Shown here piece by piece: positions 1-64,000 of a stretch of 64,000 nucleotides of DNA (position 1 is the stretch's first letter; each line of letters starts with the position of its first letter). The stretch lies in IMG/VR virus record IMGVR_UViG_3300032117_000007. One strand, written 5' to 3'. The position numbers and the translations under genes were made by a program. Origin of the DNA: an uncultured virus (IMG/VR IMGVR_UViG_3300032117_000007) (taxonomy: Duplodnaviria; Heunggongvirae; Uroviricota; Caudoviricetes). The notes under the pieces were generated by a model that had not been told where the DNA came from, searched no databases, and was given only the letters and a program-made list of their open reading frames with translations.

Positions 1-1
1 T

Positions 2-1588
2 GTAGCAAATGGCATATTCATTGCCAATAGCACAACAACTCAAGGCAATGGATTTGTTACAAATTCCACAGGCATGTATATTACAGGTGTGGTCAATGCT
101 ACATCTATTCAGGTTGGTTCCTCTGATGTAATTAATTCCACAGGCATTTTTACGAGTGGCATTGTAAATGCCACCACTGTATATGTCGGTTCCGTGAATG
201 TTAATACTGCTATTACAAGTAATGCTGCAACAGCATATTCAAATGCCACAACATATTCTGCAACTCAATTAGCATCAAATATTGCAACTGTTAATACTGC
301 TATTACAGGAAATGCGGCAACGGCATATACAAATGCCACAACATATGCCGCAACAATAGCAGGTACTGCATATTCAAATGCCATATCATATGCCGCAACA
401 ATAGCAGGTACTGCATATTCAAATGCCATATCATATGCCGCAACAATAGCAGGTACTGCATATTCAAATGCTGTAGCAAATGCGGCCGCACTTTATTATC
501 CAACAACAAATCCTTATGGTTTTGCCAATTCAACCAATAGTAATAATATTAATGGCAATGCTTATAATATTACACAATATACTATTAATCAAAATTTAGG
601 TACTAGTAATTCACCGACATTTAATAATGCATATGTTTCTGGCACTGTTGCCATGGGTTCTTCATTTTTAAGAAATCGTATTATCAATGGTGCAATGCAG
701 ATCGCGCAGCGGGGAACAAGTTTTAGTTCACCGGTAAATGGTTCATATACATTAGATAGATGGTTTGTAAATTGGACTTCGGCTTCTCCGGGAAGTATTG
801 CTCAGGTTGCCGGGCCAAGTGGCCCGGCCGGGGTAACTGGTTATCAGTATGCTCTTGAAATTGCTGGCGGATCAGGAAATTCGCAAACACAAATTACGCA
901 ACGTATTGAATCTTATAATATTGCAGATCTTGCTGGAACAACAGTTACATTATCAGTAACAATGTTAGCTTCAAGTGCACAAACAGTTGCTTGGAGAATA
1001 GCTTATCCACCATCACGAGATACTTGGACATCTCAAACAAATTTTGCATCAGGGACGTTTAGTGTTACAACCTCGGCTCAAACTTTTTCCGCGCAAATAT
1101 CCTTGCCTTCGCAAGCGGCATATGGGTTGTCAATTTCTTTTTTGCCTAACAATGCTGGTGCTTTTACATCTGGCACATTAGATATAACCGGCGTCCAACT
1201 TGAAGCTGGGTCTGTCGCCACGCCGTTTGAACGGCGACAAATCGGAACAGAATTGGCGTTGTGCCAACGGTATTATTACAAGCTAAAAGCAGCAACTGCA
1301 TTTGCTAACGCTGGCGTGGGTCGGGCATATTCTACCACAAACGCCCAAGCGATGATTGGGCTTCCGGTGTCTATGCGAACTGGTCCTACTGGTTCTTATT
1401 CCGCACTATCAGATTGGAATGATTCTGGAGGCGGAACGCCATCTGCAATCGACCCTGTAAGTCAATATTCTTCGGACTGTCGTTGGATGACGGTTAATTT
1501 GACTGGAACTTACACAAGTGGTCAGAGCATTGTTTTGAACGCTAATAACACAACAAATGCTTATATTGCTTGGAGTGCTGAACTATGA
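2..1588 (+). CDS. Tail fibre protein, C-terminal part (frame open from window start)
   Basis: Ala/Asn/Thr-rich repeats, then a RNRIINGAMQIAQRG...DRW...GVQLEAGSVATPFE...LCQRYY domain typical of phage tail fibres; no stop between position 2 and the ATG at 74. Confidence 0.8.
   Translation, partial: VANGIFIANSTTTQGNGFVTNSTGMYITGVVNATSIQVGSSDVINSTGIFTSGIVNATTVYVGSVNVNTAITSNAATAYSNATTYSATQLASNIATVNTAITGNAATAYTNATTYAATIAGTAYSNAISYAATIAGTAYSNAISYAATIAGTAYSNAVANAAALYYPTTNPYGFANSTNSNNINGNAYNITQYTINQNLGTSNSPTFNNAYVSGTVAMGSSFLRNRIINGAMQIAQRGTSFSSPVNGSYTLDRWFVNWTSASPGSIAQVAGPSGPAGVTGYQYALEIAGGSGNSQTQITQRIESYNIADLAGTTVTLSVTMLASSAQTVAWRIAYPPSRDTWTSQTNFASGTFSVTTSAQTFSAQISLPSQAAYGLSISFLPNNAGAFTSGTLDITGVQLEAGSVATPFERRQIGTELALCQRYYYKLKAATAFANAGVGRAYSTTNAQAMIGLPVSMRTGPTGSYSALSDWNDSGGGTPSAIDPVSQYSSDCRWMTVNLTGTYTSGQSIVLNANNTTNAYIAWSAEL
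342..471 (+). repeat. 45-bp tandem repeat (~3 copies) encoding YAATIAGTAYSNAIS
   Basis: CATATGCCGCAACAATAGCAGGTACTGCATATTCAAATGC at 342, 387 and 432. Confidence 0.95.
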
Positions 1589-1761
1589 ACACATATTCAA
1601 ACGCTCAATATGTTATTGGATATGGCGGTGTTGTTAGCTCAATTCGCGTTGATATTAACGATGTCACAAGTTATGTCCCGATTGATCCGGCAAACACCGA
1701 CTACCAAAACATCCTGGTTCTAGTGGGCCAGGGCGCACTTACCATAGTTCCGGTGGCATAA
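1585..1761 (+). CDS. Small tail-fibre-associated protein (58 aa, not in ORF track)
   Basis: ATGA overlap with the fibre stop; MNTYSNAQY...VPIDPANTDYQNIL; P.DPAN.DYQ proteins commonly follow phage fibres. Confidence 0.65.
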   Translation: MNTYSNAQYVIGYGGVVSSIRVDINDVTSYVPIDPANTDYQNILVLVGQGALTIVPVA

Positions 1762-1823
1762 TTTTTGATTTGTAATATTGATCTGTATCAAAAATTTCCG
1801 CTGTTATTAATACAAATTCATAA

Positions 1824-1831
1824 TATAAATA
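1824..1831 (+). promoter_or_regulatory. T4-type late promoter TATAAATA
   Basis: Exact gp55 consensus just upstream of gp13. Confidence 0.8.
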
Positions 1832-1855
1832 TTATAAACAACCGCGGATAGTAAA

Positions 1856-2596
1856 ATGGCACTTCCTACTTCTAGACAACAATTCAAGTATTACTGCCTT
1901 CGGAAACTTGGAGCTCCAGTAATTGAAATCAATGTTGATGATGATCAAGTGGAAGATCGTATTGATGATGCACTTACTTATTATGCCGATTATCACTTTG
2001 AAGGTGCTATGGATATTTACTACAAGTATCAGGTAACACAACAAGATATTGATAACGAATATATTACAATGCCTGATAATGTGATTGGCGCCGTTGATAT
2101 TTTCCCGATTGGTCAAGGTCTAAACACAAACAATTTATTCAATATTAGGTATCAGATTGCTCTAAACGATCTATATACTCTTACGTCTGTGTCGATGGTT
2201 CCATATTATATGGCACTTCAGCACATTCAATTTCTTGAAGAAATGTTGGTAGGTAAGCAACCACTTAGATATAATAGAAATATCAACAAAGTTTTTATTG
2301 ATATGGATTGGTCAATCGTAAATGTTGGTGATTGGCTCATCATCAAAGCTTATCAGGTTGTTGATCCAAACCAATATACCCGAGTCTGGTCTGATCGTTG
2401 GCTTCAACGATATGCCACTGCTCTTATCAAGAGACAATGGGGATCCAATCTTACAAAGTTTGTTGGAATGAAACTACCCGGAAATGTAGAATTCAACGGT
2501 GAAAAGATTTATAATGATGCCGTGCAAGAAATTGCGGAGCTTGAACAAGAAATGCTTACTTCTTGGAGTCTCCCTGCAACTGACATGATTGGGTAA
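1856..2596 (+). CDS. gp13: Neck protein gp13
   Basis: LRKLGAPVIEINVDDDQVEDRIDDAL, WLQRYATALIKRQWG; synteny with gp14/gp15. Confidence 0.92.
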   Translation: MALPTSRQQFKYYCLRKLGAPVIEINVDDDQVEDRIDDALTYYADYHFEGAMDIYYKYQVTQQDIDNEYITMPDNVIGAVDIFPIGQGLNTNNLFNIRYQIALNDLYTLTSVSMVPYYMALQHIQFLEEMLVGKQPLRYNRNINKVFIDMDWSIVNVGDWLIIKAYQVVDPNQYTRVWSDRWLQRYATALIKRQWGSNLTKFVGMKLPGNVEFNGEKIYNDAVQEIAELEQEMLTSWSLPATDMIG

Positions 2597-2598
2597 AA

Positions 2599-3213
2599 AT
2601 GCTCTCGTTTAAAGAATATCTCCTAGAATCCGATACAGAAACAAATCCAGTCCATGTTGATACATATCATGGTTCTGGGAAATTGTTTAAAAAGTTTGAA
2701 CAAAGACATGCTCGAATTGAACACGATCATATGGGCGGTGGCGTAGGATATTTCACTGATGATAAAGATGTCGGTAAATCCTATGCAAATCATATGGCAA
2801 AATACCATAAGACAAATACACCTTATCTATATCATACTGGTTTAAAAATGAACAATGTATTTGATGTTGATCATAAGTTTTCTGGTGAAAAATTGAAAAA
2901 ACTATTACCACATCCATCAAAACATGAAGATTTTGCTAGAGGTGCTGGTCTTTTAAAACTCGGTGCAGACAAGTATGATATATTGGCAAAATTAAAAACA
3001 GGTTCTGCAAACTTAAAAGGTCATGAAGTTTTCAATGGTCTTTCACGTGCTTTGGGTGGCACATCTCGGGCTAGAGATCATCTTATAAAAAACGGCTATG
3101 ATGGGCTTCGTTATAATGGCGGTGACAATATGGATGCAAAAAGGCATAACGTATATATTCCTTATAATGCTGATTCCATAAAAATTAATAAAATTACCAC
3201 TTGGAAAAAGTAA
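2599..3213 (+). CDS. ADP-ribosyltransferase-like protein (ART-PolyVal-like) with capsid-targeting-like N-terminus
   Basis: YHGS...F..F...GGGVGYFTDD...SYA and GYDG...YIPYNADSIK motifs; N-terminus MLSFKEYLLE. Confidence 0.6.
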   Translation: MLSFKEYLLESDTETNPVHVDTYHGSGKLFKKFEQRHARIEHDHMGGGVGYFTDDKDVGKSYANHMAKYHKTNTPYLYHTGLKMNNVFDVDHKFSGEKLKKLLPHPSKHEDFARGAGLLKLGADKYDILAKLKTGSANLKGHEVFNGLSRALGGTSRARDHLIKNGYDGLRYNGGDNMDAKRHNVYIPYNADSIKINKITTWKK

Positions 3214-3219
3214 AAAATA

Positions 3220-3972
3220 ATGTCGTATTCATTAACCGGTGGTACCAATCTATTCTTTAATAACTATAATTCATTTGGTGAACAAAACCTTATTGAATCA
3301 CTTATTACAGAAGCCATAGCTATCTACGGTCAGTCGATGTATTATATTCCTCGAAACATTGTGAATGAGGATAATGTCTATGGCGAAGATGCTTTATCAT
3401 CTTACACCAATCCTTATTTGGTTTGTATATACATCAAGTCTGTAGATGGCTTTACTGGTGACCAGGAATTCATGTCTAAATTTGGTGTGGAAATTAGAGA
3501 TCAGGTAGTATTTTCTATTTCACAAAGAATATTTTCTCAATGTGTTGGTTCTTATACAAATCAACCTAGACCAAATGAAGGTGATCTTATCTATTTTCCT
3601 CTGAACCAAAAATGTTTTCAAATTAAATATACAAATAAATTTGAAATGTTTTATCAGATGGGTTCCCTTCAGACTTGGGAAATGACATGTGAACTATTTG
3701 AATATTCAGATGAAATCATCAATACTGGTATTCCAGAAGTCGATATTCTTCAGAAACAATTTTCTACCAATATTCTTGACTTCTCATATCTTGATGAATT
3801 TGGGCATGAATTACAAGATGAAAATGAGGATTATTTGGTTGTAGAACCATTTATCATGGGAAATGTTGTAAAAGGTTCTGAGAATGATGTTCTCCCTGAT
3901 GGCACCACAAACTTTGAAACCGGATCAAATGGCTTCATTGATTTCTCGGATTCAAATCCTTTTGGAGAATAA
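3220..3972 (+). CDS. gp14: Neck protein gp14
   Basis: EQNLIESLITEAIAIYG, SKFGVEIRD, RPNEGDLIYFPL, CELFEYS. Confidence 0.92.
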   Translation: MSYSLTGGTNLFFNNYNSFGEQNLIESLITEAIAIYGQSMYYIPRNIVNEDNVYGEDALSSYTNPYLVCIYIKSVDGFTGDQEFMSKFGVEIRDQVVFSISQRIFSQCVGSYTNQPRPNEGDLIYFPLNQKCFQIKYTNKFEMFYQMGSLQTWEMTCELFEYSDEIINTGIPEVDILQKQFSTNILDFSYLDEFGHELQDENEDYLVVEPFIMGNVVKGSENDVLPDGTTNFETGSNGFIDFSDSNPFGE

Positions 3973-4782
3973 TTGATGTCGCACGATCCTTTTTACTTCC
4001 AGTCCATTAGAAAATATACAGTTCTGTTTGGTTCGTTATTTGATGATATTAGAATCATCAGAAATGATTCATCTGGTAGTATGGTTGATCTTATCAAAGT
4101 TCCTATTACATATGGGCCCAGAGATAAGATGCTTGCTCGTGTTGAACAAGATCCAAATATTTCAAGACAGACGGCAATTCAACTTCCAATTATGTCATTT
4201 GAAATGATTGGAATGGAATACGATGGAGCCAGAAAATTACCTGCAACAAATAGAATGAATGTTCCATCTTCTATTACAAATGTTTTTAATTCACAATATA
4301 CACCAGTTCCATATAATATCGGATATGCACTTCATGTATATGTAAAAAATGCAGAAGATGGTTTAAAGATCATTGAACAAATTCTTCCATACTTTACACC
4401 TGACTATACACTTAAGGTAAATCTAATACCCGAAACAAATATCATCATTGATGTTCCTATTGTCCTTGATAAAGTAGAGTTAGACGACAAATACGAAGGT
4501 TCCTTTAAGGAACGAAGAGCTTTGATCTGGACTCTTACATTCACTCTTAAAGCAAATATTTACGGTCCAGTTGCAAATACTGGTGTGATTCTATTTGCAG
4601 ATACAAATTTTTATGTTACAGACTCTACTGGTGCTACAAATAGAATCATAACAACTACGGTTCAACCTGGTCTGACTGCAAATGGTCAACCAACATCAAA
4701 TGCAGCACAATCAGTTCCAGCTAATACAATTTCTGTCACTTCAGATTATGGCTTCATTGAAACTATTACGGGTGAACACTAA
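3973..4782 (+). CDS. gp15: Tail sheath stabilizer/terminator gp15
   Basis: SIRKYTVLFGSLFDDI, VPITYGP, IIEQILPYFTP. Confidence 0.92.
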   Translation: MMSHDPFYFQSIRKYTVLFGSLFDDIRIIRNDSSGSMVDLIKVPITYGPRDKMLARVEQDPNISRQTAIQLPIMSFEMIGMEYDGARKLPATNRMNVPSSITNVFNSQYTPVPYNIGYALHVYVKNAEDGLKIIEQILPYFTPDYTLKVNLIPETNIIIDVPIVLDKVELDDKYEGSFKERRALIWTLTFTLKANIYGPVANTGVILFADTNFYVTDSTGATNRIITTTVQPGLTANGQPTSNAAQSVPANTISVTSDYGFIETITGEH

Positions 4783-5189
4783 TGGAAGATGATGATCCAA
4801 TTGGAAAAGCCTTAGGGATTCCACCTCTAGAAGATAAAAGTAAAGCAGTCACAACTATAGTTCGTGATGCACTCAATGATTCTGCCAATGAAGATTTTAC
4901 TTTTACTAGAGCAAATCTGAAAGAAGTTATTTTAAATGCAAATGATGCTATTGAAAAATTAGCACAAATAGCAGATTCATCTCAGAATCCTAGGGCATTT
5001 GAAGTACTTGCTAAATTAATGGATACCGTTGTGAATGCCTCTGATAAACTTGTGGACACTCATAAGAAATTACAGGATATCGAGAAGTTAATGGAACCTA
5101 GAAATCAGGATGCCAAACAAGTAACAAACAATCTCTTTGTCGGATCGACATCTGAACTATTATCTGTTATCCAGAATATGAAGAAGTAA
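4782..5189 (+). CDS. gp16: Terminase small subunit gp16
   Basis: PRAFEVLAKL, TNNLFVGSTSEL; precedes gp17. Confidence 0.9.
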   Translation: MEDDDPIGKALGIPPLEDKSKAVTTIVRDALNDSANEDFTFTRANLKEVILNANDAIEKLAQIADSSQNPRAFEVLAKLMDTVVNASDKLVDTHKKLQDIEKLMEPRNQDAKQVTNNLFVGSTSELLSVIQNMKK

Positions 5190-5207
5190 TATCATAGACT
5201 CATAGAG

Positions 5208-5236
5208 ATTATACCATGGAATTAGAAATATGTCAA
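5208..5236 (-). promoter_or_regulatory. Antisense sigma70-type promoter (TTGACA-17-TATAAT) pointing into gp16
   Basis: Reverse complement reads TTGACA tatttctaattccatgg TATAAT. Confidence 0.6.
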
Positions 5237-6897
5237 CCGAAATAAACACACCAAATCCAATAGTTAAATTTAGAGGATATAATGGCAATCCTCTTTTAAA
5301 AAGAGAAGGTGTTCAAGTCAACTGGACTCCTGAACTTGTTGAAGAATACATGAGATGTTCAAATGATATTCTATATTTTTGTGAAAAATATATGAGAATC
5401 ATCAATGTGAATCATGGTCTGATGCCTTTTAGACCATATGATTATCAAAAAGAAATGCTTAAAACTATGGATGAAAACCGATATACTATTATCGGTACTG
5501 CACGTCAAGCAGGCAAATCAACCACAACTTGCGCGTTTATTCTCCACTATATCCTTTTTAATAGAGATAAAACCGTAGCACTTCTTGCCAACAAAGGTGA
5601 AACTGCCAGAGAAATTCTAAGTAAAATTCAGTTGGCATATCAACATCTTCCAACATGGCTTCAGCAAGGTGTTGTTGAATGGAACAAAGGTTCATTTTGG
5701 CTTGAGAATAATTCACGTGTTGTTGCTGCGGCAACATCATCTGATAACATCCGCGGTTATACCATCAATCTTCTATTCATTGACGAAGCAGCATTCATTG
5801 AAAATTGGGATTCATTCTTTACATCAGTGTATCCTACAATTACTTCAGGTTCTGATACCAAAGTTGTTCTTGTATCAACACCAAATGGATTGAATCATTT
5901 CTATGCCATATGGCAAAATGCACAAGAAAAAAGAAATAATTATATACCCATTAAAGTTACTTGGGAACATGTTCCAGGGAGAGATGAAAATTGGAGACTT
6001 GATACTCTCTCTGCTATGAATTTTGATCAACAGAAATTTGATCAAGAATATTCCGTTGAATTTATGGGTAGTTCTGGAACACTCATTGCCGGTTGGAAAT
6101 TAAAACAACTTGTTCATCAAATTCCTTTGCATGAAAAAGATGGTCTAAAAGAATTTGAAAAGCCAATCAAAGATCACACATATGTTCAAATAGTCGATGT
6201 GTCAAGAGGAAAAGGTCTAGACCATTCTGCATTTTCTGTTCTTGATGTTACAACTATGCCTTATAAACAAGTGTGTGTATTTAGAAATAATTTGGTAACA
6301 CCCATTGATTATGCCGAAATTGTTTATAGAGTTGCCAAATCTTATAACAATGCTTCAATATTAGTTGAAGTAAATGATATGGGTGAACAAATTTCAAATT
6401 CACTTCATTATGATTTTGAATATGATAATGTTTTATACACTGAATCAGCAGGCAGACTTGGCAAAAGAATTTCCTCAGGCTTTGGTACTGGTGTTGATAG
6501 AGGTATTAGAACTACAAAGTCTGTGAAATCAGTCGGTTGTTCTATTCTAAAATTACTCATAGAACAAAATCAACTTATTGTAAACGATATTGATACAATA
6601 TATGAATTATCTACGTTCTCACGAAAAGGTGTTTCATACGAAGCTGAACCAGGTAAGCATGATGATATGGTCATGGGACTTGTTCTGTTTGGATGGCTTA
6701 CAGATCAATCATACTTCCGTGATATTACTGACATAAATACTTTGGCAAGATTAAGAGAAAAAACTGAAGAAGAAATTGCTAATGATCTTGTTCCCTTTGG
6801 ATTTGTTGACTTTGGTGAAAGCATAGAAGAAGTATTTGAAAGGCCTTTAATTAACAATTGGATGAGTGATTCGGACGTCGAGAACCCTTTCATATAA
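5230..6897 (+). CDS. gp17: Terminase large subunit gp17
   Basis: Walker A ARQAGKST, Walker B LLFIDEAAF, STPNG, DVSRG, HDDMVM nuclease motif. Confidence 0.97.
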   Translation: MSTEINTPNPIVKFRGYNGNPLLKREGVQVNWTPELVEEYMRCSNDILYFCEKYMRIINVNHGLMPFRPYDYQKEMLKTMDENRYTIIGTARQAGKSTTTCAFILHYILFNRDKTVALLANKGETAREILSKIQLAYQHLPTWLQQGVVEWNKGSFWLENNSRVVAAATSSDNIRGYTINLLFIDEAAFIENWDSFFTSVYPTITSGSDTKVVLVSTPNGLNHFYAIWQNAQEKRNNYIPIKVTWEHVPGRDENWRLDTLSAMNFDQQKFDQEYSVEFMGSSGTLIAGWKLKQLVHQIPLHEKDGLKEFEKPIKDHTYVQIVDVSRGKGLDHSAFSVLDVTTMPYKQVCVFRNNLVTPIDYAEIVYRVAKSYNNASILVEVNDMGEQISNSLHYDFEYDNVLYTESAGRLGKRISSGFGTGVDRGIRTTKSVKSVGCSILKLLIEQNQLIVNDIDTIYELSTFSRKGVSYEAEPGKHDDMVMGLVLFGWLTDQSYFRDITDINTLARLREKTEEEIANDLVPFGFVDFGESIEEVFERPLINNWMSDSDVENPFI

Positions 6898-6900
6898 ATA
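6893..6900 (+). promoter_or_regulatory. Late promoter TATAAATA
   Basis: Exact consensus upstream of gp18. Confidence 0.8.
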
Positions 6901-6944
6901 TAACTAAAGAATTTTTATTCAATAAAGCATAGAAAGGAAAAATA

Positions 6945-9074
6945 ATGGCGTATCCTATCAGTCCTGGTGTTAATGTTTCTGAAATTGATCTAACTACGAT
7001 CGTTCCAGCAGTATCTACCACCACCGGTGTCATTGCAGGTGTGTTCCCATGGGGCCCTGTAAATACAATGATCATGACCTCTTCGGAAAATGATCTTATC
7101 GAGAATTTTACTGCACCAACAAATTTAAACGCACAGACATTTTTTACTGCCTCAAGTTTTCTAAACTATGGTGGTTCTCTTTATGTTACGCGCGTTGCTC
7201 AGACAACTTATACAGGTTCACCAAACACCTCACTTCTTGCTGTATCTGCTTGTGCAAATGTTGGTCCATTAGCAAACATCTATTCCGTTTCCGTTTTGAA
7301 TTCAGAAGATTATATCGACAACCATAGCACTTTTGATGCAAACGTCTACTATGTTGCAAAATATCCTGGTTCAATCGGTGATTCGCTTCAGGTTTCAATT
7401 TGTGACTCTGTAAATGCTTATAGTTCAAATGTTAATCTATATGGCACTTCTTCTTCTAATGCTATCAATGGTAGCTTTACGATTGGTATTGGTTCCAATA
7501 CGGCAACGTTGACATTCTATTCTAACAACCAGGTATCTGCTGCAAATGCATATGCCACAACGATTGCTGCATCATTTACAAATGGCGATTTGATTGCTGT
7601 TGGTAACTCTTCCATCGGTATTCAAAATCTACAGATTACCAGCATTGGTGTTCCATCTGTTGTTGGTGGTAACTATTCAACATTTAACATTGGTTTTGCT
7701 GGCGCCTATAGATTGTCATCAAATCTTACTGTATCCAATACAGTAAATGGTAATTCATCTGTTATCAATCTATTACGGTTTTGGCAGTTTGCTACATCTT
7801 TTGGTTCTGCCCCTGTTCAGTCACAGTTTGTGGCTTCTTTTGGTAATACAGCTGCTGTTGATACACTTCACGTAGCAGTTATTGATGCCAATGGCGCATT
7901 TACTGGTGTGGCTGGTGCTATTCTAGAAACATTCCCAAATGTATCACGTGCAACTGATGCTTTCTCTACTACAGGCGGCGCATCAATCTATTACAAGAAT
8001 GTTATCAATAACACCTCAAATTATCTATGGTATGCAAATGATCGTGCTGGTGCTGTTTCTGCAAATTCTCTAAATGTTGCAAGCTCTGGCAATCCATTGC
8101 CATTGACTTTAACAATGCAGAATGGTGCAGACGGTGCCAATGAATATACAATTCCTCTTGGGGTTGTTACGGCAGGTTATACACCTTATGTGAATAAGGA
8201 TGCCGCAGACATTTCATTGGTTCTTCAGGGCGTTCCTCTAGGTGGCACAAATGTAGTCAATGGTTTCAATGTCAATAACTTCCAGCTAGCTAATTGGCTA
8301 GTTCAAAATATTGCAAATATTCGGAAAGATTGTGTGGTCTTTATTTCACCAGATCTTGGTGTAGTTAATTCATATCCTGGTCAAGAAGCTCAAGCACTTG
8401 TTGCTTGGTATGGTGCTTTGTCTGATTCAACATATCAATTTGTTGACTCTGGTTTCAAGCAAATTTATGATCGGTATAATGACATTTATCGGTATGTCCC
8501 ACTCAATGGTGATACTGCTGGTCTATGTGCAAGAACGGATCAGACAAATAATGCTTGGTGGTCTCCTGCAGGATTTAATCGCGGTCAGATTGCAAATATT
8601 GTTAAGCTTAGATATAATCCAAATAAGGCAGCAAGAGATCTTCTATATTCTACTGCTTCAATCAATCCAGTGGTAACATTCCCAGGTAAGGGAACGGTAC
8701 TATATGGTGATAAAACAGGCACATTGAAGCCTTCGGCGTTCAATAGAATTAACGTTCGTAGACTATTCATTGTTCTTGAAAAGGCAATTTCTACTGCAGC
8801 ACAATATTCACTCTTTGAATTCAATGATGCCTTTACTAGAGCTCAATTCACAAATGTCGTGACAAGTTATCTACGACAAATTCAAGCTCTACGTGGTATT
8901 ACTGCTTTCAAGGTTGTGTGTGATACTACCAATAATACACCTGCAGTAATTGATGCTAATCAGTTTGTTGGTGACATTTATGTTCAGCCTGCAAGATCAA
9001 TCAACTTCATCCAGTTGAACTTTGTGGCTGTAAATACAGGCGTTGATTTCTCTACAGTCATCGGACAATTCTAA
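6945..9074 (+). CDS. gp18: Tail sheath protein gp18
   Basis: SPGVNVSEIDLT, WWSPAGFNRG, FNRINVRRLF, PARSINFIQLNFVA. Confidence 0.97.
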   Translation: MAYPISPGVNVSEIDLTTIVPAVSTTTGVIAGVFPWGPVNTMIMTSSENDLIENFTAPTNLNAQTFFTASSFLNYGGSLYVTRVAQTTYTGSPNTSLLAVSACANVGPLANIYSVSVLNSEDYIDNHSTFDANVYYVAKYPGSIGDSLQVSICDSVNAYSSNVNLYGTSSSNAINGSFTIGIGSNTATLTFYSNNQVSAANAYATTIAASFTNGDLIAVGNSSIGIQNLQITSIGVPSVVGGNYSTFNIGFAGAYRLSSNLTVSNTVNGNSSVINLLRFWQFATSFGSAPVQSQFVASFGNTAAVDTLHVAVIDANGAFTGVAGAILETFPNVSRATDAFSTTGGASIYYKNVINNTSNYLWYANDRAGAVSANSLNVASSGNPLPLTLTMQNGADGANEYTIPLGVVTAGYTPYVNKDAADISLVLQGVPLGGTNVVNGFNVNNFQLANWLVQNIANIRKDCVVFISPDLGVVNSYPGQEAQALVAWYGALSDSTYQFVDSGFKQIYDRYNDIYRYVPLNGDTAGLCARTDQTNNAWWSPAGFNRGQIANIVKLRYNPNKAARDLLYSTASINPVVTFPGKGTVLYGDKTGTLKPSAFNRINVRRLFIVLEKAISTAAQYSLFEFNDAFTRAQFTNVVTSYLRQIQALRGITAFKVVCDTTNNTPAVIDANQFVGDIYVQPARSINFIQLNFVAVNTGVDFSTVIGQF

Positions 9075-9098
9075 TAAATAAGGAACGGAGTAAAAAAG

Positions 9099-9668
9099 AT
9101 GCCTTTTAATATTCAAGATTTTGCATCAAATGGTTTGGCGCTAGGTGGCGCCAGACCATCACTCTTTGATGTATTAATTACATTCCCTGCAGGATTTTCA
9201 GGTGATACCAGCACACCTGCAAGCAAACTACAATTTACTTGTAATGCCACTCAGTTGCCTGCTTCTTCTCTAGGTGAAATTCAAGTTCCTTATTTTGGTA
9301 GAAAGATTAAGTTAGCAGGTGATAGAACATTCCAGGATTGGACTATCACCGTCATGAATGATGAGGATTTCCTAGTTCGTGATAGTATTGAATCCTGGCA
9401 TACACAGATTAATTCAATTCAGAATAATCTTCTAAGCACAAGTTTTGATGGTAATCTTTATAAGTCTGCTACTGGCACAATTACACAATATGGCAAGGAT
9501 GGATCAATTCTTAAGTCATATTCAATGGTTAACATGTTCCCAGTAGATGTTTCTCAGGTCGACCTAAGCTGGAATGCTACGGATCAGTTTGAAAGCTTTC
9601 AGGTAACATTTGCTTATGATTACTGGATTCCAACAAATAGTGCTTCTGGTGTTGGTGTAGTCATTTAA
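9099..9668 (+). CDS. gp19: Tail tube protein gp19
   Basis: GGARPSLF, GRKIKLAGDRTF, VTFAYDYW. Confidence 0.95.
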   Translation: MPFNIQDFASNGLALGGARPSLFDVLITFPAGFSGDTSTPASKLQFTCNATQLPASSLGEIQVPYFGRKIKLAGDRTFQDWTITVMNDEDFLVRDSIESWHTQINSIQNNLLSTSFDGNLYKSATGTITQYGKDGSILKSYSMVNMFPVDVSQVDLSWNATDQFESFQVTFAYDYWIPTNSASGVGVVI

Positions 9669-9708
9669 GATTGAATATATAATGAGTATGGTTTAAAGGT
9701 ATAATGCA

Positions 9709-11436
9709 TTGCAGTTATTTGGTTTTGAATTTAAAAGAAAAGTACAAGTAGATCCCGCACCGTCATTTGCACCTAAAGAACAAGATGACGGTGCGGTTAT
9801 TATTGCCGCTTCTGGTGCTTATGGCACATATATTGATCTAGATGGAACGGTCAGAACTGAAGCTGAATTAGTCACAAAATATCGTGAAATGGCTTTGCAG
9901 CCTGAGGTTGATGCAGCAGTAGATGAAATAGTAAATGAAACTATGTCTGCTGATGAGGAAAAGATTGTCAGTATTGTTCTTGATAATTTAAAAGTTTCCG
10001 ACAAAATTAAAAAAGCAATCATAGAGGAATTCGGTGTTGTTTTAAATGTTTTGAATTTTCAATCACATGCTTATGATATATACAGACGTTGGTATGTTGA
10101 TGGGCGGTTATACTATCACGTAATCATTGATGAAAAACATCCTAGAGATGGCATCAAGGAAGTACGATATGTTGATCCTAGGAAAATCCGAAAGATTCGT
10201 GAAATTTCCAAAAAGAAAGTTGTTGGTGGCACTGATTCTTCTGCCATTGTTCCCAAGATTGTAAATGAATATTTCTTATATAATGATCGCGGGTTTAATT
10301 ACGGAAATAAAATTGTTGGTCCAGCAACAACTGGTCTAAAGATTGCAAAGGATTCCATTGTTCACGTTTCATCAGGTCTTACTGATACTCAAGGAACCAT
10401 GGTCCTTTCATATCTTCACAAAGCAATTAAAGCAGTCAATCAGCTTCGTACTCTAGAAGATGCTGTGGTAGTCTATAGATTATCCAGAGCACCTGAACGA
10501 AGAGTATGGTATATTGATGTTGGTTCTCTTCCTAAAATGAAAGCAGAACAATACGTTCGTGATATTATGGTCAAGCACAAAAATAGATTAATTTATGATG
10601 GTGCTACCGGTGAAGTCCGTGATGATCGAAAGTTCATGACGATGATGGAAGATTATTGGCTTCCAAGAAGAGAAGGTGGCAAAGGAACTGAAGTTACAAC
10701 ACTTCCCGGTGGTCAAACATTGGGTGAAATGGATGACGTTTTATATTTCCAAAAGAAACTTTATCAGACATTGAATGTTCCTGTTAATAGACTCAATTCT
10801 GATGCACTTTTCTCATTGGGTAGAGCAACAGAAGTAACACGAGATGAATTGAAATTCAATAGATTTGTATCTAGACTTCGTACCAAATTCTCTACACTAT
10901 TCACATCTCTTTTGGAAAAGCAAATTGTTCTAAAGGGTGTTATGTCACTTGAAGATTGGCAAAATATTTGTGCAGACATCCGTTATGATTATTCAAAGGA
11001 TAATTACTTTACCGAATTGAAGGATGCAGAGATTCTTGAAAATAGAATTAATCTCATGTCAAACCTCATGCAAAGTCAAATGATCGGTGTTTATTATTCT
11101 CATGAATGGGCCAGAAAGAATGTTCTCCATCAAGATGATGAACAAATTGAAGCAATGGATGAACAGATTGAAGAAGAAAATAATGATCCTCGGTGGCAAC
11201 CACAAGAAGATGATGGAATGAATCCCGGGGAAGAATCAGATGACCAAGGTGCACCAGAACAAGGTGGTGCACCGCCACAGGAAGAAGATGAAAAATCAAA
11301 AAATTTTGCCGCGGCATCTGCATTATATCATACTTTAAAACTAAAAAAGAATAGAACTACACAAGAAGAATCGCAATTTAAATCTGCTGCTTTAATTCTT
11401 GCAAAAAATGATCCACAATTATTGAAGGATAAATAA
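9709..11436 (+). CDS. gp20: Portal protein gp20
   Basis: RRWYVDGRLYYH, YRLSRAPERR, EDYWLPRREGGKGTEVTTLPGG. Confidence 0.97.
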   Translation: MQLFGFEFKRKVQVDPAPSFAPKEQDDGAVIIAASGAYGTYIDLDGTVRTEAELVTKYREMALQPEVDAAVDEIVNETMSADEEKIVSIVLDNLKVSDKIKKAIIEEFGVVLNVLNFQSHAYDIYRRWYVDGRLYYHVIIDEKHPRDGIKEVRYVDPRKIRKIREISKKKVVGGTDSSAIVPKIVNEYFLYNDRGFNYGNKIVGPATTGLKIAKDSIVHVSSGLTDTQGTMVLSYLHKAIKAVNQLRTLEDAVVVYRLSRAPERRVWYIDVGSLPKMKAEQYVRDIMVKHKNRLIYDGATGEVRDDRKFMTMMEDYWLPRREGGKGTEVTTLPGGQTLGEMDDVLYFQKKLYQTLNVPVNRLNSDALFSLGRATEVTRDELKFNRFVSRLRTKFSTLFTSLLEKQIVLKGVMSLEDWQNICADIRYDYSKDNYFTELKDAEILENRINLMSNLMQSQMIGVYYSHEWARKNVLHQDDEQIEAMDEQIEEENNDPRWQPQEDDGMNPGEESDDQGAPEQGGAPPQEEDEKSKNFAAASALYHTLKLKKNRTTQEESQFKSAALILAKNDPQLLKDK

Positions 11437-11439
11437 ACT

Positions 11440-11616
11440 ATGAACGATGAATATACACTTTTTGATTTGATTTCTTTTAGTCATAATCAGAAACCAATTG
11501 AATTTGAACATGCTTTCAATTCACTTATTACAGATAAATTAGCAGATGCAGTCTCATATGCAAAAGCAAATGTTGCACAGACTATGTTTGCACATGAAGA
11601 AGAATCAGAGGAATAA
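11440..11616 (+). CDS. Small acidic prohead core protein, gp67-like (58 aa, not in ORF track)
   Basis: MNDEYTLFDLI...FEHAFNSLITDKLADAV...EEESEE; directly after portal as for T4 gp67. Confidence 0.6.
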   Translation: MNDEYTLFDLISFSHNQKPIEFEHAFNSLITDKLADAVSYAKANVAQTMFAHEEESEE

Positions 11617-11620
11617 AAAA

Positions 11621-12517
11621 ATGGTCAAGAAACTCTCGGATGTTTTAAAAGGTAAGCTTGAAGGTGTTAAGAGTAGCACTGTTACTCCAGGATCACTCGG
11701 GACTAGACCTGGTGTAGATTATATGCCTAAGGCACCTTCCGAACAAGATTTTGTTGCAGCTCATACTTTTGAAAAGCATGCAGGTAGAGTTGGGAATGAT
11801 GCAGATGTTTATAACGGCGGAAAAATTAAATATTCAATGGATACACCTCAGATGAAGAATTTTGGGCACAAAAAGGGTGATGATGAAAAGGCTTATAATG
11901 AAGTAAAAAGCCCAACAAACACCGGCAAGGAAGTTGGTGAGACCATTATGAAGATCAAGAATATTACGCCTGGCCAGACAGTTAAAGAAGAAACGTCAAA
12001 GAAAACACTAAATGAAATTCTAACAAAATCAACACCTGCAGGTGAATGGATTAAGGATTTCATTGATTCTGATAATCCGAAATTTGCTGGCAAATCTAAG
12101 GAAAGGCGTAAGCAAATGGCTTTAGCTGCTTACTATGCCAAACAGAGAAATGAAGAAGTAGAACAGATTGACATGGAAGAAGATATAGCTGTCCCACTTT
12201 TAGGTGGTGATATTGCAAAAAATAAAACTGATGACACTCAGGATGAAATTGCAATGGTCAAAAGTGAATTAAAGGCTATTGCAAATAAAGCAATGCATAT
12301 GCTTATGTCTCTTCCTACTGATATGCATATTGAACCATGGGTGCAAGCAAAGATTGCTATGGCTAAGGAAATTCTTTCAGGTGTTCATGACTATATGATT
12401 TATGGTCATGGCCAATCCGTAGAAAAAGAAGCAGATTCACAAATGGATATTACATCTTCGGGTTCAGTACCTCAAGATTTTCCAGGTATAACAGTTGATT
12501 ATGGGAAAATTGTCTAA
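11621..12517 (+). CDS. Putative internal head/prohead core protein
   Basis: In head operon; charged; several L/I-x-E candidate gp21 sites; likely start MVKKL at 11621. Confidence 0.55.
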   Translation: MVKKLSDVLKGKLEGVKSSTVTPGSLGTRPGVDYMPKAPSEQDFVAAHTFEKHAGRVGNDADVYNGGKIKYSMDTPQMKNFGHKKGDDEKAYNEVKSPTNTGKEVGETIMKIKNITPGQTVKEETSKKTLNEILTKSTPAGEWIKDFIDSDNPKFAGKSKERRKQMALAAYYAKQRNEEVEQIDMEEDIAVPLLGGDIAKNKTDDTQDEIAMVKSELKAIANKAMHMLMSLPTDMHIEPWVQAKIAMAKEILSGVHDYMIYGHGQSVEKEADSQMDITSSGSVPQDFPGITVDYGKIV

Positions 12518-14178
12518 TGTCTACATATCCAGTAAGCACTAATAATTATACAATGAAAACGACTCGTCCAGAGTCGTTCCTCCTTCCTTCAAGAGTACGA
12601 GATGTTGTGGGTAGAATGAAAATTTCTATGCCACAGAATATCTATGAAGCAGACTTTGAATATGGTTCACAACCAATGCGGTGGGAAAACTATACGGTCA
12701 ACACTGCTTCATCAGGAAGTCTTGCAAGTATTGTTCAGCTTCCTGGTATGGGCGGTGTTCGTATGCTTGTTGGTAACAATGCAGGTGATTTAACAGTCCG
12801 TCAGTCACGTCCATATCATCGTTATCAGCCTGGCAAAACAATGTATATGGCCACAGCAATTAATTTCGGTGCACCAACTTCAAATAATTACCAACGTGTT
12901 GGATTCTTTGATGATTCAAACGGTATATTTTTTGAACAAGGTGCTGTTACAGCCAATAATCCATCAGGCATGTATTGTGTCATTCGTTCGGATGCAGGTT
13001 CAGTCAATCTTGCTACAGGTGTGCCAATATCATCACTTCCTGTAGATACAAAGATTTCTTATGAAAATTGGTATGGTGATCCAGTAGGTTCACTTATCGA
13101 CTGGACAAAGATTCAAATGCTTTGGATGGAATATGCTTGGTATGGTGCCGGTACAATTCGTTGGGGTATTTTGCTCAATGGTGAGCCTTATGTTCTTCAT
13201 GAAGTTGGTGCAGGCAATGGTAACTACACTGGTAATCCACAGCAATTCCCATGGTCAAGAACAGGTAATCTACCCGTAAGATATGAACAAAGAAATATTG
13301 GCGCAACAACAGCTAATAGTGCTTTGGTTCATTTCGGTGTATCAGTCATGGTAGAAAATCGCCAGGATGCACAACGTGGTTTCACATATGGCTATGGTAT
13401 GTCTGGCGCCGCACCAAGACGAAATGTTCCTGCAGCTAATACACGTTTCCCCGTTACATCTTTCCAGATGCTTTCAATGGGCAGAACAGAAGCTAATAAT
13501 ACAACTACCAATAATTACTTTTCTGTATCGACTCTTGGTACTCAGGCAAATATTGTAGCATCTCCTGCACCAAATACAACATTCATTCAGGTTGCTGGTA
13601 CACCATGGACGGCAAATCAGTTTGTTGGTCGTGCTATCACATTCTATGGTCTTGGTGCTGGTAATACAAATATTACTGCTCGTATTGCTAACAACACAGC
13701 AAACACCGTTTATTTTTACGACCTAATTTCCAATACAGCACCGATTGCAAATACACCCAATACTGCAACAACATATGGTATTGGTCTAATCAATCGCGGT
13801 CAGATTCTTCCACAATCTCTAATCATTTCTTCTGATGCTACTTGCTTCGTAGAATTGATTGTATCGACCGCAACAAATCCTGTTGGATTGACAGGTGCTT
13901 CATTTGTGCCTATGAATACACTTGGTTCATTTAACTCTCTTTCATCTAGAGATATTTCTGCTACAGCATTGACACCTAATACTGGTGAAGTTATCTATTC
14001 ATTTACCGGTCCAGCTGGTGGTTCTGGTCTCCAGACATTTGATTTGACTAACGTGTTTGCTCTTTATAATAACATCCGAGGGAATCAGCCAGATATTCTA
14101 ACTGTTGCTGTTTCTACACCTTCTGGTGTTTCTGCTAACGTGGGTGCTACACTTATTGCACAGGAAGCTATGTCTTAA
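12517..14178 (+). CDS. Putative virion structural protein (553 aa)
   Basis: Asn/Thr/Gly-rich beta-type composition, RQSRPYHRYQPGK/RVGFFD motifs, between portal and protease. Confidence 0.55.
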   Translation: MSTYPVSTNNYTMKTTRPESFLLPSRVRDVVGRMKISMPQNIYEADFEYGSQPMRWENYTVNTASSGSLASIVQLPGMGGVRMLVGNNAGDLTVRQSRPYHRYQPGKTMYMATAINFGAPTSNNYQRVGFFDDSNGIFFEQGAVTANNPSGMYCVIRSDAGSVNLATGVPISSLPVDTKISYENWYGDPVGSLIDWTKIQMLWMEYAWYGAGTIRWGILLNGEPYVLHEVGAGNGNYTGNPQQFPWSRTGNLPVRYEQRNIGATTANSALVHFGVSVMVENRQDAQRGFTYGYGMSGAAPRRNVPAANTRFPVTSFQMLSMGRTEANNTTTNNYFSVSTLGTQANIVASPAPNTTFIQVAGTPWTANQFVGRAITFYGLGAGNTNITARIANNTANTVYFYDLISNTAPIANTPNTATTYGIGLINRGQILPQSLIISSDATCFVELIVSTATNPVGLTGASFVPMNTLGSFNSLSSRDISATALTPNTGEVIYSFTGPAGGSGLQTFDLTNVFALYNNIRGNQPDILTVAVSTPSGVSANVGATLIAQEAMS

Positions 14179-14214
14179 TAAATAGTAAATGTCAACAATA
14201 AGAAAGAGAAAAAA

Positions 14215-14886
14215 ATGCGTCTGATTACCGAACTATTCGAGGAAATTGAATATATTTCTGAAGCAAAGGAAAATGGCGAGAAAGTCCATTATATTCATGG
14301 ACCATTTATGCAAGCAGAGGTAGTTAATCGCAACGGTAGATCATATCCAATTCATGTGATGGAAAAGGCCGTTCAGGCTTATCACGACAGTCATATCAGT
14401 CAAGGTCGCGGTTATGGAGAACTTGGACATCCTCAAGGTCCACAAATCAATTTGGATAGAGTTTCACATCTTATTACAGATTTAAAGCGCGATGGTGATT
14501 CTCACACTTTTATTGGTAAAGCAAAACTTACCGATACACCCATGGGTAATATTGCAAAAGGTCTTTTAAGTTCTGGTGCTAAGCTTGGTGTATCTTCTCG
14601 AGGTATGGGTTCTTTGGAACCAAAAGATGGTGTAATGGTTGTTCAACCAGATTATCAATTAGCTACTGCTGCTGATATTGTTGCTGATCCATCTGCTCCT
14701 GGTGCATTTGTGAATGGTGTAATGGAAAATGTTGAATGGATTTATGATCCAGTCCATGGTACATGGAAGGAAGAAAAACTTCACAATATCAAGAAGTCAA
14801 TTAGAAAAATGACAATGAATGAAGTTGAACAGAACAAACTTGCCATCTTTGAAGGATATATTAATTTGTTGGTGTCAAAGAGATAA
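14215..14886 (+). CDS. gp21: Prohead protease gp21
   Basis: NRNGRSYP, GELGHP, LGVSSRGMGSL, ADIVADPSAP. Confidence 0.96.
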   Translation: MRLITELFEEIEYISEAKENGEKVHYIHGPFMQAEVVNRNGRSYPIHVMEKAVQAYHDSHISQGRGYGELGHPQGPQINLDRVSHLITDLKRDGDSHTFIGKAKLTDTPMGNIAKGLLSSGAKLGVSSRGMGSLEPKDGVMVVQPDYQLATAADIVADPSAPGAFVNGVMENVEWIYDPVHGTWKEEKLHNIKKSIRKMTMNEVEQNKLAIFEGYINLLVSKR

Positions 14887-14890
14887 AAAT

Positions 14891-14898
14891 TATAAATA
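14891..14898 (+). promoter_or_regulatory. Late promoter TATAAATA
   Basis: Exact consensus upstream of gp22. Confidence 0.8.
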
Positions 14899-14931
14899 TC
14901 TTAGAAATATATCGAAAGGAGACATTTAAGC

Positions 14932-16017
14932 ATGTCAAAGAAACCCGAACATCTAGATGAAAATTTAGAGCAAATTGAAGAAGATTCAACCGCTGCTCTA
15001 GCTTCATTAAAACCAGATTCAATGCCTGTTGGCCCAGACCCAAAGTCAAAGGTCGAACATATGACTGCAGTGCTTGATGCAATGCATGCTATGAAGAAGG
15101 ATGATCTAACTTCTTGGTTCACAAAGGCAATGGAACTAATTGGAAAGGAAGCTTCACATCTTCCTGCTTCTGCCAATGAAAAGAGCAATGAAGCTTCAGT
15201 TCGTATGAAGCCTTCACATGCTACTGGCACTGCTGGTCCATCTGCAAATGATATAATGCCAAAGCTAGCTAATATCACACCTGGTCAGGCAATGCGTGAA
15301 GACGTTGAAGAAATGTTTGCTGATCAGGATCTATCAGAAGAATTTAAGGAAAAGGCTTCAACACTATTTGAAGCTGCCGTTAATCTTCGTATTACAACCG
15401 AAATGGCTCGTCTTGAAGAAGCATATGATGCACGTCTTCAGGAAGAAGTTGAAGAAATCACAGAATCTCTAGAACGTAAGCTAGATTCCTATCTAGATTA
15501 TGTTGTTGAGACTTGGATGAAGGAAAATGAGGTTGCTATTGAATCTTCACTTCGTAATGAAGTAACAGAAGAATTCATTGATGGTCTTCGTAATCTATTC
15601 ACAGAACACTATATTGACATTCCTGAGTCCAAAGTTGATGTAGTTGAATCTCTAGCTTATAAGGTTGAACAGCTAGAAAGCCGTCTTGATGAAGTCATCT
15701 CAGAGAATACAGAATTAAAGGGTGACCTAACTTTTGTTCAGAGAAAGGAAATTTTTGAAGAACTAAGTGAAGGTCTAACTATGGTTCAGGCTGAAAAGTT
15801 CGGCACACTTGCCGAGAGCATTCAGTTTGATGGTAACCTAGATGTATTCAAGCAGAAACTAGCTTGGATTAAGGACAGCTATTTTGCTGAACAAAAGAGA
15901 TATGATTCTAATATTCTAAGCGAAAGCTTTGAAAGTGATGATAGTAATGCTTCCGCAACCGTCTCACCAGAAGTATCTAGATATGTTCAGGCAATTTCTA
16001 GATCCGTCAAGAAGTAA
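14932..16017 (+). CDS. gp22: Prohead core scaffold gp22
   Basis: LSEEFKEKASTLFEAAV, YLDYVVETWMKENEVAI; between gp21 and gp23. Confidence 0.93.
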   Translation: MSKKPEHLDENLEQIEEDSTAALASLKPDSMPVGPDPKSKVEHMTAVLDAMHAMKKDDLTSWFTKAMELIGKEASHLPASANEKSNEASVRMKPSHATGTAGPSANDIMPKLANITPGQAMREDVEEMFADQDLSEEFKEKASTLFEAAVNLRITTEMARLEEAYDARLQEEVEEITESLERKLDSYLDYVVETWMKENEVAIESSLRNEVTEEFIDGLRNLFTEHYIDIPESKVDVVESLAYKVEQLESRLDEVISENTELKGDLTFVQRKEIFEELSEGLTMVQAEKFGTLAESIQFDGNLDVFKQKLAWIKDSYFAEQKRYDSNILSESFESDDSNASATVSPEVSRYVQAISRSVKK

Positions 16018-16065
16018 ATTTTAATAAATACATATACTTAATTGCAATTTAGAAAGGAAAGCAAA

Positions 16066-17502
16066 ATGTATCTAAATGAAGAAATTCAGAATAAGTGGGG
16101 TCCTGTTCTAGATCATCCCGATCTAGGCGTTATCCGTGATGCACATCGGAGATCAACAACTGCCATTGTTCTAGAGAACACAGAAAAGGCACTTCGTGAA
16201 GCCGCTGCACATGGTGGGTTCCAGACTCTAACTGAAACAACCTCTGCTCTACCTGTTAATAATATGGGCGCTTCAAGCTCAACCGCAGGTGCTGGTGGTA
16301 TCGACACATTTGATCCAGTGTTGATTTCTCTAGTTCGGCGCGCAATGCCAAACCTAATGTCTTATGATGTTTGCGGCACACAGCCAATGACAGGCCCAAC
16401 AGGTCTAATCTTTGCAATGCGTTCACGTTATGGCAACCAGACATCTAATACATCTGGTGGCGGTGATACAACTGCAAACAACGAAACATTCTACAATGAA
16501 GTTAACACAATGTGGTCTGCCACAGGTGCTAACTCTACAAATGGTGGCCAGGGCACAGGTTCTTCTTACCTATCTGGTAACTCTACATTTGGCCAGAACT
16601 TCACTGGTACAATTCCTGGTCAGACCAACACTTCTGCTCTAGTCAATACCGCTAACTATAACACAGCACAGGGTATGACAACTGCACAGGGTGAATCTCT
16701 AGGTACTGATACAGGTATTGCTTTTGACCAGATGGCTTTCTCCATTGAGAAGGTTACGGTTACAGCTAAGACCCGTGCTCTAAAGGCCGAATATACAATG
16801 GAACTAGCTCAGGATCTAAAGGCCATTCATGGTCTAGATGCTGAAACAGAACTATCAAATATTCTAGCTGCTGAAATTCTTGCCGAAATTAATCGTGAAG
16901 TTATCCGCACAATTAATATCACTGCTCAGCAAGGCGCCGCTGATAATACAACAACTGCCGGCGTATTCGACCTTGACACCGACTCAAACGGCCGTTGGTC
17001 TGTTGAAAAGTTCAAGGGTCTAATGTTCCAGCTAGAACGTGAAGCTAACCACATTGCCCGCGATACTCGTAGAGGCAAGGGTAATCTAGTTATCTGCTCA
17101 TCTGATGTTGCTTCTGCTCTACAGATGGCCGGTGTTCTAGATTATGCTCCTGCTCTAAACTCCAACAACCTACAGGTTGATGATACAGGCAACACCTTTG
17201 CTGGTGTTCTAAATGGTCGTCTAAAGGTTTTCATCGACCCATATGCAATCGGTGGTAACTACCTAACTGTTGGTTATCGTGGTTCTTCTGCTTTTGATGC
17301 TGGTCTATTCTACTGCCCATATGTTCCTCTACAGATGGTCCGTGCAGTCGATCAGTCAACCTTCCAGCCTAAGATTGGCTTCAAGACTCGCTATGGTATG
17401 GTTGCCAATCCATTTGCTCAGGGTCTAACAGTTGGCCGTGGTGCTCTTACTACCACAACCAACCTTTATTACCGCAGAGTAATTGTTAATAATTTAATGT
17501 GA
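16066..17502 (+). CDS. gp23: Major capsid protein gp23
   Basis: DPVLISLVRRAMP, QPMTGPTGLIFAMR, KAEYTMELAQDLKAIHGLDAE, FQPKIGFKTRYG. Confidence 0.98.
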   Translation: MYLNEEIQNKWGPVLDHPDLGVIRDAHRRSTTAIVLENTEKALREAAAHGGFQTLTETTSALPVNNMGASSSTAGAGGIDTFDPVLISLVRRAMPNLMSYDVCGTQPMTGPTGLIFAMRSRYGNQTSNTSGGGDTTANNETFYNEVNTMWSATGANSTNGGQGTGSSYLSGNSTFGQNFTGTIPGQTNTSALVNTANYNTAQGMTTAQGESLGTDTGIAFDQMAFSIEKVTVTAKTRALKAEYTMELAQDLKAIHGLDAETELSNILAAEILAEINREVIRTINITAQQGAADNTTTAGVFDLDTDSNGRWSVEKFKGLMFQLEREANHIARDTRRGKGNLVICSSDVASALQMAGVLDYAPALNSNNLQVDDTGNTFAGVLNGRLKVFIDPYAIGGNYLTVGYRGSSAFDAGLFYCPYVPLQMVRAVDQSTFQPKIGFKTRYGMVANPFAQGLTVGRGALTTTTNLYYRRVIVNNLM

Positions 17503-17533
17503 GGACTCGTTTTCTCATATTTATAAACTAAAT

Positions 17534-17565
17534 AAAGTCAGGGGGAAACTCCTGACTTTTTCTTT
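17534..17565 (+). terminator. Intrinsic terminator/hairpin between gp23 and the endonuclease
   Basis: AAAGTCAGGGG-GAAA-CTCCTGACTTT followed by T-rich run. Confidence 0.7.
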
Positions 17566-17576
17566 TGGAGGCAAAT

Positions 17577-18176
17577 ATGGAAAAATATGGGTTTGTTTAT
17601 ATTTGGTTCGATCGTAAACATAAAAGATATTATGTTGGATGTCACTGGGGAACTATTGATGATGGGTATATTTGTTCATCTAGATGGATGCGAAATTCAT
17701 ATAATCGTAGAAAAGAAGACTTTAAAAGACGTATTATAAAAACAAATTTAGATAGAGAAGAAATGTATACTGAAGAGCAACGTTATCTTGATATGCAAAA
17801 ACCCGAAGAAAAAAAATTACGTTATTATAATATACAAACAAAAAATGGTAACCTTTGGCACCAATACCCAGAATCCGTAAAAACTATTGGACAAAAAATA
17901 TCATTTTCTAAAACAGGTAAAAGTGTTCCAGCACCACCAAGCCGAGGACCAGCGATTTCTGCTGCTAAGAAAGGTAAACCATTAACTGAAGAACATAAGG
18001 CAGCCCTTCGTAAAATAAAGAAAAAGCCTCACACAGAAGAGTGGAAGCAACAGAACTCAGAAAAATTCAAGCAGCTCTGGTTAGACCCAGAGTTTAAAGC
18101 CAAACAGTCAGAAGCTAGAAAAGCTGCTTGGATTAAAAGACGACAAAAGATAAATAACAATGAACTTGCTCAATGA
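17577..18176 (+). mobile_element. Free-standing GIY-YIG (Seg-like) homing endonuclease with NUMOD3-like tail
   Basis: YGFVYIW...YYVG, DGYICSS, conserved E..YL and YYN; KKGKPLTEEHK repeat. Confidence 0.85.
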
Positions 18177-18214
18177 AGGCAAAGAACATAAGACGGTTTC
18201 AAGCCGCAAACTTT

Positions 18215-18240
18215 AAGGGGGCAATTACTGCCCCTTTTTT
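18215..18240. terminator. Terminator hairpin between convergent genes
   Basis: AAGGGGGCA-ATTAC-TGCCCCTTTTTT. Confidence 0.75.
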
Positions 18241-18475
18241 ATTCTTCGTATAACACTCCAGCAAAACCTGGTTGAAGAGCATTTACAACATTATTTGCCA
18301 AAGCAACTTTTATTGAATCTGGTGCATACATTATATATTTCACACTATTAATATTTGGAACAGTAAGATTCCATGATATTGCTGTTGGTGTTTTTGGTAT
18401 ATGAGATGTTACGGTTTCAGTTGCAGGTATTTTTACCCATGCATAATATTCAGTATCTTGGATTATGAATCCCAT
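18239..18475 (-). CDS. Hypothetical protein
   Basis: Translationally coupled to the 18475-18861 ORF. Confidence 0.5.
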   Translation of the reverse strand: MGFIIQDTEYYAWVKIPATETVTSHIPKTPTAISWNLTVPNINSVKYIMYAPDSIKVALANNVVNALQPGFAGVLYEE

Positions 18476-18861
18476 TATCTTGTTACTTGACCGTAAAAAG
18501 TAATATTTCCATATAGAACTTTATAAGAAATATTTGTATTTGATGTAAGTGTAAGATCATATACATACTGAGTCTTTGGTGGATTACCTGGGCCACTTAA
18601 ATTCACATACACATTTGCAGTACGATTTGCAGGGAGTGTAAGTGTCATCCAACCATTATTTGCAGAACCAGGAATATAAATCTCACCATTTGAAGTTGAC
18701 AAGGATTCAGTTGCAATCGAATTAGCATAACTAGTTCTGATCTTCATTGCAGCAGTATAATTAGTCATATTTACTGGCTGATTATTATAATCAACAACAT
18801 TTACATTCAATTTGAACGTGACGCCTTGTTGCATATCCAGATTATATTGATTTTGAAGCAT
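18475..18861 (-). CDS. Tail/baseplate-associated Ig-like (BppU-N/LtfC-like) protein
   Basis: QGVTF...PVNMTNYTAAMKIR...YVYDL...KVLYGNI...VTR pattern; preceded by a minus-strand late promoter. Confidence 0.6.
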   Translation of the reverse strand: MLQNQYNLDMQQGVTFKLNVNVVDYNNQPVNMTNYTAAMKIRTSYANSIATESLSTSNGEIYIPGSANNGWMTLTLPANRTANVYVNLSGPGNPPKTQYVYDLTLTSNTNISYKVLYGNITFYGQVTR

Positions 18862-18892
18862 ATTCCTGTTCTCTCTGAAACGGTTTACAATT

Positions 18893-18904
18893 TATTTATA
18901 AATA
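18893..18904. promoter_or_regulatory. Overlapping bidirectional late promoters (TATTTATAAATA)
   Basis: TATAAATA on both strands between divergent genes. Confidence 0.75.
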
Positions 18905-18931
18905 TCTATAAAGAACTCATAGGATTTTGCA

Positions 18932-19453
18932 ATGACAGCTATAGATTCAACCCCAGGAAACCCAAATTTTTTATCACCACTAAATTTTGTTTTTTCATTG
19001 AAACGTGCACCTCATGTGAATTTTTTTATACAAGAATGTAATATTCCAGGTTTGGCCTTAAGACCTTTAAATGTTCCTACACCACTTGTTCGTATCCCAT
19101 ATGGTGGTGATCATATTATGTATAATGAATTGTCAATCACATTCAAGGTCGATGAAGATCTTCAAAACTATATGGAAATTTTTACCTGGCTCAAATCATT
19201 GGGTAAACAAGAATATCAGTATTATGCAAATCTTGAAACACAACCAGTCATGTCTGCTGCAGGTCTAAAGTCTGATATTCTGATGACAATCCTTGATGGA
19301 ACAAAGAATCCAAATTATCAAATTACATATCGTGATTGTATTCCAATCTCCCTTTCAGATGTAAAGTTCAGATCAGATGCTCAGGATGTAAATTATGTTT
19401 CGGCTTCAGCACAATTTAGATACACACTTTTTGATATAGATCCAATCATATAG
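18932..19453 (+). CDS. gp3: Tail tube terminator/tail completion protein gp3
   Basis: NFLSPLNF, FFIQECNIPG, FKVDEDLQNYMEIFTW. Confidence 0.85.
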   Translation: MTAIDSTPGNPNFLSPLNFVFSLKRAPHVNFFIQECNIPGLALRPLNVPTPLVRIPYGGDHIMYNELSITFKVDEDLQNYMEIFTWLKSLGKQEYQYYANLETQPVMSAAGLKSDILMTILDGTKNPNYQITYRDCIPISLSDVKFRSDAQDVNYVSASAQFRYTLFDIDPII

Positions 19454-19504
19454 TTGTTGACAATTAATAATATTTGTGATATAGTGTGAATTATTTGGTT
19501 CGAG

Positions 19505-19948
19505 GTGATTATGAAGTTTGAGGATATTATTGCCGAATGGGATGTGGATTCTAATCTTGATAGAACTGAGATTGATCAAGAAGCTCTTAAGATTCCAAAT
19601 CTCCATTCCAAGTATTACAAAATTTATGTTGCTGAAAAGAATATGCTTCGTGTTCTAGAAGCACAATTCAAAAGTCTAAAACTTCAAAAGTATGAATTTT
19701 ACACACAAGGTCATACCAAGGAGACCAGGGAAAAAGGTTGGGAATTACCCGATAAAGGTTTGATACTTAAAGCAGATATACCAATGTATATTGATGCCGA
19801 TCCTGATATTATTTCAGCATCACTTAAAATTGGAACACAACAAGAAAAAGTTGAAATGCTTGAAAATATTATTAAATCTTTGAACAACAGAGGATATCTA
19901 TTAAAAACAGCACTTGACTTTATAAAGTGGACACAGGGAGCATCGTAA
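19505..19948 (+). CDS. uvsY: Recombination mediator UvsY
   Basis: W..DS..D..E...EALKIPNLHSKY, YIDAD.D, RGY.LK.A.DF.KW. Confidence 0.9.
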   Translation: MIMKFEDIIAEWDVDSNLDRTEIDQEALKIPNLHSKYYKIYVAEKNMLRVLEAQFKSLKLQKYEFYTQGHTKETREKGWELPDKGLILKADIPMYIDADPDIISASLKIGTQQEKVEMLENIIKSLNNRGYLLKTALDFIKWTQGAS

Positions 19949-21393
19949 TGGATTTGGTAACTATAAAAGGAAAGGATGAAGTATATGTAAAGGTATCTTG
20001 TGATCCTTCTATTGCTATGGAAATTTCCGAAAGATTTACATTCGATGTCCCTGGTGCTAAATTTACACCTCTTTATAGAAATAAAATGTGGGACGGAAAA
20101 ATAAGACTATTCAATCCAATGACATGTCTCTTGTATAAAGGTCTTACCAAGAATCTGGAAGATTTTTGTTCCAAAAGAAATTATGATATTGAATATGATT
20201 ATTCAAATGCCGATACAGAATTTTCTCTCATCGAAGCAAAAAACTTTGTTGAATCCATTAAACCTAAACATACACCCAGGGATTACCAATATGATGCTTT
20301 TGTCCATGGCGTAAGAAAAAATAGAGCTCTCCTTCTTTCTCCTACTTCTTCTGGCAAATCACTTATCATATATCTTCTTGCTAGATATTATAATTGCAAA
20401 ACACTCATCATAGTTCCTACAATTTCTCTTGTCCGTCAGATGACTTCTGATTTCATTGACTATGGGCTTCCTTCGGATATAGAGATACATCAGGTTGTCG
20501 GTGGTGTAGAAAAGACATCTGATAAACAAATCATCATTTCTACATGGCAATCAATTTTCAAACAACCTAAAGCATATTTTAAAGATTTTGATCTTGTAAT
20601 AGGTGACGAAGCACATTTATTCAAAGCAAAATCTCTCACTTCTATTATGACAGGTCTTGTCAACTGTAAGTATCGGTTTGGCACTACAGGAACACTTGAT
20701 GGTTCAAACTGTAATGCTCTTGTTCTTGAAGGTCTCTTTGGACCAGTTCATAGAGTCATTACAACTTCAGAACTTATCGAGAAGAAACATGCTGCAGATT
20801 TTACTATTAAATCCATTATTCTTAAATATCCGGATGAAATACGCAAACTTGTTGTAGGGTTTGATTATCAAAAAGAACTTGATTTTATTGTTACAAATGC
20901 AAAGAGAAATAAATTCATCAAGAATCTAGTACTTTCCCTTCAAGGCAATACACTTGTTCTTTTTCAATTTGTAGAGAAACATGGAAAACCTTTGTATGAT
21001 CTAATTAAAAGTGAAGCAGGTGATAGAAAAGTATATTTTATTTCAGGTGATGTTTCGGGTGATGAAAGAGAAGAAATCAGACATACAATCGAAACAGATA
21101 AAAATGCTATTATAATTGCTAGTTATGGAACAACTTCAACTGGTGTAAATATTATCAATCTCCATAATGTTATATTTACATCACCTTCAAAGAGTAGAGT
21201 AAGGAATCTCCAATCAATCGGGAGAGTACTTCGGAAATCCACAGAGAAAGTCAATGCAACACTTTATGATATTGCAGATGATTTTTCATGGAAATCCAAA
21301 AAGAATTACACTTTCCTTCATCTGATCGAGAGAATTAAAATATACGCAGAGGAGAAATTCAACTATAAAACATATAATGTAGAACTAAAGTAA
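19948..21393 (+). CDS. uvsW: RNA-DNA/DNA helicase UvsW
   Basis: WDGKIRLF, SPTSSGKS, GDEAH, QSIGRVLR. Confidence 0.95.
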   Translation: MDLVTIKGKDEVYVKVSCDPSIAMEISERFTFDVPGAKFTPLYRNKMWDGKIRLFNPMTCLLYKGLTKNLEDFCSKRNYDIEYDYSNADTEFSLIEAKNFVESIKPKHTPRDYQYDAFVHGVRKNRALLLSPTSSGKSLIIYLLARYYNCKTLIIVPTISLVRQMTSDFIDYGLPSDIEIHQVVGGVEKTSDKQIIISTWQSIFKQPKAYFKDFDLVIGDEAHLFKAKSLTSIMTGLVNCKYRFGTTGTLDGSNCNALVLEGLFGPVHRVITTSELIEKKHAADFTIKSIILKYPDEIRKLVVGFDYQKELDFIVTNAKRNKFIKNLVLSLQGNTLVLFQFVEKHGKPLYDLIKSEAGDRKVYFISGDVSGDEREEIRHTIETDKNAIIIASYGTTSTGVNIINLHNVIFTSPSKSRVRNLQSIGRVLRKSTEKVNATLYDIADDFSWKSKKNYTFLHLIERIKIYAEEKFNYKTYNVELK

Positions 21394-21418
21394 CTCTTTA
21401 TTGTTTTCCTCAGGAACC

Positions 21419-21446
21419 ATTATACCATCAGTGAAGGATTTGTCAA
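21419..21446 (-). promoter_or_regulatory. Antisense sigma70-type promoter (TTGACA-16-TATAAT, extended -10) pointing into uvsW
   Basis: Reverse complement reads TTGACA aatccttcactgatgg TATAAT. Confidence 0.55.
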
Positions 21447-21447
21447 T

Positions 21448-21969
21448 ATGAAAAGTAAGTCTACCCCACGGCACTACGTTAACAATCGAGATTTATATGA
21501 TGCTTTGGTGAAATATAATGAAAAAATAAAAGAATCAAATGATCTTCCGAAAATTCCTGATTACATTGGAATTTGTATATCAAAAATTTGTGAAAGACTT
21601 TCTTTAAAACCTAACTTCTCTGGATATACTTTTAGAGATGAAATGGTCGATGATGGGATTGAAAACTGTATTGCTTCAATTAAAAGTTTTGATCCTTCAA
21701 AAACAGAGAATCCATTTGCATATTTTACCCAAATTGCATGGAATGCTTTTTTAAGAAGAATTGCAAAAGAGAAGAAACAAACTTATCTTAAGCATAAAAA
21801 TTTACAACACCTCATGCTTTCTGATGTTCATAACACTTTTCAAATTGATTCAAATGAAGCTTCGGACGAAATTATACGTAGTTTTGAAGAAAAACAGTTG
21901 ACAAAAGTCAATAAAAATGTTATAGTGACTACTGGTATAGAAAAATTTATGTCTGGAGATTCAGAATGA
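21448..21969 (+). CDS. gp55: Late-transcription sigma factor gp55
   Basis: HYVNN, PNFSGYTFRDEMVDDGIENC, NPFAYFTQI. Confidence 0.95.
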   Translation: MKSKSTPRHYVNNRDLYDALVKYNEKIKESNDLPKIPDYIGICISKICERLSLKPNFSGYTFRDEMVDDGIENCIASIKSFDPSKTENPFAYFTQIAWNAFLRRIAKEKKQTYLKHKNLQHLMLSDVHNTFQIDSNEASDEIIRSFEEKQLTKVNKNVIVTTGIEKFMSGDSE

Positions 21970-22139
21970 AAAATTCACATCTTGTCCCACAAGCTGTCAT
22001 TGATGCAGTAATCGGTATGTCAGATGAAAATAACAATTCTACTATTAAATCAAATTTTGAGGATCGTGTGAAAGCCATCAGGGAATTCTGTGATACTGCT
22101 TTAAGAAAGAACTTGGAACAAAAAAAGTCACGTCGGTAA
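21966..22139 (+). CDS. Hypothetical protein (57 aa, not in ORF track)
   Basis: ATGA/TAATG overlaps with gp55 and gp47; MKNSHLVPQ...RVKAIREFCD. Confidence 0.6.
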   Translation: MKNSHLVPQAVIDAVIGMSDENNNSTIKSNFEDRVKAIREFCDTALRKNLEQKKSRR

Positions 22140-23191
22140 TGCGGATCGGATTAATTACGGATACTCATTGGGGTGTCCGTTCAGATAATATAGCATTTCT
22201 TGATAACACCAAGAAATTTTTGGATAATATCTTTTTTCCTTATCTAGATAAGCATCAGATTGATACTGTAATACATCTTGGTGATCTTCTGGATCGTAGG
22301 AAGTATACAAATTCTCATACTGCATATCGAATGAGAGAAGATTATATTGATCCCATTCGAGCAAGGAAACTTGATTATCATCAAATTTTAGGAAACCATG
22401 ATTGTTTCTTTAAAAATACTAACAGAGTAAATGCAGTTAGAGAATTCTGTGGTGATTATCAAGTATATGATAGTGCCCAAGAGGTAATTTTTGATGACAC
22501 AAAAATACTTTTGGTGCCATGGATATGTCAAGAAAATAGGAATGAAACATATGATGCAATCAATAAAACACAAGCTTCAATCTGTCTTGGGCATCTCGAA
22601 CTTGAAGGTTTTCAAATGTATCGAGATAGTGTTGCTACTCATGGCGATGATCGTAAAATGTTTGACAAGTTTGATCTTACTTGCTCTGGTCATTATCATC
22701 ACCGTTCCAGTGATGGTTCTATATTTTATCTTGGTTCTCATGCTCAATTTACTTGGTCCGATTATGGAGATTCTAGAGGATTTCATGTATTGGATACGGA
22801 AAAAAGGGAGTTGACATTTATAGAGAATCCATATAAAATGTTCGAGAAGGTAGTATATGATGACACAGATACTACTCTTGCTAATCTTTTGGAAATAGAT
22901 TTTGAACTATATAAAAATACTATTTGCAAAGTTATAGTAAAAAATAAAAATAACCCATATTGGTTTGATATGTTCTGTGAACGCATAGAAAAGACAGGTG
23001 TGACTGACATGCAAATTGTCGATGATCATCTTAATATGAGCACCATAGAAGATTCGGAAATTACTACTTCTGCTGAAAATACATGGGATATTTTTAAAAA
23101 CTATATTAGACAAATCAACACCACTTCTATTTCACCAGAGAAGCTCGAAAAGAAAATGGAAGATCTTTATATCAAGGCATCAAATCTCTAA
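22139..23191 (+). CDS. gp47: Recombination endonuclease subunit gp47 (Mre11-like)
   Basis: DTHWG, HLGDLLDRR, GNHD, SGHYH. Confidence 0.95.
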   Translation: MRIGLITDTHWGVRSDNIAFLDNTKKFLDNIFFPYLDKHQIDTVIHLGDLLDRRKYTNSHTAYRMREDYIDPIRARKLDYHQILGNHDCFFKNTNRVNAVREFCGDYQVYDSAQEVIFDDTKILLVPWICQENRNETYDAINKTQASICLGHLELEGFQMYRDSVATHGDDRKMFDKFDLTCSGHYHHRSSDGSIFYLGSHAQFTWSDYGDSRGFHVLDTEKRELTFIENPYKMFEKVVYDDTDTTLANLLEIDFELYKNTICKVIVKNKNNPYWFDMFCERIEKTGVTDMQIVDDHLNMSTIEDSEITTSAENTWDIFKNYIRQINTTSISPEKLEKKMEDLYIKASNL

Positions 23192-24906
23192 TGTCTATAC
23201 TATTTCGACGGATTCGATGGAAGAATTTTCTGTCAACCGGAAACCAATTTACAGAATTAGAACTTGACAGAAATGGAACGACACTTATCATTGGTTCAAA
23301 TGGGTCTGGGAAATCAACATTTCTTGATGCTCTTACATTTGCACTATTTGGCAAACCTTTCCGGAATATTAACAAACCTCAACTTATAAATTCTATTATT
23401 AAAAAGGATGCTGTAGTTGAGGTTGAATTTGATTCTGGTGCTGATGCTTATAAGATTATTCGTGGCTTAAAACCGGTAATCTTTGAAGTATATAAAAATG
23501 ATGTTCTAGTCAATCAATCTTCTGATGTTCGTGACTATCAGGAAATTGTTGAGAAGAATATTCTCAAGATTAACTACAAATCATTCTGTCAGGTAGTGGT
23601 TTTAGGTTCGGCTTCATTCATTCCATTTATGCAATTACCTGCTGCACAACGTAGATCCATCATTGAAGATTTACTTGATCTTCAGATATTCACTACCATG
23701 AATATTATATTAAAAGAACAAATTCAAGAAAATCTTGAAAATATTTGTGAAGCAGATCAGAAAGTCATTTTGGTCAAAGAAAAAATAAAGATAGTTCAGG
23801 AACATCTTCGTGAACAATCTTCTAGTAATGAAAAGAAAATTGAACAACTGGTTGAAAAAAACTCTAATCTTGAAAAAGCCAAACTTCTTGCAAGTGAAGT
23901 AATTGAAAAGCATAGAATGGAAATTGAAAAGAATGAGGAACTAATCAAGGACAAAGCATCTCTGGAAAAGAAACTAAAAGCCTTAAATGTATACAAGAAT
24001 CAAATTGACACAAAACTTGCTATCATTGAAAGTGAAATCAAGTTTCTAGAAAATAATGAAAGTTGTCCAACTTGTAAGCAATCTATCGAGAAACACTTTC
24101 GTTGTGATTCCATTGAAGATAAAACTTCAAAACTTTCTGAACTGAAAGAAGGTCTAGAGAAACTATCGGAAACACAAGCTTCGATTGAAACAAGACTTTT
24201 GGAAATACAAGAAATTTCAAAGACTATAGATTCTTTGAACAGTTTGATTTCCATGCAAATCCTTGAGATAAAGCATGCTGATATGCAAATATCTCAAAAT
24301 AAAAAGGATATAGTATCAATTAAGGATAGCATCAAAACAGAATCAAATGATAGAATAGTTGATTATGAAAAGCAATTCATGGAAGCCTCAACAGTCTATA
24401 ACGAATATCAAGAAGAAAAGAAGGTACTTGCAACAGCAGGAATTCTTCTAAAAGATTCTGGTATTAAAACTACTATCATAAATCAGTATGTTCCTATTAT
24501 CAATAAGTTGATTACAAAATATCTTTCAATTATGGATTTCCATTGTCAATTTGAAATTAACAATCAATTTGAGGAAACCATCAAATCTCGTCATCGGGAT
24601 GAATTTAGTTATGCATCTTTCTCGGAAGGTGAGAAACAGAGAATCAATCTTGCTATTCTCTTTACTTGGAGAGCTATAGCAAAGATGAGGAATTCTCTTT
24701 CGACAAATCTTCTCATCCTAGATGAAATATTTGATTCCTCGATTGATGCCGCTGGTGTAGATCAACTTATGTCTATCATTCAAAGTCAAGGAACTGACAC
24801 AAACTTATATGTTATATCACACAAAGAACAAATGCTAGATAGATTCAACACTGTTATCAAATTTTCAAAGAAAAGTAATTTTAGTCATATGGAGGATGCA
24901 GCATGA
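23191..24906 (+). CDS. gp46: Recombination ATPase gp46 (Rad50-like)
   Basis: GSNGSGKST, CPTC zinc hook, FSEGEKQR, LILDE. Confidence 0.96.
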   Translation: MSILFRRIRWKNFLSTGNQFTELELDRNGTTLIIGSNGSGKSTFLDALTFALFGKPFRNINKPQLINSIIKKDAVVEVEFDSGADAYKIIRGLKPVIFEVYKNDVLVNQSSDVRDYQEIVEKNILKINYKSFCQVVVLGSASFIPFMQLPAAQRRSIIEDLLDLQIFTTMNIILKEQIQENLENICEADQKVILVKEKIKIVQEHLREQSSSNEKKIEQLVEKNSNLEKAKLLASEVIEKHRMEIEKNEELIKDKASLEKKLKALNVYKNQIDTKLAIIESEIKFLENNESCPTCKQSIEKHFRCDSIEDKTSKLSELKEGLEKLSETQASIETRLLEIQEISKTIDSLNSLISMQILEIKHADMQISQNKKDIVSIKDSIKTESNDRIVDYEKQFMEASTVYNEYQEEKKVLATAGILLKDSGIKTTIINQYVPIINKLITKYLSIMDFHCQFEINNQFEETIKSRHRDEFSYASFSEGEKQRINLAILFTWRAIAKMRNSLSTNLLILDEIFDSSIDAAGVDQLMSIIQSQGTDTNLYVISHKEQMLDRFNTVIKFSKKSNFSHMEDAA

Positions 24907-25397
24907 AATTAGTTGATTATAAAGATCCAATTCTTAAAGAAAAAAGTAAAGTATTTGACTTTAACGATCCACCTTTTGATCCGATTGAATATTCACAAAA
25001 ACTCATAAGATTTGTGTATGATAACAATATCATTTGTGTTGCTGGTATTCAGGTAGGAATTCCCTATAGAGTTTTTGCAATGAGAGGTGCACCTGAAAAT
25101 TATGTTATGTATAATCCAAGAATTGTGATGCCTTCTGCAGAAACAATAGTTCTTGAGGAAACTTCAGCTACATATCCTGATTTTATTTGCAAAGTTTCCA
25201 GACCACAGCATGTAAAGGTAAGATTTGCTACACCAAATGGAGAAATAAGAACTGAAACATTTACAGGTCTAAGTGCAAGAGTATTTCAACATAATATGGA
25301 TTTTTTAGAAGGAGAAAGATTTTGGAAAACATGCAGCAAGCTCCAATTCGATATGGCCAAGAAAAAAAGTTCCCTGGAGTTTTTGACGTTCAGGTAA
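24903..25397 (+). CDS. Peptide deformylase-like protein with degenerate active site
   Basis: PDF fold pattern (DPILK, QVGIPYRVF, NPRI, VSRP..V.V, ARVFQH) but EGCLS->ETSAT and HEMDHL->HNMDFL. Confidence 0.75.
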   Translation: MKLVDYKDPILKEKSKVFDFNDPPFDPIEYSQKLIRFVYDNNIICVAGIQVGIPYRVFAMRGAPENYVMYNPRIVMPSAETIVLEETSATYPDFICKVSRPQHVKVRFATPNGEIRTETFTGLSARVFQHNMDFLEGERFWKTCSKLQFDMAKKKSSLEFLTFR

Positions 25398-25582
25398 GAC
25401 TTTTCAGATATGATGATCTTGAAGGTCAGAAGTTGGTATCTGAAACTTATATTTTAGAAACTTATTATCCAATTTGGCGTAAAAGAATGGCCAATAAAAT
25501 GGGAAAAGATTCTAAACTTATTACAGAAGAAAATTGCATTGAAGATTTCTGTGCGCTTCATTATGCGTGGGAAATTAGTTGA
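25322..25582 (+). CDS. Hypothetical protein, paralog of 61037-61240
   Basis: Shared SE..I...YYP.W...M..K.GK...C.ED....H.AWE pattern; start uncertain. Confidence 0.5.
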   Translation: MENMQQAPIRYGQEKKFPGVFDVQVRLFRYDDLEGQKLVSETYILETYYPIWRKRMANKMGKDSKLITEENCIEDFCALHYAWEIS

Positions 25583-25637
25583 CAAAAATTCAAATATGGT
25601 ATATTATACATTATGAATAACTTGATGGAATCATATT

Positions 25638-26009
25638 ATGGAAATTAAAACTAAATACAGTATCGGCAATTCGTTGTGGTTTCCCCGTGTTTTCAACGAT
25701 ATGAATGTAGATAAAATTGAAGTAAATGGTGAGATTTATACAAAATCGACGCTAGTTCTTTGTGCTTCAGCATTTTTAATGGATATTGTTTCAATATCCA
25801 TTGTAGTTGAAACGGATGGTGAAATTTCCACAGAATATTGTTTTCAAGAATACAACGAATCCTCAAAAGGTTTTCACAGATATTTTATAGATGAGGAACA
25901 TCTTAAAACTGCTTTTGATTCTGAAGATGGTGCTTTAGAATTTGCACAAAATTGGAAGACCAATCAAAATCGTGAATACTATGGTTTCAATGAGCTTGAT
26001 TATCTATAA
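25638..26009 (+). CDS. Hypothetical protein
   Basis: Behind a TTGACA promoter at ~25580. Confidence 0.6.
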   Translation: MEIKTKYSIGNSLWFPRVFNDMNVDKIEVNGEIYTKSTLVLCASAFLMDIVSISIVVETDGEISTEYCFQEYNESSKGFHRYFIDEEHLKTAFDSEDGALEFAQNWKTNQNREYYGFNELDYL

Positions 26010-26551
26010 TGAATATTTTTATGCTTGATTCAAATCCTGTTCAAGCAGCACGATGGATGGTCGATAAACACGTTGTAAAAATGATCCTGGAATCAGCACA
26101 ACTTTTATCAACAGCACATCGTCTGCTTGACGGGAAGGAATCCCAAGCATCAATCAATGGTCGGAAACGGAAATTGTGGTCTTTGTTTGATGAACGAGAA
26201 ACACAAATGTATAAGGCAACACATGTAAATCATCCATGTGCTATTTGGTGTCGTGAATCTGTTGAAAATTATTCATGGCTTGTGGAACATTTCTTTGCTC
26301 TGCTTGATGAATATACCTACAGGTATAACAAGAAGCACAAATGTTCTGATATGGGCTTTATTCTTCAATCTCCTCCGTTAAATCTAAAAGAATGGAATAT
26401 TACCCCAGCACCATCTTGTATGGCCAAGGAATACATAGTTTCAGATAATGTAATAGAAAACTATCGGAACTATTATAAAGTTGGTAAGAAACATATTCAT
26501 AGTTGGAAAAATCGTGAAACACCAGAATGGATTATGAACAATGAAATTTGA
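26009..26551 (+). CDS. Pyrimidine-dimer DNA glycosylase/endonuclease V family protein
   Basis: MNIFMLD...DKHVVKMILESAQLLSTAH, THVNHP, YRNYY. Confidence 0.75.
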   Translation: MNIFMLDSNPVQAARWMVDKHVVKMILESAQLLSTAHRLLDGKESQASINGRKRKLWSLFDERETQMYKATHVNHPCAIWCRESVENYSWLVEHFFALLDEYTYRYNKKHKCSDMGFILQSPPLNLKEWNITPAPSCMAKEYIVSDNVIENYRNYYKVGKKHIHSWKNRETPEWIMNNEI

Positions 26552-26696
26552 TATTGTGAATATAGAAGATAAAGATGATGGATCTGTTATTCTTACAATA
26601 GATATGGATCGTGAAACAATGCTTATATTTGCTGAAATTGGAATTATGAAAACTATTATTGATGCTGCTAATGGAGTTGTAAAAAATGAAGGATAA
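26541..26696 (+). CDS. Hypothetical protein (51 aa, not in ORF track)
   Basis: MKFDIVNIEDKDDGSV...; fills the gap in the operon. Confidence 0.5.
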   Translation: MKFDIVNIEDKDDGSVILTIDMDRETMLIFAEIGIMKTIIDAANGVVKNEG

Positions 26697-26880
26697 TATT
26701 TCAGATAGAATGATTGAACTTATGGAACCCATCGACCGACAAATCATGATGTGTGATAATCCCAATGATTTATTGGCTTTGGCAAGTATCATGCTTACTA
26801 CATCGATGCGTATGTATAGTGCGGTGATTGGTGCTGAATCCATGAAAACCTTAGTTAAAGAATATCTAGATGAACTATAA
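26686..26880 (+). CDS. Hypothetical protein
   Basis: Overlapping operon ORF. Confidence 0.55.
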   Translation: MKDNISDRMIELMEPIDRQIMMCDNPNDLLALASIMLTTSMRMYSAVIGAESMKTLVKEYLDEL

Positions 26881-27292
26881 AGTTTCTTTTGAAGAACTAT
26901 GTGTATTTTTATTGTTGCTGATGTGTCTGACAACAACACTGTTTGTATCTTCATGCACGACAAATATTACACCAACTTTTAATCAAAAGAATTATGATAG
27001 GTTTGTTACTATGGCAGTAACAACTGATGATGCATCAACCATTTGTTCTAAACCTGAAAATGTGGCATCAACCTTAAATGAATTGAAAACAAATATTGCA
27101 TATGCTAGAATCGACAGTATCGGTCACGGTGATGTTGAAATTAGTGAAATGCTTTTAAATCTTTCGGATGAAGTTAGACGTTTTGAAACTATATCAAAAA
27201 CTACTATGACAAATACGTATTGCATTGATAAATTTCAAAATATCAATAAGTCATTACTTTTGATTCTGAAAAGTGAAGGGAAGAAAAAATAA
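26870..27292 (+). CDS. Putative lipoprotein
   Basis: Hydrophobic N-terminus with lipobox-like VSSC. Confidence 0.5.
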   Translation: MNYKVSFEELCVFLLLLMCLTTTLFVSSCTTNITPTFNQKNYDRFVTMAVTTDDASTICSKPENVASTLNELKTNIAYARIDSIGHGDVEISEMLLNLSDEVRRFETISKTTMTNTYCIDKFQNINKSLLLILKSEGKKK

Positions 27293-27561
27293 TGAGTAAT
27301 TCAACTATTGATATAACACAATCAGTACTTAAAAAGTTACAGCTAAATACTACTGCTATCATTTCAGACAATGCATCAAAAGCACTTCTTTACAAGACTC
27401 AATTTGATGAAGGAACTATCACAAAAGAAGAATATTCTGACCTTTTGCAAGATATGATTTCAACAGTAAAGATTGCTGAACTTTCAGATGAACTTGAAAT
27501 GAAAATTTTACTTCTTCAATGTCTAAACACACTTGAACAAATTATTGCTACAAAGATTTAA
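27292..27561 (+). CDS. Hypothetical protein
   Basis: Translationally coupled ORF. Confidence 0.55.
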   Translation: MSNSTIDITQSVLKKLQLNTTAIISDNASKALLYKTQFDEGTITKEEYSDLLQDMISTVKIAELSDELEMKILLLQCLNTLEQIIATKI

Positions 27562-27573
27562 TAGGAGATTATA

Positions 27574-27942
27574 ATGAGTGACTTTCTTTTGACACAAGAT
27601 GAAATTGCCGCACTTCAGAGCATTCAGGCACGACTTTATGGTCAGGCATCACATATGGGTTGGCATAATAAGCCACGTGAAATTGGTACTATGCTTGCTC
27701 TAATTCATTCTGAAATTTCTGAAGCACTTGAAGGTGCTAGAAAGGATTTATTTGACGATCATCTTACCCATCGAAAGATGCTTGAAGTAGAATTGGCAGA
27801 TGCTGTCATTCGTATTTTTGATCTTGCTGGTCGTGAAGGGCTAGATCTAGGTTCTGCGATTGCTGAAAAGCATGCTTACAATTCAGTCCGTGCAGATCAT
27901 CAACTTGCAAATCGTGAAAAGTCTGGTGGCAAGAAGTTCTAA
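27574..27942 (+). CDS. MazG-like NTP pyrophosphohydrolase
   Basis: LALIHSEISEALE...EVELADAVIRIFDL...K..YN..R. Confidence 0.8.
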   Translation: MSDFLLTQDEIAALQSIQARLYGQASHMGWHNKPREIGTMLALIHSEISEALEGARKDLFDDHLTHRKMLEVELADAVIRIFDLAGREGLDLGSAIAEKHAYNSVRADHQLANREKSGGKKF

Positions 27943-28007
27943 ATAAAGAAGTTGACAAACTTGTTCAACCGTGATATATTCACTTATATAAGTTGCGGTG
28001 GGTAAAA

Positions 28008-28313
28008 ATGCAAATTAAAGATACTTCAAAAGACTATGATGATTTGGTTGGTTACAAAGCAGAGGAACTGGTCAAATCATCATCACTTTCTCCTTTCCTA
28101 AAAGAAGAATCGGAATTCAAACCGGAAATTCTTCCAAAACCTGTTGATCCAGAATTCCCTGAGGATTGGCAAAATCTATACCTAAATTTTACTAATGAAG
28201 AAGACTATATCAAGTTTATGAAAAAAATTGATGAAGTTCCCATTCCTTCTTTAAAGAAGTTTGTATATTCAAGAGTAAAAGATAATGGTATTTTAAATTT
28301 CCTAGGTGATTAA
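28008..28313 (+). CDS. Hypothetical protein associated with glycosyltransferase
   Basis: WQNLYLNFTNEEDY..F resembles the next ORF; behind a TTGACA promoter at ~27952. Confidence 0.55.
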   Translation: MQIKDTSKDYDDLVGYKAEELVKSSSLSPFLKEESEFKPEILPKPVDPEFPEDWQNLYLNFTNEEDYIKFMKKIDEVPIPSLKKFVYSRVKDNGILNFLGD

Positions 28314-28585
28314 TGATTGAAGAAAAAGCAAAAAACCACGAACACCTTCAGAAAGAATGGAGAAATCCATATATGCAATGGTATGCCGCAGGTATGCCAG
28401 CATTTGTTACTAAGGATTTGTCACCATATAAACAACTTATTGTGAAGTTTAAAACGATGGAAGATCGTAATGCTTTTGCCGAACTCGTTGAGCAAAAGAT
28501 TACAGAAAAAACAAATGTTATATGGATTCCTATGAAGGAACGAGAAAATAATATTGATTCGAAGTGGATTGAAGATGATGTATGA
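28313..28585 (+). CDS. Hypothetical protein associated with glycosyltransferase
   Basis: W...GMPAF...YKQLIVKF...EDR..FAELVEQKITEKT..IW.P. Confidence 0.6.
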   Translation: MIEEKAKNHEHLQKEWRNPYMQWYAAGMPAFVTKDLSPYKQLIVKFKTMEDRNAFAELVEQKITEKTNVIWIPMKERENNIDSKWIEDDV

Positions 28586-29512
28586 TACTCGATATCCAAT
28601 TTATATTATTTCGAAAGGCCGTTGGGATAGTCGATACACCTCAAAAGCATTAGAACGGATGGGTGTTCCATATTATATTGTTGTTGAACCACAAGAATAT
28701 GATAACTATGCTGCTGTAATCGAGCCAACAAAGATTCTTACACTTCCCTTTTCAAATCATGGTAAGGGTTCTGGACCTGCAAGAAATTGGTGCTGGGAAC
28801 ATTCTCAAGCTAATGGTTTCAAACGTCATTGGCTTATGGATGACAATATCTATGAATTCTGGCGTTTCCATAATAATAAACGATATCGTATTGAAAAAGG
28901 TTCGGCATGCTTTAGAGCAGCAGAGGATTTTGTAGATCGGTTTGAAAACGTAGCTCTTGCAGGACTCCAATACAAATTTTTCTGTGTTGATGATTATCTT
29001 TACCCGCCATATATTCTAAATACCAGAATTATGTCATGTTTCTTGATTGACAATTCTTGCCCACACAAATGGCGTGGAAGATACAATGAGGACGTTGATC
29101 TTTCGATTAGAGTCTTGAAGGAAGGTCTATGCACCATGCTTTTCTATTCCTTCCTTTGTGGAAAAGCAAGAACTGGAACAATCAAGGGTGGTAATACATC
29201 TGAAATCTATAATAACTATCAGGAAGATGCTTCGTTCAAGAAATCTGAAATGCTTTTACAGATGCATCCGGATGTAGTACAACTTGCAGAACGATATGGT
29301 CGTGTTCACCATCTTGTTGATCTTGAAGCCATTATGACAAAAGATGGGACTCTTGCAAGAAATACACCTCTTATTTTAAAGAAAGATGCAAAAATTGTCA
29401 ATGCAGTTGACAATTATGGTATGAAACTAATTCGGAATTATAACACACCTGAAGCATATGAGGATGTGAATTTTTCAAAGGATGTATATCCGACTGGGAG
29501 AAAGAAATACTA

Positions 29513-29513
<1 letters not shown>
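28575..29513 (+). CDS. GREB1-like/TET-associated glycosyltransferase family protein
   Basis: YPIYIISKGR, IVVEPQEY..Y, ARNW.W, W.MDDNI, WRGRYNEDVDLS, GGNT. Confidence 0.7.
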
Positions 29514-30369
<856 letters not shown>

Positions 30370-30370
<1 letters not shown>

Positions 30371-30807
30371 TGAGTAAATGGGATTTAAATTTCCTGTCTC
30401 TCGCCAAAGAAATTAGTCTTTGGTCAAAGGATCCTTCAACCAAAATAGGCGCTGTGACAGTAGGATCGAATAGAAGAATACTTTCAACTGGATACAATGG
30501 ATTTCCACGTGGAATTGAAGATACTCCCGAAAGATTGATAAATAAGGATATCAAATATAAGTATGTAGTTCATGGGGAAATGAACTGTATATACAACGCA
30601 ACACTAAATGGTATATCTCTAAATGATGCTGATCTTTATGTGTATGGACTACCAGTATGCTCTGACTGTGCAAAAGGTGTAATCCAGGTTGGTATCAAAC
30701 GTGTTGTGATGTGTTATCCCGACAATTTAAGTTCTAAATGGCTAGATTTGTTTGAACTTACAAAGGCGCTTTTCAAAGAAGCAAATATTGAAATGTTTCA
30801 ACTTTGA
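30370..30807 (+). CDS. cd: dCMP deaminase
   Basis: SKDPSTKIGA, GYNGFPRG, VHGEMNC, PVCSDC. Confidence 0.88.
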
Positions 30808-31175
30808 GGGAATATAATATGAATACAATGAATAGTATAGAAACCAAGGGTAACATCACAGTTCAAATTGCGGGCTATACATGTGGAATACCCGAAAGTT
30901 CTAATATCAAGTATAAATATTCAGAAGATAAGATTATCTCGGATTTCAAAGCATATATAGATAAAACATACACCGAACATTATAAGCCAGAAGATTCTGA
31001 TCTACAATGTTTTGATGCATGGATAGCATTAGGTGATGCCACTCCTACTTTCCGGAACACCGCTTTAAAATATCTATGGCGTTATGGAAAGAAAAATGGC
31101 ACAAACAAGCAAGATTTAATGAAAGTACTTCATTATACCTTACTTTGCCTATACAACGATCATTATTGCGACTAA
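30804..31175 (+). CDS. DUF3310/SaV-like (T7 gp1.7 nucleotide kinase-like) protein
   Basis: HY...Q.FD, ALKYLWRYGKKNG, DLMK.LHY. Confidence 0.65.
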   Translation: MREYNMNTMNSIETKGNITVQIAGYTCGIPESSNIKYKYSEDKIISDFKAYIDKTYTEHYKPEDSDLQCFDAWIALGDATPTFRNTALKYLWRYGKKNGTNKQDLMKVLHYTLLCLYNDHYCD

Positions 31176-31204
31176 TTTAAAATTAACTAAGGAGTGACTA
31201 TAGT

Positions 31205-32047
31205 ATGGAAATTAAGATAGATATGGAACAGCTACGTCAGCGTAGTATTTTTCTTGCTGTTCCTATGTATGGCGGCGCTTGTATGGGTATGTTTGCCAAG
31301 TCTGTTGCAGATTTGTCGGCTATTTGTGCTGTAAATGGAATCAAGCTTAATTGTTATTTCCTTTTTAATGAATCTCTTATTACTAGAGCAAGAAATTATT
31401 GCGTTGATGAATTTATGCGGTCTGACTGCACGCATATGTTGTTCATTGACTCAGACATTGGATTTGATCCTCGAGATGTTCTGGCAATGCTTGCTCTCCA
31501 GTCTGATGATTCTGATTATGATGTTATTGCAGGTCCCTACCCTAAGAAGTGTATTTCTTGGGAAAAGATTAAGCTTGCAGTAGATAAGGGTATTGCAGAT
31601 GAGAATCCCAATGTTCTAGAAAAGTTTGTTGGTGATTATGTTTTCAATCCCAAGGGCGGTGGTGGATCCATTCGGATTGATGAGCCTGTGGAAGTATCAG
31701 AAGTTGGTACTGGCTTTATGATGGTTCGTAGAAATACCTTCGAGAAGTTCCTCGAGGCATATCCTCAGTATTATTACAAGCCTGATCATGTTCGGACAGA
31801 ACATTTTGATGGGTCTCGTGAGATTATGATGTATTTCCAGGCTGAAATTGAGCCCGAATCCAAGCGGTATCTATCAGAAGATTATTGGTTTACACATAAG
31901 ATCCATCAGATTGGTCTAAAGACGTGGTATTGCCCATGGATGCGGTTACAGCATTGTGGCATGTATATCTTTGGTGGTTCTTTAGTTGATCTTGCTTCTA
32001 TTGGTGCTCCTGCTACAGCAGATCCTGGAATGCTTGGCAAGAAGTAA
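31205..32047 (+). CDS. GT-A fold glycosyltransferase
   Basis: PMYGG, NESLITRARN, HMLFIDSDI (DxD), GTGFMM, YLSEDYWF. Confidence 0.75.
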   Translation: MEIKIDMEQLRQRSIFLAVPMYGGACMGMFAKSVADLSAICAVNGIKLNCYFLFNESLITRARNYCVDEFMRSDCTHMLFIDSDIGFDPRDVLAMLALQSDDSDYDVIAGPYPKKCISWEKIKLAVDKGIADENPNVLEKFVGDYVFNPKGGGGSIRIDEPVEVSEVGTGFMMVRRNTFEKFLEAYPQYYYKPDHVRTEHFDGSREIMMYFQAEIEPESKRYLSEDYWFTHKIHQIGLKTWYCPWMRLQHCGMYIFGGSLVDLASIGAPATADPGMLGKK

Positions 32048-32081
32048 AATTTGAATGCTGTGATCCCCATCTTATCATAGA

Positions 32082-32119
32082 GTCGGTGGATGTCTGTGCC
32101 ATCGCGACCGACATTTTTT
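32082..32119 (+). terminator. Terminator-like hairpin before gp45 promoter
   Basis: GTCGGT...ACCGAC stem followed by TTTTTT. Confidence 0.55.
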
Positions 32120-32173
32120 GTTGACTTTTCCCAACTATTGATTTATAATGACATATAACTTGGAGTTTATATA

Positions 32174-32827
32174 ATGAAGTTAAATCCTAAGACCGTTTCT
32201 ATTCTAAAGAACTTTTCAACAATCAATCCGTCGATCCTGATCAAGCCTGGTTCTACTTTAAAGACTATTTCACCGACAAAGACGGTGATGGCCATGGCAG
32301 AGATTCCAGATACTTTTGATAACATGTTTGCAATCTATAATTTGTCTCAATTTCTAGCTTGTATTTCAATGTTTAATAATCCGGAATTGGAATTTTCTTC
32401 CTCATCAGTTTCTGTTTCGGATGGAAATCGGTCGATTGTATATCATTATGCGGATCCTTCAGTTGTTCTGGCGCCACCTGATAAGGATATTGTTCTTCCT
32501 TCTAAGGATGCCAAGTTCCGTCTTGAGAATAAGGATATTCAAGATGTAACAAAGGCTCTTGGTATTCTTGGCTTGCCAGAACTTGCCGTTACAGGTGATG
32601 GGACCAATATTATTCTTCAGGCAGTTGATTCCAAGAATCAATCGACAAATCATTATTCTATTATTGTTGGTGAGACCAGTAAGGTTTTTCGTGCCATTTT
32701 CAAGGCGGAAAACCTTAAGATGACTGCAGGTGATTATGATGTGACACTATCCTCAAAGGGTATTTCATACTTTCAAGGTATTGAGGCTTCATACTATATT
32801 GCTATTGAGGCTTCTTCTACTTTCTAA
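32174..32827 (+). CDS. gp45: Sliding clamp gp45
   Basis: ILKNFSTINPSI, FAIYNLSQFL, GDYDV, YYIA. Confidence 0.93.
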   Translation: MKLNPKTVSILKNFSTINPSILIKPGSTLKTISPTKTVMAMAEIPDTFDNMFAIYNLSQFLACISMFNNPELEFSSSSVSVSDGNRSIVYHYADPSVVLAPPDKDIVLPSKDAKFRLENKDIQDVTKALGILGLPELAVTGDGTNIILQAVDSKNQSTNHYSIIVGETSKVFRAIFKAENLKMTAGDYDVTLSSKGISYFQGIEASYYIAIEASSTF

Positions 32828-32853
32828 TTTGATTTTTTATATTATGGGAATAT

Positions 32854-33795
32854 GTGATGTTAGAAGATTTTTTGTTTGTAGAAAAGTATCGGCCGCGTAC
32901 TATCGACGACTGTATTCTTCCCGATGATCTAAAGACCACATTCAAGCAATTTATTGCTCAGGATAATGTTCCTAACCTTATTCTCAGTGGTTCGGCAGGC
33001 ATTGGCAAGACTACAGTTGCTCGAGCACTTCTTGAGGAACTAGGTTCTGATTATATTATCATTAATGGTTCATTGAATGGTAATATTGATACACTCAGAA
33101 ATGAAATTCTTAATTTTGTGTCTGCTGTATCATTTACAGGAAAGCGGAAATATGTCATTCTAGATGAGGCAGATTATCTGAATGCCAATTCAACTCAACC
33201 AGCACTTCGTAATTTTATGGAGGAATTTTCCAAGAATGCCGGTTTTATTCTAACTTGTAATTTTAAACAGAGGATCATTCAACCGCTACATTCACGGTGT
33301 GCTGTTATTGATTTTAAAATTTCTAGCAAGGATTCTGCTAAACTTGCTTCTCAATTCCTTAAGCGTGCCCAATATATTCTTACAACCGAGAATATCAAGT
33401 TTGACCGTCAGGTACTTGCGGCAGTCATTGAAAAGTACTATCCAGACTGGCGCCGAGTTCTTAATGAACTACAACGCTATTCTGCAACAGGTCAAATCGA
33501 CACGGGTATCCTTACCAATTTCCAGGAAATTCCTATTACAGAGCTATTCAAGCTCCTAAAGGAAAAGGAATTTGATAAACTTCGGAAATGGCTTACAGAG
33601 AATTCGGATATTGATCAGAATGAAGTATTCCGATCCATGTATGATATTTGTGATAAGTATATTGCAAAAGCATCCATTCCTGTCCTTATCCTTCTCATTG
33701 CCGAATACCAATACAAAGGTAGTTTTGTAGCCAATATAGAACTAAATTTGCTAGCATTTCTAATTGAGATAATGCGCGAGGTGCAATTCGTATGA
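32854..33795 (+). CDS. gp44: Clamp loader large subunit gp44
   Basis: VEKYRP, GSAGIGKTT, ILDEAD, PLHSRC. Confidence 0.96.
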   Translation: MMLEDFLFVEKYRPRTIDDCILPDDLKTTFKQFIAQDNVPNLILSGSAGIGKTTVARALLEELGSDYIIINGSLNGNIDTLRNEILNFVSAVSFTGKRKYVILDEADYLNANSTQPALRNFMEEFSKNAGFILTCNFKQRIIQPLHSRCAVIDFKISSKDSAKLASQFLKRAQYILTTENIKFDRQVLAAVIEKYYPDWRRVLNELQRYSATGQIDTGILTNFQEIPITELFKLLKEKEFDKLRKWLTENSDIDQNEVFRSMYDICDKYIAKASIPVLILLIAEYQYKGSFVANIELNLLAFLIEIMREVQFV

Positions 33796-34238
33796 TTTCC
33801 ACCTTATTTGGAAAGGTAAACAAAGAAGTCGAGGAAAAGAGCACCGATCGAAAGGTCGGTGTCTTCGACATGATTAATTCTATTACAACTACAAAAAATT
33901 ATATGTTTGATGATGAAACCGCAAAGGAATATGCGCCATGGATTGTGAATAAATCACTTTCTGCTTTTCCTGAATTACTTTACCATGTCGATAGAATGAA
34001 CACATTCTCACATCTATCACCCAAGATGCAGTATGACTATTATTTTCATGCTGTTCCCAAAAATAAGAGATACAAGAAGTGGCTTAAAAAGGAAAAGAAC
34101 CCCGAGGAAAAATATATTGCTATACTCTCGGAAAAACTAAATTATTCCTATAGGAAAGCCGAAACTGCCTGGTCTCTCATGAGCAAGGAACAAAAGAAAC
34201 AGTTTGTTGATACATATATCGACAAGAATAAAAAATAA
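33792..34238 (+). CDS. gp62: Clamp loader small subunit gp62
   Basis: YAPWIVNKSLS, QYDYY, KWLK; follows gp44. Confidence 0.88.
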   Translation: MISTLFGKVNKEVEEKSTDRKVGVFDMINSITTTKNYMFDDETAKEYAPWIVNKSLSAFPELLYHVDRMNTFSHLSPKMQYDYYFHAVPKNKRYKKWLKKEKNPEEKYIAILSEKLNYSYRKAETAWSLMSKEQKKQFVDTYIDKNKK

Positions 34239-34273
34239 TAAATAAGGTATATTATCAATGAGGGTTTACGAGT

Positions 34274-34672
34274 ATGAGTATTGTAGATACATTTTTGGAG
34301 GTGAAGTTAGCTAACGAAGAAGATTTTCTTAAAATTAAGGAAACATTAACACGTATTGGTGTTGTGTCAAAGAAAGAAAAGAAACTTTATCAATCCTGTC
34401 ACATTCTTCATAAGCAGGGCCGCTACTTCATAACACATTTTAAAGAATTATTTGCATTAGATGGTAAGTCGACTGATTTCTCTGAGGAAGATCAGGGAAG
34501 ACGTAATACCATTGCCTCTCTCTTAGAAGAATGGAAATTATTTGAAATTATGAATAAGGAAAAGTTTCAAGAACCTAGAGCATCTTTAAATCAAATCAAG
34601 GTTCTTACTTACAAAGAAAAAAGTGAATATGAATTGGTATCAAAATATACCTTGGGGAAAAAGAGAACGTAA
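34274..34672 (+). CDS. regA: Translational repressor RegA
   Basis: DFLKIKETLTRIG, LYQSCHILHKQGRYFITHFKELFALDG. Confidence 0.96.
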   Translation: MSIVDTFLEVKLANEEDFLKIKETLTRIGVVSKKEKKLYQSCHILHKQGRYFITHFKELFALDGKSTDFSEEDQGRRNTIASLLEEWKLFEIMNKEKFQEPRASLNQIKVLTYKEKSEYELVSKYTLGKKRT

Positions 34673-34675
34673 TGG

Positions 34676-35005
34676 ATGTTTAGATTCTTTAGAAAAAAGA
34701 AAAAGAATACTGCTGAAGAGAAGCTGGATCAAATATCCAAGCTTCTCTTTCCACATTATGAAACACAAAAGGATGATCAAGGAAGAGTCTTTGTAGTTGA
34801 TTATTCCGTTGATAGTAATATTTTTGCTGCTCTAATGGATCTTCAAGATGGGAATAATGATCCCATAGTTCATGATATACTTGACCATTGCAATAAGCAA
34901 CTTATGGAAGCAAGAGAAATTCTAGATGCTTATTCAATTCTAAACAAAAAAGCCGAGTATGTCATTGTTGACCACCATGGATCAAACAAGGAAATACTCG
35001 GATGA
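34676..35005 (+). CDS. Hypothetical protein
   Basis: Operon ORF after regA. Confidence 0.55.
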   Translation: MFRFFRKKKKNTAEEKLDQISKLLFPHYETQKDDQGRVFVVDYSVDSNIFAALMDLQDGNNDPIVHDILDHCNKQLMEAREILDAYSILNKKAEYVIVDHHGSNKEILG

Positions 35006-35196
35006 GTGAGGATTTAGCACGAAAGCTTACATTTGCTATCGAGAAAATGATAGACGAGAAACTTCTTCTAGAAGAAGACAAGAGTTACTATGATTACAGA
35101 AGTTACAACAAACGATATAATAATAACTATAAACCTGCGGTCGACAACGTGAAGGATGTCATTCACCTAATAATGAATAGTCACTCCCATCGTTAG
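35002..35196 (+). CDS. Hypothetical protein
   Basis: ATGA overlap with previous ORF. Confidence 0.5.
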   Translation: MSEDLARKLTFAIEKMIDEKLLLEEDKSYYDYRSYNKRYNNNYKPAVDNVKDVIHLIMNSHSHR

Positions 35197-35566
35197 TATA
35201 TACAACTTTTTTGATATTAAAAGTTGCTATAGCTTTCATACAACCTGAACAAGGTTTTGAAAGACCCCAACCAATCTTACCGCCAATAAGTTTAATTCTA
35301 CATACGTATAAAGTACTTTTTCTAAAATCCTCAACGTCTATGGATTTAAGAGAATTATAGATACAATTGGTCTCAGCATGAAGATAAATTGCTTCTTCGT
35401 GATGGGAAAATTTAGCATGAAATGGATGACTTTTCATCTGATTCATACCAAATGCTTGTATCATCCCTTTATAAACAAGGCAAGCACAAACTCTTGCATT
35501 GGCAGCTCTTTCTATTGAAGATGCTGCCTTTGCAAGAGTGTTTAGATAGTATCTATGTTTATCCAT
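35159..35566 (-). CDS. Zinc-dependent cytidine-deaminase-fold protein
   Basis: HAE and SKPCSGC zinc motifs, LYVCR. Confidence 0.8.
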   Translation of the reverse strand: MDKHRYYLNTLAKAASSIERAANARVCACLVYKGMIQAFGMNQMKSHPFHAKFSHHEEAIYLHAETNCIYNSLKSIDVEDFRKSTLYVCRIKLIGGKIGWGLSKPCSGCMKAIATFNIKKVVYTNDGSDYSLLGE

Positions 35567-35979
35567 TAATCTTGTTTGTGCTTATAACAAGTGTAGCGAT
35601 ACCTAGCATCGGTAGGAAATCCACAACTTGCTTCCTCCAGACAACCTGGTTCATCACAAATACCATTCATATCGTCAGCAATAAAGCCTTCCTTTTTCAT
35701 TATCTTCCGGAATTCTTCATCTACTGTCTGATAAGGGCCAGAGCAATACCAATGCATGTAATCACCTTGACCACGAATTTCTGCTATTATTATCCCTGCA
35801 GCACGAAAAGAGTATGAGCATATTATCAACTGTTGACTTTTTATATAATACCAATCAACATTGGCCAAAGATGACCAAATACGAGTGCACAATGCTTCAT
35901 CAGTTTTCATGCGCTCACCCAGGTACTTGCTTATAGTATCTTCAAAGTGATCGTATATAGTTTCTTGAGTAACAGTCAC
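35566..35979 (-). CDS. Hypothetical early protein with C-terminal Cys/His motif
   Basis: L.NVDW...SYSFRAAG..IA.IRG.GDY..WYCSG. Confidence 0.6.
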   Translation of the reverse strand: MTVTQETIYDHFEDTISKYLGERMKTDEALCTRIWSSLANVDWYYIKSQQLIICSYSFRAAGIIIAEIRGQGDYMHWYCSGPYQTVDEEFRKIMKKEGFIADDMNGICDEPGCLEEASCGFPTDARYRYTCYKHKQD

Positions 35980-35996
35980 TGCTTTGCACCTTTGTT

Positions 35997-36212
35997 TTAT
36001 CCATATTGCATATCAATTATAGCGCCATTCTTATCAATGGCTCTGGCTTTCTTAGTCTTAGACGCTAATTGTGTTTTAAGAGCATTAAGAAGCCCCTGCC
36101 TGATAGACTGAGGATAGTTCGATGTGGTCGTGTAGTTATTCCAACGACCATACATATCTTGTATCTGAATTTGGATCACATCTGCCTCATGCATAACCAA
36201 GGATAACACCAA
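35997..36212 (-). CDS. Hypothetical early protein
   Basis: Part of leftward early operon. Confidence 0.5.
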   Translation of the reverse strand: MVLSLVMHEADVIQIQIQDMYGRWNNYTTTSNYPQSIRQGLLNALKTQLASKTKKARAIDKNGAIIDMQYG

Positions 36213-36393
36213 ACGGAGCTACAACAACACCAACAATCCTGAGTATCATCTCAGTTGTAAGAGGGTCGTTGAAATGTCTGAATATTTTGACAATGTTGAG
36301 AATATATCCTACAGTTGTAATTGCGGATAATGCAAATATTCCCGCAACATACAGAGAAAACCAATAAGCTGGTATACGATTCTTATTTCTCAT
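36187..36393 (-). CDS. Small membrane protein
   Basis: Two hydrophobic segments, GY..NIVKI...RIVGV...PFGVILGY. Confidence 0.6.
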   Translation of the reverse strand: MRNKNRIPAYWFSLYVAGIFALSAITTVGYILNIVKIFRHFNDPLTTEMILRIVGVVVAPFGVILGYA

Positions 36394-36599
36394 TATTCAG
36401 CGACCTGAAATTGAGTTTGATATTGCTCGATCAATTCAATCAACTCAGCCATTTCGTCGGAGATCCGATCAAAGTAAGGCTTTTCATATTCATTAAGATC
36501 CAAAGGCTCATTATCATCAATGGCATATCCTACCATTGCTTTCAGCTGACTTAGCTCTGAACATGTATTCTCAAACGCACAGTAAGACATTGAAGGCAT
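36393..36599 (-). CDS. Hypothetical early protein (MSYC.FENT type)
   Basis: Start behind GAGAGG RBS and a minus-strand TTGACA...TATAAT promoter at ~36625-36653. Confidence 0.6.
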   Translation of the reverse strand: MPSMSYCAFENTCSELSQLKAMVGYAIDDNEPLDLNEYEKPYFDRISDEMAELIELIEQYQTQFQVAE

Positions 36600-36659
36600 A
36601 ACAATTCCTCTCAAGTATATGTACATTATATCCCGGAACGGATATTTTGTCAACCATTA

Positions 36660-36815
36660 TTAAGCAAAAGGTTTCCGATCTCTGAATTCCACACGGTATT
36701 CAAAGCCGATCAGATTCTCAATTCGATCTAGAAGTTCTAGAGCATCAAGATAGTCATCTCGGTGATGCCGCTCGACAATCTTCCGACCTTTTTTAATAGT
36801 GATTTCGTATCGCAT
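36660..36815 (-). CDS. Hypothetical protein (51 aa, not in ORF track)
   Basis: MRYEITIKKGRKIVE...; AGGA RBS; fills the operon gap. Confidence 0.5.
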   Translation of the reverse strand: MRYEITIKKGRKIVERHHRDDYLDALELLDRIENLIGFEYRVEFRDRKPFA

Positions 36816-36823
36816 CTTATTTC

Positions 36824-37030
36824 CTATTCGTTAACAATTCCGGTGGGGTCGAACTCATCCTCAAGTTTAAAATCAAATGTTTCAATGTCGATTTCGTATG
36901 CCTCACACATTTTCTTGACATCAGCCTCACTCATCCAGAGAAGGAAGGATTCAATCAGCCAATCTCGATCCACTATGCCTTCTTGGACTGCTTCGAGCAA
37001 CTTATTGGTATATTCACGAACCGGTACCAT
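36824..37030 (-). CDS. Hypothetical early protein
   Basis: AGGAG RBS; leftward operon. Confidence 0.6.
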   Translation of the reverse strand: MVPVREYTNKLLEAVQEGIVDRDWLIESFLLWMSEADVKKMCEAYEIDIETFDFKLEDEFDPTGIVNE

Positions 37031-37041
37031 GTTTATATCTC

Positions 37042-37323
37042 CTAGTAATAGTGAACACGAGTTGTGTCGGTATTATGGAAGCGAGCATCGTAGTCTTCCA
37101 TGTGCTGCCCGTCGACGGGGCTGATGTTGACACCTGGCCGATGGCCGGGAGGCACCTCACTTTCTGTCAGATACCCAAAGCCACGATAATTCCCGGTCGA
37201 TAACAGCACAGACTCAAGTACCGTTATCATACCCCGCCGTTGTTCCGGGCCGAGAGTACTCTCGGAAAGCATCTTGTTAACCGAAGCGGTTAGCTCCGCA
37301 ATATTAATAGTTTTCCTAGCCAT
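37042..37323 (-). CDS. Hypothetical early protein
   Basis: First gene behind the leftward early promoter; LESVL..TGNYRGFGYL. Confidence 0.65.
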   Translation of the reverse strand: MARKTINIAELTASVNKMLSESTLGPEQRRGMITVLESVLLSTGNYRGFGYLTESEVPPGHRPGVNISPVDGQHMEDYDARFHNTDTTRVHYY

Positions 37324-37351
37324 GAGAATCCCTCTCCATCATCATATATGC

Positions 37352-37380
37352 ATCTTATACCAATTAAAGAAAAAAGTCAA
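37352..37380 (-). promoter_or_regulatory. Leftward early promoter TTGACT-17-TAAGAT
   Basis: Same -10/leader (TAAGATGCATATATGATG) as promoters at 37784 and 38059. Confidence 0.75.
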
Positions 37381-37783
37381 ACTAATCATATCAATAGGTT
37401 AGCGCTAACCTATTGATTTCCTTACAAATAAAAAAGTAAGTTTCTTAAACTTTTTTCGTTCTAATAGAATCAATGGGTTATGTGAGAGACGATGCTAAGG
37501 CTGTCAGGGTGGTATAAACCCACCTCTAGTGCTGCTTAGTTCGGCATTTTTAGCTAACGTATTGATAAGATTGGTATTTTTTCCAAACGTGCCTAGGCCT
37601 AACCCATTGATTTCATTAGGTTTTGGCAAGTAGAATCCTCATAAGAACGTCTGGTCCCAGGCCTTCTAAGCTAACGTATTGATTCTATTAGAACGAAAAA
37701 AGTTTAAGAAAACCTACTTTTTTATGTTCAATCATATCAATGGGTTAGGCACCTTACCTGGCTAACGTATTGATTTCCTTGGT

Positions 37784-37812
37784 TTGACTTTTTTAAGCAT
37801 TTGGTATAAGAT
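37784..37812 (+). promoter_or_regulatory. Rightward early promoter TTGACT-17-TAAGAT
   Basis: Consensus hexamers with shared leader. Confidence 0.75.
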
Positions 37813-37818
37813 GCATAT

Positions 37819-38055
37819 ATGATGTTAATGGAGATAGGTGTGACCGATTATTCTGACGGTGTTAAAGCTTTGGCCGATGCTACTTTGAAAGCAATTCGGG
37901 ATGCCGATGCTGTTATCAAAGATTATAACGATATTATAGATTATCTCGACCAAACCATGGAAATAATCCAGCCGTCAGGGTCGGATGAAATTCTTGGCGA
38001 TTACATGTATATCGAGGCATGGGATATGATTGCCCGCGAATTGGGTGTAAAATAG
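37819..38055 (+). CDS. Hypothetical early protein
   Basis: Probable true start GTG ~37840 after GGAG. Confidence 0.55.
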   Translation: MMLMEIGVTDYSDGVKALADATLKAIRDADAVIKDYNDIIDYLDQTMEIIQPSGSDEILGDYMYIEAWDMIARELGVK

Positions 38056-38058
38056 GTA

Positions 38059-38087
38059 TTGACTTATTTTTAAAAATAGGTTAAGAT
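38059..38087 (+). promoter_or_regulatory. Early promoter TTGACT-17-TAAGAT
   Basis: Third copy of the same promoter/leader. Confidence 0.75.
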
Positions 38088-38111
38088 GCATATATGATGG
38101 TGGAGATAGAT

Positions 38112-38591
38112 ATGTTGCTCAAACTAGTCAGATTGCCCGATAGGCTCAAGGCCCATCGGTCTGATATTCGGTCGGCGCTAAAATTCTATTCCACCATCTT
38201 GCTTGGCCCGCGGCTGACAGAGAATATTGAACTTGATGTCGAGTTCGATCCGACTCTTCACGAACGCGCTAGCGAATATGCATTTATGAACCCAGAGGAT
38301 GACGGACGGTCGCCGCGTTGGTTTACGATCACTGTTGACGCCAATATGGAATTTGACACTTTACTTAAGACGCTTGCCCATGAAATGGTGCATGTCAAAC
38401 AGTATGCCAGGAATGAACTCAGACATGTTGCAAAAGGTGGCGGTCGTCTTCACAAATGGTTCAATGAAACTATTGATGACGAAAAGGTAAACTATTGGGA
38501 TCTTCCCTGGGAAATTGAGGCTTTTGGTCGCGAACAAGGGCTCTTTGTTCGGTATATCGAATCGAAAGGTGAAACCGATGTACATAATTAA
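38112..38591 (+). CDS. Zincin-like metallopeptidase (HExxH)
   Basis: TLAHEMVHVKQY and PWEIEA motifs. Confidence 0.8.
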   Translation: MLLKLVRLPDRLKAHRSDIRSALKFYSTILLGPRLTENIELDVEFDPTLHERASEYAFMNPEDDGRSPRWFTITVDANMEFDTLLKTLAHEMVHVKQYARNELRHVAKGGGRLHKWFNETIDDEKVNYWDLPWEIEAFGREQGLFVRYIESKGETDVHN

Positions 38592-38763
38592 ACACGTGAA
38601 CAAGAATATAAGAATTACGGCAAATTCTTTTGAGGAATGCCAACGTGATTATTATTACCAATTCCGTGAGCAAGATGGATCAATTCCTTGGGAAATGTTT
38701 TATCTTCCGTCATTTGATGGTATTATGATCCACGTGGATCCTGTTACTGGCACAATGCTTTAA
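38578..38763 (+). CDS. Hypothetical protein
   Basis: Probable start MYIIK after AAGGTG. Confidence 0.45.
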   Translation: MYIIKHVNKNIRITANSFEECQRDYYYQFREQDGSIPWEMFYLPSFDGIMIHVDPVTGTML

Positions 38764-38777
38764 AAAGGAATACTAAG

Positions 38778-39014
38778 ATGGCTCGAATTAATATCTGGAA
38801 CTTGGTCGATGTAAATCAGATCGACGATATTATGCTTGATAAAATTCTACGATATTCTGGTTATGGATGTGATTTCATCTCGTCATCATTTTCATATATT
38901 GATGACTCAGGTGTTGCTGTTTTTAATATAGAAGTAGAAGAAGATAAACAATATCTTTTGGAACGGGTGTATATCAAGCTCGATGAGATTGGTAACCTTG
39001 TTGCTAAATTCTGA
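38778..39014 (+). CDS. Hypothetical protein
   Basis: AAGGA RBS. Confidence 0.55.
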   Translation: MARINIWNLVDVNQIDDIMLDKILRYSGYGCDFISSSFSYIDDSGVAVFNIEVEEDKQYLLERVYIKLDEIGNLVAKF

Positions 39015-39137
39015 GAAGGGAATGATTGGCATACCAAATTGATGGTAGGTAAACCTGGGCTTCATATTAGCTAAACTTTTTAATTGACATACATGAGAAA
39101 TGTGATATAGTCTAAAAATGATGAAATGATACATCAA

Positions 39138-39343
39138 GTGTCCTTAGCTCAGTTGGATAGAGCAACAACTAAAAAATTTAGTTATTCTATCTAGTTTAGA
39201 AGAAATAAAACAGTTTGCTCTTATGGTGAAATAGGATATCACACGGGTCTTCTAAACCCAGATTCTAGGTTCGAGTCCTAGTGAGAGCGCCAACCTATCT
39301 TCTAAGCTGTGGGCCGGTGGTTCGAATCCCCTACGGGATACCA
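39138..39343 (+). pseudogene. Split/degenerate tRNA-Arg(TCT): 5' half 39138-39169, 3' half 39299-39343
   Basis: GTGTCCTTAGCTCAGTTGGATAGAGCAACAAC ... CTTCTAAGCTGTGGGCCGGTGGTTCGAATCCCCTACGGGATACCA, with an intact tRNA in between. Confidence 0.7.
39217..39292 (+). tRNA. tRNA-Arg(TCT)
   Basis: Acceptor GCTCTTA/TGAGAGC, D stem GTGA/TCAC, loop CTTCTAA, T arm CTAGG-TTCGAGT-CCTAG, CCA. Confidence 0.9.
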
Positions 39344-39369
39344 ACTTAAACTTATGTGGAGAATACAAT

Positions 39370-39591
39370 ATGAATAAGCCTGCTACTGATCGTGTGTTTG
39401 CTCTTTTGGAACGTGGACAATCCTTGACGGCCGAACAAATTTCAAACCGTTTTAATGTAAGTAACCCATATCATGTTGTATATTCATTGCGAAATCGTGG
39501 TCTAAATATTATTACTACACCTCATACTATTCGTGGTAAGACGGTATCTAAGTATAGTTATATTGCGCCACGATCTAGGAAGAAGATGTAA
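39370..39591 (+). CDS. Winged-helix/HTH DNA-binding protein
   Basis: LL.RGQSLT..QI..RF.V......VYSLR.RG..I. Confidence 0.6.
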   Translation: MNKPATDRVFALLERGQSLTAEQISNRFNVSNPYHVVYSLRNRGLNIITTPHTIRGKTVSKYSYIAPRSRKKM

Positions 39592-39600
39592 AACAAGTTT

Positions 39601-39675
39601 TCGGGTGTAGCTCAGTGGTAGAGCAATCGGCTGTTAACCGATCGGTCGTAAGTTCGAATCTTACCACCCGAGCCA
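39601..39675 (+). tRNA. tRNA-Asn(GTT)
   Basis: Canonical cloverleaf, loop CTGTTAA, CCA. Confidence 0.95.
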
Positions 39676-39689
39676 GTTTGCCGGATTAG

Positions 39690-39832
39690 TAACAAGCGGT
39701 TCCTAGGTCTGCTTGGGTCTGTACCGGTAGAGGATCCCGACACCTCTATAAAAACGCGGAGGTTTGCCCCTCAAGGGGAATAACCGGTCACTCCGGTTCG
39801 AGCTGGGCGATCTCGTGAAACTGCCCTAGCCA
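39690..39832 (+). ncRNA. Candidate structured RNA ending in CCA within tRNA array
   Basis: GC-rich, several hairpins and a possible pseudoknot, no ORF, flanked by 19-bp direct repeats. Confidence 0.5.
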
Positions 39833-39836
39833 GTTT

Positions 39837-39911
39837 GCCGGATTAGCACAGTGGTAGTGCAGCGGTTTTGTAAACCGAAGGTCGGGAGTTCAAATCTCTC
39901 ATCCGGCACCA
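39837..39911 (+). tRNA. tRNA-Thr(TGT)
   Basis: GCCGGAT/ATCCGGC acceptor, loop TTTGTAA, CCA. Confidence 0.95.
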
Positions 39912-39918
39912 AATTGTT

Positions 39919-40005
39919 GGGGATGCGGCACAGTTGGAGAGGTGCGGCAGACTGTAAATCTGTTCCTTAATTGGTGAGTTAGTTCGAATCTGACGATCCC
40001 CACCA
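39919..40005 (+). tRNA. tRNA-Tyr(GTA)
   Basis: Loop CTGTAAA, long variable arm, CCA; G7:G66 mismatch and C at position 8. Confidence 0.8.
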
Positions 40006-40099
40006 AATAAGTTTGATCTAGATACGATTGGGAAGTCTCTGGTCGTCGCGATGCTAGACAACATTCAGGCCAAGTCGTGCGGCCTAGTTTTATAATAAA

Positions 40100-40191
40100 G
40101 GAAGTGTGACCGAGAGGCCTATGGTAGCGGTTTGCTAAACCGCCGAACTCTACTAGGGGTTCCGAGGGTTCGAATCCCTCCTCTTCCGCCA
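40100..40191 (+). tRNA. tRNA-Ser(GCT)
   Basis: Loop TTGCTAA, long variable arm, G discriminator, CCA. Confidence 0.92.
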
Positions 40192-40196
40192 ATTAT

Positions 40197-40273
40197 CAGG
40201 GAATAGCTCAATCTGGCAGAGCATTGCGTTTGGGACGCAAAGGTTGCAAGTTCAATTCTTGCTTCCCTGACCA
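40197..40273 (+). tRNA. tRNA-Pro(TGG)
   Basis: CAGGGAA/TTCCCTG acceptor, loop TTTGGGA, CCA. Confidence 0.93.
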
Positions 40274-40288
40274 TTCGGGATATATTCA

Positions 40289-40450
40289 ATGAAAAGTATC
40301 GAAGAAGAAATAGAAACCAAAGAGTTTAATGATGCATTCTGGATTTGGTTTGATGAACTATCTCCAGAAACAAAGAAGCTTTTCAATGAATATAAATCAG
40401 ATATGGCAAAGATTAATTTTTATAATTCCATATGGAAACGTATTAGATGA
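40289..40450 (+). CDS. Hypothetical protein (53 aa, not in ORF track)
   Basis: MKSIEEE...FWIWFDEL...; ATGA overlap with speD. Confidence 0.5.
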   Translation: MKSIEEEIETKEFNDAFWIWFDELSPETKKLFNEYKSDMAKINFYNSIWKRIR

Positions 40451-40845
40451 TTAGCAAACTATTAACTCTTTTAAAACTTAAAGAACAAGAAACAAATAAG
40501 TTTCTTGGGAGACATGTGATATTAGATATATGGGGAACTGAAAATTCAGAAGTTTTTCTTGATATATCAGCCGCTTCTAAGGTTTTAAAAGAAATTGCCA
40601 TCAATGCCGGTGCAACTGTTCTTGATGAGAGATGGCATCATTTTGGTGAAGGGAATGGTTATACGGGTGTTATCATTTTAGCAGAAAGTCATATCTCCGT
40701 TCATACTTGGCCTGAATATGGTCATGCCGCAGTTGATATTTTTATGTGTGGGGAACCAGACCCAAGGACTACTGTTAAACCTATAGTTTCTTATTTTAAA
40801 GCAAACAAATATTCTATTCTTATTTCTCAAAGGGGACAGATGTGA
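40447..40845 (+). CDS. speD: S-adenosylmethionine decarboxylase proenzyme
   Basis: GRHVILD, GYTGVIILAESHISVHTWPEYG, DIFMCG. Confidence 0.93.
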   Translation: MISKLLTLLKLKEQETNKFLGRHVILDIWGTENSEVFLDISAASKVLKEIAINAGATVLDERWHHFGEGNGYTGVIILAESHISVHTWPEYGHAAVDIFMCGEPDPRTTVKPIVSYFKANKYSILISQRGQM

Positions 40846-41027
40846 TAGAAGCAGAAATTTATGTTCTTAAAGATGAATATTGGTGTAAATTAAAAACCAG
40901 ACAAACTATTACAGAAGAATCTTTAAAAAATTATGAATTTATAGCTTTTAAATATTCTCAAGAAAATAAGAAGGTTGCGGTTTACCACCATAAAAATATG
41001 TTGACAAATCCTACTCCTGTGGTATAA
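40842..41027 (+). CDS. Hypothetical protein
   Basis: GTGA overlap with speD. Confidence 0.4.
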   Translation: MIEAEIYVLKDEYWCKLKTRQTITEESLKNYEFIAFKYSQENKKVAVYHHKNMLTNPTPVV

Positions 41028-41052
41028 TACACCTATAAGTAGAGGTGATAAT

Positions 41053-41382
41053 ATGTCTGCGCGATTGGACCAGAAAAAAGCAGAGCATGAAAAGTGGCTC
41101 CGAAAGATGGGTGTTCATCCTGAACAACTAAAAAAAGCAAAAAAATACAAAATTCCTTTGCCTTCTTATAAAACAGAAAAAGTAAAACTTAGCAATACCA
41201 TTCTTGATGGTGGTAGAGCCAATGGAATTATGGCCAATCTCCATAAGGAATCTGCTGCTACTCGAGCGGCAATCCTTGAAAAGGCAAGTCGTGTAGTTCC
41301 CCTATATAATAAGGGTGGCTTACAGGTTGCCTTGCCTAATGAAGATATGTCTAAGATCGGCAGTCTTTCACGGCGTAACTGA
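41053..41382 (+). CDS. Basic hypothetical protein
   Basis: HEKWLRKMGV, PLYNKGGLQ; behind TTGACA...TATAAT at ~41001. Confidence 0.65.
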   Translation: MSARLDQKKAEHEKWLRKMGVHPEQLKKAKKYKIPLPSYKTEKVKLSNTILDGGRANGIMANLHKESAATRAAILEKASRVVPLYNKGGLQVALPNEDMSKIGSLSRRN

Positions 41383-41392
41383 GGAGAAAGAT

Positions 41393-41563
41393 ATGTATAA
41401 GATTGTGTACGATGTTCGGGTCATGGAAGCAGGTTCTAAGATTGCTAGAATTATTCCTAAAACCAAGAAGATGAAAACGTTTGCTGCGGCTGTAGATTTT
41501 GCCAAGAAGATTGCTAATACCAATCCTAATATTTTTGGTAAACCTTACATCGAAGAAATCTAA
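41393..41563 (+). CDS. Hypothetical protein
   Basis: GAGGAG RBS before MYKIV. Confidence 0.55.
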   Translation: MYKIVYDVRVMEAGSKIARIIPKTKKMKTFAAAVDFAKKIANTNPNIFGKPYIEEI

Positions 41564-41839
41564 TTACTTACTTTCAATCTTCTGGGAATCTTCCAGAAAC
41601 TTTTGAATAGCACCGATATTGGTATGGCAAGTCATGTTATTTTTAAAAAGTTGAACTAACAACTTTGCTACTCCAACATCTGTAAGTTTAGAGGTATCTG
41701 GAAAATTCTCGATGATTGGGCAATCAAATAAGGACTGATCTGGCATTATTACGGTCTGCTTTGTATCAGTAATAACTTCTTTTTGTGGTGCTGAACAAGC
41801 AGATACAAGAATTAGACTTCCAACTAATATCTTTTTCAT
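41564..41839 (-). CDS. Outer-membrane spanin (Rz1-like lipoprotein)
   Basis: MKK + hydrophobic stretch + VSAC lipobox, Pro/Cys content; follows i-spanin. Confidence 0.75.
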   Translation of the reverse strand: MKKILVGSLILVSACSAPQKEVITDTKQTVIMPDQSLFDCPIIENFPDTSKLTDVGVAKLLVQLFKNNMTCHTNIGAIQKFLEDSQKIESK

Positions 41840-42204
41840 TTCACATTTCCTTCTTGAAGTTCTTGTATTGTATTTCTAAGAATATCCGAACTTGGCTTGT
41901 CTTCTTTTTTAACTGTATCTGAATTCAAATATGTTGTGATAGATTCAATTCTTTGATTAAGAGCTTGATTATCTGCCGTGGCTTTTTTAATAGTTGCTTC
42001 CTGATCATCAAGAATTTGTTTCTGTTTTGCTATTTCTTCTTGTTGGGCTTTAATGATTTGTTTTAATTGGTTTTCATTTTGCTCAGCTATGGCCGCATTT
42101 TCAATTCCGGTTTTCCAAACAATATAAATAGTTGACACAGCGCCTAAAAATGCCATTCCGGCCACTATGTATATCACTAATTTATTTCCTATTAGGGCAA
42201 ACAT
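41836..42204 (-). CDS. Inner-membrane spanin (Rz-like)
   Basis: N-terminal TM helix plus coiled coil. Confidence 0.7.
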   Translation of the reverse strand: MFALIGNKLVIYIVAGMAFLGAVSTIYIVWKTGIENAAIAEQNENQLKQIIKAQQEEIAKQKQILDDQEATIKKATADNQALNQRIESITTYLNSDTVKKEDKPSSDILRNTIQELQEGNVK

Positions 42205-42426
42205 ATGGGTATCTCCAATAATTCAGGTTCAGGTTTGGTAGTTTTAAATGAGGAATATATCAAATATAATGAAAGCTTATATGCTAAGCCCAATGAGTAT
42301 ACATATTTATTAGAAGAAGTTGAACCATATAAGAAGGCCGAATTGACACCCATATTTTTATGGGATGAAGATTTAAGTTGTTTCTATATTACGTCTGTAG
42401 AAAATTTGAGCAAAAAAGGTCATTAA
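42205..42426 (+). CDS. Hypothetical protein
   Basis: Short ORF; weak support. Confidence 0.35.
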   Translation: MGISNNSGSGLVVLNEEYIKYNESLYAKPNEYTYLLEEVEPYKKAELTPIFLWDEDLSCFYITSVENLSKKGH

Positions 42427-42428
42427 TA

Positions 42429-42517
42429 TTGACATTTCATTGAACCTGTGGTATAAATAAACTTGTCGCCTTCGGGGACAAACAACATCTAACTCTCGCT
42501 TAATTAGGAGAACATAT
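42429..42517 (+). promoter_or_regulatory. hsp20 leader: TTGACA/TATAAATA promoter plus ROSE-like RNA thermometer
   Basis: UUCG hairpin 42463-42481; UCUCGCU (42494-42500) pairs with SD AGGAGA (42506-42511) with a bulged G. Confidence 0.6.
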
Positions 42518-42994
42518 ATGACATATCTAACTACATTCCCATCCTTTTGGGATAAGAACTTTGATAAGTTTTTCATTGGTTCTGATCATCTTGCCAAGAC
42601 TGTCAAGCATATGACTGATACTATGGCAAACACTTCAATCGCAAATTTTCCTCCATATAATATTGTCAAACTAGAAGAAAACAAGTATGTAATTGAAATT
42701 GCAGTTGCTGGTTTTGGCAAGCAGGATCTTGAGATTACTCTTGAAGATAAGAAGCTCATTATTAAGGGTTCGGTGAAGGCAGATACACAGCAAAATTATC
42801 TATTTAAAGGTATTGCTGATCGAGCATTCACGCGTGAATTTACTCTATATGATAATGTTGAACTTCAGAATGCTGAACTTTTCAACGGTATGTTAAAGCT
42901 CTGGCTGGAGCATATTATTCCAGATTCCAAGAAGCCACGGAAGGTTGAAATTTCAGAGACAGGCACTGAAAAGCACAAGAAGCTTTCGGTATAA
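42518..42994 (+). CDS. Small heat shock protein Hsp20 (IbpA-like)
   Basis: FPPYNI, IEIAVAGF, YLFKGIA.RAF.R.F, NGML. Confidence 0.93.
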   Translation: MTYLTTFPSFWDKNFDKFFIGSDHLAKTVKHMTDTMANTSIANFPPYNIVKLEENKYVIEIAVAGFGKQDLEITLEDKKLIIKGSVKADTQQNYLFKGIADRAFTREFTLYDNVELQNAELFNGMLKLWLEHIIPDSKKPRKVEISETGTEKHKKLSV

Positions 42995-43173
42995 TGATAA
43001 TGGGTATAATCAACCACCTTAAAAAGTGGGTCAAATCCGTTCGTGTCTATAATGACACATTCCGTGATTTAAGTATTATGTCATGTCGAGAACTCAACGA
43101 TCTTGGTATTCATAAGAGTGACATTTATTTCCATGCTCAGAGAGCATATCAAGAAAGTATGAAAAATGCTTAA
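42994..43173 (+). CDS. DUF1127 (YjiS-like) small protein (59 aa, not in ORF track)
   Basis: KKW...R.Y..T.RDLSIMS.RELNDLGI.KSDI matches the DUF1127 pattern. Confidence 0.7.
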   Translation: MIMGIINHLKKWVKSVRVYNDTFRDLSIMSCRELNDLGIHKSDIYFHAQRAYQESMKNA

Positions 43174-43294
43174 AACTTTTATCAATAGACTTGTTAGCTT
43201 TTTCAGAGAACGATCCACAAAGTTGGATTCATGCTCTGATTATAAACAACTAAGATTTAAACTACACGAGCTTAAATCATTACATCTACTCTAA
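43166..43294 (+). CDS. Small hypothetical protein (42 aa, weak DUF3563-like)
   Basis: MLKTFINRLVSFF...LDSCSDYKQLRFKLHEL; overlaps DUF1127 stop. Confidence 0.4.
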   Translation: MLKTFINRLVSFFRERSTKLDSCSDYKQLRFKLHELKSLHLL

Positions 43295-43295
43295 A

Positions 43296-43324
43296 TAGAG
43301 GGGCTTCGGCCCCTCTACTCTTTT
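43296..43324 (+). terminator. Intrinsic terminator with UUCG tetraloop
   Basis: TAGAGGGGC-TTCG-GCCCCTCTA then CTCTTTT. Confidence 0.85.
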
Positions 43325-43336
43325 AAGGAATATGTT

Positions 43337-43954
43337 ATGGAAATTACACTTGTACAACTACAAAGCATGTTTGAAACAACAAATGAAACTATACTCAATT
43401 CATATATTCCTCCGCTGAATAAGTTTCTAGAAGGTGGAAATATCAACACCGAACTTCGTGTTGCAATGTTTATTGCACAAGTTGGTCATGAATCTGGTGG
43501 TTTCACATATACTCGTGAAAATCTGAATTATTCCGCACAGAGACTTCTAGAAGTATTTCCATCACATTTTACAGAAACAAATGTTTCTCTTTATGCGCAC
43601 AACCCAGAGAAAATTGGAAATAGAATATATTCTAATAGAATGGGAAATGGAAATGAAGAATCTGGTGATGGATATCTCTTTAGAGGTAGAGGTCTAATTC
43701 AGCTAACAGGAAGATCCCTTTATACTGAATTTGCAACCAGTATTAATGCTGATGTTACTTCTGCTGTCTCTTATCTTGAAACACCAGAAGGTGCAGTGGA
43801 ATCTGCTGTATGGTATTGGAACAAATATAATCTCAATAAAGATGCCGATGCACAAGATATAATTAAAGCTACCATCACCATCAACGGGAATAAGCTTGGT
43901 TTAAATGAAAGAGAACGGCTATATGATAAAGCTCTGAGTGTATTTGGTTGTTGA
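43337..43954 (+). CDS. Glycoside hydrolase family 19 endolysin
   Basis: AMFIAQVGHESGG, ENLNYS, RMGNG...GDGY.FRGRGLIQLTG. Confidence 0.9.
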   Translation: MEITLVQLQSMFETTNETILNSYIPPLNKFLEGGNINTELRVAMFIAQVGHESGGFTYTRENLNYSAQRLLEVFPSHFTETNVSLYAHNPEKIGNRIYSNRMGNGNEESGDGYLFRGRGLIQLTGRSLYTEFATSINADVTSAVSYLETPEGAVESAVWYWNKYNLNKDADAQDIIKATITINGNKLGLNERERLYDKALSVFGC

Positions 43955-44005
43955 CAATTTCCTACAAACGTGATATAATAATAGTATTAGTAGGAGACTT
44001 GCATT

Positions 44006-46507
44006 TTGAAATTTTACACAAATGTATATCAGCGTGGAAATAAAATCTATCTCCGCGGTTATAATGGAACTGAAAGAGTTTCAAAAGTAATCAACTACAA
44101 GCCTTATATGTTTCTCCCGGCCAAGAAGAATGCTCAAACGGAATTCCATACACTCGATGGGAAACCGGTTGAAAAACTTTTGTTCGATTCTATCTCTGAT
44201 GCCCGTGACTTTGTAAAGCGCTATGATGATGTAGCCAACTTTGAAGTCTATGGCCTGAATGACTTTAAATATCTTTTTATCTATGATGAATATCATGGAG
44301 ATATTCAGTACGATCCTAGTAAGATCAATATTATTTCATTAGATATTGAGACCGATTCTAGCGGTGGATTTCCAGATATTCTTAAGGCCGATAAAGAGGT
44401 AACTGCTATCACCATTTCTCGACGTGGTGAAAAGGTTGTATTTGGTTTGAAGCCATACAAACCTAAGTCTGATAAAATCACTTATATTCATTGCAAAGAT
44501 GAATATGAATTGCTATCGAAATTTCTACATGTTTGGCAGTCTGGTCGGTTTTCCCCTGATATTGTTACTGGCTGGAATATTGAATTCTTTGATATTCCAT
44601 ATCTAGTAAATCGTATCACAAATGTTCTTGGTGTTAAAGATGCTGAAAAGTTATCACCTTGGGGAATTCTCATCGAAAATTCGGTGGAAATTCGTGGTAA
44701 AACAAACCAGACATTTACACCTGCTGGCATCAATGTTCTAGATTACTATCATCTGTATCGTAAGTTTTCATTCTCAAACCATGAAAATTACAAGTTGGAT
44801 ACTATTGCAGAAGAGGAACTTGGTGTCAAGAAACTTGATTATTCACAATATGGATCACTGAATGATTTATATGTGAAAAATTTTGAACTGTTTATCGACT
44901 ACAACATTCGAGATGTTGAATTGATTGACATGTTCGAGGAAAAATTAAAATTCATTGAACTTGTTGTGGCTCTGGCATATCGAGCAAAAGTCAATTATAA
45001 TGATATGTTTACAACAGTAAGACCTTGGGATGTTATTATTCACAACTATCTGCTTGATCGAGCAATAGTCATTCATCAATTCAAGAAAGGTAAGTCACTC
45101 CAATCATTGATGGGTGGTCACGTAAAAGATGTAAAGACTGGAATGAATCGTTGGGTAGTTTCATTCGATCTTGACAGTCTTTATCCTCATTTGATTATGG
45201 GCTATAATATCTCCCCTGATACGTATGTGATGCGCAAGGAATCATCTCCTTCCATAGATGCTATTCTCAATGGCAAGTTATCTTTTACGGATGACTATAC
45301 ATATGCTGCTAATGGTACTCGGTATCGACGTGATAAACAAGGATTCCTTGCTGCTCTCATGGAATCCATTTATAACGAACGTGTAGAATTTAAACAGAAA
45401 ATGCTTGATGCCAAGAAACAACTTGAGACTATTCCAGAAACTGAAAATGAAAAACGGAGACTAGTTTCAAACGAAATTTCACGGTATCACAATCGACAAC
45501 TTGCCATGAAAATTCTTCTAAACTCTGCTTATGGTGCTCTGGCAAATGAATATTTCCGTTGGTTTGATTTCAATCTTGCCGAGGCAATTACATCATCTGG
45601 CCAGCTAACCATTCGTTGGATCGAGATGAAGATCAATGGCTATTTGAATAAAGTTCTAAACACATCAAATGTAGACTATGTAATTGCTTCTGATACTGAT
45701 TCGGCCTATATTGAAATGAATAATCTTGTGCAAACTCTTGATGAAACGGATCCTGTCAGGATCACTAAAATTCTTGATGCATTCTGTGAAAGGAAAATCA
45801 AACCTTTTATGGATAAAGCATATCAGGAATTGGCAGACTATGTAAATGCATATCAACAAAAAATGAGGATGAAACGAGAGACCATTGCTGATAAAGGAAT
45901 ATGGAAAGCCAAAAAAATGTATATTCTCAATGCATGGAACATTGAGGGTGTGCAATACTCTGAACCCAAGTTAAAAATTCAAGGTATTGAGGCAGTTCGG
46001 TCATCAACACCAAAGGTATGTCGGAAGAATATTAAAACTGTTCTTGAAATGATTATGAATAAGGATGAAGAATCCGTGCAGCAATATATTTCAGATTTCA
46101 AGAAATATTTTATTACTCTTCCTTTCGAGGAGGTTGCATTTCCTCGGGGTATGAATAATATTGATAAGTATACCGATAAAAATAGTATCTATGCTTCTGG
46201 GACACCCATTCAAGTTCGTGGTGCTCTTCTTTTCAATAATCTCCTCAAGGAAAAAAATCTGCTTGATAAGTATATGACTATTGGTGATGGTGATAAGATC
46301 AAGTTTGCTTATCTAAAAGTGCCAAATCCAATTCGTGAAAATGTCATAGCAGTACTTGATGATTTGCCCAAGGAGTTTGGTCTTGAAAAATACATCGACT
46401 ATGACACACAGTTTGAAAAGACCTTTGTGGAACCAATCAAAGGTATTCTCGACGTAATTGGATGGTCAGTTGAAAAACGAAACACATTGATGAATTTCTT
46501 TGGTTGA
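44006..46507 (+). CDS. gp43: DNA polymerase gp43 (family B)
   Basis: DIET exonuclease, SFDLDSLYP, K...NSAYG, SDTDS. Confidence 0.98.
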   Translation: MKFYTNVYQRGNKIYLRGYNGTERVSKVINYKPYMFLPAKKNAQTEFHTLDGKPVEKLLFDSISDARDFVKRYDDVANFEVYGLNDFKYLFIYDEYHGDIQYDPSKINIISLDIETDSSGGFPDILKADKEVTAITISRRGEKVVFGLKPYKPKSDKITYIHCKDEYELLSKFLHVWQSGRFSPDIVTGWNIEFFDIPYLVNRITNVLGVKDAEKLSPWGILIENSVEIRGKTNQTFTPAGINVLDYYHLYRKFSFSNHENYKLDTIAEEELGVKKLDYSQYGSLNDLYVKNFELFIDYNIRDVELIDMFEEKLKFIELVVALAYRAKVNYNDMFTTVRPWDVIIHNYLLDRAIVIHQFKKGKSLQSLMGGHVKDVKTGMNRWVVSFDLDSLYPHLIMGYNISPDTYVMRKESSPSIDAILNGKLSFTDDYTYAANGTRYRRDKQGFLAALMESIYNERVEFKQKMLDAKKQLETIPETENEKRRLVSNEISRYHNRQLAMKILLNSAYGALANEYFRWFDFNLAEAITSSGQLTIRWIEMKINGYLNKVLNTSNVDYVIASDTDSAYIEMNNLVQTLDETDPVRITKILDAFCERKIKPFMDKAYQELADYVNAYQQKMRMKRETIADKGIWKAKKMYILNAWNIEGVQYSEPKLKIQGIEAVRSSTPKVCRKNIKTVLEMIMNKDEESVQQYISDFKKYFITLPFEEVAFPRGMNNIDKYTDKNSIYASGTPIQVRGALLFNNLLKEKNLLDKYMTIGDGDKIKFAYLKVPNPIRENVIAVLDDLPKEFGLEKYIDYDTQFEKTFVEPIKGILDVIGWSVEKRNTLMNFFG

Positions 46508-46553
46508 TAATCCAAACTAAAGTGATATAGTATAAAAAATCTGGAGAACAAAT

Positions 46554-47597
46554 ATGTCTGATATAAAAGCACGTCTTATTAAGAATTCAACGATTGATGC
46601 AACTGCAACTCTTACGGACAGTAAGGTATACGGCAAGAAGGATATGATTCCAACTACTGTTCCGCTGATTAATGTTGCCCTTTCCGGTTCCATTGATGGT
46701 GGTCTCATGCCAGGTCTTACTGTTCTTGCAGCACCATCAAAGCACTTCAAGACTGCTTTTTCTCTTTTGATGGCCTCTGCTTTCCTTAAGAAATATAAGG
46801 ATGGAATTATTCTATTTTATGATTCAGAATTTGGAACACCTGAATCATATTTCTCATCATTTGATATTGATATGAATTCTGTTGTTCATACTCCTATTAC
46901 GGATATTGAGGAACTTAAGTTTGATATTATGAGACAACTTAAGGAAATCAAGCGTGAAGATCGTGTGATGATTGTTGTTGATTCCGTTGGCAATCTTGCA
47001 TCAAAGAAGGAAGTAGATGATGCTGAGGCAGGTAAATCTGCCGCAGATATGACTCGTGCTAAGCAACTTAAGTCGCTATTCCGTATGGTGACACCACATC
47101 TTACCTTAAAAGATATTCCTATGGTTGTGGTCAATCATATCTATATGACACAAGAGATGTATTCTAAACCAATTGTGTCAGGCGGAACTGGAGTATACTA
47201 CTCTGCAAATGATATTTGGATTATCGGTCGTCAACAAGATAAGGATGATAAGGATCTTTTAGGGTATCATTTTATTATCAATATTGAAAAGTCTCGGCTT
47301 GTTCGTGAAAAGTCTAAGATTCCAATTACAGTAAATTTTGATTCTGGTATCAATCGTTGGTCTGGTCTTCTTGATCTAGCGCTAGAAGGTGGATATATTG
47401 CAAAGCCCAAGAATGGTTGGTATTGCAAGGTCGATAGGACTACGGGTGAACTTGGATCAAATATGAGAGCAGGAGACTTCATTAACAATTCAGAATTCTG
47501 GAAGGATATTTTATCAACTACCGATTTTGCAACGTGGATCAAAAATAAGTATTCTTTCTCTGATAAGAAAATTATGAATACAGAAGAAACTTTCTGA
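46554..47597 (+). CDS. uvsX: RecA-like recombinase UvsX
   Basis: APSKHFKT, YDSEFG, DSVGNLASKKE, SGGTG. Confidence 0.96.
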   Translation: MSDIKARLIKNSTIDATATLTDSKVYGKKDMIPTTVPLINVALSGSIDGGLMPGLTVLAAPSKHFKTAFSLLMASAFLKKYKDGIILFYDSEFGTPESYFSSFDIDMNSVVHTPITDIEELKFDIMRQLKEIKREDRVMIVVDSVGNLASKKEVDDAEAGKSAADMTRAKQLKSLFRMVTPHLTLKDIPMVVVNHIYMTQEMYSKPIVSGGTGVYYSANDIWIIGRQQDKDDKDLLGYHFIINIEKSRLVREKSKIPITVNFDSGINRWSGLLDLALEGGYIAKPKNGWYCKVDRTTGELGSNMRAGDFINNSEFWKDILSTTDFATWIKNKYSFSDKKIMNTEETF

Positions 47598-47613
47598 CAC
47601 AGAAAGGTTTTAA

Positions 47614-49017
47614 ATGAATATAGAACGAGTAGTACTTAGTAATCTGGTCTTCCGAGAAGATTATGGTCGTAAAGTAATTCCTTTTCTAAAGTCTGAGTAT
47701 TTTCTTGATAATTTTGAAAAGACTTGTTTTGGGCTAATTGAAGCATATGTTCAAAAGTATAATTCATTCCCAACACAAGAAGTACTTCAGATTGAACTTA
47801 GAAACAAGGATAAAATTGACGAAACAACCTATAAAAATTGTAAGGAAATAATTGAAAAATTTGAATTTGATCCTGAAACAAATTTAGAATGGCTTACAGA
47901 ATCCACCGAAAAGTGGGTTCAAGAAAAGGCCGTATATAATGCAATTATGGCTTCAATTCAAATTCTAGATAATCAAGATAAAATCAAATCAAAAGGTTCT
48001 ATTCCTCAACTTCTTTCTGATGCTTTGGCAGTAAGTTTTGATTCTTCCATTGGTCATAACTGGGATGAGGATTCTGATGCTCGATATGAATTTTATCATC
48101 GTGTAGAAAATAAAATTCCATTTGATCTAGAATATTTTAATTTAATAACAAAAGGTGGTCTATCAAATAAAACACTTAATGTTATACTTGGTGGCACTGG
48201 TGTTGGTAAGACACTAGTGATGTGTCATTTTGCTGCATCACATCTTTTGAAAGGTAAAAATGTTCTTTATATCACGATGGAAATGAGTGAAGAACGAATT
48301 GCAGAACGAATTGATGCTAATCTTCTTGATGTAACTATGGACGATCTTTCAGTTCTTACAAAAGAAGCATATGACAAAAAGATCAAAAGAATTTGTTCCA
48401 AGACCCCTGGAAAACTTATCATCAAGGAATATCCAACTGCTTCTGCAGGTTCTGCAAATTTCAGGTATCTTTTAAATGAATTGAAAATTAAAAAGAACTT
48501 TAAACCAGACATCATCTATATTGATTATCTAAACATCTGTGCCTCATCTCGATTGAAATATACATCAAATGTAAACACATACATGTATGTGAAAGCGATT
48601 GCAGAAGAACTTAGAGGTCTGGCCGTAGAGTTTGATGTGCCTATTGTCTCTGCTACTCAGACTACTCGTAGTGGTTACTCCAGTTCGGATGTTGATCTAG
48701 GTGACACTTCAGAATCATTTGGACTCCCTGCAACTGCCGATCTAATGTTTGCTATTATGACAAATGAAGAATTGGCAGCATTAAATCAATATATGGTGAA
48801 ACAACTTAAGAATCGTTACAATGATCTAAATTTCAACAAACGGTTTGTTATAGGTGTTGATAAACCTAAAATGAAACTGTATGATGTTGAACAATCTGCT
48901 CAAGAAGATATTATGGATGATAAGCCTATATTTGACAACTCTGGCTTTGGACACGAAGATTCAGAACGAGGGAAGAAGAAATCTAAGTTTTCACGAGATT
49001 TTAGGGATTTTAAATAA
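47614..49017 (+). CDS. gp41: Replicative helicase gp41
   Basis: GGTGVGKT, IIKEYPT, IDYLNI, SATQTTRSG, KQLKNRY. Confidence 0.96.
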   Translation: MNIERVVLSNLVFREDYGRKVIPFLKSEYFLDNFEKTCFGLIEAYVQKYNSFPTQEVLQIELRNKDKIDETTYKNCKEIIEKFEFDPETNLEWLTESTEKWVQEKAVYNAIMASIQILDNQDKIKSKGSIPQLLSDALAVSFDSSIGHNWDEDSDARYEFYHRVENKIPFDLEYFNLITKGGLSNKTLNVILGGTGVGKTLVMCHFAASHLLKGKNVLYITMEMSEERIAERIDANLLDVTMDDLSVLTKEAYDKKIKRICSKTPGKLIIKEYPTASAGSANFRYLLNELKIKKNFKPDIIYIDYLNICASSRLKYTSNVNTYMYVKAIAEELRGLAVEFDVPIVSATQTTRSGYSSSDVDLGDTSESFGLPATADLMFAIMTNEELAALNQYMVKQLKNRYNDLNFNKRFVIGVDKPKMKLYDVEQSAQEDIMDDKPIFDNSGFGHEDSERGKKKSKFSRDFRDFK

Positions 49018-49226
49018 TGGTAGACAGAGAAAGATTGTCAAAACTAATTTCATGTGCTATTCAAGATGAAATTGAAGATTTTGAAGGAGTACTTATTAGG
49101 CAAGTAACATGTGATAGAGCAGCATATCGTGTTCTTGAAGTCATCAGAAAGGAAAATTTGAATATTGTAAGATTAAATCCTGGTAACCGTGATGACCGAT
49201 ATAAAGATTACAAAGCTATTGAATAA
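49017..49226 (+). CDS. Hypothetical protein
   Basis: Coupled to gp41 stop. Confidence 0.5.
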   Translation: MVDRERLSKLISCAIQDEIEDFEGVLIRQVTCDRAAYRVLEVIRKENLNIVRLNPGNRDDRYKDYKAIE

Positions 49227-49275
49227 AAAAAATATTATTTTAAAATAATAACAATTTTATTGTATAAATAAATTC

Positions 49276-49422
49276 ACATGAGCATACATTATGCGCTTCA
49301 TGAAGCGTAAGAGGCACAGAGACTATAATAGCAAAGGAACAGTCGGGGATCATAGGTGGGGTTCCTCCCGGCATTGTATGCTTTTAAAGAAGGTCGGCTC
49401 GAAAGGGTCGACCTTTCTTTTT
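49276..49422 (+). ncRNA. Candidate standalone late ncRNA with terminator
   Basis: TATAAATA at 49263; closing stem GAGCATACA/TGTATGCTT; internal hairpin and pseudoknot; GAAA-loop terminator 49386-49422. Confidence 0.6.
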
Positions 49423-49429
49423 ATAAATA
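49422..49429 (+). promoter_or_regulatory. Late promoter TATAAATA
   Basis: Exact consensus upstream of the 49465 cluster. Confidence 0.75.
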
Positions 49430-49464
49430 GATCAAAATTCCTTTTATTGCTTAGGATGTAATTT

Positions 49465-50232
49465 ATGCTAACATTCTCTAAATTAAAAAATATTCTTTCT
49501 GAAGAATTGACACCAGATCAAAGAGAGCATTTTAATTCAATTAAAAGAGATCCTAATGCAGTTGCAGCAACTGCTCATTTTTTTGGCAAAGGTAATGATG
49601 TTGTATCAAAAGAACTTGAAGCTTATTTTGAAGAATCAGTGCAAAAAACTGCTCATTTTTTTGATGTTGACGAGACACTATTTGCACATGATCCGAAAAA
49701 ATTAAGAATCCATGTTCGTGATTCAAATGGCAATATTGTAAAAAGTTTGTCTAATCAACAATTTAATAAAAATAAATTAAATCCGGGTGAACGATACGAT
49801 TTCAAGGATTTTAAATCATCTAAGAAATTTGCAAGCACTGCTAAACCAATTCCAAAAATGATCAATTTATTAAATAGATTGAAAAATTCTGGTCATAATA
49901 CTTCAATACTTACTGCTCGATCAGATCTTGATGATAAGCAAAAATTTGCTCATACGATGAAAAAATATGGTATAGATATATCTAAAACACATGTATACAG
50001 AGCAGGGAATGTTGAAGGTACTTCTACAGGTGATAGAAAAAGAAAAGTATTATCAGATCTTATAAAGAAACATGGTTATAATGAAATTCATCTTTATGAT
50101 GATGATTTGGGGAATCATGAACATTTTGCTAAACTCAAAGAAGATCATCCAGGTGTTAGACTATATTCACATATAGTTACACATAATGATCACACAGGCC
50201 AAACAACAATTAAAACTATCAGACATCAATAG
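49465..50232 (+). CDS. HAD-family phosphatase (Pnkp/Swiss-army-knife-like)
   Basis: FFDVDETL (DxDxT), LTARS, K, YDDD..N. Confidence 0.75.
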   Translation: MLTFSKLKNILSEELTPDQREHFNSIKRDPNAVAATAHFFGKGNDVVSKELEAYFEESVQKTAHFFDVDETLFAHDPKKLRIHVRDSNGNIVKSLSNQQFNKNKLNPGERYDFKDFKSSKKFASTAKPIPKMINLLNRLKNSGHNTSILTARSDLDDKQKFAHTMKKYGIDISKTHVYRAGNVEGTSTGDRKRKVLSDLIKKHGYNEIHLYDDDLGNHEHFAKLKEDHPGVRLYSHIVTHNDHTGQTTIKTIRHQ

Positions 50233-50245
50233 GGATTGAAAATAG

Positions 50246-51241
50246 ATGTTAAAATTTACTGAATTTCAAATCATTGCAGAATCTAAAATGACGGCTTCTG
50301 GTTTTGTAGGCAATCGTCATTTTGAAAAATATGTAAAACCATATTTGTCCGGAGCTGCTAAGCATTCAAAGCAAGGCACACATATTATGGCCTCAAAACA
50401 TGATGATTTAAATGTAGGTGAACAAGTAACATTACATTCTCATCATATTGATGATAAAGGTGTCCATCATGTAACAGTAAGTCGACCTGGCTCAAGAAAA
50501 AAAATTACTGTGCCTATTTCAAAGTTAGATAAGCCTGGGGCCCAAACAGAAAATGAAGGCCATAAGTATGAAAAACATTTTTTTAATAGATGTAGAAATA
50601 TAGGTCTTGTACCTCCCGGCCATAATCCTGCAGGTTCTACAGCTGGAACAGATGTCCCATTTTTAAATAAAAAGAAAGGAACAATTCATAAAGGCCGGGC
50701 TATATATAATGGTGAAGTAAAGCTAAACGAAACCGCGGCACTTGGACAAGGTACAATTAAATTTGGAAAACATCCTAAAACAGGTAAGGTGGGATGGCAT
50801 ATTCCCGATGAATTACGAGATGCAAGACCAGAATATGCTAAAGCAATAGAAGAAAGAGGTATTTTAGAATATATGAATAAACATCATCCGGATCCGGATG
50901 CAGTTGAAACTACTGCTTCAGGTAGAGCAAGAAGCATTACAATGCCACACCCGGATTTATCACCAGCTGAAGCGTATTTGAAAGATCATGATGCTGATGT
51001 TGTTCACATAGGTGAAGGTCATGGAACATATAGAGTAGGAAGTAAAGATAAAACTGGTTTTGGACTCCCAAGATTAAAAGGAAAAGGAAAATGGACCATT
51101 CGTCAAAAGCAAGAAGGTAATAAAAGATCCAGAACTGTTATGTTTCAAATTCATGGAAAACACGGTTTAATTAGAAGTCCTATAAATTTAGATCGTGATG
51201 ACCATTTACAAGATTTTGCAAAACATTTAGGACATTCATAA
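50246..51241 (+). CDS. Putative PD-(D/E)xK nuclease-fold protein
   Basis: GHKYE helix, GTDV, NGEVK, then GQ. Confidence 0.5.
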   Translation: MLKFTEFQIIAESKMTASGFVGNRHFEKYVKPYLSGAAKHSKQGTHIMASKHDDLNVGEQVTLHSHHIDDKGVHHVTVSRPGSRKKITVPISKLDKPGAQTENEGHKYEKHFFNRCRNIGLVPPGHNPAGSTAGTDVPFLNKKKGTIHKGRAIYNGEVKLNETAALGQGTIKFGKHPKTGKVGWHIPDELRDARPEYAKAIEERGILEYMNKHHPDPDAVETTASGRARSITMPHPDLSPAEAYLKDHDADVVHIGEGHGTYRVGSKDKTGFGLPRLKGKGKWTIRQKQEGNKRSRTVMFQIHGKHGLIRSPINLDRDDHLQDFAKHLGHS

Positions 51242-51242
51242 A

Positions 51243-52472
51243 ATGTTAACATTTAGAAATTTTCTTATAGAGAATGAAGAATCTGCTACAGGTAAACCTC
51301 TCACTCATCTTCGTCATCTAGAAGATAATATTCTTTATGATGGTCATGAAGGTGTAAGAAGAGCATCAAAATTTTTAGATGATGCGCACAATCATCTTCT
51401 TGGGAAAGAAACATCAACTCATATTTCAACAAAATATGATGGTGCTCCAAGTATAGTATATGGAACACATCCAGAAACTGGAAAATTCTTTGTAGCTTCC
51501 AAATCTGCTTTTAATAAAAATCCAAAAATCAATTATACAAATGAAGATATTGAACGAAACCATGGTCATGCCCCAGGTTTGGTGTCAAAACTCAAAGAAG
51601 CACTATATCATCTTCCAAAAATTATGCCAAAGACTGGTGGTGTTTTTCAAGGTGATATGATGCATGGAAAGGGTGATATTAAGAAAAATGGTGGAAAGAT
51701 TAGTTTTACTCCAAATACAATTACATATTCTACTGATAAAAATTCTGCTGAAGGAAGAAAAGTAACAAATTCAAAAATCGGTGTTGTAATGCATACAGAA
51801 TATAAAGGTAAAGGGCCTTTACAGAATATGTCGGCAACACCTTTGAGTGCCAAAAGAAGAGCTGAATTCATAGATCATCCGGATGTTAATAATATTGATC
51901 CTACTCAAAAGGTGAATACAAACAATTATACTCCAGAAGAACAAAAGAAATTTGCTATGCATAAAGAAGCAATTAGAAAAACATATCAGAGTATGAAGCC
52001 TGAAGCATTTGAGGCAATTCATGGTCATGAAGCGGCTTTGGAATCTCATGTAAATGATCAAGTACGAAAAGGTGGTAAACCTTCTACTGAAGGTTATATG
52101 AATTTCCTAAAAGATCGACATGAAAAGGAAATTTCTAAACTTAAAACACAAGCAGCGATTGATAGAAAGAAACAAGATTTCTCTAAGAAATTAGATCACG
52201 TGAATGCCAACAAAGAACATTTCAAGAAAATACTTGATCTTCATCATCATTTCCAAGAAGCCAAAAATATTCTTACTGGTGTAATGGCCAAAAATAGTAA
52301 GTTTGAGAATAGCATCAATGGAAAACCTACTTTACCTGAAGGTGCTGTTGCGGTTGATAAAGAAGGTAATATGACCAAGTTTGTAAATCGTGGTGAAGGT
52401 GGGTTTGCTCAGGCCAATTTGACTGGTTCTGGTGCATTTCAGAAGAAAGGGACTTCTGATGCTTCTAAGTAG
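51243..52472 (+). CDS. DUF6267-like protein with polynucleotide-ligase nucleotidyltransferase motifs
   Basis: HLRHLED, TKYDG (motif I), FQGD, PEGAV (motif IV), TKFVNR (motif V). Confidence 0.65.
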   Translation: MLTFRNFLIENEESATGKPLTHLRHLEDNILYDGHEGVRRASKFLDDAHNHLLGKETSTHISTKYDGAPSIVYGTHPETGKFFVASKSAFNKNPKINYTNEDIERNHGHAPGLVSKLKEALYHLPKIMPKTGGVFQGDMMHGKGDIKKNGGKISFTPNTITYSTDKNSAEGRKVTNSKIGVVMHTEYKGKGPLQNMSATPLSAKRRAEFIDHPDVNNIDPTQKVNTNNYTPEEQKKFAMHKEAIRKTYQSMKPEAFEAIHGHEAALESHVNDQVRKGGKPSTEGYMNFLKDRHEKEISKLKTQAAIDRKKQDFSKKLDHVNANKEHFKKILDLHHHFQEAKNILTGVMAKNSKFENSINGKPTLPEGAVAVDKEGNMTKFVNRGEGGFAQANLTGSGAFQKKGTSDASK

Positions 52473-53097
52473 AATTAAAAGGATCATTTTTGAATCATAT
52501 GAAAAGCATCATGTAACTGCTCCTTCCGTCCGATTCCAACCTCCTACGGAAGGTCATGGAGAAGTTATTGATACAGTAAAGAGTGAAGCAAAAAAAGTTG
52601 GTGGTAGTCATTCAATAGTACTATCACATTCTCATGATGCTAAAAATCCACTCACACCTGAACAAAAACTCAAACATGCCAAAAGAGCATGGCCAGATAT
52701 GAATATATCTACATCATCTGTTGAACAACCAACTTTGCTTCATCATCTTGCAAATCTTCACAAACAAGGTGTAACACATGTAACTGTTGTTGGTGGTCAA
52801 GATAGAGTGGAAGGATTCCGGAATCTCATACACAAGTATAATGGACAAACTGGTGCCCATGGCTATTATAATTTTAAAGGGATCAATGTTGTATCGGCAG
52901 GTGAAAGAGATCCAGACGCGGAAGATGTAACAGGTATTTCCGGAACCAAAATGAGAGCCGCGGCAGAAAGGGGTGATAAAGAAACATTTCATGCTGGAGC
53001 ACCATCAAATATGACACCAGATCAAAAAGATGAAATGATGAGAGATGTTCAGAATGGTATGAAAAAGTTTGAAAAGAAAAAAATAAGTAAAAAATAG
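52459..53097 (+). CDS. Cytidylyltransferase-like (HxGH) nucleotidyltransferase
   Basis: RFQPPTEGH, KNPL, VGGQDR, SAGERDPD, ISGTKMR. Confidence 0.8.
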   Translation: MLLSRIKRIIFESYEKHHVTAPSVRFQPPTEGHGEVIDTVKSEAKKVGGSHSIVLSHSHDAKNPLTPEQKLKHAKRAWPDMNISTSSVEQPTLLHHLANLHKQGVTHVTVVGGQDRVEGFRNLIHKYNGQTGAHGYYNFKGINVVSAGERDPDAEDVTGISGTKMRAAAERGDKETFHAGAPSNMTPDQKDEMMRDVQNGMKKFEKKKISKK

Positions 53098-53104
53098 GGG
53101 AAAG

Positions 53105-53686
53105 ATGATGACGGAAGAAAGAAAAGGCCTTTGGTATAATATTCATGCAAAACGTGAACGTATTAAACATGGATCTGGGGAACATATGAGAAAACCAGGC
53201 TCCAAGGGTGCACCTACACAAGCCGATTTTAAAAATTCACAAACAGAAGAAACAAAAAAACCAGAAACTTCTGATCATGCTCATGCATCTTCAAAGCATA
53301 TTAAAACACCTCAGGATAGTGAAAAACAATCTGTAAATTCATCTGATGCAGATTCAAGATTTGACGGTTCAACATCTCTTGCAAATACTTATAAATCAGA
53401 AACACCTGGTCAAATCGTCAAAAGAGTAGTTAAAGAAGCACTTTATCACGGGAAAGAAGTTCCCCTAAATAAGCCGATGAAAGGCGACGTTAAAAAGTCT
53501 AAGGTATATGTCAAAGATCCTGAAACTGGTAACGTCAAAAAAGTGAACTTTGGTGATAAACATCTCAGTATTAAGAAGGATATTCCTGCTCGGAAACGAT
53601 CATATTGTGCTAGATCATCTGGACAAGGAAATTTAACAAAGAAAACAAGTGCTAACTATTGGTCGAGAAGGGCATGGAATTGTTAA
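53105..53686 (+). CDS. Basic hypothetical head protein (DUF6321-like)
   Basis: GLWYNIHAKR...KGAPT and VKKVNFGD...RSYCAR...ANYWS modules. Confidence 0.6.
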   Translation: MMTEERKGLWYNIHAKRERIKHGSGEHMRKPGSKGAPTQADFKNSQTEETKKPETSDHAHASSKHIKTPQDSEKQSVNSSDADSRFDGSTSLANTYKSETPGQIVKRVVKEALYHGKEVPLNKPMKGDVKKSKVYVKDPETGNVKKVNFGDKHLSIKKDIPARKRSYCARSSGQGNLTKKTSANYWSRRAWNC

Positions 53687-53835
53687 AATTCAAAGAGTTT
53701 ATTACTGAACTCAAAGTTAGAGAAGCTGATGGCACCGAAATGATTATTCATAAAGTGCCTATTCGTATGGCCGATGGTAAAATTAAGAAGATGTATCCGG
53801 GTAAAAGCGGTAGTTCCGGAGGTGGAGGAAAATAA
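53674..53835 (+). CDS. Small protein with capsid-targeting-like N-terminus (53 aa, not in ORF track)
   Basis: MELLKFKEFITE...RMADGKIKKMYPGKSGSSGGGGK. Confidence 0.6.
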   Translation: MELLKFKEFITELKVREADGTEMIIHKVPIRMADGKIKKMYPGKSGSSGGGGK

Positions 53836-53857
53836 TAACTCAATAAAGGAGCATCTC

Positions 53858-54064
53858 ATGCTAAAGGGTATTTGGAAAAAAATTACAAATATGCTTGGGT
53901 GTGATGAGACTAGACTAATTGAAAATGAACCTCCAATAATAATTCAAAAGAAAAAAATAATAAATAGACCAGAGATACATATGATAAGTAAAGAACAGTT
54001 TATGCAAGAACTTGATGAATATGTAAACCATTTACATGAACTCAAACACAAGGGACGGAAATAA
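53858..54064 (+). CDS. Hypothetical protein
   Basis: AAGGAG RBS before MLKGIW. Confidence 0.5.
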   Translation: MLKGIWKKITNMLGCDETRLIENEPPIIIQKKKIINRPEIHMISKEQFMQELDEYVNHLHELKHKGRK

Positions 54065-54065
54065 A

Positions 54066-54248
54066 ATGGAAGTATTATACTTAGTATTAGGTGCATTGGG
54101 CGCTTGTGTGGTATATTATATGATTCGTGAATTAATTGAAAATAAGCAAACAGTGACAAAGATTGAAGAAACTGCAGTTGCAACTGCCAAGAAGGATATT
54201 GCAACTGCAGCAAATACCGTAACAACAGACGTTAAGAAGATTGTATAA
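54066..54248 (+). CDS. Small membrane protein
   Basis: N-terminal TM helix. Confidence 0.55.
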   Translation: MEVLYLVLGALGACVVYYMIRELIENKQTVTKIEETAVATAKKDIATAANTVTTDVKKIV

Positions 54249-54251
54249 TCT

Positions 54252-54689
54252 ATGAATGAATTAATTGAAAAGATGAAAGTTGTGCTAGCTAGCACATTTG
54301 CTTTCTATCTAAAGAGTCATGGGTTTCATTGGAATGTTGAGGGAGTATATTTCCCTCAACTCCATTCCTTTTTTGAAACAATTTATACTGATGCATGGAA
54401 AGCAGTTGATAAAATTGCAGAAGAAATTCGTACGTTAGATGCATATGCTCCTGGCAGTCTTTCAAGACTTCTTCAGTTGAGTGTTGTTGAAGATCAGATT
54501 AATATTCCTACAGCATTAAAAATGGTCAAAGAACTTGAAATTAATAATAATGCTTTAATCAATGAGCTTAGAACTGCTCAAAAATTAGCAGAAAAAACTG
54601 ATTGTGTAGGCCTAGCAAATTTCCTCCAAGACAGGATCGACAAGCACCATAAGCATGCTTGGATGCTCCGGTCAATCACAAAGAGTTAA
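54252..54689 (+). CDS. dps: Dps/ferritin-like DNA protection protein
   Basis: SHGFHWNVEG..F.QLH..F, D.IAE.IR, H.KHAWML. Confidence 0.92.
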   Translation: MNELIEKMKVVLASTFAFYLKSHGFHWNVEGVYFPQLHSFFETIYTDAWKAVDKIAEEIRTLDAYAPGSLSRLLQLSVVEDQINIPTALKMVKELEINNNALINELRTAQKLAEKTDCVGLANFLQDRIDKHHKHAWMLRSITKS

Positions 54690-54693
54690 AAAA

Positions 54694-56151
54694 ATGGAAA
54701 AATATAGATCACTAGAAAACGTTATTCGGGCTGTTGTAAAAGAAAGTGCTACTGGTTATTCCCACATGAAAGGGAATGTAACAGGCACAGATATTGGCAG
54801 TCCTATCCAGCAAGGTCCTGGTAGACCAATTGGCAGACTTCAGCATTTATCAAATATCCGTGTGCAAAATAAAGATGATGCTGCAAGAAATGCTTCTCAG
54901 AATGCAAAGAAACAACGTGAAGATACTATTGCCGATAGAAAACATGCTGAAAAAATTCGGAAACATACTGGCAAAGTATATGCGGAAGAAGAAAAAGAAA
55001 CTGATTCAGTTCCAGAAGGTACTGAAAAACGTAGAAAAGTTGAGAATGTTGCACGAGAGAATTCAGCAGAACCAACTTCAGAAAAATCAACTCTTGGAAG
55101 AAATGCAAGTATTGTATCAAAAGTTTTAGAGGAGAAACAAGCCGTGTTTTCAGATAATAAATTTGGTCTACCTACTTCAGTCATTGAAACTACCCGAGCA
55201 ATTTTGGAAAAGACCATGGAATCTCATCCTGGTGATCCAAAGAAGATTACTGCTGGTGGTAAGACTGATGTAAAGATTGAACCTTCTTTAAAGCAGTTAA
55301 CTGCTAATGAAGAAGTTAAAAAGGATAATAAGGACATTGATGGTGAGGAAAGTGGATCTGAAGAGGAAGAAAAGGAAAAATCAAAAGTAAATAAAGAAAA
55401 AAATGAACAGAAAAAGATGGCGGAAGATGTAAACTTTTCTGATGATGAACTTGAAACACTTGAAGAATTAGCTGCTTCACTTGGTTTAAATGAAGCACCA
55501 TATGGTTCAAGTGATGGCAAGCAATCATATAACACAAATGATCAAGGCGGTTCCAGAGGACTTGGACCGACAACATCTGGTTATCTTCAGGAAAAATGCA
55601 AGAAGTGCAAAAAGAAAATGTGCACTTGCGGAATGAAAGAGGAATTATCACCAAAGCAGAAGAAAATTGCTGCACTAGCTGGTAATCCTAAGAAGATTGA
55701 TGCTGAAGATTTTAAAGAACTTCGCGCACACGGTATGAAGGAAAGCAATGAAAAAAGTTTAGAAGTTCATAACACACAAGAACATCCTGGTCGTGCAAAG
55801 GAAATTGAAAAGATTATAAAGGGTGCTACAAAGAAAATTTTTGGTGAAGAATCAGTATTAGATGAAGGTCGCGGTCGACCACGAAAGAATCCTATTGAAA
55901 AGCCAGAAGATGATGATACGGAAGCAAATTCTAATGTAATCAATAGAATTCGTCAAGCCCGTAATTCTATGGCTGGTGGTGCTAAAACAACACTAAAACA
56001 CGAGAACGGTGAAGAAACAGTGTTGACACCTGATGTTGCTCGTATGCTTGATAATGCACATAATGTCAAAAGAACGCCCGCGGAAAAGGAAGCATTTGTT
56101 TCAGCTATTCGCGCTAGTCGTGCATCAATGCTTAAAGCAATGGGTCACTAA
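54694..56151 (+). CDS. Putative internal head protein (charged, low complexity)
   Basis: Lys/Glu-rich; ELSPKQKKIA...KIDAEDF module; several candidate x-x-E cleavage sites. Confidence 0.5.
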   Translation: MEKYRSLENVIRAVVKESATGYSHMKGNVTGTDIGSPIQQGPGRPIGRLQHLSNIRVQNKDDAARNASQNAKKQREDTIADRKHAEKIRKHTGKVYAEEEKETDSVPEGTEKRRKVENVARENSAEPTSEKSTLGRNASIVSKVLEEKQAVFSDNKFGLPTSVIETTRAILEKTMESHPGDPKKITAGGKTDVKIEPSLKQLTANEEVKKDNKDIDGEESGSEEEEKEKSKVNKEKNEQKKMAEDVNFSDDELETLEELAASLGLNEAPYGSSDGKQSYNTNDQGGSRGLGPTTSGYLQEKCKKCKKKMCTCGMKEELSPKQKKIAALAGNPKKIDAEDFKELRAHGMKESNEKSLEVHNTQEHPGRAKEIEKIIKGATKKIFGEESVLDEGRGRPRKNPIEKPEDDDTEANSNVINRIRQARNSMAGGAKTTLKHENGEETVLTPDVARMLDNAHNVKRTPAEKEAFVSAIRASRASMLKAMGH

Positions 56152-56194
56152 TCACTTTTAATAAATAATAAAAAGATTCTTTAGGAGAACAAAA

Positions 56195-57187
56195 ATGCAG
56201 TGGGGACAAAACGATCAGGCAGTTACTGCCAATTCTTCAACTACAAAAGAAAGTTCAGTTGGTGCTCCAATTGGTACTTATGCTCTAGCAAAGGGCTCGG
56301 GGAATGGTATCAATCCAGTATCAATGGATGCAAATGCTCATTTTGGCAATACATCACCAGGTTCACGTGCAAACGTAGATTATAATATGTTTGGCAATAC
56401 AACTGTAGGTGCATTTATCAATAATATGGCCGTTGGGGTTTTTGGTGTAAATGCAACAATGCTAAGCACATCAGGTGGTGGCATTGTTCTTGGTTATGTA
56501 ACATTTGGTGGTTCTGGTTATCAGGCTAATGCTACTGCTACTTTGACCGTAACAAATGGTGGATCTTCAGGTGTTGTGAATGCTCATGCTAATACAACAG
56601 GGAATGCCGGTCGTATTGATTCTTTATTACCTCAGACTGCTGGCGCTGGTTATATCACTGCACCAACAGTTGCTATTGCTGCTCCTGCTGCAATTCAGAT
56701 TGGCGCCAATTCAACATATATCAATGCTTCAGCTAATACAATTCTTCTAGCTTCTGCTAATTCTTATTGGCAGGCAAATGATAGATTCTACTATGCTGTT
56801 GCTGCTGGAAATACAGCAATCGTTGGTCTAACTGCAAACACATATTATTATATTTCATTCGTGAATGCCTCTTCTCTTGCAGTTTCTGCTGCACCAGGTG
56901 GTGCTAATCTTCTACTAACGGCAAATGCTTCCTCAACTGAACATGCTGGTCATACAATCCAGGGTGATACAGCCACAGGTTATGTTGATGTTGGTTCTGT
57001 ATATCCTCAGGCTACACATTCGGGTTGGGTAGTTCGTAGAGAAGGTACCGGTGGCAGAACAGGTCGTGTTACATATGAAACATTGGTTGCTATGGGTTCA
57101 CTAGGTGTGAATGGTGTTACAACTACTGGTGTATATGGAACAGCAAATATTACTCAGTCCAATTCAGCAGTTGATCCAATCGCGTAA
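56195..57187 (+). CDS. Virion structural (head decoration/fibre-like) protein
   Basis: Behind AATAAATA; HSGWV.R.EGTGGRTGRV.YETLVAM motif; Ala/Asn/Thr-rich. Confidence 0.6.
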   Translation: MQWGQNDQAVTANSSTTKESSVGAPIGTYALAKGSGNGINPVSMDANAHFGNTSPGSRANVDYNMFGNTTVGAFINNMAVGVFGVNATMLSTSGGGIVLGYVTFGGSGYQANATATLTVTNGGSSGVVNAHANTTGNAGRIDSLLPQTAGAGYITAPTVAIAAPAAIQIGANSTYINASANTILLASANSYWQANDRFYYAVAAGNTAIVGLTANTYYYISFVNASSLAVSAAPGGANLLLTANASSTEHAGHTIQGDTATGYVDVGSVYPQATHSGWVVRREGTGGRTGRVTYETLVAMGSLGVNGVTTTGVYGTANITQSNSAVDPIA

Positions 57188-57206
57188 TTAAACGAAAGTC
57201 GATATT

Positions 57207-57500
57207 ATGGCTAATGATGCTAAAAAGATTAGTGATTTAGTTGTTGCTAACACGATGGCTCTTACTGATAGAGTTGTCGTGTTAGTAAACGCTAACACAA
57301 CTGCAAATGTTCAAACAATCACACTTCAAAATTTTGCAAATGTTCTAATTTCAACACAAAATGTATCTACATTTTCAGCAACTGTTCCTTCCAATTCCTC
57401 ATCGACTGGTGTGAAGGGACAGTTTGCATATGATGCAACACATTTTTATGTTTGTATTGCAAACAATTCATGGATTAGAACAACGATGAGTACTTTCTAA
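57207..57500 (+). CDS. Small fibre-like structural protein
   Basis: KISDL N-terminus; SSSTGVKGQFAYD...YVCIANNSW.R. Confidence 0.55.
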   Translation: MANDAKKISDLVVANTMALTDRVVVLVNANTTANVQTITLQNFANVLISTQNVSTFSATVPSNSSSTGVKGQFAYDATHFYVCIANNSWIRTTMSTF

Positions 57501-57501
57501 T

Positions 57502-57747
57502 ATGAAAACACGTATCAACTTTAGATATGCTATTCAGACCGCGTTTACCGGTTCAAATGACATGTCTGTTGATATTATTCGTGTTTTGACTACATTATCA
57601 TTTTTTGTATTTTTTACATTGGAAGTTTATAAGGTTATGGTTATGCAAAAGGATTTCAACCCGATGGAATTTGCTGCCGCGTGTGGTACTATGTTCACCA
57701 CTGCCGGTGCTTCACTTTTAATTAAATCAAAGACCGAACCGCAATAA
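57502..57747 (+). CDS. Two-TM membrane protein (holin candidate)
   Basis: Two hydrophobic helices, charged C-terminus, late operon. Confidence 0.4.
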   Translation: MKTRINFRYAIQTAFTGSNDMSVDIIRVLTTLSFFVFFTLEVYKVMVMQKDFNPMEFAAACGTMFTTAGASLLIKSKTEPQ

Positions 57748-57757
57748 AGATAGTAGT

Positions 57758-58159
57758 TTGACTAAATTTGAATTTTTAACTGATAGTAATTTTTTACTAT
57801 ATTGTGCAAAATATTATGATAATCCGCATTGTGAATCTACCGAAGAGTTTATGGAAGATTTAAACAAGATAAGATATATCAAAAAACTTATCTTTAAGTA
57901 TAAAGAATGTGGTGAACTGAAAGAACGATTGATTCTAAATCATATTATATTGTTACGGAATGTGTTTAGAAATCACACGGTCAGAATTTTATATTTAAAA
58001 TTAAAAAATGAATTTGAATATGTGAAACCTTTTTTGGTATTACTTGATGCACTTCCTGATGTCATATATAATATCGGTGATGAAACTATAATTTATACAG
58101 ATGTTATACCTATGGATTCTGGAATAATCAAAGCACTGAGGTTAAGTATCAATGAATAA
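57758..58159 (+). CDS. Conserved T4-like hypothetical protein
   Basis: YCAKYYDNP.C...EF.EDL..I.YIKKL...GELKERLILNHII. Confidence 0.7.
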   Translation: MTKFEFLTDSNFLLYCAKYYDNPHCESTEEFMEDLNKIRYIKKLIFKYKECGELKERLILNHIILLRNVFRNHTVRILYLKLKNEFEYVKPFLVLLDALPDVIYNIGDETIIYTDVIPMDSGIIKALRLSINE

Positions 58160-58307
58160 TCTTTTATCTTTTTTGGATTTTATTGCTGAGACAGAATCGG
58201 CAGTTCCAACAAATGCTGTAGGCGCTTCTGGAATGGGCTCCACATCAGCAGGACCAATTCAAGGTTATGATCCTTTGCTTAAAAATAAGAAAAAGAAACC
58301 TTCATAG
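58152..58307 (+). CDS. Small protein with capsid-targeting-like N-terminus (51 aa, not in ORF track)
   Basis: MNNLLSFLDFIAE...PTNAVG...GPIQGYDP. Confidence 0.55.
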   Translation: MNNLLSFLDFIAETESAVPTNAVGASGMGSTSAGPIQGYDPLLKNKKKKPS

Positions 58308-58313
58308 GAGTGT

Positions 58314-58745
58314 ATGATGGCCGTTGTACCAATAGAACCACTTCCTATTAATGAATCTAGATTTTCAAAAATGGAAGATGCTATCGAAAAACTTACTGGA
58401 GTTGCTTCCGATCTATCAAAGCTATTAGCAGTTCAAGAACATAGAATCACACAACAAGAAAAATCAAATGATTTCATTCTAAAATTATTAGAGAAAAGAA
58501 GAGAAGATATGGACGCTCATGTTGATAAAATCTATAATACAATCGACGAACGAGATGCCAAAATTTTAGAAGAAGTCAAAGAAATGCGAAGTGAAGCAAA
58601 CATTCAACATAGACTTGTAAACGACAAAATCACAAAACTTGAAAAGTTGATTTGGCTTGCAATCGGTTCTGGTGCTGTTATTGGATATATTCTTGATTAT
58701 GGAATTCAAATATTTTTAAAAGTAAATCCACTCATTATGCGTTGA
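58314..58745 (+). CDS. Coiled-coil protein with C-terminal TM helix
   Basis: KMEDAIEKL...LLAVQEHRI; TM LIWLAIGSGAVIGYIL. Confidence 0.6.
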   Translation: MMAVVPIEPLPINESRFSKMEDAIEKLTGVASDLSKLLAVQEHRITQQEKSNDFILKLLEKRREDMDAHVDKIYNTIDERDAKILEEVKEMRSEANIQHRLVNDKITKLEKLIWLAIGSGAVIGYILDYGIQIFLKVNPLIMR

Positions 58746-58829
58746 TGGAATCTTCCGAAACAATTCCATTGACTTTTCAATTGGATGGTGTATAATCTCT
58801 ATTGAGCTTAAAACAATAGAGTCATTATT

Positions 58830-59852
58830 ATGAATTGGTTAGAAAACAAATATATATCTACACTGTCAAACAGACTAAGGAATTATTCCAAAAAGTCTGG
58901 AAATACCTATAACTTTTCATGTCCAATTTGTGGTGATTCACAAGTTGATAAACGGAAAGCCAGAGCATATATTTACACCAAGCAAGGTGTGACATTGTTT
59001 CATTGTCATAATTGCACACTTACTACTTCATTTGAGAAATTTCTCAAATCTGTAGATTATCAATTATTTTCCGAATATAAATTAGAATTATTAAAAAATA
59101 AGAATGATGGTAAGGAAAGTCTAAATGCTTTCATCGAGAAGATGAAGCGGCCTGTATTCCTTCAGTCTGGGCCACTGAAAGGTCTTAAAAAAATTAGTCA
59201 ACTTCCCTACGATCATCCTGCTAAAATTTATATTTCAGAAAGGAAGATACCAAATCCATTTCATGCAAAAATATTTTGGTGTCCCAATTTCTTTGCATGG
59301 TCAAATGAACTAATTCCTTCTAAGTTTGATAAAAATGCTTTAAAACATGATGAAGGGAGAATTGTCATTCCTTTCTTTGATAAAGATAAGAGCATGCATG
59401 CTTTTCAAGGAAGATCCTTATCTCCTCTAAGTAAAACTAGATATATTACTTTAGTAAATGACGAGAGTAAACCTAAGATTTTTGGTCTAGATGAAGTAGA
59501 TTTCAATAAAAAAGTATATGTTTTTGAAGGACCTTTTGATTCTATGTTTATTCCAAATTCTATTGCAACTGCAGGCGGTGATCTAGTTTCTACTATTAGC
59601 TCATTACCAAAAGAAAATCTAGTTATTTGCTATGATAATGAACCTAGAAGCCATGAAACAAAGAAAAAGATTGACAAATGCATAATTCAGGGATATAATG
59701 TATGTATATTCCCATCTAATCTTGATATTAAAGATGTAAATGATATGGTTCTGGAAGGTCTAAGCCCTGACTTTATAAAGCACATCATTGATACAAATAC
59801 TTATAGAGAATTGGCAGCCAAATTGGCTTTGGCAACTTGGAGTAAGGTGTGA
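58830..59852 (+). CDS. gp61: DNA primase gp61
   Basis: CPICGDS...CHNC zinc finger, FQGR, EGPFDS, DNEPR, KDVNDM. Confidence 0.95.
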   Translation: MNWLENKYISTLSNRLRNYSKKSGNTYNFSCPICGDSQVDKRKARAYIYTKQGVTLFHCHNCTLTTSFEKFLKSVDYQLFSEYKLELLKNKNDGKESLNAFIEKMKRPVFLQSGPLKGLKKISQLPYDHPAKIYISERKIPNPFHAKIFWCPNFFAWSNELIPSKFDKNALKHDEGRIVIPFFDKDKSMHAFQGRSLSPLSKTRYITLVNDESKPKIFGLDEVDFNKKVYVFEGPFDSMFIPNSIATAGGDLVSTISSLPKENLVICYDNEPRSHETKKKIDKCIIQGYNVCIFPSNLDIKDVNDMVLEGLSPDFIKHIIDTNTYRELAAKLALATWSKV

Positions 59853-62399
59853 TGTTTTTTGATACATTGAAATTGATTAATCAACTAAGAGCAGAGAATT
59901 CCCTTCCGTCCTATCATAAATCACCTTCATTACTAACAGCAGCTGCATTTGAACTTGAAAAGCTCAATCAGTATCGTGATTTGGTGTTGTTCATTGCAAA
60001 TGACTATAATGAATTGAGTTATGATAAGATCAAAACTCAACGTGATGAGTGGCGGAAACTTTGTCAAAATCTGATTAATAAGTTGGAGGATTAAAATGAA
60101 TAATGATTTAGTGAATAAATTAGTGGAACAATGTTGGGTTTATCAAAACGAACTAGTTCAGCACGAAGATCAACCGGTCCAAGTTAGGACAACACAATTC
60201 CTCGATCCCACAAAGCTAGCTTATTTGGTTGTTCAGGAATGTATTAAGGTTTTGAATAGCAATGCTGAGTATAATGATGCAGCTGATGATTGGACTCATC
60301 CAGAATCAGAAGATTTGTTGAAGCATTTTGGTATTGAACTTCTTAATGAAGAAGATGAATGTGAGTAAAAATGGACTATGATCAAATTGCTGACCTTTAT
60401 GAACTGAAACTATGTATTCAGGATTTTTTCAATAATTATCTGGATGTTGTGGAAGTATCAGATTCTGGAAAGGAGTTTCATCCCATTACTATTTCTTGTT
60501 GTAGATCAATGAAAATAGATCCACTTAATAAATTATTAAAGCGAATGAAAGAACTAGCAAAACAAGAATGTCCCATTGGTTGTGCACATAATTGTGGTGC
60601 TGATAACTGTAAAAATTACAAAGGTATTGGAAAATGACACCGCTAACGGAACGGCTTGAATTGCTTGCATTGCGATTGGATGATGAAGGCAGATATGTCG
60701 ATAGTGATATTGTAGCACAAGCAGCAACTCGTATAATATCATTATTGGAAGAAATAAACACTTTGAATAAAGAACTTTCAAAAAATGAACAATGAAATAC
60801 AAAAATGTATTGACGCTGCCACCACCAAGAGACAAAGTCATTATATTGATCCTTCTATGATGGAACCGAAACCCATTTACAAACCTTCAGGAGAACCAGT
60901 TTATTATGATCACTTTGACAGAATCAAGTTTGCATTCCTGATCATTCAAAAATGCATCAATGTCATTGAGCAGTGTGAAGGTGACACTGATTGGGCAATT
61001 TATAAAATTCAGGAAATGTTTGACGGAGATTAAATTTTGCGTTATTATAGTTATGAATTGCCTGACGGTGATGTGGATACAATGTCAGAAGATGAAATCA
61101 GAAAAGATTACTATCCATTTTGGCTTGAAAAGATGTATGCCAAGTTTGGCAAAGAACATGTTGATGCCACTTATTCTTTTGAAGAATGTCTAGAAGATTG
61201 GGTTATCATTCATCATGCATGGGAAAGTACAGATGACTAATCAAGATATCGTGAATTACCAGGCTGCAAGAAAAGCATTTTCAGAAACCAATCTAGGTAA
61301 ATTGTGGTTTAACTATACTTCAAGACAGCAACGTGCCGAACGATATGATGCACAAATGGAATACACAGACAGTGGATCCAATAAGAAATTGACTTTGTAT
61401 TGGGATGAAGCACGAGCAGCAGAGCAAATGCTATTGGAAGAATTGTATAAGTTAGAAAATCTTGAATATGTGAAACTTTAGAGGAAAATAAAATGAAACA
61501 AGAAGTAGCCGAAGCCATTTTAAAATGGGACGACAATGACGAAGTTGACAATTATGAAGAAGTAACTGTAGCAAAAATTGATGGAAAATCAAGATGGACT
61601 ACTTATTATTCTCAAATATATCGCAACAAAATTGACAACACATTTTGGATGATTTCATGGGGTCGAGGTTCAACTGAAATGCAAGATAAAGGACCTGAAG
61701 ATATTTCTGTTTATCAAGTTGAACCTCGAGAAAAAACCATTGTAGAATATGTGATCGTTGAAAAATAATTGGATGATGAGCAAGGCACTGCCAGAGTTGT
61801 AGAAGTTGATTGAAAATGTTGTGCCCACGATGCAAAGTTGAAATGAAACAAGGGATAGGCATTAACCCCACAACTCGTGATGCTGCCAAACGCGGGTTGG
61901 GTAGCCCAGCGGGTCTAATTGACCATGCTCAATTGACGCTTGATCCTGTATGGAAGTGCCCTGAGTGTGGACACAGTGCCGATATTATGACAAAAAAAGA
62001 AAGTTTGAGACTTCATTATGATTGGTGGGGTCAGTGCCGTACCTGTATATCATGGCAAGTTTCAGATTCAACACGGTCTGACCCAGCCATTTGTAAAAAT
62101 CCTGAGTCACCATTGTATAACACAGAAACCTGGACTGGAGGACATTGTGACAAATGGGACTCTTTTGATATAGAAACTGCATTGGAATTATTGAAAAAAT
62201 ACAAATGAAAATTAGTTGGATAGGCATAACCTGGGGTGGACCTGATCGTGATCCACATTGGTGGTATGTGTATTGGTGGAATTGGTTAAAGCCAGAGGTG
62301 AGATACTGGGGCCGCGAAGATATGTGGTATGATGCAGGTCTCCACAAAAGTTTTGGTTTGTGGTTTATCAATATTACCTGGTGCACACCATGGTCTTAA
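59849..62399 (+). other. Array of ~11 short co-oriented hypothetical ORFs (59849, 60096, 60371, 60634, 60785, 61037, 61215, 61493, 61810, 62205)
   Basis: Tightly packed ORFs with RBS/overlaps; some Cys-rich; two share a K(F/L)A.L(I/V).Q.CI motif. Confidence 0.6.
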
Positions 62400-62419
62400 A
62401 AGAGGAATAAGAATGACTC

Positions 62420-62836
62420 TTGATCAAGATCTTTATCAAAATGATTTTTGAATGTCTTATTTTAGGTGACAGCATAGCAGTTGGCACACATCAGTATCGT
62501 GCAGAATGTGCTGTGTATGCAAGCAGTGGTATCACCAGTCATGCTTGGCTTCATCGCTATGCAAATGCAGACTTGACTGCAAAAACTGTTGTCATCAGTT
62601 TGGGCAGCAACGACTCTGAACAAGGTTCTCGACAGGATTTGGAAATGATTCGCAACCGAGTGCAAGCCGATACTGTGTTTTGGATTGTACCGGCTATCAA
62701 ACCATATGTGCAGGAAATCGTTAAAAGTGTGGCCTCTGAACATCATGACAGGATAATTTATATTCCAGTAATCTCATCGGATGGTGTGCATCCCAATGCA
62801 AAAGGTTATAAAATGATAGCAGAGCAAATACGATGA
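62420..62836 (+). CDS. SGNH/GDSL hydrolase
   Basis: GDSI, ISLGSND, DGVHP...GY blocks. Confidence 0.85.
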   Translation: MIKIFIKMIFECLILGDSIAVGTHQYRAECAVYASSGITSHAWLHRYANADLTAKTVVISLGSNDSEQGSRQDLEMIRNRVQADTVFWIVPAIKPYVQEIVKSVASEHHDRIIYIPVISSDGVHPNAKGYKMIAEQIR

Positions 62837-63187
62837 TATTTCACGAGATTTGTCAAGTTGGAGGAAAGGTCTGGAATCAAGTCAGACGACAGGTCAATGA
62901 TGAGGTTGTGTATCAGGTCGGTGATCAGGTCTGGAGTCGGGCCTGGAATCATGTCAAGGTTCAGGTCTGGTATCAGGGTTGGGATGATTTAAGATGGTAA
63001 AGAAAAGTATTGATAAAGTCAGGGATCAGGTCTATAATCAGGTCAGTTGGCAAGTCTGGTATCAGGCTTGGTATCAGGTTGGGTATCGGGTCTGGAATCA
63101 TGTTAATCAGGTAGAAAATGGCGGTGTTCAGGCCATGGATGATCTAAAATGGTGAGGAAAAGTATTGATAAAGTCGGGAGCAGATAA
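62833..63187 (+). repeat. Tandem short ORFs with xxQV tetrapeptide repeats (62833-63000, 62994-63155, truncated third copy from 63149)
   Basis: Repeated (N6)CAGGTC/CAAGTC units; duplicated junction GATGAT.TAA.ATGGT.A.GAAAAGTATTGATAAAGTC. Confidence 0.75.
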
Positions 63188-63233
63188 AATATAATATGTT
63201 AAAATTTAACAGAAACTAGAAAAAGCAAGTGAA

Positions 63234-63440
63234 ATGACTGAAAAAAATCATTTATCCCGTTTGAAAGAAGCATTGGAATCTGCTTCGGTTGTTGTTGATC
63301 ATGGTGGCATTAATCCAACTTATCTGGTTGATACACTGACCAAAACATATCCCAAAAAGCAAGTGATTGAAATGATCCAACAGGGTCTTGAAAAGAATGA
63401 AATTGCACTAAACACTGACGGAATGGTTATTTTTTTATGA
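63234..63440 (+). CDS. Hypothetical protein
   Basis: ORF track. Confidence 0.5.
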   Translation: MTEKNHLSRLKEALESASVVVDHGGINPTYLVDTLTKTYPKKQVIEMIQQGLEKNEIALNTDGMVIFL

Positions 63441-63639
63441 ATAATATATTGGAGGATGCAATAATGCAACTTTATAAAGATGAAGAAATTATCAACAGTT
63501 TGGTATATTATATCAATCGGTTGGTTGTAGGTGATGATTGTATGGAATCACTAACAGAAACCATGCAGAAATTTGGTTTTTGGGATCAAGATGGATTCAT
63601 TCCCTGTTGAGGAAGAAGAGGAATGATGGAGGCACCAGA

Positions 63640-63855
63640 ATGACCGAGAAACCATGCGGATGTTTGTCGTGTCAGGACAAACGCCGTCAAGAATTGCCAG
63701 AGGCTGATTTTATCACAAGTCTTACTGGTCAAGACTTATATTTTCGCTATGCGTGTGAAATTTGCGGCAACAAAAGATGTCCACATCATTCAGATCACCG
63801 GCTTGCATGCACAAACAGCAACGCAACCGGACAGCCTGGGAGTTTTTACCAATGA
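63640..63855 (+). CDS. Cys-rich hypothetical protein
   Basis: CGCLSC...CEICGNKRCP..SDHRLAC; GGAGG RBS before MTEKP. Confidence 0.55.
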   Translation: MTEKPCGCLSCQDKRRQELPEADFITSLTGQDLYFRYACEICGNKRCPHHSDHRLACTNSNATGQPGSFYQ

Positions 63856-64000
63856 CTTGCTTTGCTTTTGCTATTATTCATAATTAAGAGGACTTAAAAT
63901 GCAACTTGGATCACCAATCGAAGCAGTTCATCAATCGGTGGCTGCAGCCATTTATCGCGATCTTCCTGATATACATTATCAAGGTCGGGATTGGTCACTG

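Follow-up and report, generated by a model that had tools for sequence, protein, structure and literature searches.

Several unrelated enzymes encoded by this uncultured phage begin with a short leader that resembles the sequence that targets the T4 internal proteins to the capsid. Because of this T4-like N-terminal tag, a nuclease, a ligase-fold protein, a phosphatase, an adenylyltransferase and an ADP-ribosyltransferase (ART) are probably present in the phage particle. We consider the leader to be, with fair probability, a propeptide of the T4 capsid-targeting type through which the enzymes would be packaged and delivered. The conserved core of the enzyme cluster is nuclease–ligase–transferase. 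The features lie in the 64,000-nucleotide stretch of DNA that was analysed (the window) and are listed in Table 1; ORFs are named by their first position.

Table 1. Features of the window that bear on the leader-bearing enzymes
Feature	Position	Strand	Basis or remark
ART-PolyVal-like ADP-ribosyltransferase, 204 aa, canonical leader, in neck-gene region	2599..3213	+	PF18760
gp21-type prohead protease, presumed processing enzyme	14215..14886	+	PF03420 E 5e-31
T4-type late promoter motif TATAAATA	49263..49270	+	upstream of structured RNA
Conserved four-way-junction non-coding RNA candidate, neighbour of cluster	49278..49385	+	coordinates from model match
Intrinsic terminator-like hairpin, separates cluster from upstream transcription	49389..49420	+	12-pair stem 49389-49416, then T run
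T4-type late promoter motif TATAAATA, heads enzyme cluster	49422..49429	+	35 nt before ATG at 49465
HAD-superfamily phosphatase, 255 aa, extended leader, accessory member	49465..50232	+	PF03767 E 2e-8
SH3-like domain + HhaI-like PD-(D/E)xK nuclease, 331 aa	50246..51241	+	model pLDDT 91, fold match
DUF6267 ligase-fold nucleotidyltransferase, 409 aa, canonical 10-residue leader	51243..52472	+	PF19782 E 9e-89
HIGH-superfamily (NMNAT/cytidylyltransferase-like) nucleotidyltransferase, 212 aa, degenerate leader	52459..53097	+	PF01467 E 2e-4, above cut-off
Basic 193-aa protein, without leader	53105..53686	+	ORF list, PHROGs search
53-aa basic peptide, good leader offset by two residues	53674..53835	+	profile score 13.9
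51-aa peptide, leader offset by three residues	58152..58307	+	profile score, homologue comparison

Leader sequence and its distribution

In T4, targeting is determined by residues 4 and 7 and processing by residues 8 and 10 (PMC9026906). The first-pass annotation had compared seven N-termini with MKTYQEFIAE, given as the start of T4 IPII and IPIII; both proteins begin so, and all seven N-termini were found in the window exactly as quoted. We derived a leader rule from the T4 determinants, written after the sequences had been seen. Of the 106 window ORFs, 6 fit the rule, every one of them cited in the first-pass annotation; of 369 internal methionine positions, 0 fit. This is better than chance. 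A check for the motif elsewhere in the genome had been proposed, and the remaining 100 window ORFs gave no match to the rule. The proposal of a leader shared by seven ORFs thus stood for six and failed for 52459. Residues 4 and 7 are aromatic or large and hydrophobic, in register in 51243, 2599, 50246 (F4, F7) and 49465 (F4, L7) and offset in 53674 and 58152. The L/I-x-E that closes the leader occurs in all seven N-termini, 52459 included, at positions 10-12 in 50246 (I-x-E) and 11-13 in 49465 (L-x-E). On a profile trained on relatives, the leaders of 49465, 50246 and 52459 scored <5 and that of 2599 scored 17.3.

Among 68 dereplicated loci, the share of proteins with the leader was 78% for ligases (n = 60), 74% for nucleases (n = 46), 52% for transferases (n = 25) and 47% for HADs (n = 19), and in the same loci it was found on no helicase (0/28), RecA (0/20), polymerase (0/14) or Dps (0/27). 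Families that are not homologous thus conserve it, and replication and structural families do not carry it. In the phage Melnitz, it is visible on both the ligase and the transferase.

The likeness to T4 IPI, IPII and IPIII extends to a propeptide of ∼10 N-terminal residues that carries aromatics at positions 4 and 7 and closes with L/I-x-E, to the basic character of the proteins and to a gp21-type protease in the genome; the window also encodes a gp22-type scaffold (PF25623). Unlike the T4 internal proteins and Alt, the cargo here would consist of enzymes of 200-410 aa, with no IP or Alt family match in Pfam or PHROGs. Three of the leaders are lengthened or degenerate. Packaging, cleavage and ejection have been demonstrated for T4 alone.

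The cluster and its enzymes

The late promoter motif claimed ahead of the cluster is present, together with a further copy upstream of the structured RNA. In relatives, 44 of 52 dereplicated loci have the motif within the 3 kb that lie upstream of the ligase gene (3/52 on the opposite strand). The tagged ORFs are not consecutive as had been described, since the leaderless ORF 53105 interrupts the series. Their enzyme-like character was borne out for the four cluster enzymes (HAD, PD-(D/E)xK fold, KxDG ligase fold and HIGH-family transferase), but 53674 and 58152 encode short peptides that matched no family. ORF 53674 has one homologue, in L007; a homologue of 58152 in S-SCSM1 is labelled a virion protein yet is leaderless there. 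The reported richness in His and Lys was also evident: among the 41 window ORFs of ≥150 aa, the five most His-rich are 50246, 2599, 49465, 52459 and 51243, with 5.6 to 7.9% His (median, 2.0%) and 10.4 to 12.3% Lys (7.9%).

Ligase and transferase genes are adjacent in 57 of 57 loci, and 76 of the 79 long forms are fusions of the two. The ligase gene lies near the nuclease gene in 41 of 43 nuclease loci; in the remaining two, the next gene encodes another KxDG protein, not DUF6267. Of 64 ligase loci (redundant set), 47 contain the HAD gene, but of 43 nuclease loci only 4 do. Scanning prokaryote genomes yielded three MAG contigs only. The phage carries six tRNA genes.

The RNA candidate upstream is probably a gene of its own. 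Together with the terminator it gave a z score of -3.4, and covariation was found; it has no Rfam family and was not found in cultured phages by blastn. Identity with T4 rnaC or rnaD was rejected on comparison by eye. A role as cis-regulator of the cluster was rejected because the RNA keeps to the helicase, not to the cluster, and stays beside the helicase where the cluster lies distant.

The nuclease model shares the PD-(D/E)xK core of HhaI (6uke), which it matched over residues 103-327 with Z 10.7 and rmsd 4.0 (181 aligned residues). E109, D136, E157 and K159 are invariant in 60 sequences. It differs from HhaI in its SH3-like domain and targeting leader, at 10% identity. No cultured phage carries this nuclease. 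The window shows depletion of ATCGAT (1 versus 16.4 expected), but this is not common to the 43 carrier loci (142 observed versus 157 expected), so ATCGAT was rejected as the site of the nuclease. GATC, CGCG and GTGCAC are mildly depleted in nuclease carriers.

For the DUF6267 protein, the top fold matches were RNA ligases, at modest scores: 5cot (Z 8.8, rmsd 3.8, 185 aligned), then 1s68 (Z 7.7, rmsd 3.8, 177 aligned). DNA ligases also matched but lower (2hiv, Z 6.9; weak Foldseek matches), and at E 0.001 neither the ligase nor the nuclease model had a Foldseek match. K64-x-D66-G67, E366-G367, K379 and leader E10 are invariant in 18 DUF6267 sequences; we take KxDG to be motif I, EG motif IV and the lysine motif V. 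The protein shares the KxDG nucleotidyltransferase fold, no OB domain being seen, with the T4 Pnk-Rnl1 tRNA repair system and the ATP-grasp RNA ligases (Rnl1, Rnl2 and the Naegleria nick-sealing ligase); its model stops once the final ligase motif is passed. It differs in its 8-11% identity to solved ligases and in a large helical insertion. ORF 51243 matched no curated RNA ligase family: Pfam (E up to 0.1) returned DUF6267 only, and NCBIfam nothing. Searching the sequences of solved structures gave nothing useful for ligase, transferase or HAD. No P-loop pattern was found in the 79 long ligase forms. DUF6267 occurs in 471 cultured phage records and is named in no paper of the literature searched.

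The transferase, which matches phrog_3041 (E 9e-56), had been credited with an HxGH motif; in 52459 this reads TEGH, with G32 and H33 invariant in 14 sequences. The leader rule is satisfied by 10 of 14 aligned transferases, 52459 itself failing. Against curated NMNAT models it scored 18.3 bits (cut-off, 127). It has no Nudix or kinase fusion; other transferase clusters are fused to AAA_33/Zeta kinases. No NadV was found among the ORFs scanned in the 64-kb window.

In the phosphatase, D67, D69, T150, K192, D212 and D213 are invariant in 13 sequences. The protein matches phrog_415, polynucleotide kinase (E 1e-10), a relationship that recalls T4 Pnk-Rnl1. Only one long HAD form was found, without a kinase. 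A close relative of the ligase (P0080) has the extended leader type seen on the phosphatase of the window.

The ART scored below the PF18760 cut-off (E 2e-6; 29.2 versus 31.2 bits), with an ESM Atlas feature score of 0.94 (193 shared features); no cultured phage carries it. An ART among the tagged proteins recalls T4 Alt. It also recalls phage polyvalent proteins and head-packaged ARTs, for which Iyer, Aravind and colleagues predicted delivery with the DNA (PMC9503650): its ART-PolyVal-like domain adjoins morphogenesis genes, but the proteins here are separate, small and tagged, not one large multidomain or MuF-fused protein.

Leader-bearing proteins in cyanophage virions

NMNAT-like/cytidylyltransferase proteins have already been reported in purified particles of S-CREM2, S-SZBM1, S-SCSM1 and S-CBWM1. 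These cyanomyovirus proteins are homologous to 52459 (tblastn E 1e-11 to 1e-28), and in S-SZBM1 and S-SCSM1 the transferase lies in the gene block after the helicase, as here; the tagged set in the window's clade differs in adding ligase, nuclease and phosphatase and in being His-rich. The S-SCSM2R NMNAT is absent from the non-structural virion proteins named in PMC12801897. We found no paper giving the leader as the explanation for these proteins in cyanophage virions.

As a proxy for this phage, we used three published virion proteomes (S-CREM2, S-SZBM1 and S-SCSM1). Virion detection was recorded for 9 of 13 leader-scoring ORFs and 112 of 550 others (stratified P = 3.8e-4), two of the nine having marginal scores and perhaps not being leaders. 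Without the transferase, P was 0.011; at score 8, pooled P was 0.027. Taken singly, S-CREM2 alone was significant (P = 8e-4; S-SZBM1, 1/3, P = 0.36; S-SCSM1, 2/3, P = 0.23). The transferase homologue is tagged and virion-detected in all three sets, and four small leader-scoring proteins were undetected. No tagged ligase, nuclease, HAD or ART is among the proteins seen in virions. In S-CREM2 and S-SZBM1, the two proteomes where DUF6267 could be located, it has no leader and went undetected, so packaging of the ligase stays a prediction.

These data lend capsid targeting indirect support, alongside the conservation of the leader across unrelated families, the promoter and the gp21-type protease. 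The enzymes might instead be ordinary late intracellular ones, the leader having another job or being a relic and the virion detections reflecting carry-over of abundant late proteins, which we think improbable. The available parts of the cyanomyovirus virion papers give no targeting signal, and their authors themselves raise contamination and leave it open. Contamination or another route must exist because leaderless proteins of the same gene block, and RegA likewise, are labelled virion proteins in S-SCSM1; moreover, the transferase is backed by just 2-3 peptides in two proteomes, and some lineages have lost the leader. Against this reading, the tagged transferase of S-SZBM1 was detected, but the untagged ligase and ORF142, also untagged and located directly upstream in that block, were not. 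In addition, the conserved leader positions are those of the T4 determinants, and the leader occurs on unrelated proteins at separate loci, the ART among them.

Possible roles of the presumably packaged enzymes

If the enzymes are packaged, they may act in the head or on incoming phage DNA, by nick sealing or end cleaning, and not against immunity or on RNA. The nuclease fold is that of a DNase, DNA ligases also match the ligase model, and the proteins are basic and His-rich. We nevertheless regard such action as quite improbable: RNA ligases outrank DNA ligases, the model is without an OB domain, the ART and the NMNAT-like enzyme require cellular substrates, and the untagged ligase of S-CREM2 is kept outside the late block. 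It is very unlikely, in turn, that the nuclease is a selfish homing endonuclease beside the conserved ligase gene and no functional partner to it. The slot upstream of the ligase gene holds many dissimilar, often leaderless ORFs in relatives, I-Ssp6803I, a homing endonuclease, is the second fold match (Z 6.4), the ORFs scanned in the 64-kb window included no methyltransferase, and carriers show no clear common site avoidance; however, the HhaI match is well above that to I-Ssp6803I, 60 of 78 members of the nuclease family retain the leader, and the nuclease adjoins a different KxDG protein where DUF6267 is missing.

Under the capsid-targeting reading, the leader would dock its protein in the core of the prohead, cleavage after the leader Glu would be made by the gp21-type protease, and the mature enzymes would exit the head together with the DNA. 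The cargo would comprise a DNA endonuclease, the ligase-fold enzyme and adenylyltransferase as a unit, an optional phosphatase and the ART. The nuclease may cut host or competitor DNA, the ligase-transferase pair may seal broken nucleic-acid ends (RNA likelier than DNA), the transferase may supply or recycle an adenylated cofactor such as NAD+, and the ART may modify host proteins like T4 Alt. The RNA heal-and-seal role proposed in the first-pass annotation is favored by the RNA-ligase-like fold, but Pfam and PHROGs returned no kinase family, and so no 5' polynucleotide kinase, among the cluster ORFs, the HAD is rare in nuclease loci, and the nuclease is similar to a DNA restriction enzyme; we hold RNA repair as the role of the cluster to be possible but doubtful. 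The T4 Pnk-Rnl1 repair enzymes are made after infection, and the cluster differs from them in having no kinase, in its obligate link to a HIGH-family transferase and in being tagged and presumably late.

A bolder and unlikely reading is an injected, self-contained, NAD-centred kit. The adenylyltransferase would make or recycle NAD+ (or NAD-capped RNA), fuelling the ART and a new kind of OB-less ligase, its usual fusion partner. Ahead of any phage gene expression, the kit, packaged restriction-like nuclease included, would mend severed nucleic acid and weaken defences that deplete NAD. If this were true, the leader would make the injected proteome of aquatic T4-like phages readable from sequence.

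The packaging mechanism itself would be the T4 classic. What the leader may offer is a sequence-level explanation of why cyanophage virion proteomes contain adenylyltransferases, kinases and SAM lyases, which the papers leave open in the parts available. DUF6267 gains a ligase fold assignment, and its function is testable with a single purified protein. Within a widespread phage group, the leader may serve to predict head cargo cheaply.

Proposed capsid-targeting leaders on an enzyme cluster behind a late promoter motif

The source window comes from a T4-like myophage and carries a replication block together with neck, terminase, sheath, tube, portal, protease, scaffold and capsid genes; its capsid protein comes nearest to that of Stenotrophomonas phage DLP6, at 66%, and to those of the Sinorhizobium phiM12/phiN3 group, at 61%. 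Statements of absence on this phage apply to the 64-kb window. Downstream (3') of the helicase gene, a structured RNA with a late promoter motif in front of it (49263) is followed by a terminator-like hairpin and then by another late promoter motif (49422), behind which lie ORFs 49465, 50246, 51243, 52459, 53105 and 53674 (named by start coordinate). In relatives, the 3 kb upstream of the ligase contain a late promoter motif at 44/52 loci, compared with 3/52 on the other strand.

The first-pass annotation had described a T4-type capsid-targeting leader on seven ORFs, and all seven N-termini read exactly as cited, as does the start of T4 IPII and IPIII (MKTYQEFIAE). According to the available text of PMC9026906, residues 4 and 7 of the T4 sequence determine targeting, residues 8 and 10 determine processing, and gp21 cleaves after L/I-x-E. 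Of the 106 window ORFs, six match a rule based on these determinants, and every one of them belongs to the cited seven; internal Met positions match it in 0/369 cases. Since the rule was written with the sequences already known, it describes the leader rather than tests it. Six cited N-termini thus follow the rule, but that of 52459 fails it; among aligned transferase sequences, 10/14 pass. The leaderless ORF 53105 breaks the proposed run of tagged ORFs, and the products of 53674 and 58152 are short peptides rather than enzymes.

We also trained a nine-position profile on 24 distinct ligase leaders of relatives, excluding the source phage. T4 IPII and IPI scored 5.4 and 4.2. In the window, ORFs 51243, 2599, 58152 and 53674 scored 14-25, one doubtful minus-strand ORF 7.6, 49465 3.9 and 50246 -4.4. 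The last two scores are low because these leaders have two to three extra residues. The longer type on the window's HAD phosphatase (49465) recurs on P0080, a close ligase relative (71%), and therefore looks like a lineage variant. Scores of at least 5 were obtained for 4/173 ORFs of the related stretch G003, all cluster genes, and for 3/240 of G004 (ligase, transferase and one false match).

In 68 dereplicated loci, the leader was present on 78% of ligases (n=60), 74% of nucleases (n=46), 52% of transferases (n=25) and 47% of HADs (n=19), compared with 0/28 helicases, 0/20 RecA, 0/14 polymerases and 0/27 Dps proteins, control families whose names were assigned by eye from the first member of each. 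Because the leader occurs on the cluster families and on no control family, with a late promoter motif upstream, it is not as common in non-late genes; equal frequency there would, according to the first-pass annotation, have refuted its reading. In relatives, the leader is also found on a small metallopeptidase-like protein and on an ADP-ribosyltransferase (ART) whose Pfam family differs from that of ORF 2599.

The His richness reported earlier was borne out: the four enzymes of the cluster (49465-53097) and ORF 2599, 47 kb away, have 5.6-7.9% His and take the top five places among the 41 window ORFs of 150 aa or longer. In relatives, the median was 7.5% in 126 tagged proteins versus 2.1% in 787 others. 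Homologues from the marine phage Melnitz contain only 1-2%, and His richness is therefore a clade trait, tracking the leader in the clade of the source phage and not in marine homologues.

Enzyme folds and gene linkage

The HAD phosphatase motifs of 49465 are intact. No family matched ORF 50246; modelling (pLDDT 91) revealed an SH3-like domain and a core like the restriction enzyme HhaI (Z 10.7, rmsd 4.0, 181 aligned; next-best match Z 6.4), and residues E109, D136, E157 and K159 are invariant in the 60 aligned of 78 homologues, in agreement with the original nuclease call. ORF 51243 is DUF6267, and the top matches of its model (pLDDT 84) were RNA ligases (5cot, Z 8.8; 1s68 and 2hvq, Z 7.7), with DNA ligases at Z 6.9 and below and some small helical bundles up to 7.9. 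These Z scores are modest, but KxDG, EG and a terminal Lys, all of them invariant, agree with a ligase fold. ORF 52459 is a HIGH-family transferase as proposed, but its motif reads TEGH rather than HxGH, and NMNAT models match far below cut-off. ORF 2599, previously without assignment, encodes an ART-PolyVal-like ADP-ribosyltransferase with a canonical leader in the neck-gene region; no match to it was found among cultured phages, and it parallels T4 Alt, which is head-packaged.

The transferase follows the ligase (3') in 57/57 loci with enough flank, and the two are fused in 76/79 long forms. The nuclease shares its locus with the ligase in 41/43 dereplicated cases, at most 180 bases away in 36; in the two nuclease loci without DUF6267, a different tagged KxDG protein follows. 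HADs occur in 47/64 ligase loci (redundant set) versus only 4/43 nuclease loci, and no kinase was found in the cluster; P-loop kinase fusions were seen in other transferase clusters. On the basis of this linkage, the rarity of HAD with the nuclease and the missing kinase, we consider the core to be nuclease, ligase and transferase rather than a Pnk-Rnl pair.

Structured RNA and neighboring genes

The RNA belongs to no Rfam family. A pattern scan gave at least 120 matches; among those listed, 73 distinct loci were examined, with a helicase nearby in 63 and a ligase within 2.5 kb in 38. In many uncultured T4-like phages it directly adjoins the helicase gene; a search of stretches from cultured phages did not find it. 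In 41 diverse copies of 65, after removal of six chance-looking matches, the last stem was paired in 369/369 cells with 66 two-sided changes, which is strong covariation. Two of the conserved loops may be similar to the D- and T-loops of tRNA.

The window also encodes six tRNAs (Arg, Asn, Thr, Tyr, Ser, Pro). As in many relatives, a Dps/ferritin-like gene and a gene for a long charged protein lie 3' of the cluster. This long protein and those encoded at its position in relatives have in common a different N-terminal pattern, perhaps another kind of head propeptide. A TET-associated glycosyltransferase and a nucleotide-sugar epimerase may serve DNA modification, which could shield DNA from a packaged nuclease. 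The window as a whole contains a single ATCGAT (16.4 expected) and half as many GTAC sites as expected, suggesting that host restriction sites are avoided.

Coordinates of features in the window and in related stretches
Feature	Stretch	Position	Strand	Remark
ORF 2599 (ART)	window	2599-3213	+	
Glycosyltransferase and epimerase	window	28575-30367	+	
tRNA genes	window	39217-40273	+	
Four-way-junction RNA candidate	window	49278-49385	+	own late promoter motif and terminator; directly 3' of helicase gene
Terminator-like hairpin	window	49389-49416		between structured RNA and second late promoter motif
Dps/ferritin-like and long charged protein	window	54252-56151	+	
Leaderless DUF6267	L085	8890-9777		S-CREM2 gp87
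Leaderless DUF6267	L103	31477-32670		S-SZBM1_141
Tagged KxDG protein replacing DUF6267 beside nuclease	L108	10950-11963		weak RNA ligase matches
Tagged KxDG protein replacing DUF6267 beside nuclease	L120	10320-11273		
Tagged ART	L116	3043-3840		
Tagged metallopeptidase-like protein	L131	8178-8591		

Leaders in published virion proteomes and proposed roles

We scored the annotated N-termini of three cyanophages against their published virion lists, as far as the available parts of the sources give them. In S-CREM2 (PMC10665884), 6/7 ORFs scoring at least 5 were among the 52 virion proteins of 219 (P 8e-4), including the transferase, a kinase, a SAM lyase and, marginally, an endolysin. In S-SZBM1 (PMC9146016), 1/3 was among 30 of 218 (P 0.36). 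In S-SCSM1, 2/3 were labelled virion, one marginally (P 0.23); this set consists of GenBank labels presumed to reflect the PMC9602691 proteome and covers 126 genes on 124 of 229 kb. Pooled, 9/13 leader-scoring proteins were in virions versus 112/550 others (stratified P 3.8e-4; 0.027 at score 8; 0.011 without the transferase), with thresholds of 5, 8 and 10 tried and none preset.

Contamination could explain such detections, and the available text of the work that already published NMNAT-like proteins in cyanophage virions leaves it open. Against packaging count four small leader-scoring proteins missed in virions, leaderless block genes and RegA labelled as virion proteins in S-SCSM1, and the S-SCSM2R NMNAT, which the available part of PMC12801897 does not list with the non-structural proteins of the virion. 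DUF6267 is leaderless in S-CREM2 and S-SZBM1 and undetected in the virion lists available for both, and it was not found in the S-SCSM1 stretches examined (124 of 229 kb). This absence fits a tag-dependent rule, under which packaging of the tagged ligase is itself a prediction. The DUF6267 of S-CREM2 is a shorter form, encoded apart from the late block and preceded by a TATAAT-like motif; hence it may be an early-expressed version. Less probable alternatives are that packaged enzymes act on the phage's own DNA or that the nuclease is a selfish element.

According to the available text of earlier papers, T4-like phages may use the targeting sequence to load a variety of proteins (PMC9026906; also PMC3012670), and there are wide predictions of packaged ARTs and of RNA-repair enzymes in phages (PMC9503650, PMC7824862); PMC9964418 and PMC13326640 gave nothing further. 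Our literature search, which covered papers outside subscription, returned none on DUF6267 and, for capsid targeting in T4-like phages and cyanophages, none that ties the leader to these enzymes.

What our data show directly is the promoter motif, the leaders, the enzyme folds, the gene linkage and, by proxy, the enrichment in virions. By analogy with T4, the tagged proteins would probably be loaded into the prohead core, cleaved by the gp21-type protease and ejected. RNA repair specifically is a possible role that we regard as less likely than not. The likeliest jobs are that the nuclease would cut DNA, the ligase-transferase unit would seal ends and the ART would modify host proteins.
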